From: Candidatus Bathyarchaeia archaeon
GTDB lineage: Archaea > Thermoproteota > Bathyarchaeia > Bathyarchaeales > Bathycorpusculaceae
Length of the DNA: 64,000 bases
Assembly (NCBI GenBank): GCA_038883795.1
Contig: JAVZLK010000007.1
Coordinates: 1-64,000 of the forward strand
Direction of reading: 5' to 3'
Positions 1 through 64,000 of the stretch are shown here, piece after piece. A model generated the notes under the pieces. It was given only the letters and a program-made list of their open reading frames with translations. It ran no database searches and was not told the origin of the DNA. Numbering within the stretch: the stretch's first letter is position 1; each line of letters begins with the position of its first letter. Position numbers and translations under genes: made by a program.

Positions 1-597
1 TACTTTTTTGCTACGTCTAAGAAAAGTGTCTTTGAACTTGTAATGCTCTAACGCTTCCTTCTCTTCATTATAATAATCGCTAAGCTTATGCTTCCTTGCC
101 AAATCAATGATTAAGTTATAGCTTGCTATTGCCTCATTAAGACGCATTCCACTAACAGTTATGAAATCCATAAACAAAGCTAAATCAGATCTTGCATTCT
201 TAACTTGTCGAATCCACTCAAAGACTTCATTCACGTCTTTAGTCTTGGTTAATCTTTCAATGACAATTTGATCGCTTGACTTACCGCTCCACTCAATAGC
301 ATGACTACGCATAAGATTCTGGAATTGCGGATAAATTCCCAGGTATTTTGAAAGGTTCGCTAAAGCTCTAATGACATTGCCACGCACAGTTTTAGGCAAG
401 GTTTGAATTTCGCTAAAGTTTCCATTCAAAAGACAATGAGCATATTTCCGAGCGTAATTTACGCAATACTTCCCATATTCGCTTCTGCTTCTCTGAAGCA
501 TGAAATTTTGAAACCCATTCCAATCAATCGCTTCAAATTTAACCTCTGAGTCTTCCAAGCTTGCGATCCCGGGTTCAAATCCCGGCGACCGCACCAA
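1..597 (-). mobile_element. SSV-type tyrosine integrase, C-terminal fragment int(C), running off the left edge of the window
   Basis: Manual translation of an open minus-strand frame: LVRSPGFEPGIASLEDSEVKFEAIDWNGFQNF...ALANLSKYLG...SGMRLNEA...LEHYKFKDTFLRRSKKV. It contains the GxRxxE box of tyrosine recombinases and its N-terminal part reads through the tRNA-derived att site. Absent from the ORF track because there is no stop codon in the window. Confidence 0.85.
552..596 (+). repeat. Attachment site: 3' half of tRNA-Gly(TCC)
   Basis: CTTCCAAGCTTGCGATCCCGGGTTCAAATCCCGGCGACCGCACCA gives anticodon loop, T-arm, acceptor 3' strand and CCA. No D-arm or 5' acceptor strand upstream. Confidence 0.85.
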
Positions 598-770
598 AAA
601 TTTACATTGAATGGTTTCACTTTTAACGAAGGAAATAGTATCCCACTTTTCAGTTGCCAGAATCTATTAGTTGTAAGGCGCATTGGTGCATATGCAGTAG
701 GCGTAGTTCTGGAAATCTAGAGGGGGAGGGTTACTATTGACTGATTTTCAAACCAAAAGTATGGAGAAAA

Positions 771-1118
771 TTAACGTTTCTTTCTCTTCTCCTTCTTCGC
801 ATTATCAAATTTTCTCTTTTTCTTTCCAAAAAATTCTGGATACCGCCTAACATCCTCATGAACTGGTCTTGGAATATTAGTTCTTGGAAAATAAGCATCC
901 ATACGCCCTTCAGGAGGCACCAGCGGGTACTTTGGTTTCTCCTTTTTGTAAACAAAACGATAAAGGAAAAAAAGGTATACAGCGAAGCATGTGGAAAATG
1001 AAAGCGAGTAAAGAAATAATTTAGCCAAAAGAGAGAAGAATATGAAGGGTGTGAATAGGCAGATTCCAAAAATAAGGAAAAACCAAAATTTGATTTTCCT
1101 CTTCAAAGCTTTCTCCAA
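771..1118 (-). CDS. Small membrane protein with two hydrophobic segments and a basic C-terminus
   Basis: 115-aa ORF with an N-terminal hydrophobic hairpin; no family recognised. Confidence 0.55.
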   Translation of the reverse strand: MEKALKRKIKFWFFLIFGICLFTPFIFFSLLAKLFLYSLSFSTCFAVYLFFLYRFVYKKEKPKYPLVPPEGRMDAYFPRTNIPRPVHEDVRRYPEFFGKKKRKFDNAKKEKRKKR

Positions 1119-1201
1119 ACAATCTTTGCCAAACTAACTATTACGTTTTATGCCTTTGCAGTTTGTCTTTAAATAACCAAATAAGAATAACTTCTTTTAG
1201 C

Positions 1202-2104
1202 ATGTCCTCTGCTGAAATTGCCGTTCAAGTGTTCCGCACTTTAGAAAATGAAGACATTAGGATACTGCAAGTCATAGAAGCAGCCAAAAGCAAACATGAA
1301 TTTGTTCCAAAAGAAATTATAGCAAAATACGCAAAATTCAGCTTAGAAGAAACAGAATTTCGCCTAAACCGCCTAAACAAACTAAAACTCATATACAGAA
1401 TGAAAGGCGCCTATGTCGGCTACACACTAAATTATGCTGGCTACGATTGTTTGGCAATAAACGCCCTCGTAAAAGCTGGAATAATCGAAGCCTTCGGAAA
1501 ACCTTTAGGCGTAGGCAAAGAAGCAGACGTTTACGACGCCCTAAACCCAAAAGGGGAAAGAATAGCCGTAAAATTCCATAGACTCGGCAGAATAAGCTTC
1601 CGCCAAACAATAAGAAAAAGAGGCTACACAACTGAACACACCAACTGGCTTTATCAATCAAGACTCGCCGCAGAAAAAGAATTTGAAGCTCTAAAGCTCC
1701 TTTTTCCACATAAAATTGCTGTTCCAGAACCCATAAGCCAAAATCGCCATGTCCTAGTCATGGGAATGATTGAAGGTGCAGAACTCGCAGAATGCAAAGA
1801 AATTCCAAAACCCGAAAAAGTTCTCAAAGAAATATTACGGAATGTCCGCAAAGCTTACTTGAAGGCTGGCTTAATCCACGCAGACCTAAGCGAATATAAC
1901 ATCATTTTAAAGCCCAACATGCACATATTAATCATCGACTGGCCCCAATACGTTAGAAAGGAGCATCCCAACGCTCAACAACTCCTAACAAGGGATGTCA
2001 AAAATGTTTTGGATTTCTTTAAGCGCAAACACATGGTGAAAGCAAAACTGAAAGAAGCCATAGAATACGTAACTGGCAAAGATAAAACGTTAAGCTTTCA
2101 GTGA
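1202..2104 (+). CDS. rio2: RIO2-family Ser/Thr kinase (ribosome biogenesis)
   Basis: N-terminal winged helix (GYTLNYAGYDCLA), GVGKEADVY, KFHRLGRISF, IHADLSEYNI, IIDWPQ; ATG at 1202 preferred as start. Confidence 0.95.
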   Translation: MSSAEIAVQVFRTLENEDIRILQVIEAAKSKHEFVPKEIIAKYAKFSLEETEFRLNRLNKLKLIYRMKGAYVGYTLNYAGYDCLAINALVKAGIIEAFGKPLGVGKEADVYDALNPKGERIAVKFHRLGRISFRQTIRKRGYTTEHTNWLYQSRLAAEKEFEALKLLFPHKIAVPEPISQNRHVLVMGMIEGAELAECKEIPKPEKVLKEILRNVRKAYLKAGLIHADLSEYNIILKPNMHILIIDWPQYVRKEHPNAQQLLTRDVKNVLDFFKRKHMVKAKLKEAIEYVTGKDKTLSFQ

Positions 2105-2331
2105 ACATCAAGCACTATATAAAGAATATTGTTTCCACGTAGCAAAACATTCCCATAATTTGTAATTAACTGATCTTCTCTGCATTCCGTTGCTCCTTCC
2201 AAAAGAATATTCATGTGCCCATCACACTTTATCATCTTCCCCTTATATTCACATCCATTTTTCAATACCACAGCAATATTGGCATTTAACTGCTTAACAA
2301 GCACGTTCAAAGGCTTCTTACTAGGCTCCAT
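2098..2331 (-). CDS. Sm-like (LSm/SmAP) protein
   Basis: Sm1 (KGKMIKCDGHMNILL) and Sm2 (LLRGNNI) motifs. Confidence 0.93.
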   Translation of the reverse strand: MEPSKKPLNVLVKQLNANIAVVLKNGCEYKGKMIKCDGHMNILLEGATECREDQLITNYGNVLLRGNNILYIVLDVH

Positions 2332-2575
2332 GACAGCACCAGATTATTTACCTTAATACTCAATATCCAAAACCACCAAATATAAAAGTTTTATGAAAAA
2401 CTATTCCAAAAAATAAAGCAAATTAATCCACCTTCCAAATTCTAAAGCTTTTTCCAAAAATAAATCGCTTTTTCACAAAAACTTCATTTAGAAAATCCCT
2501 AAATTCCAAAAGAGAGAAATGTTCCCAAAGAATTAAAACGAGAAAGCTTCCTATTGCATAAGAGGAGAAAATATT

Positions 2576-4099
2576 ATGCATGAAGTGCGTATCGACGGGG
2601 AAACCCTAACCATTGAGGACGTTATAAAAGTTGCAAGAGAAAACGCAAAAGTCGTAATACCAGAAAAAGTAAAAGAGAAAGTGAGAAAAAGCCGAGAAGT
2701 TTTGGAAAAACTCGTCAAAGAAAAACAGATAATTTATGGCGTCAGCACGGGCTTCGGCGCTTTAAGCAACAAAACCATCACGCCTGAAGAAAGCAAAAAA
2801 CTGCAAACCAACCTCATCAGAAGCCACTCCACAGGCGTTGGAAAAAATTTAAGCACAGAAATTGTCCGCGCCCTCATGCTTTTACGAGTGAATACGCTTG
2901 CTAAGGGATATTCTGGCATACGCCTAGAAACCCTAGAAACCCTCGTGGATATGCTAAACAAAGGGGTACACCCAATAATCCCAGCAAAAGGCTCTGTGGG
3001 GGCAAGCGGAGACCTTGCCCCATTATCGCATATGAGTTTGGTGCTTATAGGCGAAGGAAAAGCCGAATACAAAGGCAAAGAAATGAGCGGAAGGGAGGCA
3101 ATGGAAAAAGCAAACATAAACCCCATTCAATTAGAATTTAAAGAGGGCATAGCCTTAAACAATGGCACACAACTAATGACAGCCATAGCCGCACTGGCGG
3201 TTTATGACGCTGAAAACCTAATTAAAACAGCGGAAACTGCAGCCGCCTTAAGCCTCGAAGCAATGCTTGGCGTTTCAGATGCCTTCGATGAAAAAATCCA
3301 CAAAGTAAGACCACACACTGGACAAGCAATAACAGCAAAAAACATAAGAGAACTAATCATGGGAAGCCAACTTATCCAAACGGGAAAAGAAGCCTTTGAA
3401 AGACTGAAGCGTCCCCACGACCCCTACAGCCTAAGATGCACACCCCAAATTTTAGGCGCCGCCAGAGACGCCATAGCCTACGCAAGAAAAGTTGTGGAAA
3501 TTGAAATCAATTCAGCCACAGACAACCCCCTCATCTTCCCAGAAGAAGAAATATGCCTTTCAGGAGGAAACTTCCACGGACAACCCCTAAGCCTTGCCGT
3601 GGACCTTCTCGGAATAGCCCTAACCATCATCGGCAATTTATCAGAAAGAAGAATCGCCAGACTTCTCGACGAAAAACTCAACAATGGCTTGCCAGCTTTT
3701 CTAATTCCACCAGAGGCAAAAACTGGATTAAACAGCGGATTAATGACTCTACAGTACACAGCAGCTGCTCTCGCTTCAGAAAACAAGGTTTTAGCCCATC
3801 CAGCATGCGTAGACTCAATTCCAACATCAGCAAACTTTGAAGACTTCGTAAGCATGGGAACAACTGCAGCCCAAAAGGCCATGCAAATCCTAGAAAACAC
3901 AGAATACATAATAGCCATAGAGCTTCTATGCGCAGCCCAAGCAATAGACCTTCGAGGACCAGAAAAGCTTGGAAAAGGAACCAAAAAAGCGTATATAGCC
4001 ATCAGAAAAATAGTGCCGATGCTAAAAGAGGACAGAGTGCTAAGTGAAGACATAGAGAAGATTAAACAAGCTATGTATACTCTTTTAAGGCTTGAATAA
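2576..4099 (+). CDS. hutH: Histidine ammonia-lyase
   Basis: YGVSTGFG, MIO-forming GASGDLAPL, YSLRC, SATDNP, SGGNFHGQP, EDFVSMG. Confidence 0.93.
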   Translation: MHEVRIDGETLTIEDVIKVARENAKVVIPEKVKEKVRKSREVLEKLVKEKQIIYGVSTGFGALSNKTITPEESKKLQTNLIRSHSTGVGKNLSTEIVRALMLLRVNTLAKGYSGIRLETLETLVDMLNKGVHPIIPAKGSVGASGDLAPLSHMSLVLIGEGKAEYKGKEMSGREAMEKANINPIQLEFKEGIALNNGTQLMTAIAALAVYDAENLIKTAETAAALSLEAMLGVSDAFDEKIHKVRPHTGQAITAKNIRELIMGSQLIQTGKEAFERLKRPHDPYSLRCTPQILGAARDAIAYARKVVEIEINSATDNPLIFPEEEICLSGGNFHGQPLSLAVDLLGIALTIIGNLSERRIARLLDEKLNNGLPAFLIPPEAKTGLNSGLMTLQYTAAALASENKVLAHPACVDSIPTSANFEDFVSMGTTAAQKAMQILENTEYIIAIELLCAAQAIDLRGPEKLGKGTKKAYIAIRKIVPMLKEDRVLSEDIEKIKQAMYTLLRLE

Positions 4100-5009
4100 C
4101 TTTCTCCGCTACTGCTACAGCGAGCCTCTTAAGGGTTTCCTCGCAATTTGCTGCTAAATGGGGTGTAAGAATAACATTATCAAACCTTGTTAAAGGATTA
4201 TCTAAACTTAAAGGCTCAGATTCGAAAACATCCAAGGCTGCTCCAGCCACCTTTCCAGAAACCAAAGCCTTATACAATGCCTTTTCGTCTATGACTGCGC
4301 CCCTAGCCGTGTTAACAATGTAAACGCCACGTTTCATTAAAGCAAACTCCTTAAAGGAAATCATATGATAAGTTTCGGAGGTTAACGGAACATGAATCGA
4401 TATTATGTCTGAAATCTTCAAAAGTTCGTTAAAAGAAACGTATTTTACTCCAAGCTGCCTTTCAAGCTCCACGCTTCTGTTCCGCTTATAATAGACCAAG
4501 TTGACGTTAAAACCGCAAAGCCTCTTAGCAACAGCGCTTCCAATCCGCCCAAATCCCAAAATCCCTATAGTCTTACCCATAAGCTCAACGCCCACTAGAC
4601 CACTGTATTTCTTGTTCCACTCTCCCTTTCTAACCGCGCCGTCAGCTAAGGGTATCTTTCGTAAGAGAGCCAAGATAAGTCCAACAGTGAATTCAGCCAC
4701 GCTATCGGTTAATGCCTCTGGAGTTCGAACTATACGAATACCCTTTTTCTCTGCAAAATCCACATCAATATGATCAACCCCTACACCATGAACCCCAATC
4801 ACTTTAAGATTCTTAGAAACATCCAAAACTTCCCTCGGAATTTTTATAAAACCCCTAGTAATAAAAGCGTCAGCCTCCCTACAAAACTTTAAAATATCCT
4901 TCCAACCAGCATCGGGGCTAAGCTGAATTACCTTTCCATATTTTTCCAAAACTCCTATACCACAAGAGTGAATGGGTTCTATTACAAGAAAAGTGAAACT
5001 TTTATCCAT
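4071..5009 (-). CDS. D-isomer-specific 2-hydroxyacid dehydrogenase (SerA/glyoxylate reductase-like)
   Basis: GVGVDHID, GFGRIG, NTARGAVID, LDVFESEP, TPHLA. Confidence 0.92.
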   Translation of the reverse strand: MDKSFTFLVIEPIHSCGIGVLEKYGKVIQLSPDAGWKDILKFCREADAFITRGFIKIPREVLDVSKNLKVIGVHGVGVDHIDVDFAEKKGIRIVRTPEALTDSVAEFTVGLILALLRKIPLADGAVRKGEWNKKYSGLVGVELMGKTIGILGFGRIGSAVAKRLCGFNVNLVYYKRNRSVELERQLGVKYVSFNELLKISDIISIHVPLTSETYHMISFKEFALMKRGVYIVNTARGAVIDEKALYKALVSGKVAGAALDVFESEPLSLDNPLTRFDNVILTPHLAANCEETLKRLAVAVAEKVIQALKEYT

Positions 5010-5068
5010 AACGCTCTACCTGCCATTAGCATACATAAAATAGTGTTCAAGTTAAATTTATGATTGCT

Positions 5069-5203
5069 TGGTCGGGCGGGCAGGATTTGAACCTGCGACA
5101 CTCCGGTTTCCGCTTTGCGTTTGTGCGCTTGGTAGGCTGATTTGGCACCCACCATGGGTGGATGTCTACAGCCGGAAGCTCTACCAAGCTGAGCTACCGC
5201 CCG
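5069..5203 (-). tRNA. tRNA-Tyr(GTA) with a 58-nt intron at 37/38 (5108-5165), CCA encoded
   Basis: Acceptor CGGGCGG/CCGCCCG-A-CCA (C1:G72 and A73 are archaeal Tyr identity elements), D-arm TAGCTCAGCTTGGTAGAGC, anticodon arm TCCGG-CTGTAG/A-CCGGA, T-loop GGTTCAAATCC. Confidence 0.93.
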
Positions 5204-5258
5204 AACCAAAAATTCTAAAATAAGAAGATTAGATTTATGCCTTTCGTTAATGACTGTT

Positions 5259-6239
5259 TTAGTGGGCTATTTTGTGGCATGCTACGTAATGTCCTTTTCC
5301 AACATCTACTAGTTCGGGCTCTTCAACAGAACATTTGGTGTTTTTGTATGGACATCTTGTGTGGAATCTGCATCCAGATGGTGGATTAATCGGACTTGGA
5401 ACTTCCCCCTTCAACTCCATGTATTTTCGTTTAACTTTAGGATTTGGTACAGGTATAGCTGACAAAAGCGCTATAGTGTAAGGATGAAGAGCTTCAGAGA
5501 AAATAGTTTCTTTCAAACCGGTTTCAACGATTTTTCCCAGATACATTATAGCTACTTTGTTGGAGATGTACTTGGCTACAGCTAAATCATGAGTTATAAA
5601 GATGTAAGTTAAATTAAGCTCTTCTTTCAGTTGCATCATAAGTTCAAGAATTTTCGCTCTTAATGAAACATCTATCATAGAAATGGGTTCATCAGCCACA
5701 ACAAGGTCAGGATTAAGAATCATTGCACGGGCTATGGCAGCTCTTTGCCTTTGACCCCCACTAAGTTCATGAGGATAAGCATAATAGAACTTTTCAGCTG
5801 GTTCGAGACCAACTTTTTCCAGCATTTCCAAAACAAGTTTTTTCTTTTCTTCCTTAAACGCCATATTGTAAATCTCCAAGGGATTACCTACAGAGTCTCC
5901 TATTCTCATCCGAGGGTTAAGGGAAGCATAAGGATCTTGAAATATTATTTGTGCATGCTTTCTAATTTTTCTTAAAGGTTCTCCTTTCAAGAACGTTATA
6001 TCTGTTCCCTTAAAGAAAATTTTTCCATCAGTAGGCTCGATAAGGCGCACGATCAACCTTCCAGTCGTTGTTTTTCCACATCCGCTTTCTCCAGCTAATG
6101 TGAAAACTTCTCCCTTCTCAACTTCAAAGCTTATTTCATCCACCGCTTTAACATATTCCAATTTTCTGCTTAGAAGTCTCTCCAGAAAACTTTTTTGCAC
6201 CGGGAAGTATTTCTTTAATTTCTCAACTTTCAAAAGCAT
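5259..6239 (-). CDS. Oligopeptide/dipeptide ABC transporter ATPase (OppF/DppF-like)
   Basis: GESGCGKT, LSGGQRQR, ADEP, C-terminal PSGCRFHTRC...VACH. Confidence 0.93.
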   Translation of the reverse strand: MLLKVEKLKKYFPVQKSFLERLLSRKLEYVKAVDEISFEVEKGEVFTLAGESGCGKTTTGRLIVRLIEPTDGKIFFKGTDITFLKGEPLRKIRKHAQIIFQDPYASLNPRMRIGDSVGNPLEIYNMAFKEEKKKLVLEMLEKVGLEPAEKFYYAYPHELSGGQRQRAAIARAMILNPDLVVADEPISMIDVSLRAKILELMMQLKEELNLTYIFITHDLAVAKYISNKVAIMYLGKIVETGLKETIFSEALHPYTIALLSAIPVPNPKVKRKYMELKGEVPSPINPPSGCRFHTRCPYKNTKCSVEEPELVDVGKGHYVACHKIAH

Positions 6240-6254
6240 GAAAGCCTATCCCAC

Positions 6255-7226
6255 TCATTTCACATAGTTAAAGCACTTCACAAAGTGCCCTATTTTAGCC
6301 TGAATTAATGGAGGCTCCTTTTCTTTGCATATTTCTTTAACATAGGAACATCTTGGATAAAACCTACAACCTTTAGGAGGGTTAATCAAGTCTGGCGGCA
6401 TTCCTGGGATATACTCAAGTTTTTGGTCTGAAAGTTGGATGTTAGGCACCGAGTGGAGTAATGCCTCCGCGTATGGATGCAAGGGTTCTTCAAAAAAGGC
6501 TGTAACTTCGGCAAATTCCACTAAATGACCAGCGTACATTAGAGCAATTTTATCAGCTATTTCGGATACTATGCTTATGTCGTGTGTTATTAAGATCAAG
6601 CTCATGTCATAAAGCTTTTTTAAACTTTTCATGAGCTCCAAAATTTGAAACTGAACTATCACATCAAGGGATGATGTCGGTTCATCTGCTATGACCAAGT
6701 CGGGTTTCAAAGCCAAAGCTAAAGCAATTCCAACCCTCTGCCGCATTCCTCCACTGAATTGATGCGGATAATCATTAAATCTTTCACGAAGAATACCGAC
6801 ATCTTCTAAAAGCTTCAACGCCCTTTCACGAGCTTCTTCTAAATTAACTTTTTCGTGTGTTAGTATTGTTTCTGTAAGGTGTTCACCTATCTTCATTAAG
6901 GGGTTCAAAGAAGTTGTAGGATCCTGAAAAACCATAGAAATTTTCTTACCCCGAATTTTTTGCATTTCTTTCTCATCCAATTTCGTTAGGTCTATTCCTT
7001 GAAAAAACATTCTTCCATTAACTATTCTACCAGGCGGAGGAACAAGCTTTAATATGGCTAGACCCAAAGTTGATTTTCCAGAACCGGACTCCCCGACCAC
7101 CCCTATAGTCTCTCTCTTTTTAATTGAGAAATTTACATCATCTACCGCTCTTACCATCCCCTCTCTCGTATAATAGTAAACTTTTAGGTTCTCTGTTCTG
7201 AGAAGCTCCTCCGCCATCACCTTCAT
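6255..7226 (-). CDS. Oligopeptide/dipeptide ABC transporter ATPase (OppD/DppD-like)
   Basis: GESGSGKS, FSGGMRQR, ADEPT, GCRFYPRC. Confidence 0.93.
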   Translation of the reverse strand: MKVMAEELLRTENLKVYYYTREGMVRAVDDVNFSIKKRETIGVVGESGSGKSTLGLAILKLVPPPGRIVNGRMFFQGIDLTKLDEKEMQKIRGKKISMVFQDPTTSLNPLMKIGEHLTETILTHEKVNLEEARERALKLLEDVGILRERFNDYPHQFSGGMRQRVGIALALALKPDLVIADEPTSSLDVIVQFQILELMKSLKKLYDMSLILITHDISIVSEIADKIALMYAGHLVEFAEVTAFFEEPLHPYAEALLHSVPNIQLSDQKLEYIPGMPPDLINPPKGCRFYPRCSYVKEICKEKEPPLIQAKIGHFVKCFNYVK

Positions 7227-8101
7227 CTCCTAGTCAGCCTTGGGTTAAGAATTTCAGTGAGCCCCTCGCCAAAAAGGCTGAAACCTAAAGTTAGGAGGAC
7301 AATCATGAGGCCTGGAAATGTTCCAGTCCACCAAATTTTAGAAGTAAGCTCACCATATCCCATCCTTAAATCGACTCCCCAGTCCGGTATATCTGCAGGC
7401 ATTCCAAGTCCGAGAAAACTCAGAGCAGCCAATGTTAGAACGGCGTCGGCAGCATTTAATGATAGTACTATGGGAAGGGATGGAATCACGTTTGGAAAAA
7501 TGTATTTGAATATTATTGTTTTATCCTTTGCCCCAATTGCCCTTGCAGCTTCTATGAAAAGGTTTTCTTTTAAAGAGAGAACCTCGCCTCTTATCATCCT
7601 AAAATAGATTGGAATGTACACTACCGTCAGTGATGCTGTTACGGGAATTATTCCTTGCCCTAACATGACGGCTAAGGCTATGGCTAATATTAAACCGGGG
7701 AGAGCATATACGCTATCCATCACGAGAGAGAGAACCGTATCGAATTTTCCTCCAACGTATCCCGATAACAACCCGAGAAGCACGCCGCATAAGGATGATA
7801 AAGCCATTGATAAAAGAGTTATTAGCAGAACGGTTCTAGATCCGTAAAAAATTCTGCTGAGTATATCCCGTCCAAAACCATCGGTGCCCATCAAAAAATT
7901 GAAGTTTGGACTTTCATATATTCCTCCTACCCCTATCTTGTTCGGATCGTAGGGAGCAATTATCGAAGCAAAAAGGGCCATGAAAACAAAAACTGCTATT
8001 ATTGCGAGTCCAGCAAACATGAAAGCATACTCTACTCCTTTTCTTGGCGAAAATTTTCTAAGTTTAGAAACGACAAACCTTGAAAAAGAAAGCTTTGCCA
8101 T
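7223..8101 (-). CDS. Peptide ABC transporter permease (OppC/DppC-like)
   Basis: MGTDGFGRDILSRI, EAARAIGA (EAA loop), LSFLGLG. Confidence 0.93.
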   Translation of the reverse strand: MAKLSFSRFVVSKLRKFSPRKGVEYAFMFAGLAIIAVFVFMALFASIIAPYDPNKIGVGGIYESPNFNFLMGTDGFGRDILSRIFYGSRTVLLITLLSMALSSLCGVLLGLLSGYVGGKFDTVLSLVMDSVYALPGLILAIALAVMLGQGIIPVTASLTVVYIPIYFRMIRGEVLSLKENLFIEAARAIGAKDKTIIFKYIFPNVIPSLPIVLSLNAADAVLTLAALSFLGLGMPADIPDWGVDLRMGYGELTSKIWWTGTFPGLMIVLLTLGFSLFGEGLTEILNPRLTRR

Positions 8102-8112
8102 TTCATTCCTCC

Positions 8113-9123
8113 CTAATATCTAATCCTCGGATCTATGTATACATAAATTATGTCAACCACGAGGCTTACTAAAACTATTAGAACAGCTAGGAAAACTATT
8201 GTTCCTTGGACGGTTGTAAAGTCTCGATATGATATTCGCTCAAAAAGGAAGTAGCCCATTCCAGGCCAAGAAAAGGTAGTTTCTGTCAAAACTGCTCCAA
8301 CCAAAAGCATTGCAAACTGCAAGCCCATCATAGTTAATATTGGAATAAACGCGTTTTTCAGTGCATGTTTATAAATGACGGTTCTCTCTGGAAGCCCTCT
8401 GGCTCTTGCTGCTCTTATGAAATCTTTTTGCATAACCTCTATCATGTGAGCCCTTGTGAGTCTTGTGAAAATTCCAGAAAGATATATTCCTAAGGTTACG
8501 GTTGGCAAAATTAAATGTTCTATAGAGTTAATGAGGCTTGGAATGTTGAACGTTATAATACTGTCTACAATGTAAAGTCCAGTGATTGTTTGTGGCGCCA
8601 TTAAGGGATCTGTACGGCCGCCTATCGGAAGCCAACCCAAATATACTCCAAATATCAGTTGAAGAATCAAACCAAGCCATGGAATGAAAATAGCATAGGT
8701 AGCGATGCCATACAGTCTCGTAAGATGATCTGCAGGTTTATTTTGTCTTTGTGCAGAAAATACTCCAGTAAATATCCCAAAAAGAACACTGAAAGTGAAA
8801 GCAAAAATTGAAAGCTCCAAAGTGGCTGGAAAATGCTCAAAAATCTCTTCCAAAACTGGTCTCTCACCCCAAATCATTGACCTACCAAAATCTAAACGCA
8901 AAAGCCTCATAACATAATCTAAATATTGAACATAAAGCGGTTTATTAAGCCCAAGCTTTTCTCTTAACCGCTCAATCTCCCCCGGAGGAGCATGACCCCC
9001 AAGGATAGCGCTTACTGGATCACCTGCAACTCTCATTATTAGAAAAACTACACTTAAAAGTATTAACAACATTGGAATGGATAAAAGTATACGCCTAATT
9101 ATGTATAGCCTTAATGATGCCAA
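8113..9123 (-). CDS. Peptide ABC transporter permease (OppB/DppB-like)
   Basis: GLNKPLYVQY, PATLEL, ARARGL, ETTFSWPGMG, DPRIRY. Confidence 0.93.
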   Translation of the reverse strand: MASLRLYIIRRILLSIPMLLILLSVVFLIMRVAGDPVSAILGGHAPPGEIERLREKLGLNKPLYVQYLDYVMRLLRLDFGRSMIWGERPVLEEIFEHFPATLELSIFAFTFSVLFGIFTGVFSAQRQNKPADHLTRLYGIATYAIFIPWLGLILQLIFGVYLGWLPIGGRTDPLMAPQTITGLYIVDSIITFNIPSLINSIEHLILPTVTLGIYLSGIFTRLTRAHMIEVMQKDFIRAARARGLPERTVIYKHALKNAFIPILTMMGLQFAMLLVGAVLTETTFSWPGMGYFLFERISYRDFTTVQGTIVFLAVLIVLVSLVVDIIYVYIDPRIRY

Positions 9124-9164
9124 TCATTTTCCCAGAAAAAAGGAGGTAGTAGTGTATTTAATTT

Positions 9165-10775
9165 TTACTCCTTGTAAATCAAGTAGTACCGCAATATTAG
9201 CGTAGGATCCAACACTGTACCACGCACATTAGGCCAGAAGACGGCGAAAAGTTTTCCTTGGAAGAGAGGAATAACTGGGGCATCTTCAGCCATAAGCGCT
9301 TGGACCCCTTCGTAAAGCTCTGTTCTTCTTGTAATGTTAACTTCGCTTCTCGCTTCATCAAGCAACTCGTCCATCTGAGTGTTATTGTAAAATACACCCA
9401 TTTCCGGCGACCATTCTGAGTGCAAGAAAACTGTTGTATAGTCGTCTGGGTCAATGTAGTCTGGATACCATCCTAAGAGGAATATTGGCATGACACCTGC
9501 TATTATGTATTGACCGGCGTAGGTAGTCCATTCGGCGCTTTTCAGTGTTACTATTACCATTCCAGTCTCTTCGAGGCTTTCCTTAATTGCTAGGGCAACG
9601 CCTGCTTCGAGGTCTCCATAATGTGTTGGCGTGTACCATAATTCGCATTGAAACTTGTTTGTTTCGTTGTATCCAGCAGCTTTCAAATATTCTTGTGCCA
9701 AAGTTATGTTGTGCTCTCCGTACTCTTCTAAGAAAGCATCGGTATGACTCCACATACCCATAGGAATCATGCTATAAAGCGGCTCAACCGTTCCATGGTA
9801 AATGTTCTCACAAATCTTCTCTCGGTCTACGGCAGCAGCAACCGCCCGTCTCAAATTCACATCGTCGAATGGTGTCATGTTGCAGCGGCAAACTATATAT
9901 CTAATGTATGGTCCAGGCACCTCTTGCACTGTTAAGACACCTCTAGCCTTCAAGTCAATAATGTCCGATGGCTTCAGAGTTCTCCATGCTATGTCAATTT
10001 CTCCAGTCTCAACGGCTAGCCGTAGGGTGGTTGCGTCTTTGTAGAATTTAATTATGAATTGTGGCGTTTTCGGTTGTGCGCCATAATAATCAGGGTTTGC
10101 CTCCAAGTCTAATTCCACATCCCTAATCCACTTCTTAATCTTGTAAGGTCCATAATGCCCAACCGTTGGTTCGGCTGTTTGATTTACCGGATAAGACGCG
10201 GAACTAACGGGGAAGTATGGTGGTGTTGCAACGAGAGCCGGGAAGAATGAAACAGCATTTTTCAGAACGAATCTTACAGTGTATGTATCTATAACCTCTA
10301 CCCGAGAAACGAAAGCTTTGACCAGCCAAGATGGATCAAGACTAAGACTCATGACACGATCTATTGACCATTTAACTGCTGTGGCGTTTAGCGGCTGTCC
10401 ATCTGTGAATTTTAACCCCTCTCTAAGTCTAAAAGTGTAGTTGAGCCCATCTGTGCTAACATTATAATATTGAGCTATTCCCATTTCCAGCTCTGTTGTT
10501 CCAGGCACATACTTCAATAATCCTTCTCCAATGTTGTTAAAAATCTCCCATGTATAAAAGTCATAGCACTTTGCAGGATCTAAAACTGTAATTTTATCAG
10601 TCGTACCAAGCACTAAAGGTTTCTTTGCAAAAGCTACTCCAAGGGCCTCTTCCAAACTTGCTACTCTAGAACTTAGATTCGCAATTTGGGTTGCAATTTG
10701 ATAGAGGCCGCCTCCGGAAACTATAAGGGTGGCAATCAATAAAACAGCGAGAAGAACTTCCATTTTTGTTGCCAT
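9165..10775 (-). CDS. Peptide ABC transporter substrate-binding protein (family 5)
   Basis: N-terminal membrane anchor, LDPA, YTFRLREGLKFTDG, GPYKI, GWYPDYIDPD. Confidence 0.92.
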   Translation of the reverse strand: MATKMEVLLAVLLIATLIVSGGGLYQIATQIANLSSRVASLEEALGVAFAKKPLVLGTTDKITVLDPAKCYDFYTWEIFNNIGEGLLKYVPGTTELEMGIAQYYNVSTDGLNYTFRLREGLKFTDGQPLNATAVKWSIDRVMSLSLDPSWLVKAFVSRVEVIDTYTVRFVLKNAVSFFPALVATPPYFPVSSASYPVNQTAEPTVGHYGPYKIKKWIRDVELDLEANPDYYGAQPKTPQFIIKFYKDATTLRLAVETGEIDIAWRTLKPSDIIDLKARGVLTVQEVPGPYIRYIVCRCNMTPFDDVNLRRAVAAAVDREKICENIYHGTVEPLYSMIPMGMWSHTDAFLEEYGEHNITLAQEYLKAAGYNETNKFQCELWYTPTHYGDLEAGVALAIKESLEETGMVIVTLKSAEWTTYAGQYIIAGVMPIFLLGWYPDYIDPDDYTTVFLHSEWSPEMGVFYNNTQMDELLDEARSEVNITRRTELYEGVQALMAEDAPVIPLFQGKLFAVFWPNVRGTVLDPTLILRYYLIYKE

Positions 10776-10890
10776 ATTTAACCCCTAATCTTCAAGTGTT
10801 GTGCTGATGATTCTTATATAAATTTTGCTAATATACAGCAAATCCTTTAGGCTTACTCCATTTTCCAGTGCAAAAATTTCATTCTTATGC

Positions 10891-10929
10891 CCATTAAATC
10901 TAAATGATTCATAAACCATTAAATCTAAA
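10891..10929. repeat. 14-bp direct repeat CCATTAAATCTAAA x2 upstream of the peptide ABC operon
   Basis: Copies at 10891-10904 and 10916-10929 (25-bp period). Confidence 0.7.
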
Positions 10930-11238
10930 CAACATTTATCTTGTTTCTTTACGTTCACGAAGCCAAAGAGCTCCACCTATTACAACGAAGGCTATTGTTG
11001 TCCAAAAGAGGAATATTAACATTTTAACAGCGTCTGAAGCCATCTCCTCAAACATTTCCTAAGCCTTCTCAACTATAATTGCCCTTTAAAGGCTAAAAAC
11101 AAAGTTTCCACCATCGAAATAAGCCAGTTAACAAGCATATTTTAAATGGGGATATATGCCAACATGAATAGCAAGCGTTTTATAAAGAAAACGCCTATAA
11201 AATCTCAACCCGAAAAAGGAGAAAGGGGAAGGCTTCCA

Positions 11239-13062
11239 TCATCCTTTTCGGATTTTACGCAAATCGTAACAATAATACCAAGCAGTCCAACCAGAATGAA
11301 AAGCCTCTTCGCCCTTTTTCCTTCTTCTCCTAAGATAAAGCCAAATCAGCAGCAATAAGATTATCAAAATTAAAAGCAGCAAAAGCCACCAGAGCCAATC
11401 GGGAACAAACCAGCCAGCTGCAACTTTAGTGTAGTAGGCTGTGACTGTATGGGGCGCATCCATATGGACTGTGATGGAATAGCCACCGTCCATTACGTGA
11501 TTATCCACTTCCCATCGATGAAAGGAGTAGTCGTTTATAGCCTGAGCTAAAATGGTAACGTTGGTAGAGGCATCGTACCACCAGCCATCTGCGGGTCCTG
11601 CTTCGCCTTCAGGGTTTCTTATTGGTTGCAGACTTAAATCTGCTGGTTCAGTTCTTACAGTCAAAAGATACTGTGTTTTATAATTTGCAGTTATGTCCTT
11701 AGCTGTATTCATTATAATTGGATTTGGACGATTAGAACCAGAAATGCCGCCGGACCAATACGAAAACATGAATCGCTTTGAAACATTAGTTATTGGGCTT
11801 TCAACATCAAGTAGAATTAAATCGTCCTCGTCAAACCATCTGACGCAGGGATTTACATACGAGGCTGTTCCCAATAAAGTTGAACCATTATAGATTTTAG
11901 CATATCCGGTGTCAAGTCCGCTTATTCTAATAGTTAGTTGATATTGAAGGATATAGTGGGCTGTAACGGTGTGATTTGCGTCCATAGTGACCGTTATTAA
12001 AACTTCTAAAAATGGTGTCCCATCCACATCCCAGTAAAAGAATCTATAACGAGCATCTGCAGCTACATTAACATATTGAGGTGCAACTAAAGATACTTTA
12101 ACACCTTCATCATACCATTCTTCTCCGGGAATGCTGGTAAGACCCACAGGATCAGTTCGCACAGTTAAGTAATAGCGTTTCACGAGGAATGGAACTATTT
12201 CAAATGTTGATGTGATTTGAGGGCTATATGGTATTCCCCCCTCTTTGGGAGGGGCGGTATAAATGATCGCTGACACTGTCGCATTCCCTAGAAACGCGTT
12301 ATGAGGCACTTTTGAGGAAACATTTAATCGGCTTTCTCCAAGCATTATTTCCAAGTAGTCCAATTCTATAAACATGATGGGATAACTTGCTGAATCATAC
12401 GCAGCAATCACTAATGTCGCTGATTTAGGAGTTAACGCAATATTCTTAATTATTAAATCAAAAATCATCTCTTCTCCTTTTGAAAATTTCTTTTGAGGTT
12501 CCCAGTTAAAGTTCAAAGTTGTTATATCAGTTATTTGAACTATCCAGCCTACTTGAAAAGTTAAAGTATCTACAACAACCTTCTCCGCTACGTCCACTGT
12601 TGCTATTGCAAACCATTCCCCAAATATGATTTCTTCAGCATTTTTTTCAGGCCAAGGAATTCTAAACGAAAAAGCGGCTACTCCACTTTGATCTGTGGAG
12701 TTAACGCCAATAATTGTCATATTCTGAATAGCGTTAGTTGGATTATTTACTTGAAAAGCTACAAGTTTGTTTGCAACAGGAGCCTCATTATATGTCACCA
12801 ATGCATATAAAATAACTAACTCTTGCGGTTGAAAAGCATCACTTGACTGGTTTATCCCCTTTCCATCAAATGGTGCCTTTTGCGTAAAAAGATCAATTTT
12901 TCTAGGCGTAGTTTCTGAAAAAACAATTTTCATATCTGTCCGTATAAAACTCGAAAATAAAAGTATAAGAGCAAGTGCTAGAGTAAGCCTTCTCAATTTC
13001 GTTTTCATTGTTATCAAGCTTTTATTAAATGCTAAATTCTTTAACAAATATTCCGTAATCAT
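11239..13062 (-). CDS. Cell-surface protein with Ig-like domains, about three beta-repeat modules and a C-terminal TM anchor
   Basis: Signal-like N-terminus; repeats YxLTVRT..GxxWYD..FxxWxVD..ITVxMDxxHTVTAxY; C-terminal WWLLLLL...RRRRKK. Confidence 0.8.
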   Translation of the reverse strand: MITEYLLKNLAFNKSLITMKTKLRRLTLALALILLFSSFIRTDMKIVFSETTPRKIDLFTQKAPFDGKGINQSSDAFQPQELVILYALVTYNEAPVANKLVAFQVNNPTNAIQNMTIIGVNSTDQSGVAAFSFRIPWPEKNAEEIIFGEWFAIATVDVAEKVVVDTLTFQVGWIVQITDITTLNFNWEPQKKFSKGEEMIFDLIIKNIALTPKSATLVIAAYDSASYPIMFIELDYLEIMLGESRLNVSSKVPHNAFLGNATVSAIIYTAPPKEGGIPYSPQITSTFEIVPFLVKRYYLTVRTDPVGLTSIPGEEWYDEGVKVSLVAPQYVNVAADARYRFFYWDVDGTPFLEVLITVTMDANHTVTAHYILQYQLTIRISGLDTGYAKIYNGSTLLGTASYVNPCVRWFDEDDLILLDVESPITNVSKRFMFSYWSGGISGSNRPNPIIMNTAKDITANYKTQYLLTVRTEPADLSLQPIRNPEGEAGPADGWWYDASTNVTILAQAINDYSFHRWEVDNHVMDGGYSITVHMDAPHTVTAYYTKVAAGWFVPDWLWWLLLLLILIILLLLIWLYLRRRRKKGEEAFHSGWTAWYYCYDLRKIRKG

Positions 13063-13147
13063 GAATATTACTATAAAGGATGCGCTTCTTAGGCATACTA
13101 ATTTGCAATTTTTATAAGAAAATGTTAAAAAGAACTAAAGATTTTAG

Positions 13148-13242
13148 CGGGCCCGACGGGAATTGAACCCGTGACCCCCGGGTTTCTTTGCGTTTTATTG
13201 GCTTAAAAGCCCGGTGCTCTATCCTTACTGAGCTACGGGCCC
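13148..13242 (-). tRNA. tRNA-Lys(TTT) with a 20-nt intron at 37/38 (13184-13203)
   Basis: GGGCCCG/CGGGCCC-G acceptor, CCGGG-CTTTTA/A-CCCGG anticodon arm, BHB helix CUUU/AAAG, GGTTCAATTCC. Confidence 0.93.
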
Positions 13243-13317
13243 TTCTGGGTTTTCGCTTTTAGAAGTTTTAGAAGATGTTTTTTAGTATTTCGATTATATA
13301 GCTTTATTATTAAAAGT

Positions 13318-13689
13318 TTATGGGGTGGATTGGACTTTTAGGAGGCTTGTTATGAAATTTTTTATTTTGTCGTTGGCGCTCAATATTGTTTCTATTGTTT
13401 TTCTGCCTTTTTCTGTGAGTTGGTAGACTCTTTTCCTTTCGTTCCATGTTCCCTCAATTAGACCGTTCCTTTCAAGTGAATATAGAAGCGAGTAAACTGT
13501 TCCTGAGCTTACGAGAAGATGAAATTTGTTGTGGATGAAGGAGATTACGTCGTAGCCGCTTAGGGGTCCGTTTCTTAGTTCTGCAAGAATTATTATGTCC
13601 ATAAAATTTTTGATTATGCGCTCGTGCATTTTCTTTAATATTTTTCCTTCCAATCTTTCACCGCCAACGATTATTGTGAGCGCCGTCAT
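13318..13689 (-). CDS. PadR-family transcriptional regulator
   Basis: LSGYDVI, SSGTVYSLLYSLERNGLI, RVYQLTEKG. Confidence 0.9.
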   Translation of the reverse strand: MTALTIIVGGERLEGKILKKMHERIIKNFMDIIILAELRNGPLSGYDVISFIHNKFHLLVSSGTVYSLLYSLERNGLIEGTWNERKRVYQLTEKGRKTIETILSANDKIKNFITSLLKVQSTP

Positions 13690-13739
13690 ATCTGTTCACA
13701 TTTTAAGATTTTAGGTTAGATATAAATATTTAAATTTTA

Positions 13740-13810
13740 TTCTAATTCCGAATTAGAAGTTGAAACAGATTGTAATAAGTTTATACTTTTCAACTTTATA
13801 AGTTGGAAAA
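13740..13810. promoter_or_regulatory. Two palindromic candidate operators between padR and the cdvA-like gene
   Basis: Perfect TTCTAATTC-C-GAATTAGAA (13740-13758); near-perfect TTTTCAACTT-TAT-AAGTTGGAAA (~13787-13809). Confidence 0.55.
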
Positions 13811-14001
13811 TAATTCTATTACAGAAAGGCTTTGATGAATTAAATGTTTCAACGTTTAATTATATAATAAGCTGGTCGCATTTCCAATTTTTAAAGATAA
13901 TTTCCCATTTAACGGCTAAAGGCATCCGCTTTTAACAGCCCCAAATATATCTGCATGTTAAAAAATGTTATTTTTCTTTAAAGGCATAAAATTGCCGGTG
14001 T

Positions 14002-14589
14002 TTGAAATTGATTTCGTGGAAGCACTCTTTTAAGCGGTTAAACGAAGAGTACGAGATAGCGAAGAAAAAGAAGCAAGTTTTGGACAGTTTGTTGGAGAAT
14101 GGCAGAATTTCGCAGTCCACACATGAAATGTTTGACAAAGAGATAACTGAGGCTATTGCAGAGATTGAGAGGCAAAAGAAGGATTTGCTGGAGAAAATGA
14201 ATATGAAGGTTAAGGAGCTTGAAAGCCAAATTAAAACTTTGGAGGTTTTGATTGCAAACTACGAGATTCAGCATGTCACAGGCGAAGTGGAAGAGGAAAC
14301 GTATCAGCGGGAGATAAACCTATTATCAGTTGGGCTTGATACTGCAAGGAAAGAGTTGGACGCCATTAAAGAAGCCCTAAATCAGCTTTCAGGCACTGCA
14401 CAAATCCAAACCGCTGATGTAGCTCCGCAACAAGAAATTAAACCGCAAATCCAAGAGACAGAAGTTGATGTAGCAAAAGTGGAAGTTGTGGAAATTAAGG
14501 AAGCAATTCCTCAGACTTCACAAGAGCAAATTCAAGAAAAACCACAAGTAACAGAAGAAGCGCCACTAATAGAAAAGACAGAAAACTAA
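14002..14589 (+). CDS. CdvA-like coiled-coil protein lacking the N-terminal PRC barrel
   Basis: KKQVLDSLLENGRISQSTHE and YEIQHVTGEVEEETYQ align by eye with KNQALKELLEKKKISSELYE and LELEHEIGKVDDQSYE of CdvA at 37627-38358. Confidence 0.72.
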   Translation: MKLISWKHSFKRLNEEYEIAKKKKQVLDSLLENGRISQSTHEMFDKEITEAIAEIERQKKDLLEKMNMKVKELESQIKTLEVLIANYEIQHVTGEVEEETYQREINLLSVGLDTARKELDAIKEALNQLSGTAQIQTADVAPQQEIKPQIQETEVDVAKVEVVEIKEAIPQTSQEQIQEKPQVTEEAPLIEKTEN

Positions 14590-14662
14590 AGAAGCATAAT
14601 ATTTTCCCTTTTTCTGTTTACAAACTCTTATAATAAACATTTCTTACCTTCTTTGAGGAGAG

Positions 14663-15742
14663 ATGCGAATGTCTGAGAAGGTGATTATGACTTTCCATGA
14701 GAAGTTTAGGCAATATGACTTAGGCGAAGGACACCCCTTTAGAGGGGACAGATTCATAAATGCCATGAGATTTTTTGAATCCCAAGGACTATTCAGCCTT
14801 TCTAAAATAGTCCTCACCCAACCTCATCCGGCATCTAGGGAAGACTTGCTAAGGGTTCACGATGAAAGTTATGTTGACTTAATTTTCCGCTTGGCAAAGG
14901 AAGGAAAATCCTATGATATGGAGACTCCTGTTTCTCCAGAAATTCTTGAGGCTGCATTGTTGATTGTTGGTGGTGCGCTAGAGTGTGGTAAGGCTGTTTT
15001 TGAAGGAAATGCGGGGCGGGCGATTTCTATTGGTGGGGGTTATCATCATGCGGGAAGAAATTATGGCGGTGGATTCTGCCTGTTTAATGACATAGCGGTC
15101 TTGGTTGAATATTTGCGAATTAAACATAGCGTCAAACGTTTTCTTATTTTGGATTACGATGTCCACTTTGGGAATGGCACAAGCGACATTTACTATCGAG
15201 ATCCAAGCGTGCTCTACATATCTTTACATCAAGACCCACGAACAATTTATCCTGGAACAGGATTTGTTTGGCAAATTGGAGAAAGCGAAGGAGAAGGCTA
15301 CAATGTCAATGTGCCCTTACCTCCAGGAACAAGCGATGAAACTTATCTTTACGTTTTAAGGGAGACTTTTGTTCCGTTGGCTGAAGAGTTTAAACCCGAA
15401 ATAATTATTGCAAATGGCGGAAGCGATTCGCATTTTGCAGATATGCTTGGCGATTTAAGTTTGACTGTTAAAGGCTTTTTCGAGATTGCCCGTTTAATTC
15501 GTGAAACTGCTGAAAAAGTTTGTAATGGAAAGCTTGTTTTAATGCCTGGAAGCGGGTATAACCCAAAAGTTTTGCCACTCTGCTGGTATGCGCTCATTGC
15601 TGGAATAATTGGTTTGGAAGAAATCAACGTTAAAGACCCTTACAATCCGCCAGAAGAACCGCCCTATTGCCGAAAGAAAGTTGAGAACATGATTGGAGAG
15701 CTAAAAGAGTTGTTAAAGAAAAAGTGGACATGCTTTAGATAA
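14663..15742 (+). CDS. Histone deacetylase family protein (AcuC-like)
   Basis: GHPF, GGGYHHA, GFCLFND, DYDVHFGNGT, SLHQ, YPGTG, GSDSH. Confidence 0.93.
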   Translation: MRMSEKVIMTFHEKFRQYDLGEGHPFRGDRFINAMRFFESQGLFSLSKIVLTQPHPASREDLLRVHDESYVDLIFRLAKEGKSYDMETPVSPEILEAALLIVGGALECGKAVFEGNAGRAISIGGGYHHAGRNYGGGFCLFNDIAVLVEYLRIKHSVKRFLILDYDVHFGNGTSDIYYRDPSVLYISLHQDPRTIYPGTGFVWQIGESEGEGYNVNVPLPPGTSDETYLYVLRETFVPLAEEFKPEIIIANGGSDSHFADMLGDLSLTVKGFFEIARLIRETAEKVCNGKLVLMPGSGYNPKVLPLCWYALIAGIIGLEEINVKDPYNPPEEPPYCRKKVENMIGELKELLKKKWTCFR

Positions 15743-15744
15743 AG

Positions 15745-16095
15745 CTAAACTTTTCTTTCAATTGGTTTTGCGATAACTGCTGTTCCATACGCTGCGAAAA
15801 CCGTGGCTGTTCCTTGAAGTATGTCACTTGTTTCAAAATCCACACCAATAACAGCGTTTGCGCCTATTTTCTTGGCATTTTCAATAAGCCTATTCAAAGA
15901 TTCCCTTCTTGCTTTTTCACATTCTGAAGTGTAAGCGGTTACTTCTCCCCCGAAAATTCCTTCAATGCCAGCAACTATTTTTCCGCCAACTCCTCTAGTG
16001 CGTACCGTCAATCCATGAATTGTGCCTAAAACCTTTACTATTTCGTATCCTGGTAATTCTGGTGTTGTTACAACAATTATTTCTTTTTCACTCAT
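15745..16095 (-). CDS. YbjQ/UPF0145 family protein
   Basis: VTTPELPGYEI, GGEVTAY, GANAVIGV, AYGTAV. Confidence 0.9.
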   Translation of the reverse strand: MSEKEIIVVTTPELPGYEIVKVLGTIHGLTVRTRGVGGKIVAGIEGIFGGEVTAYTSECEKARRESLNRLIENAKKIGANAVIGVDFETSDILQGTATVFAAYGTAVIAKPIERKV

Positions 16096-16168
16096 ATTGT
16101 TAACCCAGAGAATTTTAATACTTAAAACTATTTAATTTGATTCCTCATCAGCATAGGAAGTAAGCTTT

Positions 16169-17293
16169 ATGGAAAACATTGATAGGATCCGTGAACAGTT
16201 CCCCATAACCAAAAATAAAGTTTTCTTAAACCATGCTGCACAATCTCCCTTTCCGAAACCTGTTGCAGACGCTGTTTGCAGGTATGCTGAAGATTTCTCG
16301 AATTTCGGAGACACTTTGATTGAATGGAACGATGGTGGAAAACCATTATTTGCAAAGTTGATTGGCGCGAAACCGAAAGAAATAGCCTTCATCGAGAACA
16401 CTTCTGTGGGCATGAATATTGCCGCTAATGTACTTCACTATCCGCCGGGGTCAAAAATTGTCACAACAGATTTGGAGTATCCCTCTGTGGTTTATCCTTG
16501 GCTTCGCAAAAGCTTAGGCGTTAAAGTTCATTACCTTAAAAATGTTAATGGCAAAATTTTGCTTGAGGATTTTGAGAAGGTTGTTGACGACAAGACAGTG
16601 GCAGTTGCAGTAAGCCACGTTGAATACGTTAATGGTTTTCGAAATAATTTGCGAGCCATAAGCGAAATAGCCCATAAACATGGAGCTTACCTAATTGTTG
16701 ACGCAATACAGTCCGCAGGAGCCATACCAATAGACGTTAAAAAGGATAATGTGGATTTTTTGGCAACAGCATGCTATAAATGGCTTTTAAGCCCGCCTGG
16801 AGCTGGCTACATGTACGTGAAAGAGGAGCTTATTGAAAGGTTTGAGCCGCCCTTTGTTGGTTGGGCAAGTGTAAAACCAGAAGTGTTTGAAACAATAGAT
16901 TTTTGGGACATTTATAGCTTGAGGCTTTCGGAAAACGCAAGTCGCTTCGAAGTTGGCTCCCCAAGCTTCATAAGTTTAGTAGGTGCAGCCGAAGCTTTGA
17001 AATTGCTGTTGAGTTTTGGCATAGAAAACATTGAAAAGAGAATACTTGAACTGACGGATTATTTGATAGAGAGAATTAAAAGTTTAGGTTTAGAACTATT
17101 CACTCCAGAAGAGCGACAATATCGTTCTGGCATAGTCCTATTTAGAATACACAAACCTCAAGAATTTGTTGCCAAACTGCGCCAAAAAGGCATTGTTGTT
17201 TCTGCCAGAGCTCATGGAATAAGGGTTTCACCTCACTTTTACAATACGGAAGACGAAATTGATAAGTTTATTGAAGAAGTTAAGAAATGGTAA
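16169..17293 (+). CDS. Class V PLP-dependent aminotransferase (cysteine desulfurase-like fold)
   Basis: FLNHAA, VDAIQSAG, YKWLLSPPGAG, FEVGS, RVSPHFYN. Confidence 0.9.
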   Translation: MENIDRIREQFPITKNKVFLNHAAQSPFPKPVADAVCRYAEDFSNFGDTLIEWNDGGKPLFAKLIGAKPKEIAFIENTSVGMNIAANVLHYPPGSKIVTTDLEYPSVVYPWLRKSLGVKVHYLKNVNGKILLEDFEKVVDDKTVAVAVSHVEYVNGFRNNLRAISEIAHKHGAYLIVDAIQSAGAIPIDVKKDNVDFLATACYKWLLSPPGAGYMYVKEELIERFEPPFVGWASVKPEVFETIDFWDIYSLRLSENASRFEVGSPSFISLVGAAEALKLLLSFGIENIEKRILELTDYLIERIKSLGLELFTPEERQYRSGIVLFRIHKPQEFVAKLRQKGIVVSARAHGIRVSPHFYNTEDEIDKFIEEVKKW

Positions 17294-17312
17294 GCGTGCG
17301 AGACAGCAAAGG

Positions 17313-18112
17313 ATGAAATTGATGCTTAGGATAGAAAAGGTTAATGAAGGCAATAAGCAGAAGATTATAAATTTTCTAAAAAGGAACGTTATAAAGCATG
17401 TTTTTGCCGTATATGACCTTCAATATGACCCAATCCATACGATTATGTATGCAGCCCTTGAAAACAGCATATTGAAGGGATACATTCTCGTTACACAGCG
17501 CTGCAGTTTCCAAGCGTTATTTTAGAATGCGAAAAAGACCTTGCAGCGCAGCTCTTGAAATATGCTCCAGAAAACCACTTTATACTTCATGCGTCACCAG
17601 AAAACCTTCCGATAATTAAAGGCAAGTTGGGAGACGCAAAAACTTACGTTGAAAATTGGATGCTTGTCAAAAGGGGGCAAGCAAACTTTTTCAGGTCAAA
17701 TATGGTGCGTAAGTTATCTTCTGAGGTTGACGCCCAAAAACTCTTCACTCTTCTTTCAAGCCGTGAAGACCGCAGAGCAGGCACCGTGGAAAGCAGCTTA
17801 GAACTAATACGTAAAATGCCAACATACGGAGTTTTTATAAAAGGCGAATTGGTCTCATATGCAAGCTCTTTTCTGCAGCTCCCAGAAGTTTGGATGATAG
17901 GTGGAGTTTACACGCATCCAAATCATAGGAATAAGGGATATGCAACATTAGCCACATCGGCGGTAACCAAAGAAGCATTAAAAAATGCGGATTCAGCCGC
18001 CCTATTTGTGAGGTCTGATAATTATCCAGCCATTAAAGTCTATGAGAAAATTGGTTATCAGAAAATAGGCGAAAAACTTTGGGTTGATGTAGGAACTGGG
18101 CTGAAACCATAA
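17313..18112 (+). pseudogene. GNAT acetyltransferase split by a 1-nt frameshift near 17491
   Basis: Adding one T to CTCGTTACACA gives continuous KGYILVYTALQFPSVILECEKDLAAQLLKYAPE, joining ORFs 17259-17525 and 17555-18112. GNAT motifs VYTHPNHRNKGYA and NYPAIKVYEKIGY. Confidence 0.75.
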
Positions 18113-18119
18113 AAAGGCG

Positions 18120-20573
18120 TTAATATTCGCTTATGAAGCTTATTTCTGGAAATTCTCTTATTTGTCTGCCCTTACCTTTCTCAGATAGGATTTCAAGCTG
18201 CAAGATTTTGCAAGTGCCAGCAATGTCTTCTTTATTTTCACTGATTATTTTTGCAAACTCGCTTTTTCCAGCATAAATTTTAATCCTTTTGATGGGGGTA
18301 TTCAGGGGTTTTCTTTTCTCCGCCTTTTCTCTTCTGATTTCGGTTATCAAAGCCATTATTAAATCGCCCCTCCTCTCAGCTTCTTCATCCAAATTTTCCG
18401 TTTTTGTTTCCGGCCAAGGTGTTAATTGTAGGCTTTTTTGTCCTATGTTTTCAGCGTACATTGCTTGGTAGATTTCCTCTGTTATGTGAGGCGTTATAGG
18501 AGCTAGCAACTGAATTATGCGGTATAGAACATTGTAAAGGGTGAACTGCACAGCCGTTCTTTTTTGTTCTCCGTAAATTTCTGGCTTGTAAAGTCTATCC
18601 TTCACGGCTTCAATATACTGGTCGCAGAAAATGTGCCATGTGAAGTTGCGAATTTCTTCTAGGGCTATGTTGAATTGGCAGTTTTCTAAGGCTTCTGTAA
18701 CTTTTTGTGTAACTTTCTCAAGTTTGCTCAGAATCCATTTGTCTAAAAGTTGCAAATCGCCCTTCTCTTCCGCTTTATAATCCTTTAGTTGGGTGCTGGT
18801 GAATCGTGCTGCATTCCACAATTTAGTTAAGAAACGCCTTCCATAATCCACATCTTGCCATCGGAATGGAACATCCGAACCAGTAGCTCCACCGCCAGCA
18901 GCCCACTGTCTTGTTGCGTCTGCGCCATATTTTGAAAAAACTTCTAAGGAAGGCACATAATTTCCCAAAGACTTGTGCATCATCCGCCCGTCTGTTCCCA
19001 AAACCATTCCGTTAATTAGGCAACTCTTGTAAGGTTTTTCATCGAATAAAGCGAGATGCCTAACCATCAGGTAATAAGCCCATGTGCGGATAATGTCAAC
19101 GCCAGATGGATGCATATCTGCTGGGAAAAGCCTCCGCCAGTCCTTCCTGTCCGGCCAGCCGGCATGAACTGCGCATGTTATTGAGGAGTCAAACCATGTG
19201 TCTAAAACGTCCTTTTCGGGCTTGAACTTTTTGGACCCGCATTTTGGGCATTCTGCAATTTTTGGATTTTCTATTTTCGGGTCTATGGGTAGCCATTCGG
19301 GTTCAGCTAAAATTGTTTCGCCGCAGTTTTGGCAGTACCATATTGGTATTGGTGTTGCAAAGACTCTTTGGCGTGATATTACCCAGTCCCAGTCAAGGGA
19401 TTTTGCCCAATTTATCAGGCGATATTTCATATAATCTGGATACCACTTAACCTCTAAAGCGTTCTTTTCCAATTTATCCGTGAGAATACGGGTTTTCATG
19501 AACCATTGTTCTCTTTCAAGAATCTCTATTGGAGTGTGGCATCTCCAGCAAACGCCAACCTCCTGCGTGAGCGGTTCAGTTTTTTCTAGCAACCCATCAT
19601 TTTTCAAATCTTCGATTATGGCTTTCTTCGCTTCTTCAATTGTTAATCCAGCATATTTTCCAGCATTTTCCGTCATTCGACCTTTTTCGTCTATGCACAT
19701 TATGACTGGCAAATTATGCTTTACAACGCTTTTTACGTCAGCCTTATCCCCGTAAGTGCATATCATCACCACGCCTGTTCCAAATTCTGGTTCAACAAGC
19801 TCATCCGCGATTATCTCCACGGTTCTGTTGGTTGTGGGCACATGAATCTTTCTGCCAACGAACTGTTTATAACGTTCGTCGTGGGGGTTCACGGCAACGG
19901 TTACGCATGCTGGAATCAGTTCTGGTCTTGTTGTAGCTATGGTGAGGAAACCGCTATCCTCAAGCTTAAACTTAATAAAATGTAGATTGGCTGTTCTTGT
20001 AGCATATTCTACTTCTGCATCAGCTATGGCTGTTTCACATCTTGGACACCAATTCACTGGATGCGTTCCACGATAAATGAAACCCTTCTTATAAAGCAGA
20101 ACGAAGGAGAGTTGGGTGCGCCTCCAATAGTCTGGATCCATAGTTTTATATTCTGTTGTCCAGTCTATTGAGCAACCAAGCCTCGTAATGGCTTCCTTCA
20201 TAAGCCCAATATATTTTTCCACGTGTTCCTCGCAGAGTTTTCTAAACTTGTCTGGTGGCAAGTCTGTCTTCTTGATTTTATGTTTCTTTTCAACTTCCAC
20301 TTCTGTTGGTAAGCCATGGCAGTCCCATCCTTGGGGAAAATAAACGTTGTAGCCTCTCATGCGTTTGTAGCGGGCTACTATGTCGAAATAGGTCCAATTC
20401 AAGACTAAACCCATGTGAAACTCGCCGGAAGGATACGGTGGAGGGGTATCAATGCTAAAGACTGGACGCTTCTCATCCTTCCAGTCGAAACGGTAAACGC
20501 CCATCTTCTCCCACTTCTCTTGCCATTTCCTCTCAATTTCGAGGGGATTGAATTCTTTAGACAAAGGCTTCAT
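18120..20573 (-). CDS. valS: Valyl-tRNA synthetase
   Basis: IDTPPPYPSG, GWDCHGLPTE, WCPRCETA, GTGVVMICTYGD, DWVISRQR, DVLDTWFDS. Confidence 0.97.
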   Translation of the reverse strand: MKPLSKEFNPLEIERKWQEKWEKMGVYRFDWKDEKRPVFSIDTPPPYPSGEFHMGLVLNWTYFDIVARYKRMRGYNVYFPQGWDCHGLPTEVEVEKKHKIKKTDLPPDKFRKLCEEHVEKYIGLMKEAITRLGCSIDWTTEYKTMDPDYWRRTQLSFVLLYKKGFIYRGTHPVNWCPRCETAIADAEVEYATRTANLHFIKFKLEDSGFLTIATTRPELIPACVTVAVNPHDERYKQFVGRKIHVPTTNRTVEIIADELVEPEFGTGVVMICTYGDKADVKSVVKHNLPVIMCIDEKGRMTENAGKYAGLTIEEAKKAIIEDLKNDGLLEKTEPLTQEVGVCWRCHTPIEILEREQWFMKTRILTDKLEKNALEVKWYPDYMKYRLINWAKSLDWDWVISRQRVFATPIPIWYCQNCGETILAEPEWLPIDPKIENPKIAECPKCGSKKFKPEKDVLDTWFDSSITCAVHAGWPDRKDWRRLFPADMHPSGVDIIRTWAYYLMVRHLALFDEKPYKSCLINGMVLGTDGRMMHKSLGNYVPSLEVFSKYGADATRQWAAGGGATGSDVPFRWQDVDYGRRFLTKLWNAARFTSTQLKDYKAEEKGDLQLLDKWILSKLEKVTQKVTEALENCQFNIALEEIRNFTWHIFCDQYIEAVKDRLYKPEIYGEQKRTAVQFTLYNVLYRIIQLLAPITPHITEEIYQAMYAENIGQKSLQLTPWPETKTENLDEEAERRGDLIMALITEIRREKAEKRKPLNTPIKRIKIYAGKSEFAKIISENKEDIAGTCKILQLEILSEKGKGRQIREFPEISFISEY

Positions 20574-20635
20574 GTTCCAACATCCTAATGCGCATTAACT
20601 TTAGGAAAGATAAATATACGAGTAAATAACAATTA

Positions 20636-20747
20636 CCCCACCCAAGGGTTTGGGGGAGCTGGGTTATGACCCGGCTGAGAGGACGGCTGAAAGCCGTCGA
20701 CCCCTAGAACCTGATCCGGGTAATGCCGGCGGAGGGAAAAATGTGGG
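20636..20747 (+). promoter_or_regulatory. TPP (THI-box) riboswitch
   Basis: GGGGAGC-P3(TGGGT/ACCCG)-GCTGAGAG-P3a(GACGGC TGAAA GCCGTC)-GACCCC-TAGAA-CCTGATCCGGGTAATGCCGGCGGAGGGAA matches the TPP aptamer consensus; lies directly upstream of a ThiT-like gene. Confidence 0.93.
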
Positions 20748-21267
20748 AAAAACTGCATCTGAAACTAAAGTGCTTACCGAAGGAATAGTCGTTGTTGCTT
20801 TGTCCATAATTCTTAAAGACGTTCTACCACCAATCTATCACCTACCTCAAGGAGGTTCTGTGAGCGCAGCTGGCATGGTGCCATTGCTATGGTTTTCCTT
20901 AAGAAGAGGACTACGTGCCGGTTTGGAAGCGTCTACAGTTTATGGTTTGATTCACATGGCTTTACCAGGAAGCTACATCGTAGACCCAATTCAAGCCCTA
21001 CTTGATTATCCAATAGCCTTTGCAGCTTTGGGTTTGGCTGGAATATTCAAGAAATATCCTTTAATTGGTGTGGGCGTAGGAATCACTGGCAGATTCTTAG
21101 CTCACTTTGCCTCAGGCGTCTGGTTTTTCTGGGAGTATGCTGGCGAAATGCATCCAGTGCTTTACTCAGCCATATATAACGGAAGCTACCTTATTATAGA
21201 GCTCATCATAAGCGAAATAATCATATTCATATTGGCTAAAAGACGACTACTGGAAGTCTATCTTTAA
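20743..21267 (+). CDS. thiT: Energy-coupling-factor thiamine S-component ThiT
   Basis: LPQGGSVS..MVP, LLDYPIAF, HFASGVWFFWEYA, YSAIYNGSY. Start re-assigned to GTG 20743 after GGAGG because the ORF-track N-terminus is the riboswitch. Confidence 0.88.
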   Translation: MGKTASETKVLTEGIVVVALSIILKDVLPPIYHLPQGGSVSAAGMVPLLWFSLRRGLRAGLEASTVYGLIHMALPGSYIVDPIQALLDYPIAFAALGLAGIFKKYPLIGVGVGITGRFLAHFASGVWFFWEYAGEMHPVLYSAIYNGSYLIIELIISEIIIFILAKRRLLEVYL

Positions 21268-21328
21268 CATAGCCTTTTAGAAGAAAATTCCCCTCTTTTT
21301 TAATTTCAAGAACCAAAAGTTTTGACTC

Positions 21329-22108
21329 TCAAAGAATAACTCTTTCTGAGAAACTATAGATATTAATTCGGTTTCCGCGTACAAACCCTATTAGGGTTAA
21401 GCCTACATCCTTAGCAATTGCAATGCCAGAATCTAATGCTGCAGCTAAGGAGGCTACTATTGGTAAGCCAACTCTTGCCGCTTTAAGAACCATATCGCCC
21501 GTTAACCTTCCACTTAAGGCAAGAAAGCATAAGCTAAAATCGGTTTTGTTCAGGGCTGCCATACCAATTACCTTGTCAACCGCATTGTGACGACCAACAT
21601 CTTCAGCAAAAGCGACTATTTCTCCGTTGTTTTTGTATATGGCGGCAGCGTGAACTCCACCAGTTTTTCTAAATGTTTCCGCGATAAAGTTCAAGTTTTT
21701 TACGCTGTTTAGGATTGTTTCTGCTTTCACTTTTAGGTTTGAATTGATTTTTGGAATTTTTCCGGAAAACGGATAAGCGAATGAGGTTCCACAGGCGGAA
21801 GTGATTATGCGAGAAAAATGCATTGAAAGTTTCAACCTTTTTTCCACGTTTATGTGGGATTTGATTTTGACATGGCAATTTTCGTTTTTTAGGTTTACCT
21901 CTTCTATTTCCTCAATGGATTTCAGAATTCCTTCGGAGAGTAGGTGTCCAATGGCTAGTTCTTTTAGGTTTGATGGAGAGCATAAAATGGTTGCGTAATG
22001 AGTTTTGTTTAAGAATATATGGAGTGGCTTCTCTTCAGCCACGTAATCCTTCACTTTATTAGCTGTTCGGTTTGAAACGTCAATTTTAACTATTTCGACT
22101 TGGCGTAT
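21329..22108 (-). CDS. fdhD: FdhD molybdo/tungsto-cofactor sulfurtransferase
   Basis: EEKPL, SACG, FRKTGGVHAA, EDVGRHNAVDKVIG, LSGR. The frame stays open upstream of GTG 22054 to an ATA at 22108 preceded by GGAGG. Confidence 0.9.
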   Translation of the reverse strand: MRQVEIVKIDVSNRTANKVKDYVAEEKPLHIFLNKTHYATILCSPSNLKELAIGHLLSEGILKSIEEIEEVNLKNENCHVKIKSHINVEKRLKLSMHFSRIITSACGTSFAYPFSGKIPKINSNLKVKAETILNSVKNLNFIAETFRKTGGVHAAAIYKNNGEIVAFAEDVGRHNAVDKVIGMAALNKTDFSLCFLALSGRLTGDMVLKAARVGLPIVASLAAALDSGIAIAKDVGLTLIGFVRGNRINIYSFSERVIL

Positions 22109-22125
22109 TTTTGATACCCTCCTCT

Positions 22126-23004
22126 CTATTTTTTAATTTCAGACAATACGAAGTCCACAATTTCGTCTGCGATGTTAACTTTGGCTACTGACTGCAAGCC
22201 CCTCCAGCCTGGTTGACTGTTAACCTCAACAACTAATGGTCCTTTTGGGCTTTCGAGAATGTCTACGCCTGCAATTTTGCAGTCTATGAGTTTTGCAGAT
22301 TTAACAGCCAAATCTTCCATAGCCTTATCAAGCGTGATTGGTTCTGGTTTGGCTCCTTGGCTATAATTTGTTTTCCAATTGTTTGCAACACGGCGCATGG
22401 CTGCAATCACACGGTCGCCGACCACGAAGGCGCGAATATCAGAAAATCCATGGTGTATAAACTCTTGGACGTATATGACGCCGTGGTAGAAGGTTATGTT
22501 TCTAAATATTGTTGAGGCAATTTCCGCGTCCTTAACTCTTGTTGAACCGATTCCTCTTGAGCCGAAAAGGGGTTTAATGACGACGTCTCCGCCAAGTTCA
22601 TTAAACGCCTTTAAAGCTTCGTCAACATTTTCTGTTACTGTTGTTCGTGGGACTGGGATGCCGTTTTCTTCTAAAATTGCCAAAATATCATACTTGTCAA
22701 CGCAATGTTCAATGGCTTCGGGCGGGTTTATAACATAAAAGCCTAAACGCTGAAGCCTATAAAGCATGTCCATCCTAAAAACTATCTCTTCAAGAGAACC
22801 ACGCCCAATTGGGCGGATTATTAGGGCATCTAAATCTTCTAAGAGGCGGATGTTTCCAACTTTCAAGTATGGCTTATATCCTATACGGGCTGTTAGTTGT
22901 GGGAAGCTGAAGCATGTGTGGGGAATTTTGCGTTTTGTTAAGGCTTGTCTAAGCTGGGACGAGCTCCAAGAATTCTTGTTTCGCGTAACGATTCCAATTT
23001 TCAA
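22126..23004 (-). CDS. RimK-family ATP-grasp ligase, probably H4MPT:alpha-L-glutamate ligase (MptN-like)
   Basis: KPLFGSRGIG, QEFI, DIRAFVVG, WKTNYSQG, AGVDI, EVNSQPGW; close to mch. Confidence 0.85.
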   Translation of the reverse strand: MKIGIVTRNKNSWSSSQLRQALTKRKIPHTCFSFPQLTARIGYKPYLKVGNIRLLEDLDALIIRPIGRGSLEEIVFRMDMLYRLQRLGFYVINPPEAIEHCVDKYDILAILEENGIPVPRTTVTENVDEALKAFNELGGDVVIKPLFGSRGIGSTRVKDAEIASTIFRNITFYHGVIYVQEFIHHGFSDIRAFVVGDRVIAAMRRVANNWKTNYSQGAKPEPITLDKAMEDLAVKSAKLIDCKIAGVDILESPKGPLVVEVNSQPGWRGLQSVAKVNIADEIVDFVLSEIKK

Positions 23005-23081
23005 AAGGAAACCTTCTATTCGCTTAATCTGTGAAAAATGCTATGGGAATATGCTCTTAAAGTTTCCGCGCTCATATAACG

Positions 23082-24017
23082 TTAAAATTTGTGGATGTAA
23101 GGAATAAATTGCCTGGCATTTTCAAACTTTTCCACCAAATCAATTTTTAAATAAGCGCCATAAGCGTTAAAGTATGGTGGTCCCTTCCGTGAAAATAATG
23201 TTAAGATTTTGCCTTTGTGGTTTATTTTGAAGCCTTCCATGCATGGTTCATGTCCCCTAATGAAAACTTTCACATTAAAAATTCTAAGCGTTTGTTCCGT
23301 AATTTTTTCGCCGAAAAGTTTTCCAGCTCCCCGAGGCGATGCACAAGAGTCTTTAACAATTTCGTTTGGGTCGCTCCAAAGCATTTCTTCAAGAAAGGGT
23401 TTTTCGGGGTGATTTTTGTGGGCATAAGCCAAATCCAACAGGGTCTTGGCTGTTGTTGGTAAGCCTCCATGAATCATTAAGCAGTGTTCTTCAACAAAAA
23501 CTACAGTGTAGAGGTAATTGAACAGCTCGCGAATTTTTGTGTAGGCTTCCTCCCATTTCTCGCCAAATTTCATTTGAAACTCTAAAGGCAAATCATGCGG
23601 CGACGCAAGAAGGTCTTCTGGACCTTCGTGGTTTCCACGCATCAAAACCACTTGGGATGGAAAAAGAAGCTTCAATTTTAAAACTGTGTAGTAAATTTCT
23701 TTTGAGTATTCTCCTCTGTCGCCATAATCCCCCAAAAAAATGAGAAGTGCATTGGGGCTTTGGTTCATTTTTTGCAGAAAACTGCTTTCTTGGAAAATAT
23801 GAATTAGGCTTTCCAAATCGCCGTGTAAGTCGCCAATTATTAAGGCTTCACCTTGAGGTTTTATGTTAACAAGCCTTCCCGTTATGTTTAAGTTTCCAAT
23901 TTTCCCATTTTCTTTTGAAAGCATTTGCGTGACATCTTCCACCACTTTCACAAACTCATCGCATCGAGTTTCCAAAGCTTCTTTAACAATTTCAGAAAAG
24001 TTTACTTGCAAAATCAA
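23082..24017 (-). CDS. PPP-family Ser/Thr protein phosphatase
   Basis: GDLHG, GDYGDRG, RGNHE, HGG, LWSDP, SPRG, RGHE, TLFS. Confidence 0.92.
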   Translation of the reverse strand: MILQVNFSEIVKEALETRCDEFVKVVEDVTQMLSKENGKIGNLNITGRLVNIKPQGEALIIGDLHGDLESLIHIFQESSFLQKMNQSPNALLIFLGDYGDRGEYSKEIYYTVLKLKLLFPSQVVLMRGNHEGPEDLLASPHDLPLEFQMKFGEKWEEAYTKIRELFNYLYTVVFVEEHCLMIHGGLPTTAKTLLDLAYAHKNHPEKPFLEEMLWSDPNEIVKDSCASPRGAGKLFGEKITEQTLRIFNVKVFIRGHEPCMEGFKINHKGKILTLFSRKGPPYFNAYGAYLKIDLVEKFENARQFIPYIHKF

Positions 24018-24025
24018 TCCTCAAA

Positions 24026-25300
24026 CTATTCGATGCGCACTTTTTTCCCGGCAAAATCCAAAATGTTCCTTTCTATCTGATCCTTATGATTTTGGATTTT
24101 CTCCATTGTGGCATCAATTGTCTGTTCCAAAACGCTTACTTCAGACTCTAAAGCCCGCCTTTTCTGCTCCAGCCTATCAAGATTCTCTTGAAGCTTTACC
24201 AAGCCACTTCTTGTTTCGGCTACTTCCGCTGATGCGGAAAGCTGTTTTCTCCGAAACATAATATCAACACATTTTTTGTGCAAATCCGTTAGAGAATTCT
24301 TGTTAAGGATGTTGCTTATGGCTTGCTCAGCCTTTCGCATCTTATCCGGTTTCAGCTTAAGCTTCCCACCAGCCATAGCTTTGGCTAATTTTTGGAGAAT
24401 CTGCCTCAAAAGAGGATAACCAAACTCTTCTGTAGAAAAGGCTTCAAGGGGTTTCTCCAAATATTGGTTAAGCTTGTTAATCTCTTCCGGGGTTAAACCG
24501 CCTCCTTCGCTATGAAGCGCTAAGGATTGAAGCTTTATGAGGGGTTTTTGAAGATGCTGCAAATTACGCTTCAACTCACCGTTAAGAGCTTCTATTTCCA
24601 AATCTATTTGGCTTAATTGACTTATTCCCCCCTTTCTTTTTAATTCAGCCATTCTTTTTTGAGTTTCAGAAATTTCCCCCTCAACCAAAGCCTTTTCAGT
24701 CTCTACACTTTTCCTCTGTTCACCCAATTTTACAATTTCTTTCTCTAAAGCTTGAAGTTTTTCAATAAGTTGGAAAGTTTCTTCCAAGGTTTTGGTTTTA
24801 ACATACTCTTTTGTTAGGAAATCGTTAAGTTCCTTAAGCGACGCTTTCGCCCTTTCAAAAACCGTTAAGAATTTTCTCCTGTCAAGGATGAAAAAGGGTG
24901 AAATTCTCGGAAACCAGTTTCGAATATCAACTTCCGTCACCAAAAACGCCCTCTGAGTTTCTTGGACAAAATCGCGAAAACCATCATAAGAAACCTTTTC
25001 CGGAACCTCAATTTGCCGCATTCTATCCAAAAACAAACGCGAAAGCTTGTTTAGGGCTCTGGCTCTCCCATAAGTTTTCATATTCCTCTTCTCAATCTCC
25101 TTACTACTATTATCCAAAAGCATCCTGCTCGAATCCACGAGACTTTCGAGGGATTTACGCATCTCACCAAGCAATTTTTGAGCCTTAGCATGAACGGGAA
25201 CAAAAATTGAGCTTGTCTCTTTTTCAAGCCAACCCTTAACCTCGCTGGAAGAGAATTTTAATGCTTCTGTCACACGGTTTTCCCAATAGAAGATACACAT
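24026..25300 (-). CDS. Long coiled-coil protein of unknown function
   Basis: 424-aa L/E/K-rich heptad pattern; no Walker motifs or TM segment. Confidence 0.75.
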   Translation of the reverse strand: MCIFYWENRVTEALKFSSSEVKGWLEKETSSIFVPVHAKAQKLLGEMRKSLESLVDSSRMLLDNSSKEIEKRNMKTYGRARALNKLSRLFLDRMRQIEVPEKVSYDGFRDFVQETQRAFLVTEVDIRNWFPRISPFFILDRRKFLTVFERAKASLKELNDFLTKEYVKTKTLEETFQLIEKLQALEKEIVKLGEQRKSVETEKALVEGEISETQKRMAELKRKGGISQLSQIDLEIEALNGELKRNLQHLQKPLIKLQSLALHSEGGGLTPEEINKLNQYLEKPLEAFSTEEFGYPLLRQILQKLAKAMAGGKLKLKPDKMRKAEQAISNILNKNSLTDLHKKCVDIMFRRKQLSASAEVAETRSGLVKLQENLDRLEQKRRALESEVSVLEQTIDATMEKIQNHKDQIERNILDFAGKKVRIE

Positions 25301-25396
25301 AAGCCATATTTAATTTTCTAGAATTGGACTCTTTTTTGAGTAGCTACTCTTAAATAATAAACTAAATTAACTCAGCATTAGAGTTCGGGATGAAAA

Positions 25397-25993
25397 ATGG
25401 ATGCGAAACAAATAGCATTTATAGCAACAATGAGCGCTTTAGGCGCCTCCCTTTCCATAATTTCGCTGCACATGGCGCCCATAACCATAGTGGTTCCAGG
25501 ACAAGGAGGAGCAGCCCTAGACTTATCGCACCTTGCCACTTTCGTCGCGGCTGTTTTCGGCGGACCTTACATAGGCGCAACAGTTGGCTTCTTAAGCGGC
25601 ATTTACGCTGGTTACTATTTTGGTTATGTGATTGGCGGCCTCGGAATCCTTTCTCTCATAGGAGTGCCTTTTGGAAAAGCTTTGACGGGTTTCACGGCGG
25701 GCTTTCTCTATAAAAAACTACAAATACATAACAGCCCACGCCCTTCAACATTAACCATTCCCATATTACTCGTTTCTTATATCCCAGAATGCATTTACAC
25801 AATCGTTTATTTCCTATACATAGTTCAGATCGTCTATGGATGGGGAATGGGCTTCATGATACCAATAGTTATTCCAAAAGCATGGATAGAAATAGCCATA
25901 ATGAGCCTCCTAATGGGGATGCTTGTTGGAAACGCTGGTTTTAGAGAATTCATTCTTAGGTTCTTTTATGCATCCAAACTGAAAAAATCATAA
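25397..25993 (+). CDS. ECF transporter S-component-like membrane protein
   Basis: N-terminal IAFIATMSAL, LDLSH...FGGPYIGATVG, about six TMs. Confidence 0.7.
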   Translation: MDAKQIAFIATMSALGASLSIISLHMAPITIVVPGQGGAALDLSHLATFVAAVFGGPYIGATVGFLSGIYAGYYFGYVIGGLGILSLIGVPFGKALTGFTAGFLYKKLQIHNSPRPSTLTIPILLVSYIPECIYTIVYFLYIVQIVYGWGMGFMIPIVIPKAWIEIAIMSLLMGMLVGNAGFREFILRFFYASKLKKS

Positions 25994-26965
25994 AGTAGAA
26001 CCTTCGAAGCTAAACGATTCCTTTAGGGCTCTAGTGTTTATTTCTCCATTCTGGAAGGTGTTGCCTGTTTTCACGTTGTTAATTGTTATAACTGCTGGTG
26101 CGAAGAGGTTTGGGTCTATTTTGTAAAAGTCATAGTTGGCTTCTTTGAAAATTTCTATGAAGGGTTTACCATAACTTTTAGACGCCTTAGACGGCGCCTT
26201 TTCCACAATTTTTTTCAGCGTTTCTTCATCATCATGTTCAACTATGAAGTAAGTTGTTCCGCCGTAGAGGATGGCATCGTTTGTTCTCGCCATTGCCCGC
26301 GTGAATTTTGGATGAATTGGCGGAATTGGAGCACATCCGCAAGCATATAATATTGTTTTTGGGTTTAACCCCAACTTTCTGAGTTTGTGGATTCCGGTTT
26401 CAACAATTCTTCCCGCAACTTGTGTGGCGCCGGTTATGCTGGCTGTAGGCGTTAAAATCACAGCCAAGTTTTCTTGTGAAATTTTGCAATCTTTTGCGAA
26501 TCTTTCTAATAGTTTTTCTGGCGGAGGCTTGTCCGTTTCTAAAACTATAATTCCCTTGTCAAAGTCGTCCTTATACCCAATTTCTTCGTAGATTTCCTTG
26601 GGCTTTAGGGCTAAGGCTCTTGCTGGTCCAGAACCTATTGCAAAGTAGTCGCCTTCCTTAATTTGCCAACCAGCATACTGCGAGCCCAAAGTTGAAATGG
26701 CTGGATGGTCTGTATACACAAAAATTGATGGAAGCGCCATGTCGCCATACTGTTTATCGATTATCTCTGTTTTTCCACAGCCTCCCATGCAAATTTCAGT
26801 TACGAGTTTTCCAGCTTCAAATCCACCATTAACATTTATTCCGGCATCCACAATTGTTACGCCAGAACTCGTTTTTTCCACGTTCACTCCATAAAATTCC
26901 GCGTTATTGCAAAGTTTTTCCAAAATTTTCCATGCCAAACGGTTAACGCTTAAAATTTTTTCCAT
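25988..26965 (-). CDS. mch: Methenyl-H4MPT cyclohydrolase
   Basis: LSVN, EICMGG, LGSQYAGW, GSGPARAL, RIVETG, RTNDAILYGG, FYKIDPNLFAPA. Confidence 0.96.
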   Translation of the reverse strand: MEKILSVNRLAWKILEKLCNNAEFYGVNVEKTSSGVTIVDAGINVNGGFEAGKLVTEICMGGCGKTEIIDKQYGDMALPSIFVYTDHPAISTLGSQYAGWQIKEGDYFAIGSGPARALALKPKEIYEEIGYKDDFDKGIIVLETDKPPPEKLLERFAKDCKISQENLAVILTPTASITGATQVAGRIVETGIHKLRKLGLNPKTILYACGCAPIPPIHPKFTRAMARTNDAILYGGTTYFIVEHDDEETLKKIVEKAPSKASKSYGKPFIEIFKEANYDFYKIDPNLFAPAVITINNVKTGNTFQNGEINTRALKESFSFEGSTL

Positions 26966-26978
26966 AGCATTTTCTCCT

Positions 26979-27803
26979 TCAAAGAAGCCTTTCATAATGG
27001 TTTAGGTGGGGATTCTTTTCTCTAGAAACATAAAGTTTGCCTTCGCCATTTTCAACCAAGTCTCCGAGGAAAAGGTAGAAAGGTCCAGCAACTGTTTCGC
27101 CTTCCTCAATTTTCACTTTTTCTTTTATGCTGTCAATGGTGAATGTGGGCAGAATCGACTCCAAGAAGCCTCCTACAACTATTTTTCCGCCCTTCATGCA
27201 TGCTCCAGCCCTTCCGCCAGAATCCTTTTCAACAAATATTGTTCCGTCCCGCATGCGCAAACCCAAGAATTGACCAGCATTTCCGTAAATTTTGATTAAC
27301 CCATTCCTCATGTAAGCGCCAGTCTCATTCCCAACATTTCCATAAACAACAATTTTGCCGCCACGCATGCCCTCGCTGCTTCCACGGTAAGGAGCGCCTA
27401 AATAGTCGCTGGCATCCCCGTGAATTTCGATGGTTCCGCCTTTCATCATTGAGCCAGCCCATCCGCCAACATTCCCGTGGACAGTTATTTTTCCTTCTTT
27501 CATTTCTTCGCCTAAATGCATGCCAACATCGCCGTGAATTATGATTTCGCCACTTTTCATGCTTGCGCCTATTCGTCTAACTTTGCTTACATCGCCCTTT
27601 ATGGTTATGATTTCCTTTTCCTGCGGGTTTTCTGTTCTGGTTTCTTCAACTTTGAAGAGTTCTCTGAGCGTTTTTTGTTTGTTTCCCTCCCAGATTTTTA
27701 GCTCCTCAATTTCTTTGGTTGTTTTGCCGTGGAAAATATCTGGGTTTATGCATTCAGCAATTATTGGAAAATGGAATTCCTTTCTCGGAGTTAGGGTTAT
27801 CAT
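26979..27803 (-). CDS. fwdC: Formylmethanofuran dehydrogenase subunit C
   Basis: GxxMxxGxIxxxG beta-helix repeats, YRGSSEGMRGG. Confidence 0.95.
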   Translation of the reverse strand: MITLTPRKEFHFPIIAECINPDIFHGKTTKEIEELKIWEGNKQKTLRELFKVEETRTENPQEKEIITIKGDVSKVRRIGASMKSGEIIIHGDVGMHLGEEMKEGKITVHGNVGGWAGSMMKGGTIEIHGDASDYLGAPYRGSSEGMRGGKIVVYGNVGNETGAYMRNGLIKIYGNAGQFLGLRMRDGTIFVEKDSGGRAGACMKGGKIVVGGFLESILPTFTIDSIKEKVKIEEGETVAGPFYLFLGDLVENGEGKLYVSREKNPHLNHYERLL

Positions 27804-27804
27804 T

Positions 27805-29496
27805 TTACACCTTTGCCTCTACATTTATTGGTTGTGAAATTTCAAGATAATTTTCTGTTACTGGATAGTTTTCACATTCAACAGTCCAGTATTCCCTAAA
27901 CCTTCGCCGCATATCCTCACTTATCCTTGCTGGTTCAGAAACTTTCACGTCAAGCCACATGGTGGCGCCCTCCAAATGTTTCACGATTTCTCCATTTTTG
28001 ACAACAATTTTCCCACCTTTAATCGTGAAGGCAGCCCTCTTGAAGGCTTTCCTCACAGCCCGATACTTCCTTGAAGGGTCAATTGTCACAGGGTTTAAGT
28101 TGTATATGGCTATGTCTGCATCCGCCCCCACGCCCAAATGCCCCTTACTTTTTAGCCCTAAAGCTTTTGCTTGCCCAGCCCGTGTCATTATCGCTATTTC
28201 TTTAAAGCTTAATTCTCGGTTTATGGATGGGAGAAGGCTTCTGCTTCTTGCCCTTGGATTAATCTTTTTTAGGGTTGCTTCTCTGGCTTTTCTGCTCATG
28301 AGCCAAGCAATAATTCTTGGATAAGCCGTGAATGGTCCGCCGTTTGGGTGATCCGTGGTTAAGAAAATTTTCCATGGGTCTTTTATTAGGAGGGCTAGTT
28401 CTAAGCCTATGGACCATTGGATGGCGTGGACATAGCTTTTTCGACGATAGTGGAAGGGAACTATGCCAGCGCTTGTCTCTGTTTCCACATCATGGTTAAC
28501 CCATTTGTTTCCGCTCAACTCATAAAGCGTATACTGGAAGGGACCATCAGCAGTCATAGTTGTTGTGTCTGTAAATATCACTTGCCCCATGTCCAAAGTA
28601 ACATGAGAATGGGCATTAACATAGTTGGCAATTTCCTCCGCTCCAGACTCGAGCGTTCTCCAATCGCTACCCTTAAAGGCTGAAAACTGACAATGCGTTA
28701 TGTGAATTGCAGGCTTATTTTCGGTGGCTAAATCCTCAACACATTTCATGGTCTCCAAAGCCGTTAAAAAGTTTCCAGGCTTTCCGAGGTTATTTGTGTG
28801 AACGTGAATAGTATGGGGCAAATTAAGAAGCCTATTCACTTTACAGAGTCCCCGAAGGATTTCGCGAGGCGTTATGCAAAAACATGGGATTTGGTCGTCA
28901 AGACTTTGGACGTTACTGCCAAAACCCCAAGCTTCAAGACCGCCTGGATTAACAATTTTTATGGCATAGCCTTTCGTTGAAGTTATCATCCAAGCCACAT
29001 GTTTTGCGCATTCCTCAATTTTTCCATCTTTCAAATATTCAAGCACGAACCACCAGTCGCCAAGAAGCGGATAACTCGCCTTATCAACCATTGGTGTGTC
29101 GCTTAACTCTTCATGGGTATGTTTAGCCTCTAAGGGTGGCATTGAAGGATTCATTATTGTCGTATAACCCATTCTTGAGTAACGATAACCAGTGGTGAAG
29201 GTTGAAGGAATCGAATAGCCAACCCCAGACCTTGTCACGGCTGTTTTAGGCTCAAAATCCCTAAAATGGTCTTCGGGTCTTAAAAGTCTGCCACTATTCA
29301 CTTCGGAACCTGCAATATGGCAGTGAATGTCCACGCCGCCTGGCATAACGATCATGCCGGAAGCATCTATTTTTCTGGCTTTACGTTCGTTAACCTTTTC
29401 AACAATTTTTCCATCCTTAACGGCTATGTCCATTTTTTCGCCGTCAACACCATTAACTGGGTCGTAGACAAAGCCATTCCTTATTAAAAGCTCCAT
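27805..29496 (-). CDS. fwdA: Formylmethanofuran dehydrogenase subunit A
   Basis: PGGVDIHCHIAG, KIVNPGG, HVHTNNLGKPGN, TMTADGP, TTDHPNGGPF. Confidence 0.97.
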   Translation of the reverse strand: MELLIRNGFVYDPVNGVDGEKMDIAVKDGKIVEKVNERKARKIDASGMIVMPGGVDIHCHIAGSEVNSGRLLRPEDHFRDFEPKTAVTRSGVGYSIPSTFTTGYRYSRMGYTTIMNPSMPPLEAKHTHEELSDTPMVDKASYPLLGDWWFVLEYLKDGKIEECAKHVAWMITSTKGYAIKIVNPGGLEAWGFGSNVQSLDDQIPCFCITPREILRGLCKVNRLLNLPHTIHVHTNNLGKPGNFLTALETMKCVEDLATENKPAIHITHCQFSAFKGSDWRTLESGAEEIANYVNAHSHVTLDMGQVIFTDTTTMTADGPFQYTLYELSGNKWVNHDVETETSAGIVPFHYRRKSYVHAIQWSIGLELALLIKDPWKIFLTTDHPNGGPFTAYPRIIAWLMSRKAREATLKKINPRARSRSLLPSINRELSFKEIAIMTRAGQAKALGLKSKGHLGVGADADIAIYNLNPVTIDPSRKYRAVRKAFKRAAFTIKGGKIVVKNGEIVKHLEGATMWLDVKVSEPARISEDMRRRFREYWTVECENYPVTENYLEISQPINVEAKV

Positions 29497-30951
29497 TTAT
29501 GATGCCTCCGCCCTTTTCTTCTTTATCTTCCTAACTTCCGCAAGAATTCGCCTCAGAATTTCTTCATCTGAAAGTACGCCCTTTGGCGGGTCAACCACTT
29601 TCTTAAGCGGAAGCGGAACATGATCCATGCGATAGGCTGTTCCGCCAGCTTCTATGCCAACAAAAGCTGATGGCAAAACAACATCAGCCATTTGGGCAGT
29701 CGCATTCATGTGAGGGTCTATAACTATCAAGGGATTCTTGACTAAGTGTTCAGCTGCTGCTTTTGGAAAGTTGGCAACAGGGTCTGAAGCTATTATTAGG
29801 GCTGCGTCTGATTCCTTACGCAAGAGAACATCAACCACGGATGTCTCGCCGGGATTATAGCGAGGATAGCCAAGTGAAAAGTCCACAGCGTATGGATAGC
29901 CAGTCTGCCACGTGAAAACTGTGTTGGCGCCTGTAACGTTAAAGTGTCCCCTCATGGGCATTATCACAAATTTTGTCCGCATGTTTAAGTCCCGAACTAG
30001 AGAAAGAGCTGCGTCAATGTTTCTCAATTTACCACTGCTCATTGTTAATCCAAGCCCGAAGAAAAGCACCCCAAAATCGCATCTGATCATCAAATCGGCA
30101 ACTTCTTCCAAATACTCCACTGGAACTCCAGCAACCGTGTCAACATCAATTTCTTGGTCTCGAATCAAAGCCCTGAAGGCTTGGAGAAGCTCATAATCCT
30201 TGTTCGGCTCAACTTGAATGAAGTAGTCGGCGATTTCTGCAGACCTTGTCTTTCTAACGTCAATCACTATGAGTTTTCTACCCTCTTTAAAAAGAGTCGA
30301 AGGAGGCTCATTCCTAACGTATGTTGGAGCGGAAGGCTTTCCCTTAAAAAACACTCTTCTTATTGCACTTTCAATCTTTTTTCTAACAATTGAGGCTTTA
30401 ATCTTGTTTAAGTAGCCTCTCCAAGCACTTTTCTCAAAGCGCCCTTCAGAAAAGGCTGTGTACCTTTCTATGTGGCGTGGATGAGCACTCCAGGGGTTGC
30501 TTCCCCAATAAACGACTAGGTCTGCCCTATGCCTAATCTGCCCAAGAGTGCATGATGGAATCCCAACCTCTTGAATGCTTAAAATTGATGGTCCGTGGCA
30601 AACCACTGATGTGTTGTCAATTACGCCTCCAACCTCTTCGGCTAATTCTAAGCCTAAGCTTATGGCTTCGCAGCTTGTTGAGCTCCAACCATACAAGACT
30701 GGATAGTTAGCGTCAGCCAAAATTTCCGCAGCCCTTCCAATAGCCTCTTTCATTGAAGCCTTAACAAGTTCCCCATTCTTTCTTATGAGAGGTTTTAAAA
30801 GTCTATGCTCGCTGTTGTAGCCCAGAAATTTTGATTCGCACATGGCGCAGCCATTTTTGACTTTAACTATTCTTCCATCTTCAACCGTTAATTCTATGTC
30901 GTCGCATAGGCTTCCACATATGGGACACGTCACAGCCTTAACAACAGTCAT
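29497..30951 (-). CDS. fwdB: Formylmethanofuran dehydrogenase subunit B (Cys form)
   Basis: CPICGSLCDD, VCHGPS, AHPRH, PMRGHFNVTG, GTAYRMD. Confidence 0.96.
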   Translation of the reverse strand: MTVVKAVTCPICGSLCDDIELTVEDGRIVKVKNGCAMCESKFLGYNSEHRLLKPLIRKNGELVKASMKEAIGRAAEILADANYPVLYGWSSTSCEAISLGLELAEEVGGVIDNTSVVCHGPSILSIQEVGIPSCTLGQIRHRADLVVYWGSNPWSAHPRHIERYTAFSEGRFEKSAWRGYLNKIKASIVRKKIESAIRRVFFKGKPSAPTYVRNEPPSTLFKEGRKLIVIDVRKTRSAEIADYFIQVEPNKDYELLQAFRALIRDQEIDVDTVAGVPVEYLEEVADLMIRCDFGVLFFGLGLTMSSGKLRNIDAALSLVRDLNMRTKFVIMPMRGHFNVTGANTVFTWQTGYPYAVDFSLGYPRYNPGETSVVDVLLRKESDAALIIASDPVANFPKAAAEHLVKNPLIVIDPHMNATAQMADVVLPSAFVGIEAGGTAYRMDHVPLPLKKVVDPPKGVLSDEEILRRILAEVRKIKKKRAEAS

Positions 30952-31358
30952 TCAGATTCCTTCCCAAACTCCATCCTAAGAAGCTCTTTTAAACTTAAGA
31001 TCGGTTTGTCTGGTGCGGGCTCGACTTCTGCTGGAATTCCCTTGAACGATGGCATTCCAATTCCATGGGTTTCTGGATTAACTATGACATTTGCCCATGG
31101 ACCATAAGGAATAAAAATCACGCCTGGATGAGGCGCCCTAAGAGACTTTAAGGCTTTAATAACAACCGAACCATAATCCGTCGAAACCATAACATTAGTC
31201 TTCTCCTTTATGCCAAGCCTCTTCAAATCTTCAGGGTCCATGTAACATACGGAAACACTTTCCACATACTCCTTTGAAGCTTTTCCTCGCTCTTTTCCAA
31301 CGCCTTGCTCTATGGTTCTTCCAGTAAGCAATGTCACGCGCAGTTTTGGCTTATCCAT
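30948..31358 (-). CDS. fwdD: Formylmethanofuran dehydrogenase subunit D
   Basis: TGRTIEQG, FIPYGPWAN, GMPSFKG. Confidence 0.93.
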   Translation of the reverse strand: MDKPKLRVTLLTGRTIEQGVGKERGKASKEYVESVSVCYMDPEDLKRLGIKEKTNVMVSTDYGSVVIKALKSLRAPHPGVIFIPYGPWANVIVNPETHGIGMPSFKGIPAEVEPAPDKPILSLKELLRMEFGKESE

Positions 31359-31486
31359 GTCTAACACGCATTTGAAAGGTAAATTGTGCAACATTATTTA
31401 ATTAACTTTTATCTTCTCGCCTTAATCACCGGAAAGGCTTTTAAGTTAAAGATGATAGTAGAAGGTGCTTTGAATTTGAATTAAGG

Positions 31487-32275
31487 TTGAAGGTGTTGGT
31501 TAACGAAGTAGTCATAGAAGTTAAGGGTTTAGTAAAGCATTATGGAGAAGTTAAAGCCCTTGACGATGTTTCCTTCACTGTTGAAAGTGGAGAAATTTTC
31601 GGGCTTCTAGGACCAAACGGCGCTGGAAAAACTACTTTGATTGAGATACTTTGTGGTTTGAGAAGGTTTGATAAGGGAGAAGCGACGATTCTTGGTTTGG
31701 ATTTAGCTAAAGATGCCTATAAAATTCGCAGTTTAATTGGATTTTGCCCACAAGAAACCCTTCTCTATGATTTATTAAGCGTATATGAAAATCTTAGTTT
31801 TACAGCTTCTCTTTATTCGTTATCCTCAAAAAGGTTCAAGGAAAGGGTGGAGTTTCTCTCAAAAGTTTTGGGTATAGGCGAGTTCATGAAAAAGAAGGCG
31901 AAGGAACTTTCAGGAGGAATGAAAAGAAGAGCAAATCTGGCAGCTTCAATAATTCATGACCCGCCCATGCTAATTTTGGACGAGCCAACAGTTGGTTTTG
32001 ATCCAAATGTTAAGAGGGAGTTTTGGGAAACCATAAAGATGCTTAAGCGTGATGGAAAAACCGTGCTGCTTTCAACTCATGACATGTATGAGGCTGATGA
32101 GCTCTGCGACAGGGTCGCCATAATAGATAACGGAAAAATAGTAGCCATAGACAAGCCTCAAGTGCTTAAGGAAAAGGTGGGCGGAAAAGCATCTATACTA
32201 ATAAGAGTTAAGGTTTTGGAACCCACGTTAGAAGACGTTTTCGTAAGGTTGACTGGAAGAAAACTTTTGGAGTAA
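31487..32275 (+). CDS. ABC-2/DrrA-type exporter ATPase
   Basis: GPNGAGKT, LSGGMKRR, LDEPT, STH, EPTLEDVF. Confidence 0.92.
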   Translation: MKVLVNEVVIEVKGLVKHYGEVKALDDVSFTVESGEIFGLLGPNGAGKTTLIEILCGLRRFDKGEATILGLDLAKDAYKIRSLIGFCPQETLLYDLLSVYENLSFTASLYSLSSKRFKERVEFLSKVLGIGEFMKKKAKELSGGMKRRANLAASIIHDPPMLILDEPTVGFDPNVKREFWETIKMLKRDGKTVLLSTHDMYEADELCDRVAIIDNGKIVAIDKPQVLKEKVGGKASILIRVKVLEPTLEDVFVRLTGRKLLE

Positions 32276-32283
32276 GAATCTAA

Positions 32284-33399
32284 ATGAACCCGATAATTGG
32301 CGTAGCCGTAAAAGATATCCGCACATTTTACAGAGAAAAGGGCACCCTTTTCTGGACAATAGCTTTTCCGGTGCTCGTAATGCTCTTATTCTCCGCCATT
32401 TTCGGAAGAGAAGTGCCATTCACGGCAAACATAGGCGTGGTAAACCAAGACTCTTCTAACGTATATGGAATAGCCACAAACGTCATCGCAGGGCTTAATC
32501 AAACCGAAGTTTTCAATGTAAAAACCTTCGAAAACAAAACCAACGCATTAAAGGCTTTAAATGCCACAGAAATCCGCGCCGTCATCACGATTCCAGAAGA
32601 TTTTTCAATAAACATCACAACTGGAAAACCAGCGCATGCTTTATTGGCTGTTGATGAAACTAATCCAGACGTGGCTCGAATTGTTAGGGATATAATCAAA
32701 ACCTTCTTCACCGAATTTTACAAGAGTCTAAATACAAACTTTAGTGAGCCCATATCTGTGGTTGAAGAAGCATCATTAATGCGGGAGAAGGTTGGCTATA
32801 AAGAGTATATTCTTCCAGGCATGTTATGTTATCCGCTTTTATTCTCCAGCATGGTGGTTTCCACAGGCGCAATAGTTTACGAAAGGGAAAAGGGAACACT
32901 CAAACGTATTAGGGCTTCGCCCATACACCCATTAAGCATGCTTTTCGGCAAAACTCTTGCCGCCCTTTTCCAAACAGCCATAACAATCTTAATAATAGCC
33001 GCTTTAGGCTTTCTAGTGCTCAATCCAAAAGTAAACTGGAACATTCCGTCATTAACGCTAATACTGTTTTTGGGTTCGATGAGCGGCATAGCCATAGGCT
33101 TACTAATCTCATGCATCGGAAGGTCTCCCCAAGAGGCTTCGGGAGCAGCCACAACCATAGGCATAGTGCTTCAATGGTTCACTGGAATGTACTTCCCACT
33201 GGAATACCTTCCAGAATATCTCCAACAAGTGGGCAGAATTGTGCCAATGACCTACGCAGCCCAAGCCATAAGAGACATAATGCTCAGAAATGTCACGTTA
33301 AACGATTTGCTTCAACCCATAATAACGCTCGCAACATCAGCAACAATACTATACATTGTTGGAATATTCCTATACAGAAGATGGGTCGAAAAAGAATAA
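32284..33399 (+). CDS. ABC-2 type exporter permease
   Basis: LFWTIAFP, large extracellular loop, EREKGTLKR, GMYFP...LP, PMTYA. Confidence 0.9.
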   Translation: MNPIIGVAVKDIRTFYREKGTLFWTIAFPVLVMLLFSAIFGREVPFTANIGVVNQDSSNVYGIATNVIAGLNQTEVFNVKTFENKTNALKALNATEIRAVITIPEDFSINITTGKPAHALLAVDETNPDVARIVRDIIKTFFTEFYKSLNTNFSEPISVVEEASLMREKVGYKEYILPGMLCYPLLFSSMVVSTGAIVYEREKGTLKRIRASPIHPLSMLFGKTLAALFQTAITILIIAALGFLVLNPKVNWNIPSLTLILFLGSMSGIAIGLLISCIGRSPQEASGAATTIGIVLQWFTGMYFPLEYLPEYLQQVGRIVPMTYAAQAIRDIMLRNVTLNDLLQPIITLATSATILYIVGIFLYRRWVEKE

Positions 33400-33475
33400 A
33401 AGTGATTCTTTTTAATTTTTGCGAAAAGTTTTTAGCCTTAGATGTTGTGTAGTTTTCTAATATTCGGTGTAAAAA

Positions 33476-34327
33476 ATGACACAACAAACCGTTCCTAGAA
33501 AAATTAGAATTTCAGCAAGGGACACGGCTTTAATTGCTTTATTTGCCGCCTTGATTGCCATACTCACCAGACTTCCAGGAATTCCAATTTCTTTAGGAAT
33601 TCAATCAGGAGATATCGAATTTTCGGTTCCATTGTATCCTTTAGCTGGCATTCTTCTTGGTCCATGGGTTGGCGCTTTGGCTGTTATTATAGGCAATTTT
33701 ATTGCTTGGATAATTCCAACATCAAGTGTGTTAGGTTTGTTGCTCATTCCAGCTGGAGCCTTCGCAGCATTATGTGCTGGCTTCCTTACACGACAAGCGA
33801 GGTGGGCAGGTTGGAAAAGTGCCGCCGTTTTGCTTGCAGTTCTAATTGCCCTTTGGTATGTCACGCCCATAGGATTTGAGGCGCCATTTTACCCCTTCTT
33901 CCTACACGTTCCCGCCTTAATACTAATCCTAATCTTTAGAAACAAAATCTTCGATTTCGTAAACAGCGCTTCCAAAAAATTTGTAACGGTAGGTGTTGGA
34001 ATCACAAGTTTTGTAGGGGTAATGGCAGACCACATGTGGGGCAATGTTATGTTCCTCATGGCCTTAGAGTACGTTGTCAATATGAGAGCACTTAGAGATG
34101 CCCTCAGAAATATAGGCATGGCAATAGGCTTAGGATTTTCAGCGAGCAACCCTATGCCTCCGTGGGTATCTCAAATGGTTTCCAATCCCACCTTAGGAGA
34201 CTGGTTTATGCTTTCCATTCCAATAGCCACGGTTGAGCGCATAACATTCACGTTGATTGCCACAGTTATAGGCGTAGGCGTTATAATGGCTATTGGAAAA
34301 AGTTTCTTCGCAAAATCCAAAAATTAG
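33476..34327 (+). CDS. ECF S-component-like membrane protein
   Basis: ALIALFAAL, GILLGPWVGA, DHMWG, ER motif; multi-TM. Confidence 0.65.
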   Translation: MTQQTVPRKIRISARDTALIALFAALIAILTRLPGIPISLGIQSGDIEFSVPLYPLAGILLGPWVGALAVIIGNFIAWIIPTSSVLGLLLIPAGAFAALCAGFLTRQARWAGWKSAAVLLAVLIALWYVTPIGFEAPFYPFFLHVPALILILIFRNKIFDFVNSASKKFVTVGVGITSFVGVMADHMWGNVMFLMALEYVVNMRALRDALRNIGMAIGLGFSASNPMPPWVSQMVSNPTLGDWFMLSIPIATVERITFTLIATVIGVGVIMAIGKSFFAKSKN

Positions 34328-34394
34328 CGGAAAACTAAGGAAAAGAGCTTAAAAGCCGATTACGTATTCTAAATTTTGAACATTCTATTAAAGG

Positions 34395-34874
34395 GTGAAG
34401 AGGCTTATGAGTGAAATTTACCCTTATGTAGTTTTTCTTCCAGCAAAACAAAAAGATAGAATGCTCTCAGCAATTTTCGGCTCCAAAGCTGCAGTCGACA
34501 TTTTAAGATTCTCTATAAGGCAAGGAATTTCAAACAAAATTTACCAAAAAGAATTAATTGAAACGCTTTCCTACTCCAACAAAACAATAATTGAACATTT
34601 AAAAACACTTACAAAACTTGGAGTCTTAGAAGAAGAAATGGAGAAGACAGAGAAACAGAAGCGCACCCTATGGGTTAAGTCTTATAGGCTTTCAAATTTG
34701 GGGAAATGGTTTGCTTTGTTGCTTGCTGAAGAGAAGGATTTAAGCGAAAAAGAGAAAGCGGAAATACTGCAAAACATTTTTAAAATTTACATCCAATGGG
34801 TTAAGGGGCTTTCAGAAAAACTTCACGTAAACAAGAAGGTGTTGGAGGAAATCTTTAGGGAAGAGATGAAATGA
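34395..34874 (+). CDS. Winged-helix DNA-binding protein
   Basis: YQKELI...SNKTIIEHLKTLTKLGVL...YRLSNLG. Confidence 0.75.
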   Translation: MKRLMSEIYPYVVFLPAKQKDRMLSAIFGSKAAVDILRFSIRQGISNKIYQKELIETLSYSNKTIIEHLKTLTKLGVLEEEMEKTEKQKRTLWVKSYRLSNLGKWFALLLAEEKDLSEKEKAEILQNIFKIYIQWVKGLSEKLHVNKKVLEEIFREEMK

Positions 34875-35407
34875 AAAAGCCACTAATCATAGCGGTTGTT
34901 GGGAGCAAAAGCTCTGGAAAGACAACAACAATAGAAACCCTAACAAGAGAATTAACCAAAAGAGGCTACAAAATCGCAGCCATAAAGCATATTCCAGAAC
35001 CAAACTTCACAATTGACCATGCGGGAAAGGACACTTGGAGATTTGCCCAGTCAGGAGCAAAAACCATCATCAGCATAGCATCAAATGAAATGGCCATAAT
35101 AGAAAAGACGAGTACAGAAAATTTTTCTTTAAAGGAAATTCTGAAAAAATGTGAAGGTCATGACATAATTTTTATTGAAGGTTTCAGAAAATTTGTGGGT
35201 GAAGACAAAGAAATATACAAAATTGTGGTGATAAAATCCGCTGAGGAAGCGTCGGAGGCTATTAGAAATTTTAAGCCAATATTGGCTTTTACTGGACCTT
35301 ATTCAACTGAAGCTGTTTATCCAGAAATTCCATATGTGGATTTTTCATCAAATCCAGAAAAAATTGCGGATATTGTGGAAAGAGCTGTCAAGGGATTTTT
35401 GCCCTAG
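34871..35407 (+). CDS. mobB: Molybdopterin-guanine dinucleotide biosynthesis protein B
   Basis: GSKSSGKTT, IKH, GKDTWRF..SGA, IEGF. Confidence 0.9.
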   Translation: MKKPLIIAVVGSKSSGKTTTIETLTRELTKRGYKIAAIKHIPEPNFTIDHAGKDTWRFAQSGAKTIISIASNEMAIIEKTSTENFSLKEILKKCEGHDIIFIEGFRKFVGEDKEIYKIVVIKSAEEASEAIRNFKPILAFTGPYSTEAVYPEIPYVDFSSNPEKIADIVERAVKGFLP

Positions 35408-35529
35408 TTGGTTTGTGGAGGCTTGGAGATTTTGTTTAAGGGGGAGAAAGGAGATTCTTTAAAAGAAGAAGGGGATTTTCTCCAAACCTTTCCACCCAAC
35501 TTCAGGCTTTTCCCGTTGGCACCTCCTTT

Positions 35530-36690
35530 TTATAGAGCCTTGAAAGCTTCGAACCATCTGTTATAAAGCGCCAGCATGTCAAGGGAAACGCTTGGCTTCC
35601 GCTCTTCCAATATTTGTCTGAAATCGTCCATTGTTAAGAATCTTGGCTTAGCCAACTTATTTGCGGCTTGACCAGACTCGAAGAATTCGCCTATAATTTT
35701 TAGTTGTGCTGATTGGCAAACGTCTCTTATGTCGCTTCCAGAAAAGCCTTCGGAAAGCCTAGCCAATTCGTGCAGGTCAACGTCTGGAGCAAGCTTCAAA
35801 TGGCTGGTGTAAAGCTTAAACATCATCAACCGCGTGTGGTGGTCTGGAAGGGGCACCAAAATTCTTTTCTGAAATCTTCTGATGAAAGCCCAGTCCAAAT
35901 CCCAAGGCTTGTTTGTTGCTCCAATAACGTAAACGTGAAGATTCTTACCCTTGTCTATAATGCCGTCGGTTTCCTTCAAAAATTGGTTTCGAACCCGAAC
36001 TTCCCCGCCAACCTCATTTGAATGTCGCCCCATAAGAGAATCCAACTCGTCAATGAAGACTATGGCGGGTTTTCCTTCCAAAGCTGATTTTCTAGCAGAA
36101 GCAAAAAGTTTAGCAACATTTTGTTCAGCTTCGCCTAACCACTTGGACATTATTGAAGCTGCATCAATAGAAATGAAAGTGGCGTCTATCTCTGTAGCAA
36201 CAGCCGCAGCCAACAAAGTCTTTCCACATCCAGGCGGACCAAACAATAGAATGCCCCTCGGCCAGCCTAAGGGGAAGAGGTCTGGTCTCTGAACTGGATA
36301 AACTATGGCTTCTTTGATTGCCTTTTTCGCATTTTCCAGGCCGATGACTTCTTCCCATTTCACGTTTGGCTTTTCAGTAACTATTAATTCCTCATAAGTT
36401 GATTTTCCCTGGCTAGTTTTGGCGCCGGCTTCAACATTAGCGGCTTCCTCTTGTGGCGGTATAGGCGCTGCGCCTTGCAAAGCCTTTATTCTTTCTTGGT
36501 AGGCTATGGCTCTTTGAATATACACCTTGTTTAGGCTATATTCGGGATATAACTGTACAAGTTTTAGGAGGCTCTCAATAGCCTTTTGATACATAGTTAT
36601 TGCCATACCGCGGGACCCTTGCTTATCTAAGCGAACGGCTTCCAAGGCGTAATTGGTTGCGGCTTTCTCAAGTTCTTGGGAAGCACTCAT
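35530..36690 (-). CDS. cdvC: Vps4/CdvC AAA+ ATPase with N-terminal MIT domain
   Basis: MIT (AVRLDKQG...YQKAIE...YQERIKAL), GPPGCGKT, SKWLGE, FIDELD, ATNKPWDLD..FIRRF. Confidence 0.95.
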   Translation of the reverse strand: MSASQELEKAATNYALEAVRLDKQGSRGMAITMYQKAIESLLKLVQLYPEYSLNKVYIQRAIAYQERIKALQGAAPIPPQEEAANVEAGAKTSQGKSTYEELIVTEKPNVKWEEVIGLENAKKAIKEAIVYPVQRPDLFPLGWPRGILLFGPPGCGKTLLAAAVATEIDATFISIDAASIMSKWLGEAEQNVAKLFASARKSALEGKPAIVFIDELDSLMGRHSNEVGGEVRVRNQFLKETDGIIDKGKNLHVYVIGATNKPWDLDWAFIRRFQKRILVPLPDHHTRLMMFKLYTSHLKLAPDVDLHELARLSEGFSGSDIRDVCQSAQLKIIGEFFESGQAANKLAKPRFLTMDDFRQILEERKPSVSLDMLALYNRWFEAFKAL

Positions 36691-36702
36691 ATCGGAACAC
36701 TC

Positions 36703-37596
36703 CTATCCGGATTTTAATTCAATTTTTATTTTTCCTTTGGCTCCCAAACTTTCAAGAGCCTTCTCAATTTCTTCATAAGAGGCTTTCAAATCAACCGAGC
36801 AACGTTTCAGGTCAATTTCTCCATTACTCTTCTTAACATAGTCGAGGAGAACATCTTCTAATGATGGTTTTTCAACTTTTAAGGAAATTTCTTGAATCTC
36901 AGCTTTCTTAAAAGAAAGGAGGGTTTGAGAAGAATTTCTTTCAGAATCCTCGACTGTTTCATTCGCTATGGCTTGCGAACAGTTAGCGGCTAAGGCTACC
37001 ATTTCTTTTAATGTAGTTTTTTCAGGTTCTGGCGTTTCTAAAGTGGCGGGCGGTTCAGGGAGCTCCTCACTCAATTTTTGTTCGAGGAAGCTTGAAACTT
37101 CTTTTAATATTTCTTCGCCACCGGGTGTTTTCTTGCCCACGGGAATTAGGGTTTCGTCTGCTGTTATTTTTGTTGAATATAACGTTTCGCTTATTGTTTC
37201 GTTAACCTTGCTAAGTTCTGATGAGACATCTGGCAAAACTTCATACAACTGTTGCGAAACACTCTGCAGAATTTTTAGGGCTGGTTTTAAATCGAAAACT
37301 ATGTCGCTTAACTCTTTTATTGTTTCAAGTCTGAGAATTACACGTTCTATGGCTAACTCTACATTGTAAAGAAACTTTATCAGCTTTCTAATTTCTGCAA
37401 TTTCGTTGGCGCAGAGGGTTGCCCTTTCCTTATTTTTATTGTTGAGGGCGTTTATGCATGTTTGAAAGAGGATTCTGTCTCTTTCTTTCAGTCTGAAACT
37501 TGCTTGTTCAAGTTTGTTACGTTGAACTTTTAAGGTTTGTATTGATTTTATAACTACTTCACGGAGTGGAGGGCTTTGGCGAATAAATCCTTTAAT
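36703..37596 (-). CDS. cdvB: ESCRT-III CdvB (Snf7 core, MIM2 and C-terminal winged helix), about 297 aa, probable ATT start
   Basis: The frame of ORF 36703-37248 is open up to TAG at 37615-37617. The added part reads IKGFIRQSPPLREVVIKSIQTLKVQRNKLEQASFRLKERDRILF...ANEIAEIRKL...LAIERVILRLET, matching the paralog at 38374. Also ELPEPP and a winged-helix tail. Confidence 0.88.
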   Translation of the reverse strand: MKGFIRQSPPLREVVIKSIQTLKVQRNKLEQASFRLKERDRILFQTCINALNNKNKERATLCANEIAEIRKLIKFLYNVELAIERVILRLETIKELSDIVFDLKPALKILQSVSQQLYEVLPDVSSELSKVNETISETLYSTKITADETLIPVGKKTPGGEEILKEVSSFLEQKLSEELPEPPATLETPEPEKTTLKEMVALAANCSQAIANETVEDSERNSSQTLLSFKKAEIQEISLKVEKPSLEDVLLDYVKKSNGEIDLKRCSVDLKASYEEIEKALESLGAKGKIKIELKSG

Positions 37597-37626
37597 AGCT
37601 TTTCCCTCCGCCCGCTACTTTATGCC

Positions 37627-38358
37627 TTATATGCTCGCCTTTCCCAACTCTTTCACATAAACAATCACAGGCGGCTCCGGAAGATCAGGAGCGCTAGGCG
37701 ATGATGTTGACGCCTCAGTTGTTTCTTTACTTTTTTCCTGTTCCAGTGGTTTTGGCGTTTCACCCAATATAATGTTTGTAAGCTTGGTTTTTGTCTGCTC
37801 CAGGTCACTTTTCTTTGCGTTAACTCTTTTCAGATTTTCTTGTATTATGGAAAAAGCTGTTTCATAAGATTGGTCGTCTACTTTTCCAATCTCATGTTCA
37901 AGTTCAAGATGCACCAAAGCGTAGTTAAGTTCCTTAATTTCGTTGGCGCATTTGGCTATTTCCTTGTCAGTCTCCTCTATAAGGGCTTGGGCTTCAGTTT
38001 TCAACTGGTTTAATGCGCCATCAAAGTTGCTGTGGAGTTCTTCGTAGAGTTCTGATGAAATCTTCTTCTTTTCTAAAAGTTCTTTGAGGGCTTGGTTTTT
38101 GCGCCATAAGAGGGGAATTTGATCGCATAAAGCGTTTGCTTCTGCTTTAATGTGTGATGTGAGTGTAACATCTGCTCCATCGAATTTTAGGTGTTCCATG
38201 GAGTATTTTAAGAATTTTCCGTCGCCTTGTTCTATGAAGACGGCGTCAAATTTTCCGCTTGGAGTTAATGCGAAAGAAGCTATTTTGCCTATTGGGCATC
38301 CATATTCGTCTTTAATTTGTTTTCCAAGAGAAAGAAAAGGATTGGGGGTTTGTGACAT
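37627..38358 (-). CDS. cdvA: Cell division protein CdvA
   Basis: N-terminal PRC-barrel-like LGKQIKDEYG..IGKI, coiled coil, C-terminal beta-strand PVIVYVK; position upstream of cdvB-cdvC. Confidence 0.87.
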   Translation of the reverse strand: MSQTPNPFLSLGKQIKDEYGCPIGKIASFALTPSGKFDAVFIEQGDGKFLKYSMEHLKFDGADVTLTSHIKAEANALCDQIPLLWRKNQALKELLEKKKISSELYEELHSNFDGALNQLKTEAQALIEETDKEIAKCANEIKELNYALVHLELEHEIGKVDDQSYETAFSIIQENLKRVNAKKSDLEQTKTKLTNIILGETPKPLEQEKSKETTEASTSSPSAPDLPEPPVIVYVKELGKASI

Positions 38359-38373
38359 GTTTTCTCCCCCTGT

Positions 38374-39036
38374 TTAAGAGGTTTCTGTTGGCGCCTTTTC
38401 GCTTATGGGAGTTGTTGGAATTCCTGGTGGCAGCTCTGGGAACTTTTCTTTGATTCTTTGTTCTGCAACTGTGGCTGCTTCTGTGAGAATTTTCTGGGCA
38501 TCTTCATTTACCGTGTCAAAGTTTAGGGTCATTCCAGAACTTTGTCCAGCCTCGATCATTATGCCGCTTAAAATGTTGCCTATTTCGCCAAGTTCAGTTT
38601 CCGCTTCTGGGAAAACGCTTGCGAGTCCAGCTCTCACAGATCTTAAAACACCAACTGCTGGTCCTAACGTGGAAACTACATCTCCAAGTTCTGATACCGT
38701 TCGTAAACGTAATACTATTTGTTCAAGGGCAAGTCTAGCGTTCATTATTAGTTTCTCCATTTTGCGAATTTCAGCTAATTCATTGGCGAAAACGTTTGCG
38801 CGGGCGGTGTCATGCTTTGTGTAGGCGTCAACTATCCTTGCAAATATCGCTTTGTCTCTCTGGCTGAACCTTTCAGACGCTTGATCTAGCTTCTGAACTT
38901 GAAGTTCAATGCGTCTTACGGCGAAGTCTAAGCGTGGCTTTAAAGGTCCTGGTGGTCTCACGGCCTCTTTTATGCGGGTTGTGAAGGGTTGCTCTTCTCT
39001 TCTGCTTTCCCATTTTTTACCAAATCTTTCAGACAA
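38374..39036 (-). CDS. ESCRT-III paralog (CdvB1/B2-like, Snf7 family)
   Basis: QVQKLDQASERFSQRD, ANELAEIRK, LALEQIVLRL, EAATVAE...FPELP (MIM2-like); no winged-helix tail. Confidence 0.9.
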   Translation of the reverse strand: MSERFGKKWESRREEQPFTTRIKEAVRPPGPLKPRLDFAVRRIELQVQKLDQASERFSQRDKAIFARIVDAYTKHDTARANVFANELAEIRKMEKLIMNARLALEQIVLRLRTVSELGDVVSTLGPAVGVLRSVRAGLASVFPEAETELGEIGNILSGIMIEAGQSSGMTLNFDTVNEDAQKILTEAATVAEQRIKEKFPELPPGIPTTPISEKAPTETS

Positions 39037-39262
39037 ATTAATACCTCCGAAAAGAGAAGGGCGCAGAGAATAATCTTATACATTGTTAATATGTTGAAAA
39101 CATGCACGTATATACGTAGAGCTATATGTCCCAGAAAAAACGGTTTTAGGCTTTAGTTAGAAAAATAAAAGATGCTGTTGCTGGTTTTGGAGTAATAGAC
39201 ATAAATGTGTAAGTTAGACTAAAAAGAGGCTTAATTTGAATTCTAAGCAAAGGTGAAATTAG

Positions 39263-39481
39263 ATGGGTGAAAGGTTAAAGGTTTTCGGATTAGTGGCGCT
39301 TTTAGGATTCATGGCAGGAATCATAGCCCAACTCACAGCAGACTACATCATTCCAGCACTCTTAGAAATCTTGCCAGCCCTCGTCCAAATAAGATTCTTA
39401 GTTTCAGGATTTGCAGGAGCATGCCTAACGCTGGTCTTAATAAGCATTTGGGCCTACATCACTGGACCCACAGAAAGATAA
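39263..39481 (+). CDS. Small two-TM membrane protein, divergent from the cdv operon
   Basis: 72-aa ORF with AGGTGA SD and two hydrophobic helices. Confidence 0.7.
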   Translation: MGERLKVFGLVALLGFMAGIIAQLTADYIIPALLEILPALVQIRFLVSGFAGACLTLVLISIWAYITGPTER

Positions 39482-39534
39482 ATTCACTAATTCCCTTTCT
39501 TTACTTTACGAATTTTTAGCTTATATGCCATTTT

Positions 39535-39602
39535 TGGACTCAGGAGCGGAAAAAGCAATCATCCGCTTAAGGGTCAGTGTACCTCGATTACGTCATCGTC
39601 CA
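39535..39602 (-). ncRNA. Box C/D methylation-guide sRNA
   Basis: TGGAC-GATGA-CGTAATCGAGGTACA-CTGA-CCCTTAAGC-GGATGA-TTGCTTTTTCCGCTC-CTGA-GTCCA: terminal stem, C/D'/C'/D boxes, two guides of similar length, intergenic. Confidence 0.85.
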
Positions 39603-39643
39603 TAATTGAAATGCCCATCAAAAGTTATTTAGTTTTCGGACAT

Positions 39644-40195
39644 TTATTTAGGCTGGTACGTTTTTGTCACATCCAAAATTTCCTTGTCTGTCAATGCATA
39701 AACCAAATTTACGTCTTTATTCCATTCTTGAATGTACATTAAAGGCTGGTCAATTCTTTTTTCAGTAGGGTCCACATGAACCCAACGGTTGTTAATGAAA
39801 ATTTCAACCCAAACGTGATCTCCCGCCGCCTTCCTTGACTTGTCTTTGAGGGTAGAGCAGTCGATAACTATGCGACTTTTATAACCATTTGCCAATAGTA
39901 AACCGTTGTAGAGCAAGGCGAATTCTCCACATCGTCCTTTTGATTGATGAATTATTTGTATGGGTAATTCGGCACGGGGTTTGGGTAATTCTTCCCTAGT
40001 ATATTTAAGGTGTCTATGCTCCCAGTCCAATAGCTCTTTCCAATCTAAATTTTCAATGGGGTCTTGTAAAACATATTTTGCAAAATTGATAAGTTCCGCC
40101 CTATATTCGGGTGTTGCCATTTTCTCGTAACGCCTCTGATAAATTTCCACAATCTGTGGATGTTTCTGAGATTGCTTAGGCGAGTTGTTTCTCAT
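39644..40195 (-). CDS. Transglutaminase-fold Cys-His-Asp hydrolase resembling the peptide:N-glycanase core
   Basis: GRCGEF, DHVWVE, RWVHVDPTE, DQPLMY..EWNK, DVTKTY. Confidence 0.85.
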   Translation of the reverse strand: MRNNSPKQSQKHPQIVEIYQRRYEKMATPEYRAELINFAKYVLQDPIENLDWKELLDWEHRHLKYTREELPKPRAELPIQIIHQSKGRCGEFALLYNGLLLANGYKSRIVIDCSTLKDKSRKAAGDHVWVEIFINNRWVHVDPTEKRIDQPLMYIQEWNKDVNLVYALTDKEILDVTKTYQPK

Positions 40196-40248
40196 TTATG
40201 TTCACTCAAAATAGTTTTTGCCCACGTTTTCTGAAAAGCTTTAGTTTA

Positions 40249-40270
40249 AAAGTTGAAACATATCAACTTT
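40249..40270. promoter_or_regulatory. Palindromic candidate operator AAAGTTGA-N6-TCAACTTT
   Basis: Perfect 8-bp inverted repeat abutting TTTAAA, between divergent genes. Confidence 0.55.
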
Positions 40271-40287
40271 GGAATGAGGCTATTATA

Positions 40288-41079
40288 ATGTGTGGCATAT
40301 TTGGCTTTGCACTAAAAAGGCATGTGCCAATGGTTAAAGTTTTTAGGGTTCTCCAGAAATTGGAAGTTCACCAGTACCCAAATGAGCCTAGACCAGTTGG
40401 CGGTTTCGGCGCAGGTGTGGCTATTCTCAAAAAGGACGGAAGCATTCTTTTGGAAAAGGTTGGAAAATCATATGATGTTTCACCAGCAAGACTTTTGTCT
40501 GAAACAGTTAACGTTAGCGAAGCTTATGTTCTAGTTGGGCATGTGCGAATGCCAAGTTCCCAATTTATGGAAACGGCGAGGTTTAGGGAAACAGCCCAGC
40601 CTTATGTTACGCAATGCCTTCCCGATTCAACGATGATTTCAGCCCATAACGGAAATGTAACAAATTACAATACTATAAGGGAAAAACTTGGCGCAAAACA
40701 CATCTTTGAGTCGGAAAAAGTAGAGTTAATCGATTCTGAAGTCATCCCACACTTATTCGAAGAACTTTTGCTTAAGAAAGCCAACCCAAAAGAAGCCCTA
40801 GAAGCCCTCTTCCAAACTTTAGAAGGGTCAAATACTTTAAGTCTTCTGCAAATTGAATCAAATCGTTTGCTATTACATTTTGTTCATAAAGGAAAAACTA
40901 GAGGGTTAACAATATGGAAAAACGATGATGGAGAGGTTGTTTTCTGCTCTCGGAAAGAGCCTTTAATGGAAGAGTTTGGCGATGTTCTAGGCGAAGGTGA
41001 GTTCAGAGGGCAAGTTTCTATCCAATATGGAGAAGAAGCGAGTTTAAAGATGACAATCCCTCTTTCGAGTTTACTATAA
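40288..41079 (+). CDS. Stand-alone class II glutamine amidotransferase (Ntn hydrolase)
   Basis: N-terminal MCGIFG (start re-assigned to ATG 40288), GHVR, AQP, HNGNV, DSEV. Confidence 0.85.
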   Translation: MCGIFGFALKRHVPMVKVFRVLQKLEVHQYPNEPRPVGGFGAGVAILKKDGSILLEKVGKSYDVSPARLLSETVNVSEAYVLVGHVRMPSSQFMETARFRETAQPYVTQCLPDSTMISAHNGNVTNYNTIREKLGAKHIFESEKVELIDSEVIPHLFEELLLKKANPKEALEALFQTLEGSNTLSLLQIESNRLLLHFVHKGKTRGLTIWKNDDGEVVFCSRKEPLMEEFGDVLGEGEFRGQVSIQYGEEASLKMTIPLSSLL

Positions 41080-41121
41080 ACCTAATAAGACCTTGCACTT
41101 AAAATATATTTGAGAGTATAC

Positions 41122-41688
41122 ATGTCCCAATTAAGTAAGCATTTGCAGCCTGATGAGAAAGTTTTATGGAGCGGCAAACCAGCTTTGATACCCTTCATAT
41201 TTTCTGGACTTATTGTGATTCCCGTTATCGGAATCGTATGGCTGATTTTTGCTACATTTTTTGTGTTGTCTGCTCTTTCAATGAATGCGCCCATGTTTCC
41301 CTTTGTACTCTTTAGCTTGTTCATCATTTTGATGGGTCTCGGTATAATTGTTGGACCATTATTTGTTGAGTTTTTAAGGTATAGAAATACGGAATACATG
41401 ATTACTGACCAACGTATAATAGCGCAGACGGGAGCAATAGGAATCGACACAAGATTTGTTGAACTTAACAAAATTCAAGAGGTATATGTAATCGTTAGCT
41501 GGTTAGATAAAATTTATGGAACAGGCTCAATAGTGGCTGTAACAGCGGGCTACGTTCCAGTTGGTGTACCAAGCCCATACAACCCGCTTGTGCGTCCAGC
41601 TTTAAAGGCAATAAGCCACCCATATGAAGTTCAGAAGCTCCTTCAAGAAGCCGTAAGAAGGGCAAGCAGCTCCCAGAGTAAGATTTAG
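41122..41688 (+). CDS. Membrane protein with a bacterial PH domain
   Basis: EKVLWSGKP, two TMs, YMITDQRI...G, IYGTGSI. Confidence 0.8.
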   Translation: MSQLSKHLQPDEKVLWSGKPALIPFIFSGLIVIPVIGIVWLIFATFFVLSALSMNAPMFPFVLFSLFIILMGLGIIVGPLFVEFLRYRNTEYMITDQRIIAQTGAIGIDTRFVELNKIQEVYVIVSWLDKIYGTGSIVAVTAGYVPVGVPSPYNPLVRPALKAISHPYEVQKLLQEAVRRASSSQSKI

Positions 41689-41738
41689 TAAAGGATAAGT
41701 GGTGTTTTTACAAATTTAACCTTCGGCGACGCTTAGTA

Positions 41739-44639
41739 ATGAAAAGTCCCTCGGAATCTAATGTTTTCACTATTCTTGCTTCGTCAATTCAAGAAGGATT
41801 AAAGGAGCTTGGCTTTCTTAAACCCACTTTGCCTCAGGTTATGGCTATTCCACCAATTTTTGCTGGAGAAAATGTGCTTTTGATTGCGCCAACCGGAACT
41901 GGCAAGACGGAGGCTGTTCTCCTTCCAATTTTTTCAAAATTGATGCAGCAAGAAAAGAAAGATGGCATAATAATCGTTTATGTTACACCTTTAAGGGCTT
42001 TGAACCGGGACTTGTTAAAGCGTTTATCTTTTTGGGCAAACCATTTAGGCATTTCAATTGAAGTTAGGCATGGCGATACAGAATTAAGGCTGCGGAGACG
42101 ACAGGCTATTTCGCCGCCCCAAATGTTAGTTACCACCCCTGAAACGCTTCAAGCCATTCTTCCAGGCACACGTATGAGAAAACACTTGAGCCATGTTCAA
42201 TTTGTTGTTGTGGATGAGGTGCATGAATTAGCCTCTAGCAAGCGTGGTGCGCAGCTGACAATTGCTTTGGAACGCTTGTATGAGGTTGTTGGGAGAGAAT
42301 TTCAGAGAGTGGGGTTGTCGGCAACTGTTGGCAATCCAAGGGAAGTTGCAAAGTTTATTGCTGGGACAAATAGAAGCGTAAGAGTTGTTCAGGCTTTATT
42401 GCCGAAGGGTTATAGGTATTATGTGGAAAATCCAGCGCCAACAGAAGCTGATTATGACTTAGCTGGGAAACTTCAAACTTCGCCGGAAGCAGCAGCCAGA
42501 ATTAGGCGTATAGCCGAACTTGTTGACGCCCACAAGTCTACATTGATTTTTGTAAATAGCAGACCGAACGCTGAAATGTTGGGTTACAAGTTTAGTCAGT
42601 TGGGAAGGATGGATATTGCTGTTCATCACGGTTCCATATCAAAGGAGGAGCGCATCCAAATAGAGGACGATTTTAAGGCTGGAGTTTTGAAGGCAATAAT
42701 CTGCACAAGCACCTTAGAGTTGGGCATAGACATAGGCGACGTAGACTTGGTTATCCAATATCTTTCGCCTAGGCAAGTTAGCAGCCTAATTCAGAGGGTT
42801 GGGCGCAGTGGTCATCGTTTAGACATGCTTTCTGAGGGAGTTATTGTAACAGCTTTTTCAGATGATACTCTTGAGTCCACGGCAGCCATAAGAAATGCTT
42901 ATGAGAATAAGATTGAGCCAGTTTTGATTCATTATAACGCCTTAGATGTTTTGGCTCATCAAATTGTTGGAATATTAATGGATAAGGGAACTGTGGAATT
43001 AAAAGAGGTTTCGGAAATTGTTAGGAGAGCATATCCGTACAGAAAAATTTCTCAGAAAACGCTTTTGGATGTGATATACTTTTTAGACAGCCTTGACGAA
43101 TTAAGATTTGAGGAAGAAGGAAAAGTTTTGAGAAAAACACGCAAAACAAGGAGCTACTACTACGAAAATCTAAGCATGATTCCAGACGAGAGACGCTACC
43201 CAATAATAAACGTAATTTCCGACAGAAAAATCGGCACCTTAGGCGACGAATTCATGGCTTTAAGGGCTCGCATAGGCTTAAACTTCATTGTTAAGGGGAA
43301 GGTTTGGCGCATAGTCCAAATAGAAGAGGAAACGGGAACCGTTTACGTTGTCCCATCAGAAGACACTTTTGCGGCTATTCCAGGATGGGACGGAGAAATG
43401 CTCCCAGTTCCATTTAACTTGGCACAAGAAACTGGAAGGTTAAGGGAAGAAATTAGAAAAGCTTTAATGGAATCTGGAAAGGCTGAAGAAGCAGCGAAGA
43501 GGCTTGCAGAAAAGCTCAAAATAAACCAGACTGTTTTGTTAGCTGCCGTTAGGGAAGTGGAGGAACACATAAAGCAGGGAGCCCCCCTGCCAACGCATAA
43601 CCATATTCTGATTGAAGCCTTCGAAAAATACCTCATAATTCACGCTTGCTTCGGCGAAATAGTAAACTCCACTTTGGGAGGTATCTTCGACGCAATACTT
43701 TCAGACAGAGAAATCATAACTGGATGGTGGAACGATGGCTACCGAATACTAATTGAAACTCCACGAAACTTAACGCAGCAAGAAGTTGAAAAAATGCCAG
43801 AAATCCTCCTTAAACTCTCTGATGAAGAGGTGGATAAAGCCTTCAAAGATTATTTAGAGGCAAGGTTTCCATTCGCTTACAAAATGAAGTTTGTAGCCGA
43901 ACGTTTCGGAGCCTTGCCCCGTGGAAAAACTATGGGTCCGGAAAGACAGAGTCGGCTGCCAAGCAAGTTTAAGGGAACACCAATTTATGATGAAACCTTA
44001 CGAGAAGCCATGCTGGAAAGGGTAGACATTGAAAAGGTGAAAGAAATAATGCATGCGATTAAAGAGGGAAAAATGAAAGTTAGCACCTTATATCGCCATG
44101 AAAAGCCAACACCCTTAGCCTTTCACATATTGGCGAAATATTCAGATCTTTCAGAGCTAATGGCTCCGGAAAGAGTGTTGTTAAGCAATGTAGAAAAAAT
44201 GAAAAAGGCTGTTGAAGCCAGAACAGCCACGCTATTGTGTATGTCATGTGGTGAGTGGGCTTGCGAGGAAAAGGTTAGGGATTTGCCAGAACAGCCCGCA
44301 TGCAAGAAATGTGGGTCGAGGCTTTTGGCTCTTTTACATCCGAAACAAGATGTCAACCATTTAAAAGAGCTTTTGAAGAGAAGACGAGAAGCAAAAGAAT
44401 TTGGGGAAGAAGAGCTTAAAGAATTGACAAAAGCGAGACGAACTGCAGACCTTATTTTAAGTTATGGAAAAAAGGCAATTATAGCCCTAGAAGTCAAAGG
44501 TGTTGGTCCAGAAACAGCCTTTAGAATTCTTGGAAAAATGCACCCATTAGAGGATGAGTTTTACTTAGATTTGTTGAAGGCGAAGATTCAGTATTTGCGA
44601 ACCAGAGAGTATTGGGAAGATAAGAAGGCTTTAGATTAA
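41739..44639 (+). CDS. lhr: Lhr-like SF2 ATP-dependent helicase
   Basis: APTGTGKT, PLRALNRD, TTPETL, DEVH, SAT, HHGS, TSTLELGIDIG, QRVGRSGH, C-terminal Zn finger. Confidence 0.92.
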   Translation: MKSPSESNVFTILASSIQEGLKELGFLKPTLPQVMAIPPIFAGENVLLIAPTGTGKTEAVLLPIFSKLMQQEKKDGIIIVYVTPLRALNRDLLKRLSFWANHLGISIEVRHGDTELRLRRRQAISPPQMLVTTPETLQAILPGTRMRKHLSHVQFVVVDEVHELASSKRGAQLTIALERLYEVVGREFQRVGLSATVGNPREVAKFIAGTNRSVRVVQALLPKGYRYYVENPAPTEADYDLAGKLQTSPEAAARIRRIAELVDAHKSTLIFVNSRPNAEMLGYKFSQLGRMDIAVHHGSISKEERIQIEDDFKAGVLKAIICTSTLELGIDIGDVDLVIQYLSPRQVSSLIQRVGRSGHRLDMLSEGVIVTAFSDDTLESTAAIRNAYENKIEPVLIHYNALDVLAHQIVGILMDKGTVELKEVSEIVRRAYPYRKISQKTLLDVIYFLDSLDELRFEEEGKVLRKTRKTRSYYYENLSMIPDERRYPIINVISDRKIGTLGDEFMALRARIGLNFIVKGKVWRIVQIEEETGTVYVVPSEDTFAAIPGWDGEMLPVPFNLAQETGRLREEIRKALMESGKAEEAAKRLAEKLKINQTVLLAAVREVEEHIKQGAPLPTHNHILIEAFEKYLIIHACFGEIVNSTLGGIFDAILSDREIITGWWNDGYRILIETPRNLTQQEVEKMPEILLKLSDEEVDKAFKDYLEARFPFAYKMKFVAERFGALPRGKTMGPERQSRLPSKFKGTPIYDETLREAMLERVDIEKVKEIMHAIKEGKMKVSTLYRHEKPTPLAFHILAKYSDLSELMAPERVLLSNVEKMKKAVEARTATLLCMSCGEWACEEKVRDLPEQPACKKCGSRLLALLHPKQDVNHLKELLKRRREAKEFGEEELKELTKARRTADLILSYGKKAIIALEVKGVGPETAFRILGKMHPLEDEFYLDLLKAKIQYLRTREYWEDKKALD

Positions 44640-44681
44640 AGCTTTAATAACAATAACTGTTTAGGAAACATTCTTTAAGGT

Positions 44682-45953
44682 GTGTTCATGAGCAATGAAG
44701 AAGCTCCAGAGAGTCGACTTAAGCCAACCTTAGGCTTGTTTGACGCCACTGCCATAAGTGTTGGCGCTATTATTGGGGCTGGAATATTTGTTGTTACTGG
44801 TATTGCTGCTGGTTATGCTGGTTCAGCTTTGATGGTTTCAATGGTTATAGCGGCAATAATTGCCATGTTCACTGCCTTAAGTTTTGCAGAATTAACGGCT
44901 TGGATGCCTAAGGAAGGAAGCGTTTATGAGTATACGCATCGGTTGATTTCGCCTTTTGCTGGCTTTTTAACTGGTTGGATGTGGGTTGTCTCCAACACTT
45001 TTACTGGCGCTGCAGTGTCTCTCGGATTTGCCTACTACTTGACTGCTTTATTTCCAAGCGTAGAAGCGAAATGGGTTGCAGCCTTCCTCTGCATGTTTTT
45101 TACAGTTCTGAATTATTTTGGTGTTCGCCAATCCGCAATTGTCAACAATATTTTGGTGGCGGCAAAACTATTCATTTTGGCTTTTTTCTGCATTTTTGGC
45201 GCCTTCCACATAAACCCATCAAATTTCGCATCCTTTAACCCGTTTAAAATGGGAGTTTTTTACGGCGCAAGCTACATCTTTTTCGCCTATGGAGGCTTTG
45301 CAAGGGTTGCTGTAATAGCTGAAGAGGTTAAGGACGCAAAGCGAAATGTTCCAAGAGCAATGCTACTCTCGTTAATCATATCTACAATTTTCTACATCCT
45401 CGTAGGCGCCGTCGCCATCGGACTTGTTGGAGAAAGAAGTTTGGCGGGTTCCAAGTCGCCACTAAAAGAAGCTATTGGCATTACGGAAAATTCAGCAGCA
45501 GAATACCTTGTATCCCTTGGAGGATTGTTAGCCACAGCAAGCGTTTTACTCACATCAATTTTAGGAGTTTCGCGCATGGCTTATGCAATGGCAAGAAGGC
45601 AAGACCTGCCACAAGCCTTAAGTAAAGTTCATAAGAAATATGCCACGCCATACTATTCCATCTGGATTATTGGCGCTTTAATGATAATCCTTGTCTTATC
45701 CATAGACCTAACAAGCGTTGTAGCCATAAGCACTTTCGCATTACTTTTCTATTACGCTTTGGCAAATCTTTCAGCCTTAAGGTTAAAGACGAAGGAGAGA
45801 AGATATCCAAAATTCATTCCCACAATTGGAGCATTTACTTGTTTGGCGCTTTTGGTTTTTATCCTATTTGTTTCACCGCAAGCATGGGTTATGGGCACCA
45901 CAACCTTATTAATAGGCGCAGTCTATTACGCTGCAAAACATAAACTCAGCTAA
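44682..45953 (+). CDS. APC-family amino acid permease
   Basis: GAIIGAGIF, AEL, FFAYGGF, EEVKDAKRNVP. Confidence 0.92.
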   Translation: MFMSNEEAPESRLKPTLGLFDATAISVGAIIGAGIFVVTGIAAGYAGSALMVSMVIAAIIAMFTALSFAELTAWMPKEGSVYEYTHRLISPFAGFLTGWMWVVSNTFTGAAVSLGFAYYLTALFPSVEAKWVAAFLCMFFTVLNYFGVRQSAIVNNILVAAKLFILAFFCIFGAFHINPSNFASFNPFKMGVFYGASYIFFAYGGFARVAVIAEEVKDAKRNVPRAMLLSLIISTIFYILVGAVAIGLVGERSLAGSKSPLKEAIGITENSAAEYLVSLGGLLATASVLLTSILGVSRMAYAMARRQDLPQALSKVHKKYATPYYSIWIIGALMIILVLSIDLTSVVAISTFALLFYYALANLSALRLKTKERRYPKFIPTIGAFTCLALLVFILFVSPQAWVMGTTTLLIGAVYYAAKHKLS

Positions 45954-45967
45954 CGGGAGAAACTATA

Positions 45968-46774
45968 ATGTGGGATTTGCTGTTAACCCTATTCGGTTTT
46001 ATTATTGGAATAATAGCTTCTCTAACGGGTATAGGGGGAGGCGCCTTCATAGTTCCCATACTAACAATCCTATACAATTTTGTTCCAGCCAACGCCGTGG
46101 GAACAAGCCTAACCTCTATAATTTTCACTGCAGCAGCATCAACAATAAACTATGCAAGACAAAAGCGAATCTACTACAAAACTGGCTTAATTTTGGCTAC
46201 AACCACAGCGCCCGGAGCTTTCTTAGGCGCTCGCCTCACTAGAATAATACCGCCAAATATGCTGGGATTGATTTTTGGGTTCTTCATAATCTTCGTAGCC
46301 TTGCGCATGATTATCAGCGTAAACGATTTCAGACGGAAGAAGGCAAATCTTGAAAAAGAAACCACTCAAATAATTTTAAAATCCGACGATGAAGTCATAA
46401 GTTCTGGAAGAACAGTCTTGTGGGGGGCAGGATTAAGCTTCTTTGGAGGACTTGCTTCAGGACTTTTGGGCATCGGCGGCGGAGTATTAGTCGTGCCAAT
46501 AATGGTTTTCGCTCTGAAAATGCCCATTCACAATGCCACCGCAACGTCCATGTTCACAATGATTATAACATCCATTTCTGGCGTTGTGGAACATTATATG
46601 GCAGATCACATATACTTTGATTATGCGCTTCTTTTAGCCCTAGGAACAATTTTCGGCGCTCAGGTTGGCGCTTACACTTCTAAAAAAATTTCTGGTAAAG
46701 GGCTTCGCAGAATTTTCGGCATGGTCTTGCTATTTGTATGCTTACAAATGATTCTAAAATACTTGCCCTCATAA
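45968..46774 (+). CDS. TauE/SafE (TSUP) family transporter
   Basis: Duplicated GIGGG...P...A.GTS motif. Confidence 0.9.
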   Translation: MWDLLLTLFGFIIGIIASLTGIGGGAFIVPILTILYNFVPANAVGTSLTSIIFTAAASTINYARQKRIYYKTGLILATTTAPGAFLGARLTRIIPPNMLGLIFGFFIIFVALRMIISVNDFRRKKANLEKETTQIILKSDDEVISSGRTVLWGAGLSFFGGLASGLLGIGGGVLVVPIMVFALKMPIHNATATSMFTMIITSISGVVEHYMADHIYFDYALLLALGTIFGAQVGAYTSKKISGKGLRRIFGMVLLFVCLQMILKYLPS

Positions 46775-47248
46775 CCTTTCAAGGCTTTTGAAGGAGAAAT
46801 GCTTAATCACATCTGTTTTTAGGGAAAACAGGAAACTTTCAGCCGAAGAAATTTTGGAGCCAAGTAAGCCTTTAAGTTCACGGGAAAAAATGGAAAAATC
46901 CGTGAAGTCCTTATGAATTGAAACCAGCAAAAGAGTTTTTCCGTCGAGACCTTCGCCAGAAGTTATGAAGAGGATTTTCGGATTTTTAAAAATCCAATCT
47001 TGAACCTCCTTTGCTTGTTCCAAATTTATGTTTGACGCTAGAAAGTTTAGTGCTACCATTTCAAATCCAATTTTCTCTAGGTTTGGGATTACGGTGTATT
47101 CACGGATATATCCTAACTTTTCAAGGCTTTTCCGCATTCTTGTTATTGTTGGCTGAGAAACCTTAACGGCTTTTGCAATTTCTCTGTCGCTTCTTTTAGA
47201 ATTTATCATCAACTCGTAAAGAAGATCTATCATTTTCTGTTTCGGCAT
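46769..47248 (-). CDS. Lrp/AsnC-family transcriptional regulator
   Basis: NSKRSDREIAKAVKVSQPTITR..LEKLGYIREYT. Confidence 0.85.
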   Translation of the reverse strand: MPKQKMIDLLYELMINSKRSDREIAKAVKVSQPTITRMRKSLEKLGYIREYTVIPNLEKIGFEMVALNFLASNINLEQAKEVQDWIFKNPKILFITSGEGLDGKTLLLVSIHKDFTDFSIFSRELKGLLGSKISSAESFLFSLKTDVIKHFSFKSLERL

Positions 47249-47273
47249 ACTAAAGAAACCACGCTGTTTTGAG

Positions 47274-49718
47274 CTATTTCTTTTCTTTCCTTTTTAGCAT
47301 GTTCTCCAAAATTGGACGCAACTTCTCATTTTCCGCTTTAATCTTCTCCTTGCCTAAGGCGTGCATCTGCTCGGTCATTTCCCTAATGAGTTCTGCAAAT
47401 TTTACGCCTTCTGCAGCGGAAACATATTCCACTCGGAATCTTTCTGGGCTTAATCCAAGCTTGTGAAGCATTGGCGCCAAAGCATCCATCCGCGCTTTCA
47501 TTTTCCAGTTTCCACTAATATAATGGCAGTCGTAGGGCAGGTGACATGCAGCGACAAGAACCATTCCAGCGCCAAGCCTTAAGGCTTCCAAAACAAAGTC
47601 TCTGTCAACTCTGCCAGAACACATTACACGTATAGGGCGTATTGTTGGCGGATATTCAAATCTGCTTGTTCCAGCCAAATCCGCTCCAGCATAGCTGCAC
47701 CAGTTACATAGGAAAGCCAAAATCTTGCCTTCAGGGTTCGTTTCGAGGGCAGCTCTTATTTGGGCAAAGATTTGGGCGTCTGTAAAGTGCATTTGTGTTA
47801 TGGCATCTGCTGGGCATTCAGCTACGCATGTTCCACATCCATGACACATGGCGGTTATAACTTCTGCTGGTTTCTTTTCTTCAATTTTAATAGCCCCATA
47901 AGGACAGCGTTCCGCACAAATTCCACACTTTGTTGTAACGTTTCTGCACTTGTTTGGGTCTACTATGGAAACTATGGGCTCAATTTTCCAGGTAGGCTTT
48001 GAAAGCACAGTTGCCGCTCTGGAAGCAGCACCGCATCCTTGTGAAACGCTGTATGGTATATCCTTAGGCGCTTGGCATGAGCCAGCTAAGAATATTCCAT
48101 CAGTCGGCGCATCTAAGGGTTTAAGCTTGGGATGGCTTTCCATGAAGAATCCGTCTGCCCCCCGTGTTAAGTTAAGTATTCGGGCTATTTCTTCTGAACC
48201 TTTTTTGGGTATGGCTGCGGTTGCGAGAACAACCATGTCGGCTTCAATTTCTATTGGTTGACCCAATGTCATGTCTTCAGCGTGCAAAATCAAGTTCTTT
48301 GTCTCTGGGATCTCTAAAACGCGGCTTACCCTTCCACGGATGAAGTTTACGCCAAGCTCCCTTGCCCTTTGATAGAATTCTTCAAAACCCTTAAAGTTGC
48401 TCCGTATATCCATGTAGAAAACGTAAACTTCAACATCATCCTTATACTTCTCCTTAAGTTGGACTACGTGCTTAAGCGTGTACATGCAGCAGAAGTTGGA
48501 GCAATATGGATACTTGTTTGTGTCCCTTGAGCCAACGCATTGGATGAAAGCTACACTATGCGGCTTTTGTCCATCAGAAGCCCTAACAACCTTCCCGCCC
48601 GTTGGTCCCGCCGCAAGGATTAGCCGTTCAAACTCGAGGGATGTTATTACATTGGCGTATTTGCCATATCCATATAATTGGTTGTCATAGGGCAAGTATA
48701 TGTCATAGCCTGTTGCCACAATTATGGCGCCAACTTCCAACTCTATTTCTTCCGGCTTCTGTTCAAAGTTTATGGCTTGTCTCGCCCCGCAAGCATCAAC
48801 ACACTTGTAGCATTCAATACAATAATCCTTGTTTATGGTGTAAACAAGCGGAACGGCTTGGTCGAAGGGGACGGATATGGCTTTTCTAACGCCTAAATTC
48901 ATGTCCCACTCGTTGGGATATTCTATGGGACAGACTTCTTTACATTCACCGCAACCGGTGCAGTTTTCAGCTATAACATAACGTGGGTTTTTGCGAATCC
49001 TAACCTTAAAGTTCCCTATAAAACCGCTAACGCTTAGCAAATCAGCAAAAGCTATAATTTCAATGTTCGGATGCCGCCCCACATCAACCATTTTTGGACC
49101 TTCAATGCATATGGAACAGTCAAGGGTTGGAAACGTTTTATCCAACTGAGCCATGTGACCGCCAATGCTTTCTCCCTTCTCAAGCAAGTAAACCTTAAAG
49201 CCCATCTCCGCCAAGTCCAGGGCTGCATTCATCCCAGCAATGCCACCGCCTATGACTAACGCCTTATTGATTACTGGGACCTGTATTGTTTCAAGGGGTT
49301 GAAGCAACCTCGCTTTTGCCACAGCCATTTTTATCAGTTCTTTCGCTTTTTCGGTTGCTTCCTTCGGTGTGCTTGGATGGCACCATGAAGAGAACTCTCG
49401 GATATTCGCCATCTCAAACAAATAGGGATTCAAATTTACATCGGAAACTGTTCTTCGAAACGTGGGCTCATGCATCCGCGGTGAACAAGCTGCAACAACA
49501 ACACGATTAAGTTTATGCTCCTTAATCCCCTTCCTTATTTCTTCTTGTCCAGGGTCTGCGCATGTGTAGCGATTATCCTTCACATAAACAACATTTGGCA
49601 AAGTTTTTGCGTATTCGACCAGTTCTTTTATGTCTATTACGCCTGCAATGTTTAAGCCGCAGTGACATATGAAAACTCCAATCCTTGGCTCTGCGGTTTC
49701 AATTTTCTTTTCAGCCAT
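47274..49718 (-). CDS. hdrA: HdrA fused to a C-terminal MvhD domain
   Basis: CHCGLNI, ACSPRMHE, GGGIAG, KTFPTLDCSIC, QCVGSRD, CSNFCC; MvhD part CNWCSYAGADLAG...RVMCSGR...CHY. Confidence 0.95.
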   Translation of the reverse strand: MAEKKIETAEPRIGVFICHCGLNIAGVIDIKELVEYAKTLPNVVYVKDNRYTCADPGQEEIRKGIKEHKLNRVVVAACSPRMHEPTFRRTVSDVNLNPYLFEMANIREFSSWCHPSTPKEATEKAKELIKMAVAKARLLQPLETIQVPVINKALVIGGGIAGMNAALDLAEMGFKVYLLEKGESIGGHMAQLDKTFPTLDCSICIEGPKMVDVGRHPNIEIIAFADLLSVSGFIGNFKVRIRKNPRYVIAENCTGCGECKEVCPIEYPNEWDMNLGVRKAISVPFDQAVPLVYTINKDYCIECYKCVDACGARQAINFEQKPEEIELEVGAIIVATGYDIYLPYDNQLYGYGKYANVITSLEFERLILAAGPTGGKVVRASDGQKPHSVAFIQCVGSRDTNKYPYCSNFCCMYTLKHVVQLKEKYKDDVEVYVFYMDIRSNFKGFEEFYQRARELGVNFIRGRVSRVLEIPETKNLILHAEDMTLGQPIEIEADMVVLATAAIPKKGSEEIARILNLTRGADGFFMESHPKLKPLDAPTDGIFLAGSCQAPKDIPYSVSQGCGAASRAATVLSKPTWKIEPIVSIVDPNKCRNVTTKCGICAERCPYGAIKIEEKKPAEVITAMCHGCGTCVAECPADAITQMHFTDAQIFAQIRAALETNPEGKILAFLCNWCSYAGADLAGTSRFEYPPTIRPIRVMCSGRVDRDFVLEALRLGAGMVLVAACHLPYDCHYISGNWKMKARMDALAPMLHKLGLSPERFRVEYVSAAEGVKFAELIREMTEQMHALGKEKIKAENEKLRPILENMLKRKEKK

Positions 49719-49719
49719 A

Positions 49720-50643
49720 TTATGCACCCATCCACCCCAACCTTTTTTCCACAGACTCCATAACCTTTTGAGAACCTTTAGCCTTCAACTCCTTACTCAT
49801 CACAATAGGAGACGCCAACCTTTCCAAAGCTTTATTCCAAGCTCCAGAACGGACTGGCGTGTGAATTATTTTTGTTCTTTCAAGCTCTAGGGCTTCCTCC
49901 ACTGGACAAACAACTTTGCAGGCTCCACAGTAAACGCAGAAAACCTCGTTTACATGAACCTTTTTATCTTCATCGGAAAAGTATAAGGCTCCAGTTATTG
50001 GGCAAACGTCTAAACAGTCTGTACATCCTTCTGGACATTTTTCTTGGTGGATGAGGATTTTTCCATGAAAGAATTTGCGCACGTGGATGGTGTCTTCTGG
50101 GCATTTGAATTCGCAGATTCTGCAACATGGGCAACGTTCCTTTTCAATGTCAATTTTCACTTTAATTCCTTTCCTCTTCCTTTTTGGTCTGGTTTCTAAA
50201 ACCTTTCCATCCTCCGTCATCCACCCAATTTTAATTAAGCCTAAAGGACAAGCCTCTTCACATTCAACACATTTTATTGGACATTTGCTCGTGTCAACTT
50301 GAATTTCGCGAACCAATTGGGGGAAGCTTTCTTTCTCCAAAACTGAAAGGATGTGTTCGCCGTTTATGGTTAATTTTATCGCCCCGAAGGGACAGAGTAT
50401 ATCGCATATTCCACAGAAATTGCATTTTGCCAAGTCGATGTCAACTTTAGCCTTTTTGGCTTTCTCACCTTGAATTTTAGGCTGTTTCTCAATTTTGATG
50501 GCTTCTTTTGGACATGCTAAAGCGCAGATTTGACAGCCCACGCACAAGTCTTTGTTAAGGTTTAGTCTGTAATTTTTTACATGCAAAATCCATTCTAATG
50601 TTAATGTTTGGGCTGTATCCGTTTTCATGGTTTTTAACGGCAT
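49720..50643 (-). CDS. Polyferredoxin (FwdF-like)
   Basis: About six CxxCxxCxxxCP-type motifs; C-terminal SGAWNKAL. Confidence 0.82.
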   Translation of the reverse strand: MPLKTMKTDTAQTLTLEWILHVKNYRLNLNKDLCVGCQICALACPKEAIKIEKQPKIQGEKAKKAKVDIDLAKCNFCGICDILCPFGAIKLTINGEHILSVLEKESFPQLVREIQVDTSKCPIKCVECEEACPLGLIKIGWMTEDGKVLETRPKRKRKGIKVKIDIEKERCPCCRICEFKCPEDTIHVRKFFHGKILIHQEKCPEGCTDCLDVCPITGALYFSDEDKKVHVNEVFCVYCGACKVVCPVEEALELERTKIIHTPVRSGAWNKALERLASPIVMSKELKAKGSQKVMESVEKRLGWMGA

Positions 50644-50744
50644 TTAATTCACCAAACCGCATCTTTATGATGTGGTAGCCGTAATTGAAGTATAGCCTAT
50701 AAATTCACTTTCATATATAGTTTGGTTTTAAAACTTCCCATAAT

Positions 50745-51305
50745 TTAATGATAAATTTTGGTGCAAACAGCCACATAACACTTCAACCCTTCACTTTTCA
50801 AACTAAAGGGCTTGAGACTGGCATGACGTAGTAACTCTTCAAACTCTTCTTTAGTGAAGCTTTTCTTCAAACCAGAAACAACTATAACTGCATTCTCCTT
50901 TGCAACCCGCTTGATCTCCTCTAATGTTTTGGTTGGGTTTGGCATGTTTTGGAGAACAGTAATCCCAAAAACGTGAGTAAACGTGCCTTCTTTTATGGGA
51001 ATATTATCCGCATCAGCCAAAATTAGATGCGCATCATCAAAATTTTTTGCACGATTCTTGGCGTAAAGCAAAATCTTCTTTGAAATGTCCAACCCAACAA
51101 CGGTTTCAGCTTTTTCGGCTATATAATCGAATAAGATTCCAGTTCCACAGCCGACATCCAAAACCCAAGCGAATTTCTCCATTTTAAGCTCGTCCAATGC
51201 TGCCTTGATTTTCGCTGTTTGTTCTTCGGCATAGCGCATATCATAAATTTGCGCCGTCAAATCGTAGCGACGCATTATACTGCGCTTTTTCTTCCATTCA
51301 CTCAT
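50745..51305 (-). CDS. Class I SAM-dependent methyltransferase
   Basis: VLDVGCGTG, GLDIS, ADA. Confidence 0.9.
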   Translation of the reverse strand: MSEWKKKRSIMRRYDLTAQIYDMRYAEEQTAKIKAALDELKMEKFAWVLDVGCGTGILFDYIAEKAETVVGLDISKKILLYAKNRAKNFDDAHLILADADNIPIKEGTFTHVFGITVLQNMPNPTKTLEEIKRVAKENAVIVVSGLKKSFTKEEFEELLRHASLKPFSLKSEGLKCYVAVCTKIYH

Positions 51306-51365
51306 GGGGACTCTTCAGAAGTCTTATGTATGCATGCGCCCTTCTAAAATTATTGGCGAATTAAA

Positions 51366-52145
51366 GTGACAAACTCTAAGAGTTTAAATTTGCTAGTAAA
51401 TCCCACCGTGGCTGAAGCGGTTGAGGCTGTTAGGGATGCAGTTTTGCAACATAAAACGGTTATTGTTGTTGGCAAATGTTGGGTTCACTACGTTGGTAGA
51501 GCAAAATCGAAACTGGAACCAGGCGAACGCATACTAATAATAAAAGAAGACGGCTCCCTTCTAGTCCACCGTTCCGTAGGCTATGAACCAGTGAACTGGC
51601 AACCGCCAGGCTGCCTATTCCAAGTCCAAGCCAAAGATAATGTTCTTGAAATTCGGGCTGTGAGGCGTAAGCCAGCCGAATCCGTGAAGGTGTTTTTTGA
51701 CAAAATCCAACTTTTCTCCGCCTTAGACCTTATGGATTCTGGCGAATTCGCCTTGTATGCAAGCGAAGAGGACATGCATAAAGCCATCTTATTGGAGCCT
51801 TCACTTTTGGAAGAAGGCTTCAAACCAATAAGTTATGAGAAGAAGGTTGAGCCAGGTTTTGTGGACGTTTATGGCGTGGACAAGAGTGGGAGGCTTGTTG
51901 TGGTTGAGATTAAACGTAAAACTGCTGGAAGGGAAGCGGCCCTTCAACTTGCAAAATACATAGAAGCCATCAAACTCAAAGCAAACCGAGAAGTGCGAGG
52001 AATCCTTGCAGCGCCAAATATTGCCAAAGATGTTCAAAGGTTATTGGCAACTCTTGGGTTAGAGTTTAAAGCTTTAGACCCTAAAAAGTGCGCGGAAATC
52101 CTAACGAAGACTGAAACTAAAAGGCTTGAAGCCTTTTTCAGATAG
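51366..52145 (+). CDS. nucS: Endonuclease NucS/EndoMS
   Basis: YVGRA.S.L, KEDGSLLVH, PVNWQPP, E..D..EIK, QLAKY, RGILAAP. Confidence 0.95.
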   Translation: MTNSKSLNLLVNPTVAEAVEAVRDAVLQHKTVIVVGKCWVHYVGRAKSKLEPGERILIIKEDGSLLVHRSVGYEPVNWQPPGCLFQVQAKDNVLEIRAVRRKPAESVKVFFDKIQLFSALDLMDSGEFALYASEEDMHKAILLEPSLLEEGFKPISYEKKVEPGFVDVYGVDKSGRLVVVEIKRKTAGREAALQLAKYIEAIKLKANREVRGILAAPNIAKDVQRLLATLGLEFKALDPKKCAEILTKTETKRLEAFFR

Positions 52146-52157
52146 TAGTTTTAGCTT

Positions 52158-52982
52158 CTAAAAATCAGTGGCACCATATTTGAATGTTGCATACTGCCTC
52201 CACATCTCTTGCGAAAAAGGCCTTTCCACCTGAACGCTGAAACCCATTGACTTATACTTCTCCTTGATTTCACCTATCATTAGATCTTCCACTGGATCTA
52301 TTAGAAGGATTCTTAAGTCGGATTGTAGGATTCTTACTGCTTTGGCTTTTATGTAACATTCAACCGCAACAATTCCTTCTAACGTATAGCCTTCCCTAAT
52401 TGAGGTTAGATTTTGAATAAAATCTGAATCTTGAGGTCTAGGAAACCAAAGAACACCAGCACACTTAGTGCCAGCCTTTTTATCTGTTACAATAACTGCA
52501 TATCCGCCAAGTTTCACTAATGAGGTTTCACATAAACTCTTCAAGTCTTCGGGTTTTAGGGGATTTTTAAAAGTTATAAAAACCTCAATTAAAGAATCAG
52601 CAGTAAGCGTATCTAAAAGTGCATTTAGAGCGTTCGTTCGTGAGTTCACATAAGCCGTGAGGTTTTCTTCAGAGGTTATATGGGCTTCTATGTGAATGGA
52701 TATATAGCCTTTTTCTCGTGGATTATAGTGCATTTCGCGTACTACTATGTCACCGCCTAAGAAACTTATCCTTTCTATCTCTTTTGGACTCCATACACTT
52801 TCGTCAAAATTTGAAAAGAATATTGATGGCAAAAAAGCCATGGCAACACATGCGGTAAATAACAAGCCTCCAATAAGAATTGAAATGTATATAGGCGCAG
52901 CTAATCTAGTGAGATTTGTTGAAACTGGCTTTTTTGGTTTTGGACACCAATTCCACAACTTTTGACGAATACCCATTTTCAT
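52158..52982 (-). CDS. Single-TM membrane protein with an N-terminal W-x-WCP leader
   Basis: RQKLWNWCPKP, one TM (YISILIGGLLFTACVAMAF), soluble C-terminal domain; start overlaps the upstream stop (ATGA). Confidence 0.75.
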   Translation of the reverse strand: MKMGIRQKLWNWCPKPKKPVSTNLTRLAAPIYISILIGGLLFTACVAMAFLPSIFFSNFDESVWSPKEIERISFLGGDIVVREMHYNPREKGYISIHIEAHITSEENLTAYVNSRTNALNALLDTLTADSLIEVFITFKNPLKPEDLKSLCETSLVKLGGYAVIVTDKKAGTKCAGVLWFPRPQDSDFIQNLTSIREGYTLEGIVAVECYIKAKAVRILQSDLRILLIDPVEDLMIGEIKEKYKSMGFSVQVERPFSQEMWRQYATFKYGATDF

Positions 52983-53440
52983 CCACCTATAATTTTTGAG
53001 AATAAAATTTCAGCCAGTTTAGAGGGCATCATCGAGTTTGCGTTTTCTGGAAGTTGCATATTGCGATCCTCTGCTTCTACCAACAACATTTTTCTGCAAG
53101 TTTCAAGTTGATCACAATTTCTGCAGTCTCCTTCATGTTTATACCATACCTGAACACCATTTTTTGCTGAGAACGTGATTATTGCATCTGTTTTGAAATC
53201 TGAGCTATAACCAACCAATATTCCTTGAGCTGAATCTATTGTTTTGATTTTAATTTTATTTATTGTAGCTGCTTCTTCAAGAGCTGCATAGATTTTGGAA
53301 TTTGCAACGTCCAAAGCCTTATGAACGGTTTGGCGGGTCACTTTGAGTTTTCTAGCAATGCTTACCTCAGATAACCCCCTACTTTTCAGATCCCAAATCA
53401 TTTTCTGCTTAGGAGTAAGATAACCGGTGGTTAAGCTCAT
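52979..53440 (-). CDS. Sigma70-region-4-like HTH protein with a C-terminal H-x3-C-x2-C-x5-C motif
   Basis: LTPKQKMIW..KSRGLSEVSIARKLKVTRQTVHKAL; HEGDCRNCDQLETC. Confidence 0.8.
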   Translation of the reverse strand: MSLTTGYLTPKQKMIWDLKSRGLSEVSIARKLKVTRQTVHKALDVANSKIYAALEEAATINKIKIKTIDSAQGILVGYSSDFKTDAIITFSAKNGVQVWYKHEGDCRNCDQLETCRKMLLVEAEDRNMQLPENANSMMPSKLAEILFSKIIGG

Positions 53441-53523
53441 TGCGACGAATCCTAGTAAGCCTTAAGAGGCTGACAAACATATAAATCTTTCGTAAAGCAG
53501 AATCTACCGAGAAGGAACACACA

Positions 53524-54432
53524 TTGATTCGGAGAATTGTTCCTTTAGCCTTTGACAGTTTTGGTGTTCGTTCAATGGCAACTTTCATAGAAACAGACGA
53601 CCTAAAAATCCTAATAGACCCCGGAGTTGCTTTGGCGCCTATTCGCTACGGATTGGAACCGCATCCTTTAGAGTGGGAGAGGCTTGAGGAAACTTGGGAA
53701 GTTATCAAGCAATATGCAGAAAATGCTGATGTTTTGGTTGTTACGCATTATCATTATGACCATCATGACCCAGACACTCCAGAACTGTACAAGGCGAAAA
53801 ATGTCTTCATAAAACATCCAACAGAAAACATAAACCTAAGCCAAAAAGAAAGAGCAGCCATTTTCCTAGAAGCCATAAAAGGAATGCCCAAGAAACTCGA
53901 AACTGCCGATGGTAAAAGCTTCCAACTTGGCAAAACCCGCATAAGCTTTTCAAAGGCTGTTTGCCACGGAACAAATCCACGCCTCGGATACGTAACAGAA
54001 GTAAGCATAAAAAGCAATAATGAAAAATTCCTTTACACGTCTGATGTTGAAGGCTCATCCTTGGAAGATCAGATACGCTTCATTCTCGATGAAAAGCCAG
54101 ACATCCTTTTTGTCGATGGACCAATGACCTACATGCTTGGATTCCGCTATTCCTTCAAAAGTCTAGAAATTTCAAACGCTAATCTTGTCAGAGCCATAAG
54201 AGAGACGAACCTTCATACTTTGGTTTTGGACCACCATTTTCTACGAGACTTAAACTATAAATTGAGGATAAAGCTAGTTTATGAAGCTGCTGAAAAGCGT
54301 GGGGTAAAGGTTGTTACGGCAGCAGAATTTTGTGGGAGAAAGATTGAGATGCTTGAGGCTTTGAGGAAGGAGCTTTATGCAAAATATGGCGAAATGGAGT
54401 TTAAGGGCAAAAAACGTGCATTGCGTGAGTGA
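53524..54432 (+). CDS. UPF0282-like metallo-beta-lactamase-fold hydrolase
   Basis: SFGVRSMATF, IDPGVALAP.RYGL, THYHYDHH, SDVEG, LDHHFLRD. Confidence 0.88.
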   Translation: MIRRIVPLAFDSFGVRSMATFIETDDLKILIDPGVALAPIRYGLEPHPLEWERLEETWEVIKQYAENADVLVVTHYHYDHHDPDTPELYKAKNVFIKHPTENINLSQKERAAIFLEAIKGMPKKLETADGKSFQLGKTRISFSKAVCHGTNPRLGYVTEVSIKSNNEKFLYTSDVEGSSLEDQIRFILDEKPDILFVDGPMTYMLGFRYSFKSLEISNANLVRAIRETNLHTLVLDHHFLRDLNYKLRIKLVYEAAEKRGVKVVTAAEFCGRKIEMLEALRKELYAKYGEMEFKGKKRALRE

Positions 54433-54473
54433 GGAAAACTAAATTAGCAAGTTCGCTATTTAGCTTGAAGGTT

Positions 54474-55019
54474 ATGTCCATGAACATTTGGAAAGATATC
54501 CCCTCAGGCGATAAGCCTCCAGAACTGCTCAACATGGTTGTTGAAGTCATTATGGGTTCAAGAGACAAGTATGAATACAATCTCGAATGGGAAACTTTTG
54601 TTTTAGACCGCATCATACCCTCATCTGTGGTTTTTCCGGTTGATTATGGCTTTGTTCCCCAAACATGGTTTGACGATAATGACCCCCTTGACATAATGGT
54701 GCTAAGCTATGAACCGCTTGAGGTTGGCTGTATAGTTAAGGTTAGAGTCATAGGCGCCTTAATAGTGGAAGACGAAGAGGGCGAAGACCCAAAAATATTG
54801 TCTGTGCTAGTTAATGATGCGAGGTTTGAGGGCTATAAGGATATTACGGATGTGCACAAGCATAAACTTGTAGAGATTCAAGAATTTTTTGAAACCTATA
54901 AGCGGTTGGAACCGCATAAATGGGTTAGGTTTAAGGAATGGAGAAACGCTGAAGAAGCCAAAAAGATTGTGAATTACGCCATTAAAAAGTTTAAAGAACT
55001 TAACAAAAACAGTTCTTAA
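54474..55019 (+). CDS. ppa: Family I inorganic pyrophosphatase
   Basis: KYEY, LDR, YGFVPQT..DDNDPLD, DPKI, FFETYK.LE. Confidence 0.95.
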   Translation: MSMNIWKDIPSGDKPPELLNMVVEVIMGSRDKYEYNLEWETFVLDRIIPSSVVFPVDYGFVPQTWFDDNDPLDIMVLSYEPLEVGCIVKVRVIGALIVEDEEGEDPKILSVLVNDARFEGYKDITDVHKHKLVEIQEFFETYKRLEPHKWVRFKEWRNAEEAKKIVNYAIKKFKELNKNSS

Positions 55020-55138
55020 CATTAAATCTGGCGAACGTTAAAAAAGATATTTGCAAGCTATTCCTGAATGTGCGATATTCTTAAATCGCCCTAATGCTGT
55101 TCGCCTATTATAGTTGAGGTACAGTAGGCGCATGGAAC

Positions 55139-56803
55139 TTGCGAAAATATCTGATAAGCTTCGTCGGTGGACTATTCATCCTTGGCGTAATGACTTGGCT
55201 AATTGTAACTTTCGTGAATTATCCAGAAATTAAAAATCTTCCATTATACACATTTAGCACAGTTTTGAGAATTATAATCACACTTCTAATTTCGGTTGCT
55301 TGGGGAGTTTCTTTCGGCATTTTAGCCGCGACAAACAAGTGGGCATCACTTATCCTCACGCCCTTCATAGACCTCTTACAGTCAATTCCCATACTCGGAT
55401 ACTTCCCAATGGTGATAAGCTTTCTATTCGCTTTAGGCCCCTTAGGAATTGAACTTTCAGTAATCATCTTACTCTTCACATCCATGGCTTGGGCCATATT
55501 CTTTGGAGTGTTAGGAGCCATAAGAGGCATCCCAACAAACGTTGTAGAATCAGCTCGAAGCTTCGGATTGACTGGATGGCGATATATTAGACACGTGATT
55601 TTGCCCGCAATTACTCCCGCTGTGATTTCTGGAGCAAATCTCGCGTGGTGTGATGGCTGGTTCTTCATGATAGCCGCAGAATACATCCAATACAAAGGAA
55701 CAGTAGTAACGCCGCCTTCAGGTGGATTGGGTTCTCTCTTAGCGATGGCTGCTTATGAATGGCAAGACATGAACGTTTCCTTAATCCTTCTCGTATTCAT
55801 AACTTTCATTGTTGTCTATTTCAACACTTTAACTTGGCACAGGCTTATGGAGAAGGCTAGCACTGGCACTTTTAAGCCGGTTTTCACGGTGGACTTGTCT
55901 GGAGTTGGAAAAATTGGAGTTGTTAGAGCAAGAAGGTTGCTGCATTTTGGAAGATTCCACTGGCCAAAGGCTTTTTCTATTGCCTCCCAACGTTTGCGAA
56001 AGTACACACGCATCGAAAAGAGTATTGCTATAATTCTGGCTTTTTCAGTCGTCTTCTTTTTCTTGTACTATATGTTTGGTCAGTTTCCAACATGGGGAAT
56101 AATTCGTGGAGGATTTAATGAACCGCCAGCAGAACACCTAGCCCATCTTCCATTTTTAATTGCTTTTACCATGGGAAGGCTTGCAATAGCTTATGGAATT
56201 TCTCTTGTTGCGGCTATTAGTATGGGTGTTTTGGCCGCAGAGCATAAGAGAATTGCAGCTATTTTTTATCCTCTTTATGATATTGGGCAGGGAGTGCCAA
56301 TATTAGCGTTATTTCCGGTGCTTTTTCTCGGATTAAAGCAGCTCATTGGAATTCCTGGAATTGCCCTTGAACTTACTTGTATAATAATGCTTGTTCTGGA
56401 CATGATATGGTACATGTTCCTTAACATTGTAAGCGCTGTGAAAAATATTCCAACAGAAATAAAGGAGGTTGGTCAACTCTTCGGGTTTAAAGGCTTGAAA
56501 AGAATAACGCACATAGTTATTCCATCAATCCTGCCATCTATAGTTACGGGAAGCATACTTTCATGGGGAACAGGTTGGAACACAATTATATTTGCAGAGT
56601 ACATGCCCTCAACAGAACCCACAATTCCGCCGCTTTCTGTTCCGGGTTTGGGTTCGCTGCTGGATAAGGCTGGATATGAGTATGGAAACACAGTATTACT
56701 CATTTTCCTCCTTGGCATAGTAGCAGTAATTGTGCTTTCAATGGAAGCATTTGTTTGGAGACGTTTACTCAGAAAGTTTGAAAAATATCATGTGGAGGTA
56801 TGA
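55139..56803 (+). CDS. NitT/TauT-family ABC permease with duplicated domain
   Basis: Two halves: QSIPILG...ESARSFG...W...AAE and QGVPILA...W..IIFAE. Confidence 0.88.
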   Translation: MRKYLISFVGGLFILGVMTWLIVTFVNYPEIKNLPLYTFSTVLRIIITLLISVAWGVSFGILAATNKWASLILTPFIDLLQSIPILGYFPMVISFLFALGPLGIELSVIILLFTSMAWAIFFGVLGAIRGIPTNVVESARSFGLTGWRYIRHVILPAITPAVISGANLAWCDGWFFMIAAEYIQYKGTVVTPPSGGLGSLLAMAAYEWQDMNVSLILLVFITFIVVYFNTLTWHRLMEKASTGTFKPVFTVDLSGVGKIGVVRARRLLHFGRFHWPKAFSIASQRLRKYTRIEKSIAIILAFSVVFFFLYYMFGQFPTWGIIRGGFNEPPAEHLAHLPFLIAFTMGRLAIAYGISLVAAISMGVLAAEHKRIAAIFYPLYDIGQGVPILALFPVLFLGLKQLIGIPGIALELTCIIMLVLDMIWYMFLNIVSAVKNIPTEIKEVGQLFGFKGLKRITHIVIPSILPSIVTGSILSWGTGWNTIIFAEYMPSTEPTIPPLSVPGLGSLLDKAGYEYGNTVLLIFLLGIVAVIVLSMEAFVWRRLLRKFEKYHVEV

Positions 56804-56806
56804 CCC

Positions 56807-57621
56807 TTGTCAGTGCTTGAAGTGGAAAACATATCGAAAACATTCGCAACGGATAAATCAAAAATATTAGTCTTAGACAACGTGAGCTTTTCAGTTGGAA
56901 ACGACGAGTTCGTCTGTTTAGTTGGGCCTTCCGGATGTGGAAAATCCACATTGCTTAGAATAATTGCTGGTCTCGAAAAGGCTGATTCGGGCAAAGTGTT
57001 ATTCCGTGGACGACCCATAACTCAGCCTACTCCAAAAATTGCCATGGTCTTCCAGCTTTTCGGGCTGCTACCATGGAAAACTGCATTAGAAAATGTTGAA
57101 GTACCCTTGGAAGTTCTCGGCATAGAAAAGGAAAAAAGGAGGCACATTGCTGAAGAATACTTGAGAATGGTTGGGCTTGAAGGTTTTGAGAACACTTATC
57201 CCCATGATCTTTCAGGTGGAATGAAACAGCGTGTTGGGATTGCAAGGGCATTAGCCTTAAAACCAGAAGTCTTGTTAATGGATGAACCATTCTCTTCCTT
57301 GGATGAACTTACGGCTAAAACCCTTCGTAAATTGGTTCTTGACATTTGGCGAAATCCAGCCTTGCCAACAAACACTTTCATAATGGTTAGCCACAATGTT
57401 GAAGAGGCATGGCAGACAGAGTTATAGTGATGTCGCCCAGACCAGGAAAAGTTGTTGGAGAAGTGAAAATTGAAATCCCAAGACCCAGAGAGAAGCATCT
57501 AAGGGACTCTACCTACTTTAATCTGGTAGACAAGGTCGTAGAAATACTTGAGAAAAGTAAGGCGATAACACAAACTGAAAGTCCCATATCCTTAACGGCT
57601 AACAGAACAAACAAAACTTGA
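56807..57621 (+). pseudogene. NitT/TauT-family ABC ATPase, frameshifted near 57408
   Basis: GPSGCGKS, LSGGMKQR, MDEPFS. SHNVEEA switches frame to MADRVIVMSPRPG (ORF 57409-57621); the canonical EEAxxMADR needs about 7 more nt. Confidence 0.8.
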
Positions 57622-57638
57622 GAAAATGCTTGTCAAAA

Positions 57639-59279
57639 TCAAGGCTGAGTAGGAGCCTTTGAAAAAGGTTCTGCGAAAGCTTCATATTCTTTCTCTGAAA
57701 ACCAGCCTTCCGCCTTAAGCTTTTCAATTCCACCTTTAATTTTTTCACGCATCCCATTTGTCTTTAAAATGTCAGCCTTCTCCCCAGCCTCGCTTATCTC
57801 TCTCTCAAAAACCGCATCTTGCCCAATCAATGAAGGAAGTTGTTGAAGGAAGGAACTTATAGCTTTGAACCTTGGAACGAGAAGCTGTTTAACTTTTGTC
57901 TTGCCTAAGGCTCCTTTAATTTTCGCCAAAAAACTTACACTGTTCACTATTGACGGCGGAAATAAAACATAACGCTTTTTTGATTCAAACTGGTAACAAG
58001 CCACATAGAAAGGTATGTAGATTAAAGCGCTCTTCACCCGTGTTTGTCTGATTCCCAAAGTTTCAAAATTGGAAATTTCCATTTCCCTCATTTTAGCCAT
58101 CTTATTAATTTGCTCAATTATGGCAGAAGTCTGTTTTTCCAGCTTTTCCATTTCTTGAATGAGAAGTTGGATTTCGGCATCCCTCGAGGCTTCAAGCTCC
58201 AGCAACTCCTTCTGGGCTTCTTTAATTTTGGCTTCCCATTCAGACCTTAACCTAAAAGTTTCAGCAGACTTGTTGTCTTCCGTTTCCTTTATCTTCCCTT
58301 CAAGTTCCTCTATCTTAACTTCGATTTCAGAAAACTCCTTTCTGCTTTCAGTCTCTTTCTCTTTCCATTTCCGTTCGCCAACACCGTCCTTATTAGCGGC
58401 GCATGTTTTTGCTTCCATTTTGCAGCGTTCAATTTTGGCACGAGTTTGCTCTCTGAGTTTTTCATATTTTACCTTCTCCTTTTGTAGGGAAAGGAGTTGC
58501 TTCTCAAAATTTCTTGTTAGCTGAGTTATTAGCTCATCGTATTCTTCGTTTATGCGTTCAACCTTTGGCATTATAGCCTCTTTTTGCTTTTCAATTTCGC
58601 TGTTGAATTCTTCTTTGACGGTTCTTATTTTACCACGTAATGTTTTAGTGAAGTTGCGGGTTGTTTTATTTAGGAGTTTCATGCTATTGTAAAGAAGGGC
58701 GACATCCTCTTTAAATTGTGATTTTAGGTTTCCAAGTTCTTGAACAGCGGATAAAATTGCGGTTTCATCGATCACTGGTGGCAAAAACACCATTTCAAAA
58801 GGTGAAGTTTCTGCTTTAGCCTCTAAAAGGTATAAGCTAAACTCGTTAAGGAAGTTTGGTTCTGTAATAAGCGCATCTATTGTCATTGTTTTTTCGCTTG
58901 CAGAAATTTGAAAATAGTTAATACTGTCGGACAGAAAAGTTATGTAAGTCTCTATGCTTTTTGAGCTCCTCTGCACATTCTCCATGAAGTTTCTTACGTC
59001 TGGAACAATTTTGTAAGTTAAAGTATGCGCCTTTGTTTTCAATCCATCAAAAATTAGACTTAAATCGTTCCATGGAAGAAGCCATAACGGATAACCGAAC
59101 TCAGCTAGAAAAACAAGCTTCTCCTCGGGCTTCTTTAATATTAAACCGCCACCCCTTTCCCGCTCTAACTCGGCAAAACAGTAAATGGCGCCGTTTTCCA
59201 TCTCGCTTGAAAAGGGTTCTATGCGATTTTCAGATGGAACCGAAAAGGGAAGAATCAGTTTTTGAGTTTTTTGAGACAA
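57639..59279 (-). CDS. Hypothetical protein with a long central coiled coil and globular ends
   Basis: 546 aa; ~200-aa E/K-rich heptad region between YPLWLLPW and YIPFYVACY segments; no Walker A seen. Confidence 0.78.
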   Translation of the reverse strand: MSQKTQKLILPFSVPSENRIEPFSSEMENGAIYCFAELERERGGGLILKKPEEKLVFLAEFGYPLWLLPWNDLSLIFDGLKTKAHTLTYKIVPDVRNFMENVQRSSKSIETYITFLSDSINYFQISASEKTMTIDALITEPNFLNEFSLYLLEAKAETSPFEMVFLPPVIDETAILSAVQELGNLKSQFKEDVALLYNSMKLLNKTTRNFTKTLRGKIRTVKEEFNSEIEKQKEAIMPKVERINEEYDELITQLTRNFEKQLLSLQKEKVKYEKLREQTRAKIERCKMEAKTCAANKDGVGERKWKEKETESRKEFSEIEVKIEELEGKIKETEDNKSAETFRLRSEWEAKIKEAQKELLELEASRDAEIQLLIQEMEKLEKQTSAIIEQINKMAKMREMEISNFETLGIRQTRVKSALIYIPFYVACYQFESKKRYVLFPPSIVNSVSFLAKIKGALGKTKVKQLLVPRFKAISSFLQQLPSLIGQDAVFEREISEAGEKADILKTNGMREKIKGGIEKLKAEGWFSEKEYEAFAEPFSKAPTQP

Positions 59280-59341
59280 GGTTCACCAGTTTACAATGAT
59301 AAGGATATGTTTGGTTTAAATGTTTTACGAATAACATACAA

Positions 59342-60583
59342 CTATGATTCTGCCCTTCGTTTAAGTAATGGAATGCCTACACTAGCTATTATTGCGGTAG
59401 CCAAAATCACTATAACAGCAAGATTGATGTAAACGGGTGACAAAACCTCAAAAATGGAACTTGCCTCCGGATATTTTGTTGGATCAGCATATTGTAATGG
59501 TAATGTTGCTAAAACAGCAGCTGCTAAGCCCCTTGTCAGCATTACGCTCATAATCGACCGTTCCTTTGCGAGGTCATCGCTGCGGACAGTTGTTAATGCC
59601 ACAGCGCCAAATCTAACCAAAAGAAGTATAAGTGAAAGAATTATTCCAGCTATCACAATTGCAACATCAGTAATTGACACAATTAAGCCTATATAGACAA
59701 AAAAGAAGGTTCTCAAAAGGAACGCAACTTCAGACTCAAACCTCTTTAATCCCATATCAACCGCCATGTTTGGGGGTCTCTCCATCCTAAGAATTTTGTA
59801 AATCTCCTTTTCATTACCCAACATAATGCCAAACAGGAGGGAACAGAGGGAACCACTTCCACCTAAAAATTCGGAAAGGGAATAAGCTAAAAGCACCACA
59901 GCCAAGGTGAGTATGTAAACGTAAGAGGCTTTTGCAATTCGCTTTAATACGCTTAACCAGATTAGGCCGAAAATTATTCCAAGCACTATTCCAGTTGAGA
60001 ATCGACTTGCAATAGATTGCCCAATGGTTGTTAAGTCCACAGCACCCTTTAATATTATTTCTATGATTACCAATGAAAAAACTATGCAAAAAATATCCGT
60101 AAGCGCAGATTCGAGGCTTAATACTGTTGAACATTTTTCACTAACTTTAAGGCGTGAAGTCAAGGAAATTACGGCTACACTGCTGCTTCCTCCAAAAATC
60201 GTTCCAAACAGAACAGAATACAAAAATGGCACATTCGACGGAATTACTATATATGCCATAAACAGCGTTGTTGCAATAACACTTAGCGCAAATCCGACTA
60301 TGGCGAGAATGAAAGCCCTCGGACTTTCGGCGAAAACACGATAAATGTTCATGGCCATTCCGCCATCAAACAAAATGAAAATCAATGCCAAAGCAGCCAA
60401 ATATGGAGCCAAACCCATGATAGAAGAGGCGTCCACCCAACCGAAAACTGGTCCAAACAGTATGCCCAAAATTATGAGGAGGAGCGTGTCTGGAAAACCC
60501 TTACGTTCAAACAAGTAATTGCCAAGAAAACCTATTACAATTATTGAACCAGCAAGTATCAATGCAAGCGTGACCGGATCCAT
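59342..60583 (-). CDS. CPA1 (NhaP-type) cation/proton antiporter
   Basis: ILFDGG, LESALTD, FFFVYIG, RGLAAAVLA. Confidence 0.9.
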   Translation of the reverse strand: MDPVTLALILAGSIIVIGFLGNYLFERKGFPDTLLLIILGILFGPVFGWVDASSIMGLAPYLAALALIFILFDGGMAMNIYRVFAESPRAFILAIVGFALSVIATTLFMAYIVIPSNVPFLYSVLFGTIFGGSSSVAVISLTSRLKVSEKCSTVLSLESALTDIFCIVFSLVIIEIILKGAVDLTTIGQSIASRFSTGIVLGIIFGLIWLSVLKRIAKASYVYILTLAVVLLAYSLSEFLGGSGSLCSLLFGIMLGNEKEIYKILRMERPPNMAVDMGLKRFESEVAFLLRTFFFVYIGLIVSITDVAIVIAGIILSLILLLVRFGAVALTTVRSDDLAKERSIMSVMLTRGLAAAVLATLPLQYADPTKYPEASSIFEVLSPVYINLAVIVILATAIIASVGIPLLKRRAES

Positions 60584-60700
60584 ATATCTAAACCTTTTAT
60601 CCCCTAATTAATAATGCTGCTTAAAGATTTTTCGTCAAATATGTAAGTAAAAGATAAAAATACGATAGGTATGCATATGTAGTCGGAAGCGTGTCTTGAA

Positions 60701-61642
60701 GTGTTTGATCTTGTACTAAATGTTTTGGCATTAGCTCTTTCGCTGATCATATTAGCTGTGGCTAGCCAATTTACCATTAAATCAATTGAAAGATTAGTCG
60801 AGCTTACACATCTCAGTGAAGCCTCTGTAGGCTTTGTCGTAATGTCTGTAATGACGAGCATTCCTGAAATTTTTGTTGCTGTATCCTCTGTTTTGCATGG
60901 TAAACCTGGATTTTCTGTAGGTGACGTGCTTGGTTCGAATGTTTTTAACATAGGAATTGTGGTGGGCATTTTAGCGACAATGGGTTTCCTTAAGAAATGT
61001 TCTAGTGGGCTTTTAACAGAGCTTGTTGACATTCTGTTTCTTTCATCATCGATTCCCTTAATTCTTGTCGTCTTTGGAACGGCTCACTTTTTGGTGGGTG
61101 CAGCGCTTATAGGGATTTTCATATTTAGCGTTCGTGAAATGACAAAGAAGAGAAAACAGCAAATATTGATTAATAATGAAATAAATAACAAAGCGATAAG
61201 CAAAAAAGCCGTCACCTTTAAGATAATTGTTGGAATCTCGGTGGTTATTACAGCAGCTGAGCTCATCATAATGTCAGCATCTAACATTTCAATAATCCTC
61301 GGCGTTGCACCAATACTTATAGGTGCAAAAATTATCGCGATAGGAACATCAATGCCAGAACTTGCGCTTGATTTAACGGCTGTTCGCAGAGGACGAGTTA
61401 ATCTTGCCCTTGGAGACTTAATTGGTTCCAATTTGACTAATATCACTCTCATTTTAGGCATTGTTTTATTGTTTTCCCCAGCGGGGGCGGTTAACCTTTC
61501 AATTCTTGCTGAAATTGTTCCTTTTATTCTGATAACAACTCTCATTTTATGGCGTTACCTTACAAAAGGTGGAGTTTCACAATTTGGCGGAATAATGTTA
61601 ATTATTGTTTACGTTATATTTCAAGCCATCATAACAGCATAA
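60701..61642 (+). CDS. CaCA-family Na+/Ca2+ exchanger
   Basis: Alpha repeats TSIPE...GSNVFN and GTSMPE...GSNLTN. Confidence 0.92.
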   Translation: MFDLVLNVLALALSLIILAVASQFTIKSIERLVELTHLSEASVGFVVMSVMTSIPEIFVAVSSVLHGKPGFSVGDVLGSNVFNIGIVVGILATMGFLKKCSSGLLTELVDILFLSSSIPLILVVFGTAHFLVGAALIGIFIFSVREMTKKRKQQILINNEINNKAISKKAVTFKIIVGISVVITAAELIIMSASNISIILGVAPILIGAKIIAIGTSMPELALDLTAVRRGRVNLALGDLIGSNLTNITLILGIVLLFSPAGAVNLSILAEIVPFILITTLILWRYLTKGGVSQFGGIMLIIVYVIFQAIITA

Positions 61643-61650
61643 AACTCATT

Positions 61651-62295
61651 TCACCAGATTTTGTCCACTTTCAAATGGGTTAAATATCCACTTGTACCGT
61701 AAAGTGATAAAGAGATAACTTCAAGCATGTTTCCAACACTAATTGGAAATTTAACAAAAGCAAAAAATCCTAAGGCTAGAAGAAAAATTCCATAGACTGT
61801 TAAAGATTTAAAGTCGTGGAATGTTTCTTGCGTTTTCCAGCTTAGGCGTATTCCGGAAAATAAAATCCAGATTAGTAAAGGTGCAAACAATAAAATTGCA
61901 TACTTTTTATACCATGGCAAATCTTCAGTTGCTTCTCCATCCTTCTTTCTTCTGTAGATAAAAGGCAAGTCTGGAAGGAAATTGCTATAGAAGAAAATTA
62001 ATATTCCCCAAAGCATAGAGCCCAAAGCGTTTTCATTGAAAAAGTAGAAAAGTGAAAACACGTAGATGAGGCTTGCTGGCAAAATCATCCACTTAAACAC
62101 TTCAATAACAGAGTGGACATGCTCTAAAGTTTCTTCTTCCATACGCCAAAGGGGAAACTTTGACCTAACCCTGCGGTTTAGGCTCTTAAAGGAGTGAAGC
62201 ACAAAACCGAAAAGAGCATTGTATAAGCCAACAAGTATGCCTCGAAGCGCTTTAAAGAAGCCCTTAATTTTAGATTCCCTCGTAGCTATCGCCAC
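61651..62295 (-). CDS. Membrane protein, possible YdjM-like metal-dependent hydrolase
   Basis: Four TMs with EH, LPD, TFH and THLxxD residues. Confidence 0.6.
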   Translation of the reverse strand: MAIATRESKIKGFFKALRGILVGLYNALFGFVLHSFKSLNRRVRSKFPLWRMEEETLEHVHSVIEVFKWMILPASLIYVFSLFYFFNENALGSMLWGILIFFYSNFLPDLPFIYRRKKDGEATEDLPWYKKYAILLFAPLLIWILFSGIRLSWKTQETFHDFKSLTVYGIFLLALGFFAFVKFPISVGNMLEVISLSLYGTSGYLTHLKVDKIW

Positions 62296-62344
62296 GTAAC
62301 TGTCTCGCTATTCATGTTTTTATCCATTACTTAAATTTTAAACG

Positions 62345-63700
62345 TCACATTTTAGAAATAAAATCTGTTATCTTCCTTTGGAAAAGCGCATTTTTCAACA
62401 GTTCGCTTTTCATAATCCACCGTTTTATTGGGATTTGGAATCTGTTTGCAATAAACTTTAAGGCTTCATCCAAAGTTTTGAAAGCGTAGGGTTTTTGGCG
62501 CATGGCATTCCTCACGTTTTCACGGACTTGCCAAACGCCCACGGGCATTATGTAGCCTGGATGCGCTTCCCGCAAGACTATGACTGCGGCTTGGCGTTGT
62601 TCTTTTACGAGGTGTTCGCAAACTGCTAGGCGTGCAGCGTAATAGCAGCCTCCAATTTCCGCGTAGGTTGTTCTTCCTTCGTAGCCTTCCCAATCAGAAA
62701 ACATGACAACGTTTCTGCCGCTTGGGTTCCAAACCGTTCCTGGATACCATGCTTCTATGGCTTCATAACTCCATGCGCTTGGAAGCATTAAAACTTCAAA
62801 AATGTTGTCCAAATAAACTGATTCGTAAACGCGGTATTCGCTTATTTCCGGAAAAGTTTTGACTTTCTCCATGAGCTCTTTTGAGATTATGCTGTCAACG
62901 GCTGTTATGCTCCAGCGGGTTGGCACAAAACGCCTATTTTTTTCTAAACCGAAGGAGCCAACGCTGAAAGCCCTTTGAATTTTGGTAACCAATACGCCTT
63001 TACTGTAAAGCTCCAAGACTGCTTCAGCCGCCCTCAAATCAGTATCATTATAGGCTTTCTCTATCTGATGATCCCAGCGAGCATTGCCAACAATTAAGTC
63101 TCGGATAGGCGCAGAAGGACCGAAGGGTTGAACCTCATCGTCTAAGAGTATGAAGCCTCTTGGCTTTTTCTTAAGGATAAGCTCAACGTCTACGGGTTTT
63201 ACTGCCAGAGCCAATTCTCTGGTTTTGTCAATTATTTTCCCAGCTTTTTCAAACTTCTGCACGTGAACTCGATGTTTTCCACGGATAAGCAGGGAGCGAA
63301 AACCAACAATTTCGTCTATGGATTTTCCAAACCAAAACTCCGGCAAATCATAAACGCTGGTATCCTCTTGAACTGGCGGAACAAGGGGACCAGCATAAAC
63401 GTAGGGATAGCCAATCCTTCCAACAAAAACGCTTGGGGGAGAGGCGCCAGCAATGTCTTCGCTCTGCATTAGGGGCACACTTTTCAGGAAGTAGTTAGCT
63501 TTAACAATTATTGGACAGCGGGTTTTACCACACAAAAAACGTGAACCCTTGCAGGCGACGCATAAGCCGCTCGACGAAGCCCTAGCAACCAAAAGGTTTT
63601 CATCAAATTTCACTTCCGCTCCAAGGTTTGAGTCTTTTAAAACGTCAAGTAACCAAACATTCGGCGAACACCTATCCACACGCCTTGGAGAAGACCACAA
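62345..63700 (-). CDS. nreA: Nre-family PCNA-interacting DNA repair protein
   Basis: CxxCKG..LCG..RCP, SPPSVFVG..GYP, VPTRWSITAVD, GGCYYAARL, PVGVWQVRE, C-terminal PIP box QRKITDF. Confidence 0.92.
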   Translation of the reverse strand: MWSSPRRVDRCSPNVWLLDVLKDSNLGAEVKFDENLLVARASSSGLCVACKGSRFLCGKTRCPIIVKANYFLKSVPLMQSEDIAGASPPSVFVGRIGYPYVYAGPLVPPVQEDTSVYDLPEFWFGKSIDEIVGFRSLLIRGKHRVHVQKFEKAGKIIDKTRELALAVKPVDVELILKKKPRGFILLDDEVQPFGPSAPIRDLIVGNARWDHQIEKAYNDTDLRAAEAVLELYSKGVLVTKIQRAFSVGSFGLEKNRRFVPTRWSITAVDSIISKELMEKVKTFPEISEYRVYESVYLDNIFEVLMLPSAWSYEAIEAWYPGTVWNPSGRNVVMFSDWEGYEGRTTYAEIGGCYYAARLAVCEHLVKEQRQAAVIVLREAHPGYIMPVGVWQVRENVRNAMRQKPYAFKTLDEALKFIANRFQIPIKRWIMKSELLKNALFQRKITDFISKM

Positions 63701-63821
63701 CTTTACTCATCAAAATTTGATTAAAACACATTCATATGCTTTCTGTTATTGACACTCATCCGAAAGAAAAACTTAACTGTTTACACATCAAAATTTAAGC
63801 TTCCAAAAAGAGGCGAAACCC

Positions 63822-64000
63822 ATGAAAGTGGATAAATTTTTGGTTGAAAGATTCATAGGCGCATATGAACATGAAGTGGAGCTTAATCTTGCAGAAACAT
63901 GCGTTAACCCCTTCACCCTAGGCGAATTTCTAACCCTTATGGGTAGAGAAAAGTTTTTTGAAGAGCTTAAAGAAACCCAGCTTACATATGGTTTCGTTGA
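63822..64000 (+). CDS. Class I/II aminotransferase, 5' partial
   Basis: MKVDKFLVERFIGAYEHEVELNLAETC...LTYG, open to the window end. Confidence 0.7.
   Translation, partial: MKVDKFLVERFIGAYEHEVELNLAETCVNPFTLGEFLTLMGREKFFEELKETQLTYGFV

Follow-up and report, generated by a model that had tools for sequence, protein, structure and literature searches.

Among the closest described relatives of the protein analysed here are the eukaryotic peptide:N-glycanases (PNGases) Png1/NGLY1 (1X3W, 3ESW, 2F4M/2F4O). [quoted passage not shown] Proteases, isopeptidases and deamidases are found in the transglutaminase fold as well. Among transglutaminase-like domains, those of PNGase and Rad4 stand out by the C-terminal extension past the Asp (Anantharaman et al. 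2001, cited via PMC6222260). The domain parts of Png1 are named here as laid out in section 5 of PMC9102325, where the Zn-binding Cys pairs of the yeast enzyme are reported to be necessary for activity.

Archaeal PNGase homologs were reported by Krishnan, Burroughs, Iyer and Aravind (2018, iScience, PMC6222260). The main text of that paper describes (i) cytosolic thaumarchaeal homologs which carry a Zn-binding domain and are sister to eukaryotic PNGase and Rad4, and (ii) euryarchaeal surface homologs linked to an NxS/T-repeat glycoprotein, EVE, REase and PIWI, for which a role in an anti-invader conflict was proposed; every non-thaumarchaeal archaeal homolog is described there as a cell-surface protein. 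Bathyarchaeota do not occur in this main text (supplementary lists apart). A full-text literature search returned no paper joining Bathyarchaeia with PNGase, retrieved the term 'archaeal PNGase' only from the above work and its preprint, and yielded no activity data for any archaeal PNGase homolog.

The window, a 64,000-nucleotide stretch of DNA from a hot-spring Bathyarchaeia archaeon, contains on its minus strand a single ORF with an ATG start which encodes a protein of 183 amino acids (39644..40195). An earlier note on this DNA had proposed, from an ordered series of motifs, that this protein matches the core of Png1/NGLY1 and has neither a transmembrane segment nor the Zn-binding CxxC pairs. 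All motifs quoted there were found in the translation (PRAELPIQIIHQSKGRCGEF, GDHVWVE, NRWVHVDPTEKRIDQPLMYIQEWNK and DVTKTYQPK), and they follow each other in the same order as in the eukaryotic enzymes (PR..P...L....GRCGE; DHVW.E; RWVH.D..E..DQP..Y...W.K; DV...Y).

A phmmer search of 177,635 distinct PDB sequences gave three matches, all of them to PNGases: yeast Png1 (1x3w, E = 1.2e-13; 3esw, E = 1.4e-13) and mouse PNGase (2f4m, E = 2e-10). The aligned query residues 73-181 (39653..39979, minus strand) comprise the transglutaminase core and a PNGase/Rad4-type post-Asp extension (DQPLMY...W.K...DVTKTY), of which residues 143-181 align with Png1. Pfam assigned Transglut_core (8e-15) and DUF553 (PF04473; 7.8e-8, 32.3 bits versus a cut-off of 20.5) to the 183-aa protein and, apart from a sub-threshold match to DUF6581, nothing else. 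When 1.84 billion cluster representatives were searched with HMMER, 1300 matches were obtained at E <= 1e-3. Among the 70 of the top 150 matches that were covered by a Pfam scan, the best were short proteins with only Transglut_core or DUF553, and the weaker ones, from E~1e-15 on, were multi-domain eukaryotic PNGases with PAW, PUB or Rad4 domains. All nine relatives of 322-2000 amino acids were PNGases of eukaryotes, in which Pfam recognised Rad4, PAW or PUB. The resemblance of the 183-aa protein to Png1 is far beyond chance.

PNGase-like proteins scored at least 104 bits against an HMM of the core and were covered to position ~130, i.e. through the post-Asp extension. Five generic transglutaminase-like ORFs of related genomes scored 53 bits or less, with alignments ending at position 102 or before. 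The homology of the window protein is specifically to the catalytic core of Png1/NGLY1 and goes beyond the generic Cys-His-Asp triad. A sixth low scorer, locus L021 (39.9 bits, aligned to position 115), carries part of the post-Asp extension and is not a clean outgroup. This locus of genome G051 is an ORF of at least 918 amino acids with a transglutaminase-like domain, in which PNGase-type post-Asp motifs (DNPRLYEEGWRKN) occur together with the low overall score.

A first AF2 model based on 20 close homologs was poor (pLDDT 68.9) and was superseded by one built from a 125-row alignment which takes in distant archaeal members and 21 eukaryotic PNGases (pLDDT 95.7, pTM 0.91). Foldseek of this model against the PDB, a comparison proposed in the earlier note, ranked mouse and yeast PNGase in the top four places (E from 1.0e-8 to 2.6e-8), followed by XPC. 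With VIA-align (48,161 representative chains) the best match was again mouse PNGase (2f4o_A; Z 16.2, rmsd 2.4 Å; 159 of 183 residues aligned at 28% identity, model 8..183 on chain 164..391), followed by XPC (Z 12.8), Rad4 (Z 10.9) and generic transglutaminase folds (Z 11.2 or less). The motif-based match to the Png1/NGLY1 core is thus reproduced by software, as the only PDB sequence matches and the best structural match are PNGases. Since the structural alignment spans model residues 8..183 and not only those after residue 73, the N-terminal helices are also part of the PNGase core. This N-terminal region (residues 10-72; 39980..40168, minus strand) was delimited by the alignment with eukaryotic PNGases, the secondary structure of the model and VIA-align; in the AF2 model it contains three helices (residues 14-27, 29-42 and 52-62).

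Rad4/XPC, the second-best structural match, has the post-Asp extension in common with the window protein, and one family member (P0114) has a precomputed hit to PF03835. However, Rad4/XPC has lost catalysis and is joined to DNA-binding BHD domains, whereas the window protein keeps the triad and stands alone.

The predicted nucleophile Cys89 (codon 39929..39931), His127 (39815..39817) and Asp142 (39770..39772), all on the minus strand, align with C191, H218 and D235 of yeast Png1 (yeast numbering: chain index + 7, verified on the triad). The triad is invariant in all 20 family rows. In the 125-row alignment G87 and C89 are invariant, and the following positions are at least 90% conserved: L55, R74, P78, E91, R108, D126 and H127 in the part up to the catalytic His, and W129, E131, W138, H140, D142, P151, Y154, W158, K160, A167, V176, T177 and Y180 in the part beyond it. 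Query residues R108, W129, E131, D142, E145, W158 and K160 align with the same amino acids in yeast Png1 (R210, W220, E222, D235, E238, W251 and K253). Of the latter we take R210, W220, E222, E238, W251 and K253 to be chitobiose contacts in 3ESW, a structure whose chitobiose-contacting residues were reportedly described by Zhao et al. in 2009.

Several parts of Png1 are missing. Where the last N-terminal helix of the protein has LLDWEH, the aligned helix in eukaryotic PNGases has LLxWFK; the Zn ribbon of eukaryotes (~35-40 residues, CxxC...CxxC; C129, C132, C165 and C168 in yeast), which would sit right after this helix and before FPRYN, is absent. Cys89 and Cys113 are the sole cysteines of the protein, CxxC does not occur, and the alignment with eukaryotic PNGases shows a gap for the whole block, as the earlier note had claimed for the Zn-binding pairs. 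With a chain that ends three residues past DVTKTY, the C-terminal helices which help to bind Rad23 in yeast are absent as well, and so are the N-terminal Rad23/HR23-binding helices, PUB and PAW. Conversely, an 11-residue clade-specific insert (residues 114-124) lies before and beside the His strand and is without counterpart in Png1.

Hydropathy was screened in 120 listed family members (19-residue window, mean Kyte-Doolittle hydropathy of at least 1.6). No TM-like segment was found in any of the 120, and the family maximum was 1.41, which agrees with the claim that the protein lacks a TM segment. The window protein is predicted to be soluble and cytoplasmic.

A search for proteins of near-equal length returned 274 relatives; the named ones all belong to Bathyarchaeia/Bathyarchaeota and are annotated merely as transglutaminase-like. 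Among species-representative genomes, the protein query matched 21 of 201 of the class, and orthologs of at least 79% identity were present in three. Related loci were retrieved with the pattern GRCGEF[AS][LI][LAT][YF]; the 55 loci are almost all from Bathyarchaeia, and because the pattern finds close kin only, this is no proof that the family is confined to the class. Most of the nearest relatives beyond the family (41-55% identity) start with a few basic residues and a hydrophobic helix, a predicted membrane anchor that would leave the domain outside.

The phylogeny of transglutaminase-core proteins, proposed as a check in the earlier note, was determined with IQ-TREE (52 rows, 129 columns, rooted on generic transglutaminase-like ORFs). 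A 100/99 branch joined all PNGase-like rows, the window protein included, apart from the generic ORFs. This branch was divided in two: the eukaryotic PNGases grouped with the Zn-bearing archaeal proteins (95/79), and the other group (92/92) consisted of 27 Zn-less archaeal rows, among them the window protein. The window clade fell into a 100/99 group of 13 together with seven anchored proteins. A quick tree of 101 rows agreed with this careful tree. A reading of the window protein as the archaeal branch nearest to eukaryotic PNGase does not hold; it nests among Zn-less anchored archaeal relatives. Forcing the window clade to group with eukaryotes and Zn-bearing archaea cost 29.3 lnL units (p-AU 0.011). 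A second soluble Zn-less clade of Bathyarchaeia (~163-190 aa, sharing 35-42% identity with the window protein; loci L005-L011 and L066-L086, e.g. L066:6001-6456) was recovered separately, and uniting the two soluble clades was rejected (p-AU 6.8e-5). Both p-AU values are indicative because the groups were named after the tree had been seen and the alignment is short.

The published Zn-bearing thaumarchaeal class was reproduced by L107 and L109, from two genomes of the same phylum as the window organism, both soluble and with CxxC...CxxC. Such Nitrososphaeraceae homologs are likewise archaeal, small (~240-250 aa) and soluble; their triad is intact and they have the extension typical of PNGases. 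They differ from the window clade in that they carry the Zn ribbon and group with eukaryotes (95/79), whereas the Zn-less window clade lies across the split. The DUF553 surface homologs share the Zn-less PNGase-like core, and the window protein scores above the DUF553 cut-off; unlike them, however, none of the 120 proteins screened from its clade carries a signal or anchor segment, and among eight neighbouring ORFs Pfam did not reveal the published link to NxS/T-repeat glycoprotein or restriction-type genes. The claim of an archaeal Png1-like protein is sound as to the resemblance and late as to the kind, since such homologs have been in print since 2018 (PMC6222260). As the main text of PMC6222260 calls all non-thaumarchaeal homologs cell-surface proteins, the soluble Zn-less clades look new, and a soluble Zn-less form which arose inside the 'surface' branch appears to be undescribed.

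We read the window protein as a soluble, cytoplasmic 183-aa cysteine amidase of the PNGase/Rad4 branch whose clade arose from anchored Bathyarchaeia relatives and whose adjacency to cdv genes is accidental, and put the probability of this reading at roughly 0.55. Homology, fold and an intact triad are observed; the role as an amidase follows the example of Png1. By this analogy, Cys89 would attack a glycosylated Asn at its side-chain Nδ-amide, while His127 would serve as the base and Asp142 would orient His127; the glycan would leave as a glycosylamine and the Asn would be converted to Asp. The enzyme would probably act on N-glycopeptides or on unfolded N-glycoproteins present in the cytoplasm, from sources such as imported glycopeptides or membrane and secreted glycoproteins under degradation. 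N-glycoproteins are expected in this organism because its genome encodes an AglB/STT3 oligosaccharyltransferase (148.6 bits). A Png1-like pocket would suit the N-glycans of Thermoproteota (e.g. Sulfolobus), as these are built on a chitobiose core, and Bathyarchaeia are often described as peptide scavengers. Archaeal N-glycosylation occurs outside the cell, so that a cytoplasmic pool of substrate is hypothetical. Also against the amidase reading count the loss of the Zn-binding Cys pairs which yeast Png1 is reported to need, the insert at residues 114-124 that is foreign to Png1, the range of other enzymes with the transglutaminase fold, and a gene neighbourhood in which no conserved gene points to a pathway. 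We give true N-glycanase activity roughly even odds.

The strongest alternative is that the protein, despite its PNGase ancestry, is a cysteine protease, an isopeptidase or a protein deamidase which acts on peptide or isopeptide bonds, such as those of small-protein conjugates, or on Gln/Asn side chains and not on glycans. We regard this as a serious though less probable option. It is consistent with a Pfam assignment limited to Transglut_core and DUF553, with the absence of the Zn domain, which helps to shape the cleft of Png1, and with a cytoplasmic location, which suits peptides better than glycoproteins. In addition, structural neighbours at Z 7-11 comprise putative proteases (3kd4, 3isr, CPR-C4), LapG and pseudomurein endoisopeptidases. 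These matches, however, rank at least 5 Z units below PNGase, and the conservation shared with eukaryotic PNGases continues past the triad and includes the post-Asp extension which most generic transglutaminase-like proteins lack.

The N-terminal anchor would have been lost in the window clade within Bathyarchaeia, independently of the Zn-bearing thaumarchaeal/eukaryotic line. A bolder and tentative proposal is that cytoplasmic Zn-less N-glycan removal evolved at least twice in Bathyarchaeia from exported ancestors, independently of the eukaryotic Png1 line. If so, N-glycopeptides or N-glycoproteins would be processed inside Bathyarchaeia cells, be it in salvage of imported glycopeptides or in a primitive ERAD-like clearance of secreted and membrane glycoproteins, and the 183-aa protein would be the smallest natural Png1-type PNGase, from a hot-spring organism. 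Were the protein an N-glycanase, a Png1-type core would work without the Zn ribbon that yeast Png1 needs, intracellular deglycosylation would extend beyond eukaryotes and their thaumarchaeal-type relatives, with a bearing on the origin of ERAD-like quality control, and a very small, probably thermostable PNGase would become available for glycoproteomics. Were it a protease or isopeptidase, a functional switch would have taken place within the PNGase clade.

Whichever activity applies, the suggested tie to ESCRT does not hold. According to the earlier note the gene lies about 600 bp from an ESCRT-III/Vps4 operon, a linkage which was said to be perhaps coincidental. The distance between its stop (39644) and the start of cdvB (39036) was measured as 607 bp, with the PNGase-like gene upstream and on the same strand. 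All genes of the operon are on the minus strand: cdvB/ESCRT-III (38374..39036), cdvA (37627..38358), a second cdvB-family gene (36703..37611; NCBIfam CdvB1/B2, 1.1e-36) and vps4 (35530..36690). Between the PNGase-like gene and cdvB a 72-aa hydrophobic ORF is encoded on the plus strand (39263-39481; no Pfam hit), which is conserved at 67-96% amino acid identity across six syntenic relatives.

Synteny bears directly on whether the protein is a partner of the Cdv/ESCRT-III-Vps4 machinery, trimming for example glycoproteins or conjugates at the division site or at vesicles. For such a role speaks, besides the short distance and common strand, that the order PNGase-like gene, 72-aa ORF, cdvB, cdvA, cdvB-like, vps4 is kept in six other genomes. 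Those six, however, are the closest kin only, with PNGase-like proteins 75-93% identical; cdv linkage was seen at six of 25 named loci (at least 61% identity), all six of at least 75% identity. Within the examined flanks no cdv gene was found at L037 (82% identity), at any of 18 loci of 61-72% identity or near any of seven distant homologs, and the synteny across Bathyarchaeia that the earlier note wished to see checked is thus not kept. In other sub-lineages the gene follows topoisomerase IB or a TrmI methyltransferase. Moreover, the opposite-strand ORF and a candidate small RNA stand between the genes, and the PNGase-like gene would form a separate transcription unit. A functional Cdv/ESCRT link is largely refuted by synteny and we consider it very improbable; because the linkage is conserved only in closest kin, it is best read as inherited local gene order, and the adjacency looks like a local accident, as the earlier note had allowed.

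A part in a conflict with invaders, the role suggested by Krishnan et al. for the euryarchaeal surface homologs (PMC6222260), is similarly far-fetched: the neighbourhoods given there and a large Lhr-type helicase two genes away, which matches helicase models of defence systems, would favour it, but PADLOC found no defence-system signature in the 183-aa protein or its three nearest neighbours, the helicase matches are generic (NCBIfam: ATP-dependent or ligase-associated helicase), the helicase is adjacent in closest kin only, the protein is soluble and not at the surface, and the eight neighbouring ORFs include no NxS/T-repeat protein, EVE, REase or PIWI family according to Pfam.

No neighbour was conserved across the family, transporter, proteasome, Cdc48 and glycosidase genes included. 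In the window the neighbours are the cdv genes, the 72-aa ORF, a GATase domain, a bPH_2 protein and the Lhr helicase, with the GATase/bPH/Lhr block common to closest kin only. The GATase gene (plus strand, 40198-41079, probable start 40288 with MCGIFG) encodes a stand-alone class-II (Ntn) glutamine amidotransferase domain of ~263 amino acids (GATase_6/7). It is divergent from the PNGase-like gene, gave weak GlmS and PurF N-terminal hits and adjoins the PNGase-like gene only in L036, L037 and L060. At four loci, genes for a DHDPS-Fae fusion protein and a TrmI-like methyltransferase precede the PNGase-like gene. At eight others, in eight Bathyarchaeia genomes (L040, L048, L049, L052, L055, L056, L057 and L059; ~3100-6550) it directly follows a gene for a eukaryotic-type topoisomerase IB (Topoisom_I, 5e-59), located 80-125 bp upstream on the same strand. 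Six of these eight loci have an ORF for a 139-aa 'PhageMetallopep' zinc-peptidase-like protein ahead of the topoisomerase; a peptidase beside Top1 recalls, by analogy, DNA-protein crosslink repair.

The intergenic stretch between the PNGase-like stop and the 72-aa ORF contains a candidate archaeal C/D-box small RNA (39535-39602, minus strand). Its putative elements are a terminal stem GGAC/GTCC, a C-like ACGAUGA, a D' CUGA, a C'-like GGAUGA and a D CUGA, with two 15-nt spacers. No match within 38900-39800 was obtained with ARAGORN or Rfam. Conservation of the candidate among the closest relatives is 87-95% and its fold z-score only -1.74; short pieces of it occur, with dissimilar flanks, in contigs of four runs, one RNA-seq run among them. 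The sequencing runs found were hot-spring metagenomes, searched as contigs, of which two labelled 'metatranscriptomic' were flagged as probably DNA; the single true RNA run contained short conserved pieces only, outside the PNGase-like gene.

Finally, the second ESCRT-III gene has no ATG, GTG or TTG among its first 122 codons, and the ORF list for this reason shows only its last 181 amino acids. Codon 6 past the upstream stop reads ATT in the window as in L036, but ATG in L060, which points to ATT as a near-cognate start or to a polymorphism of the start codon.
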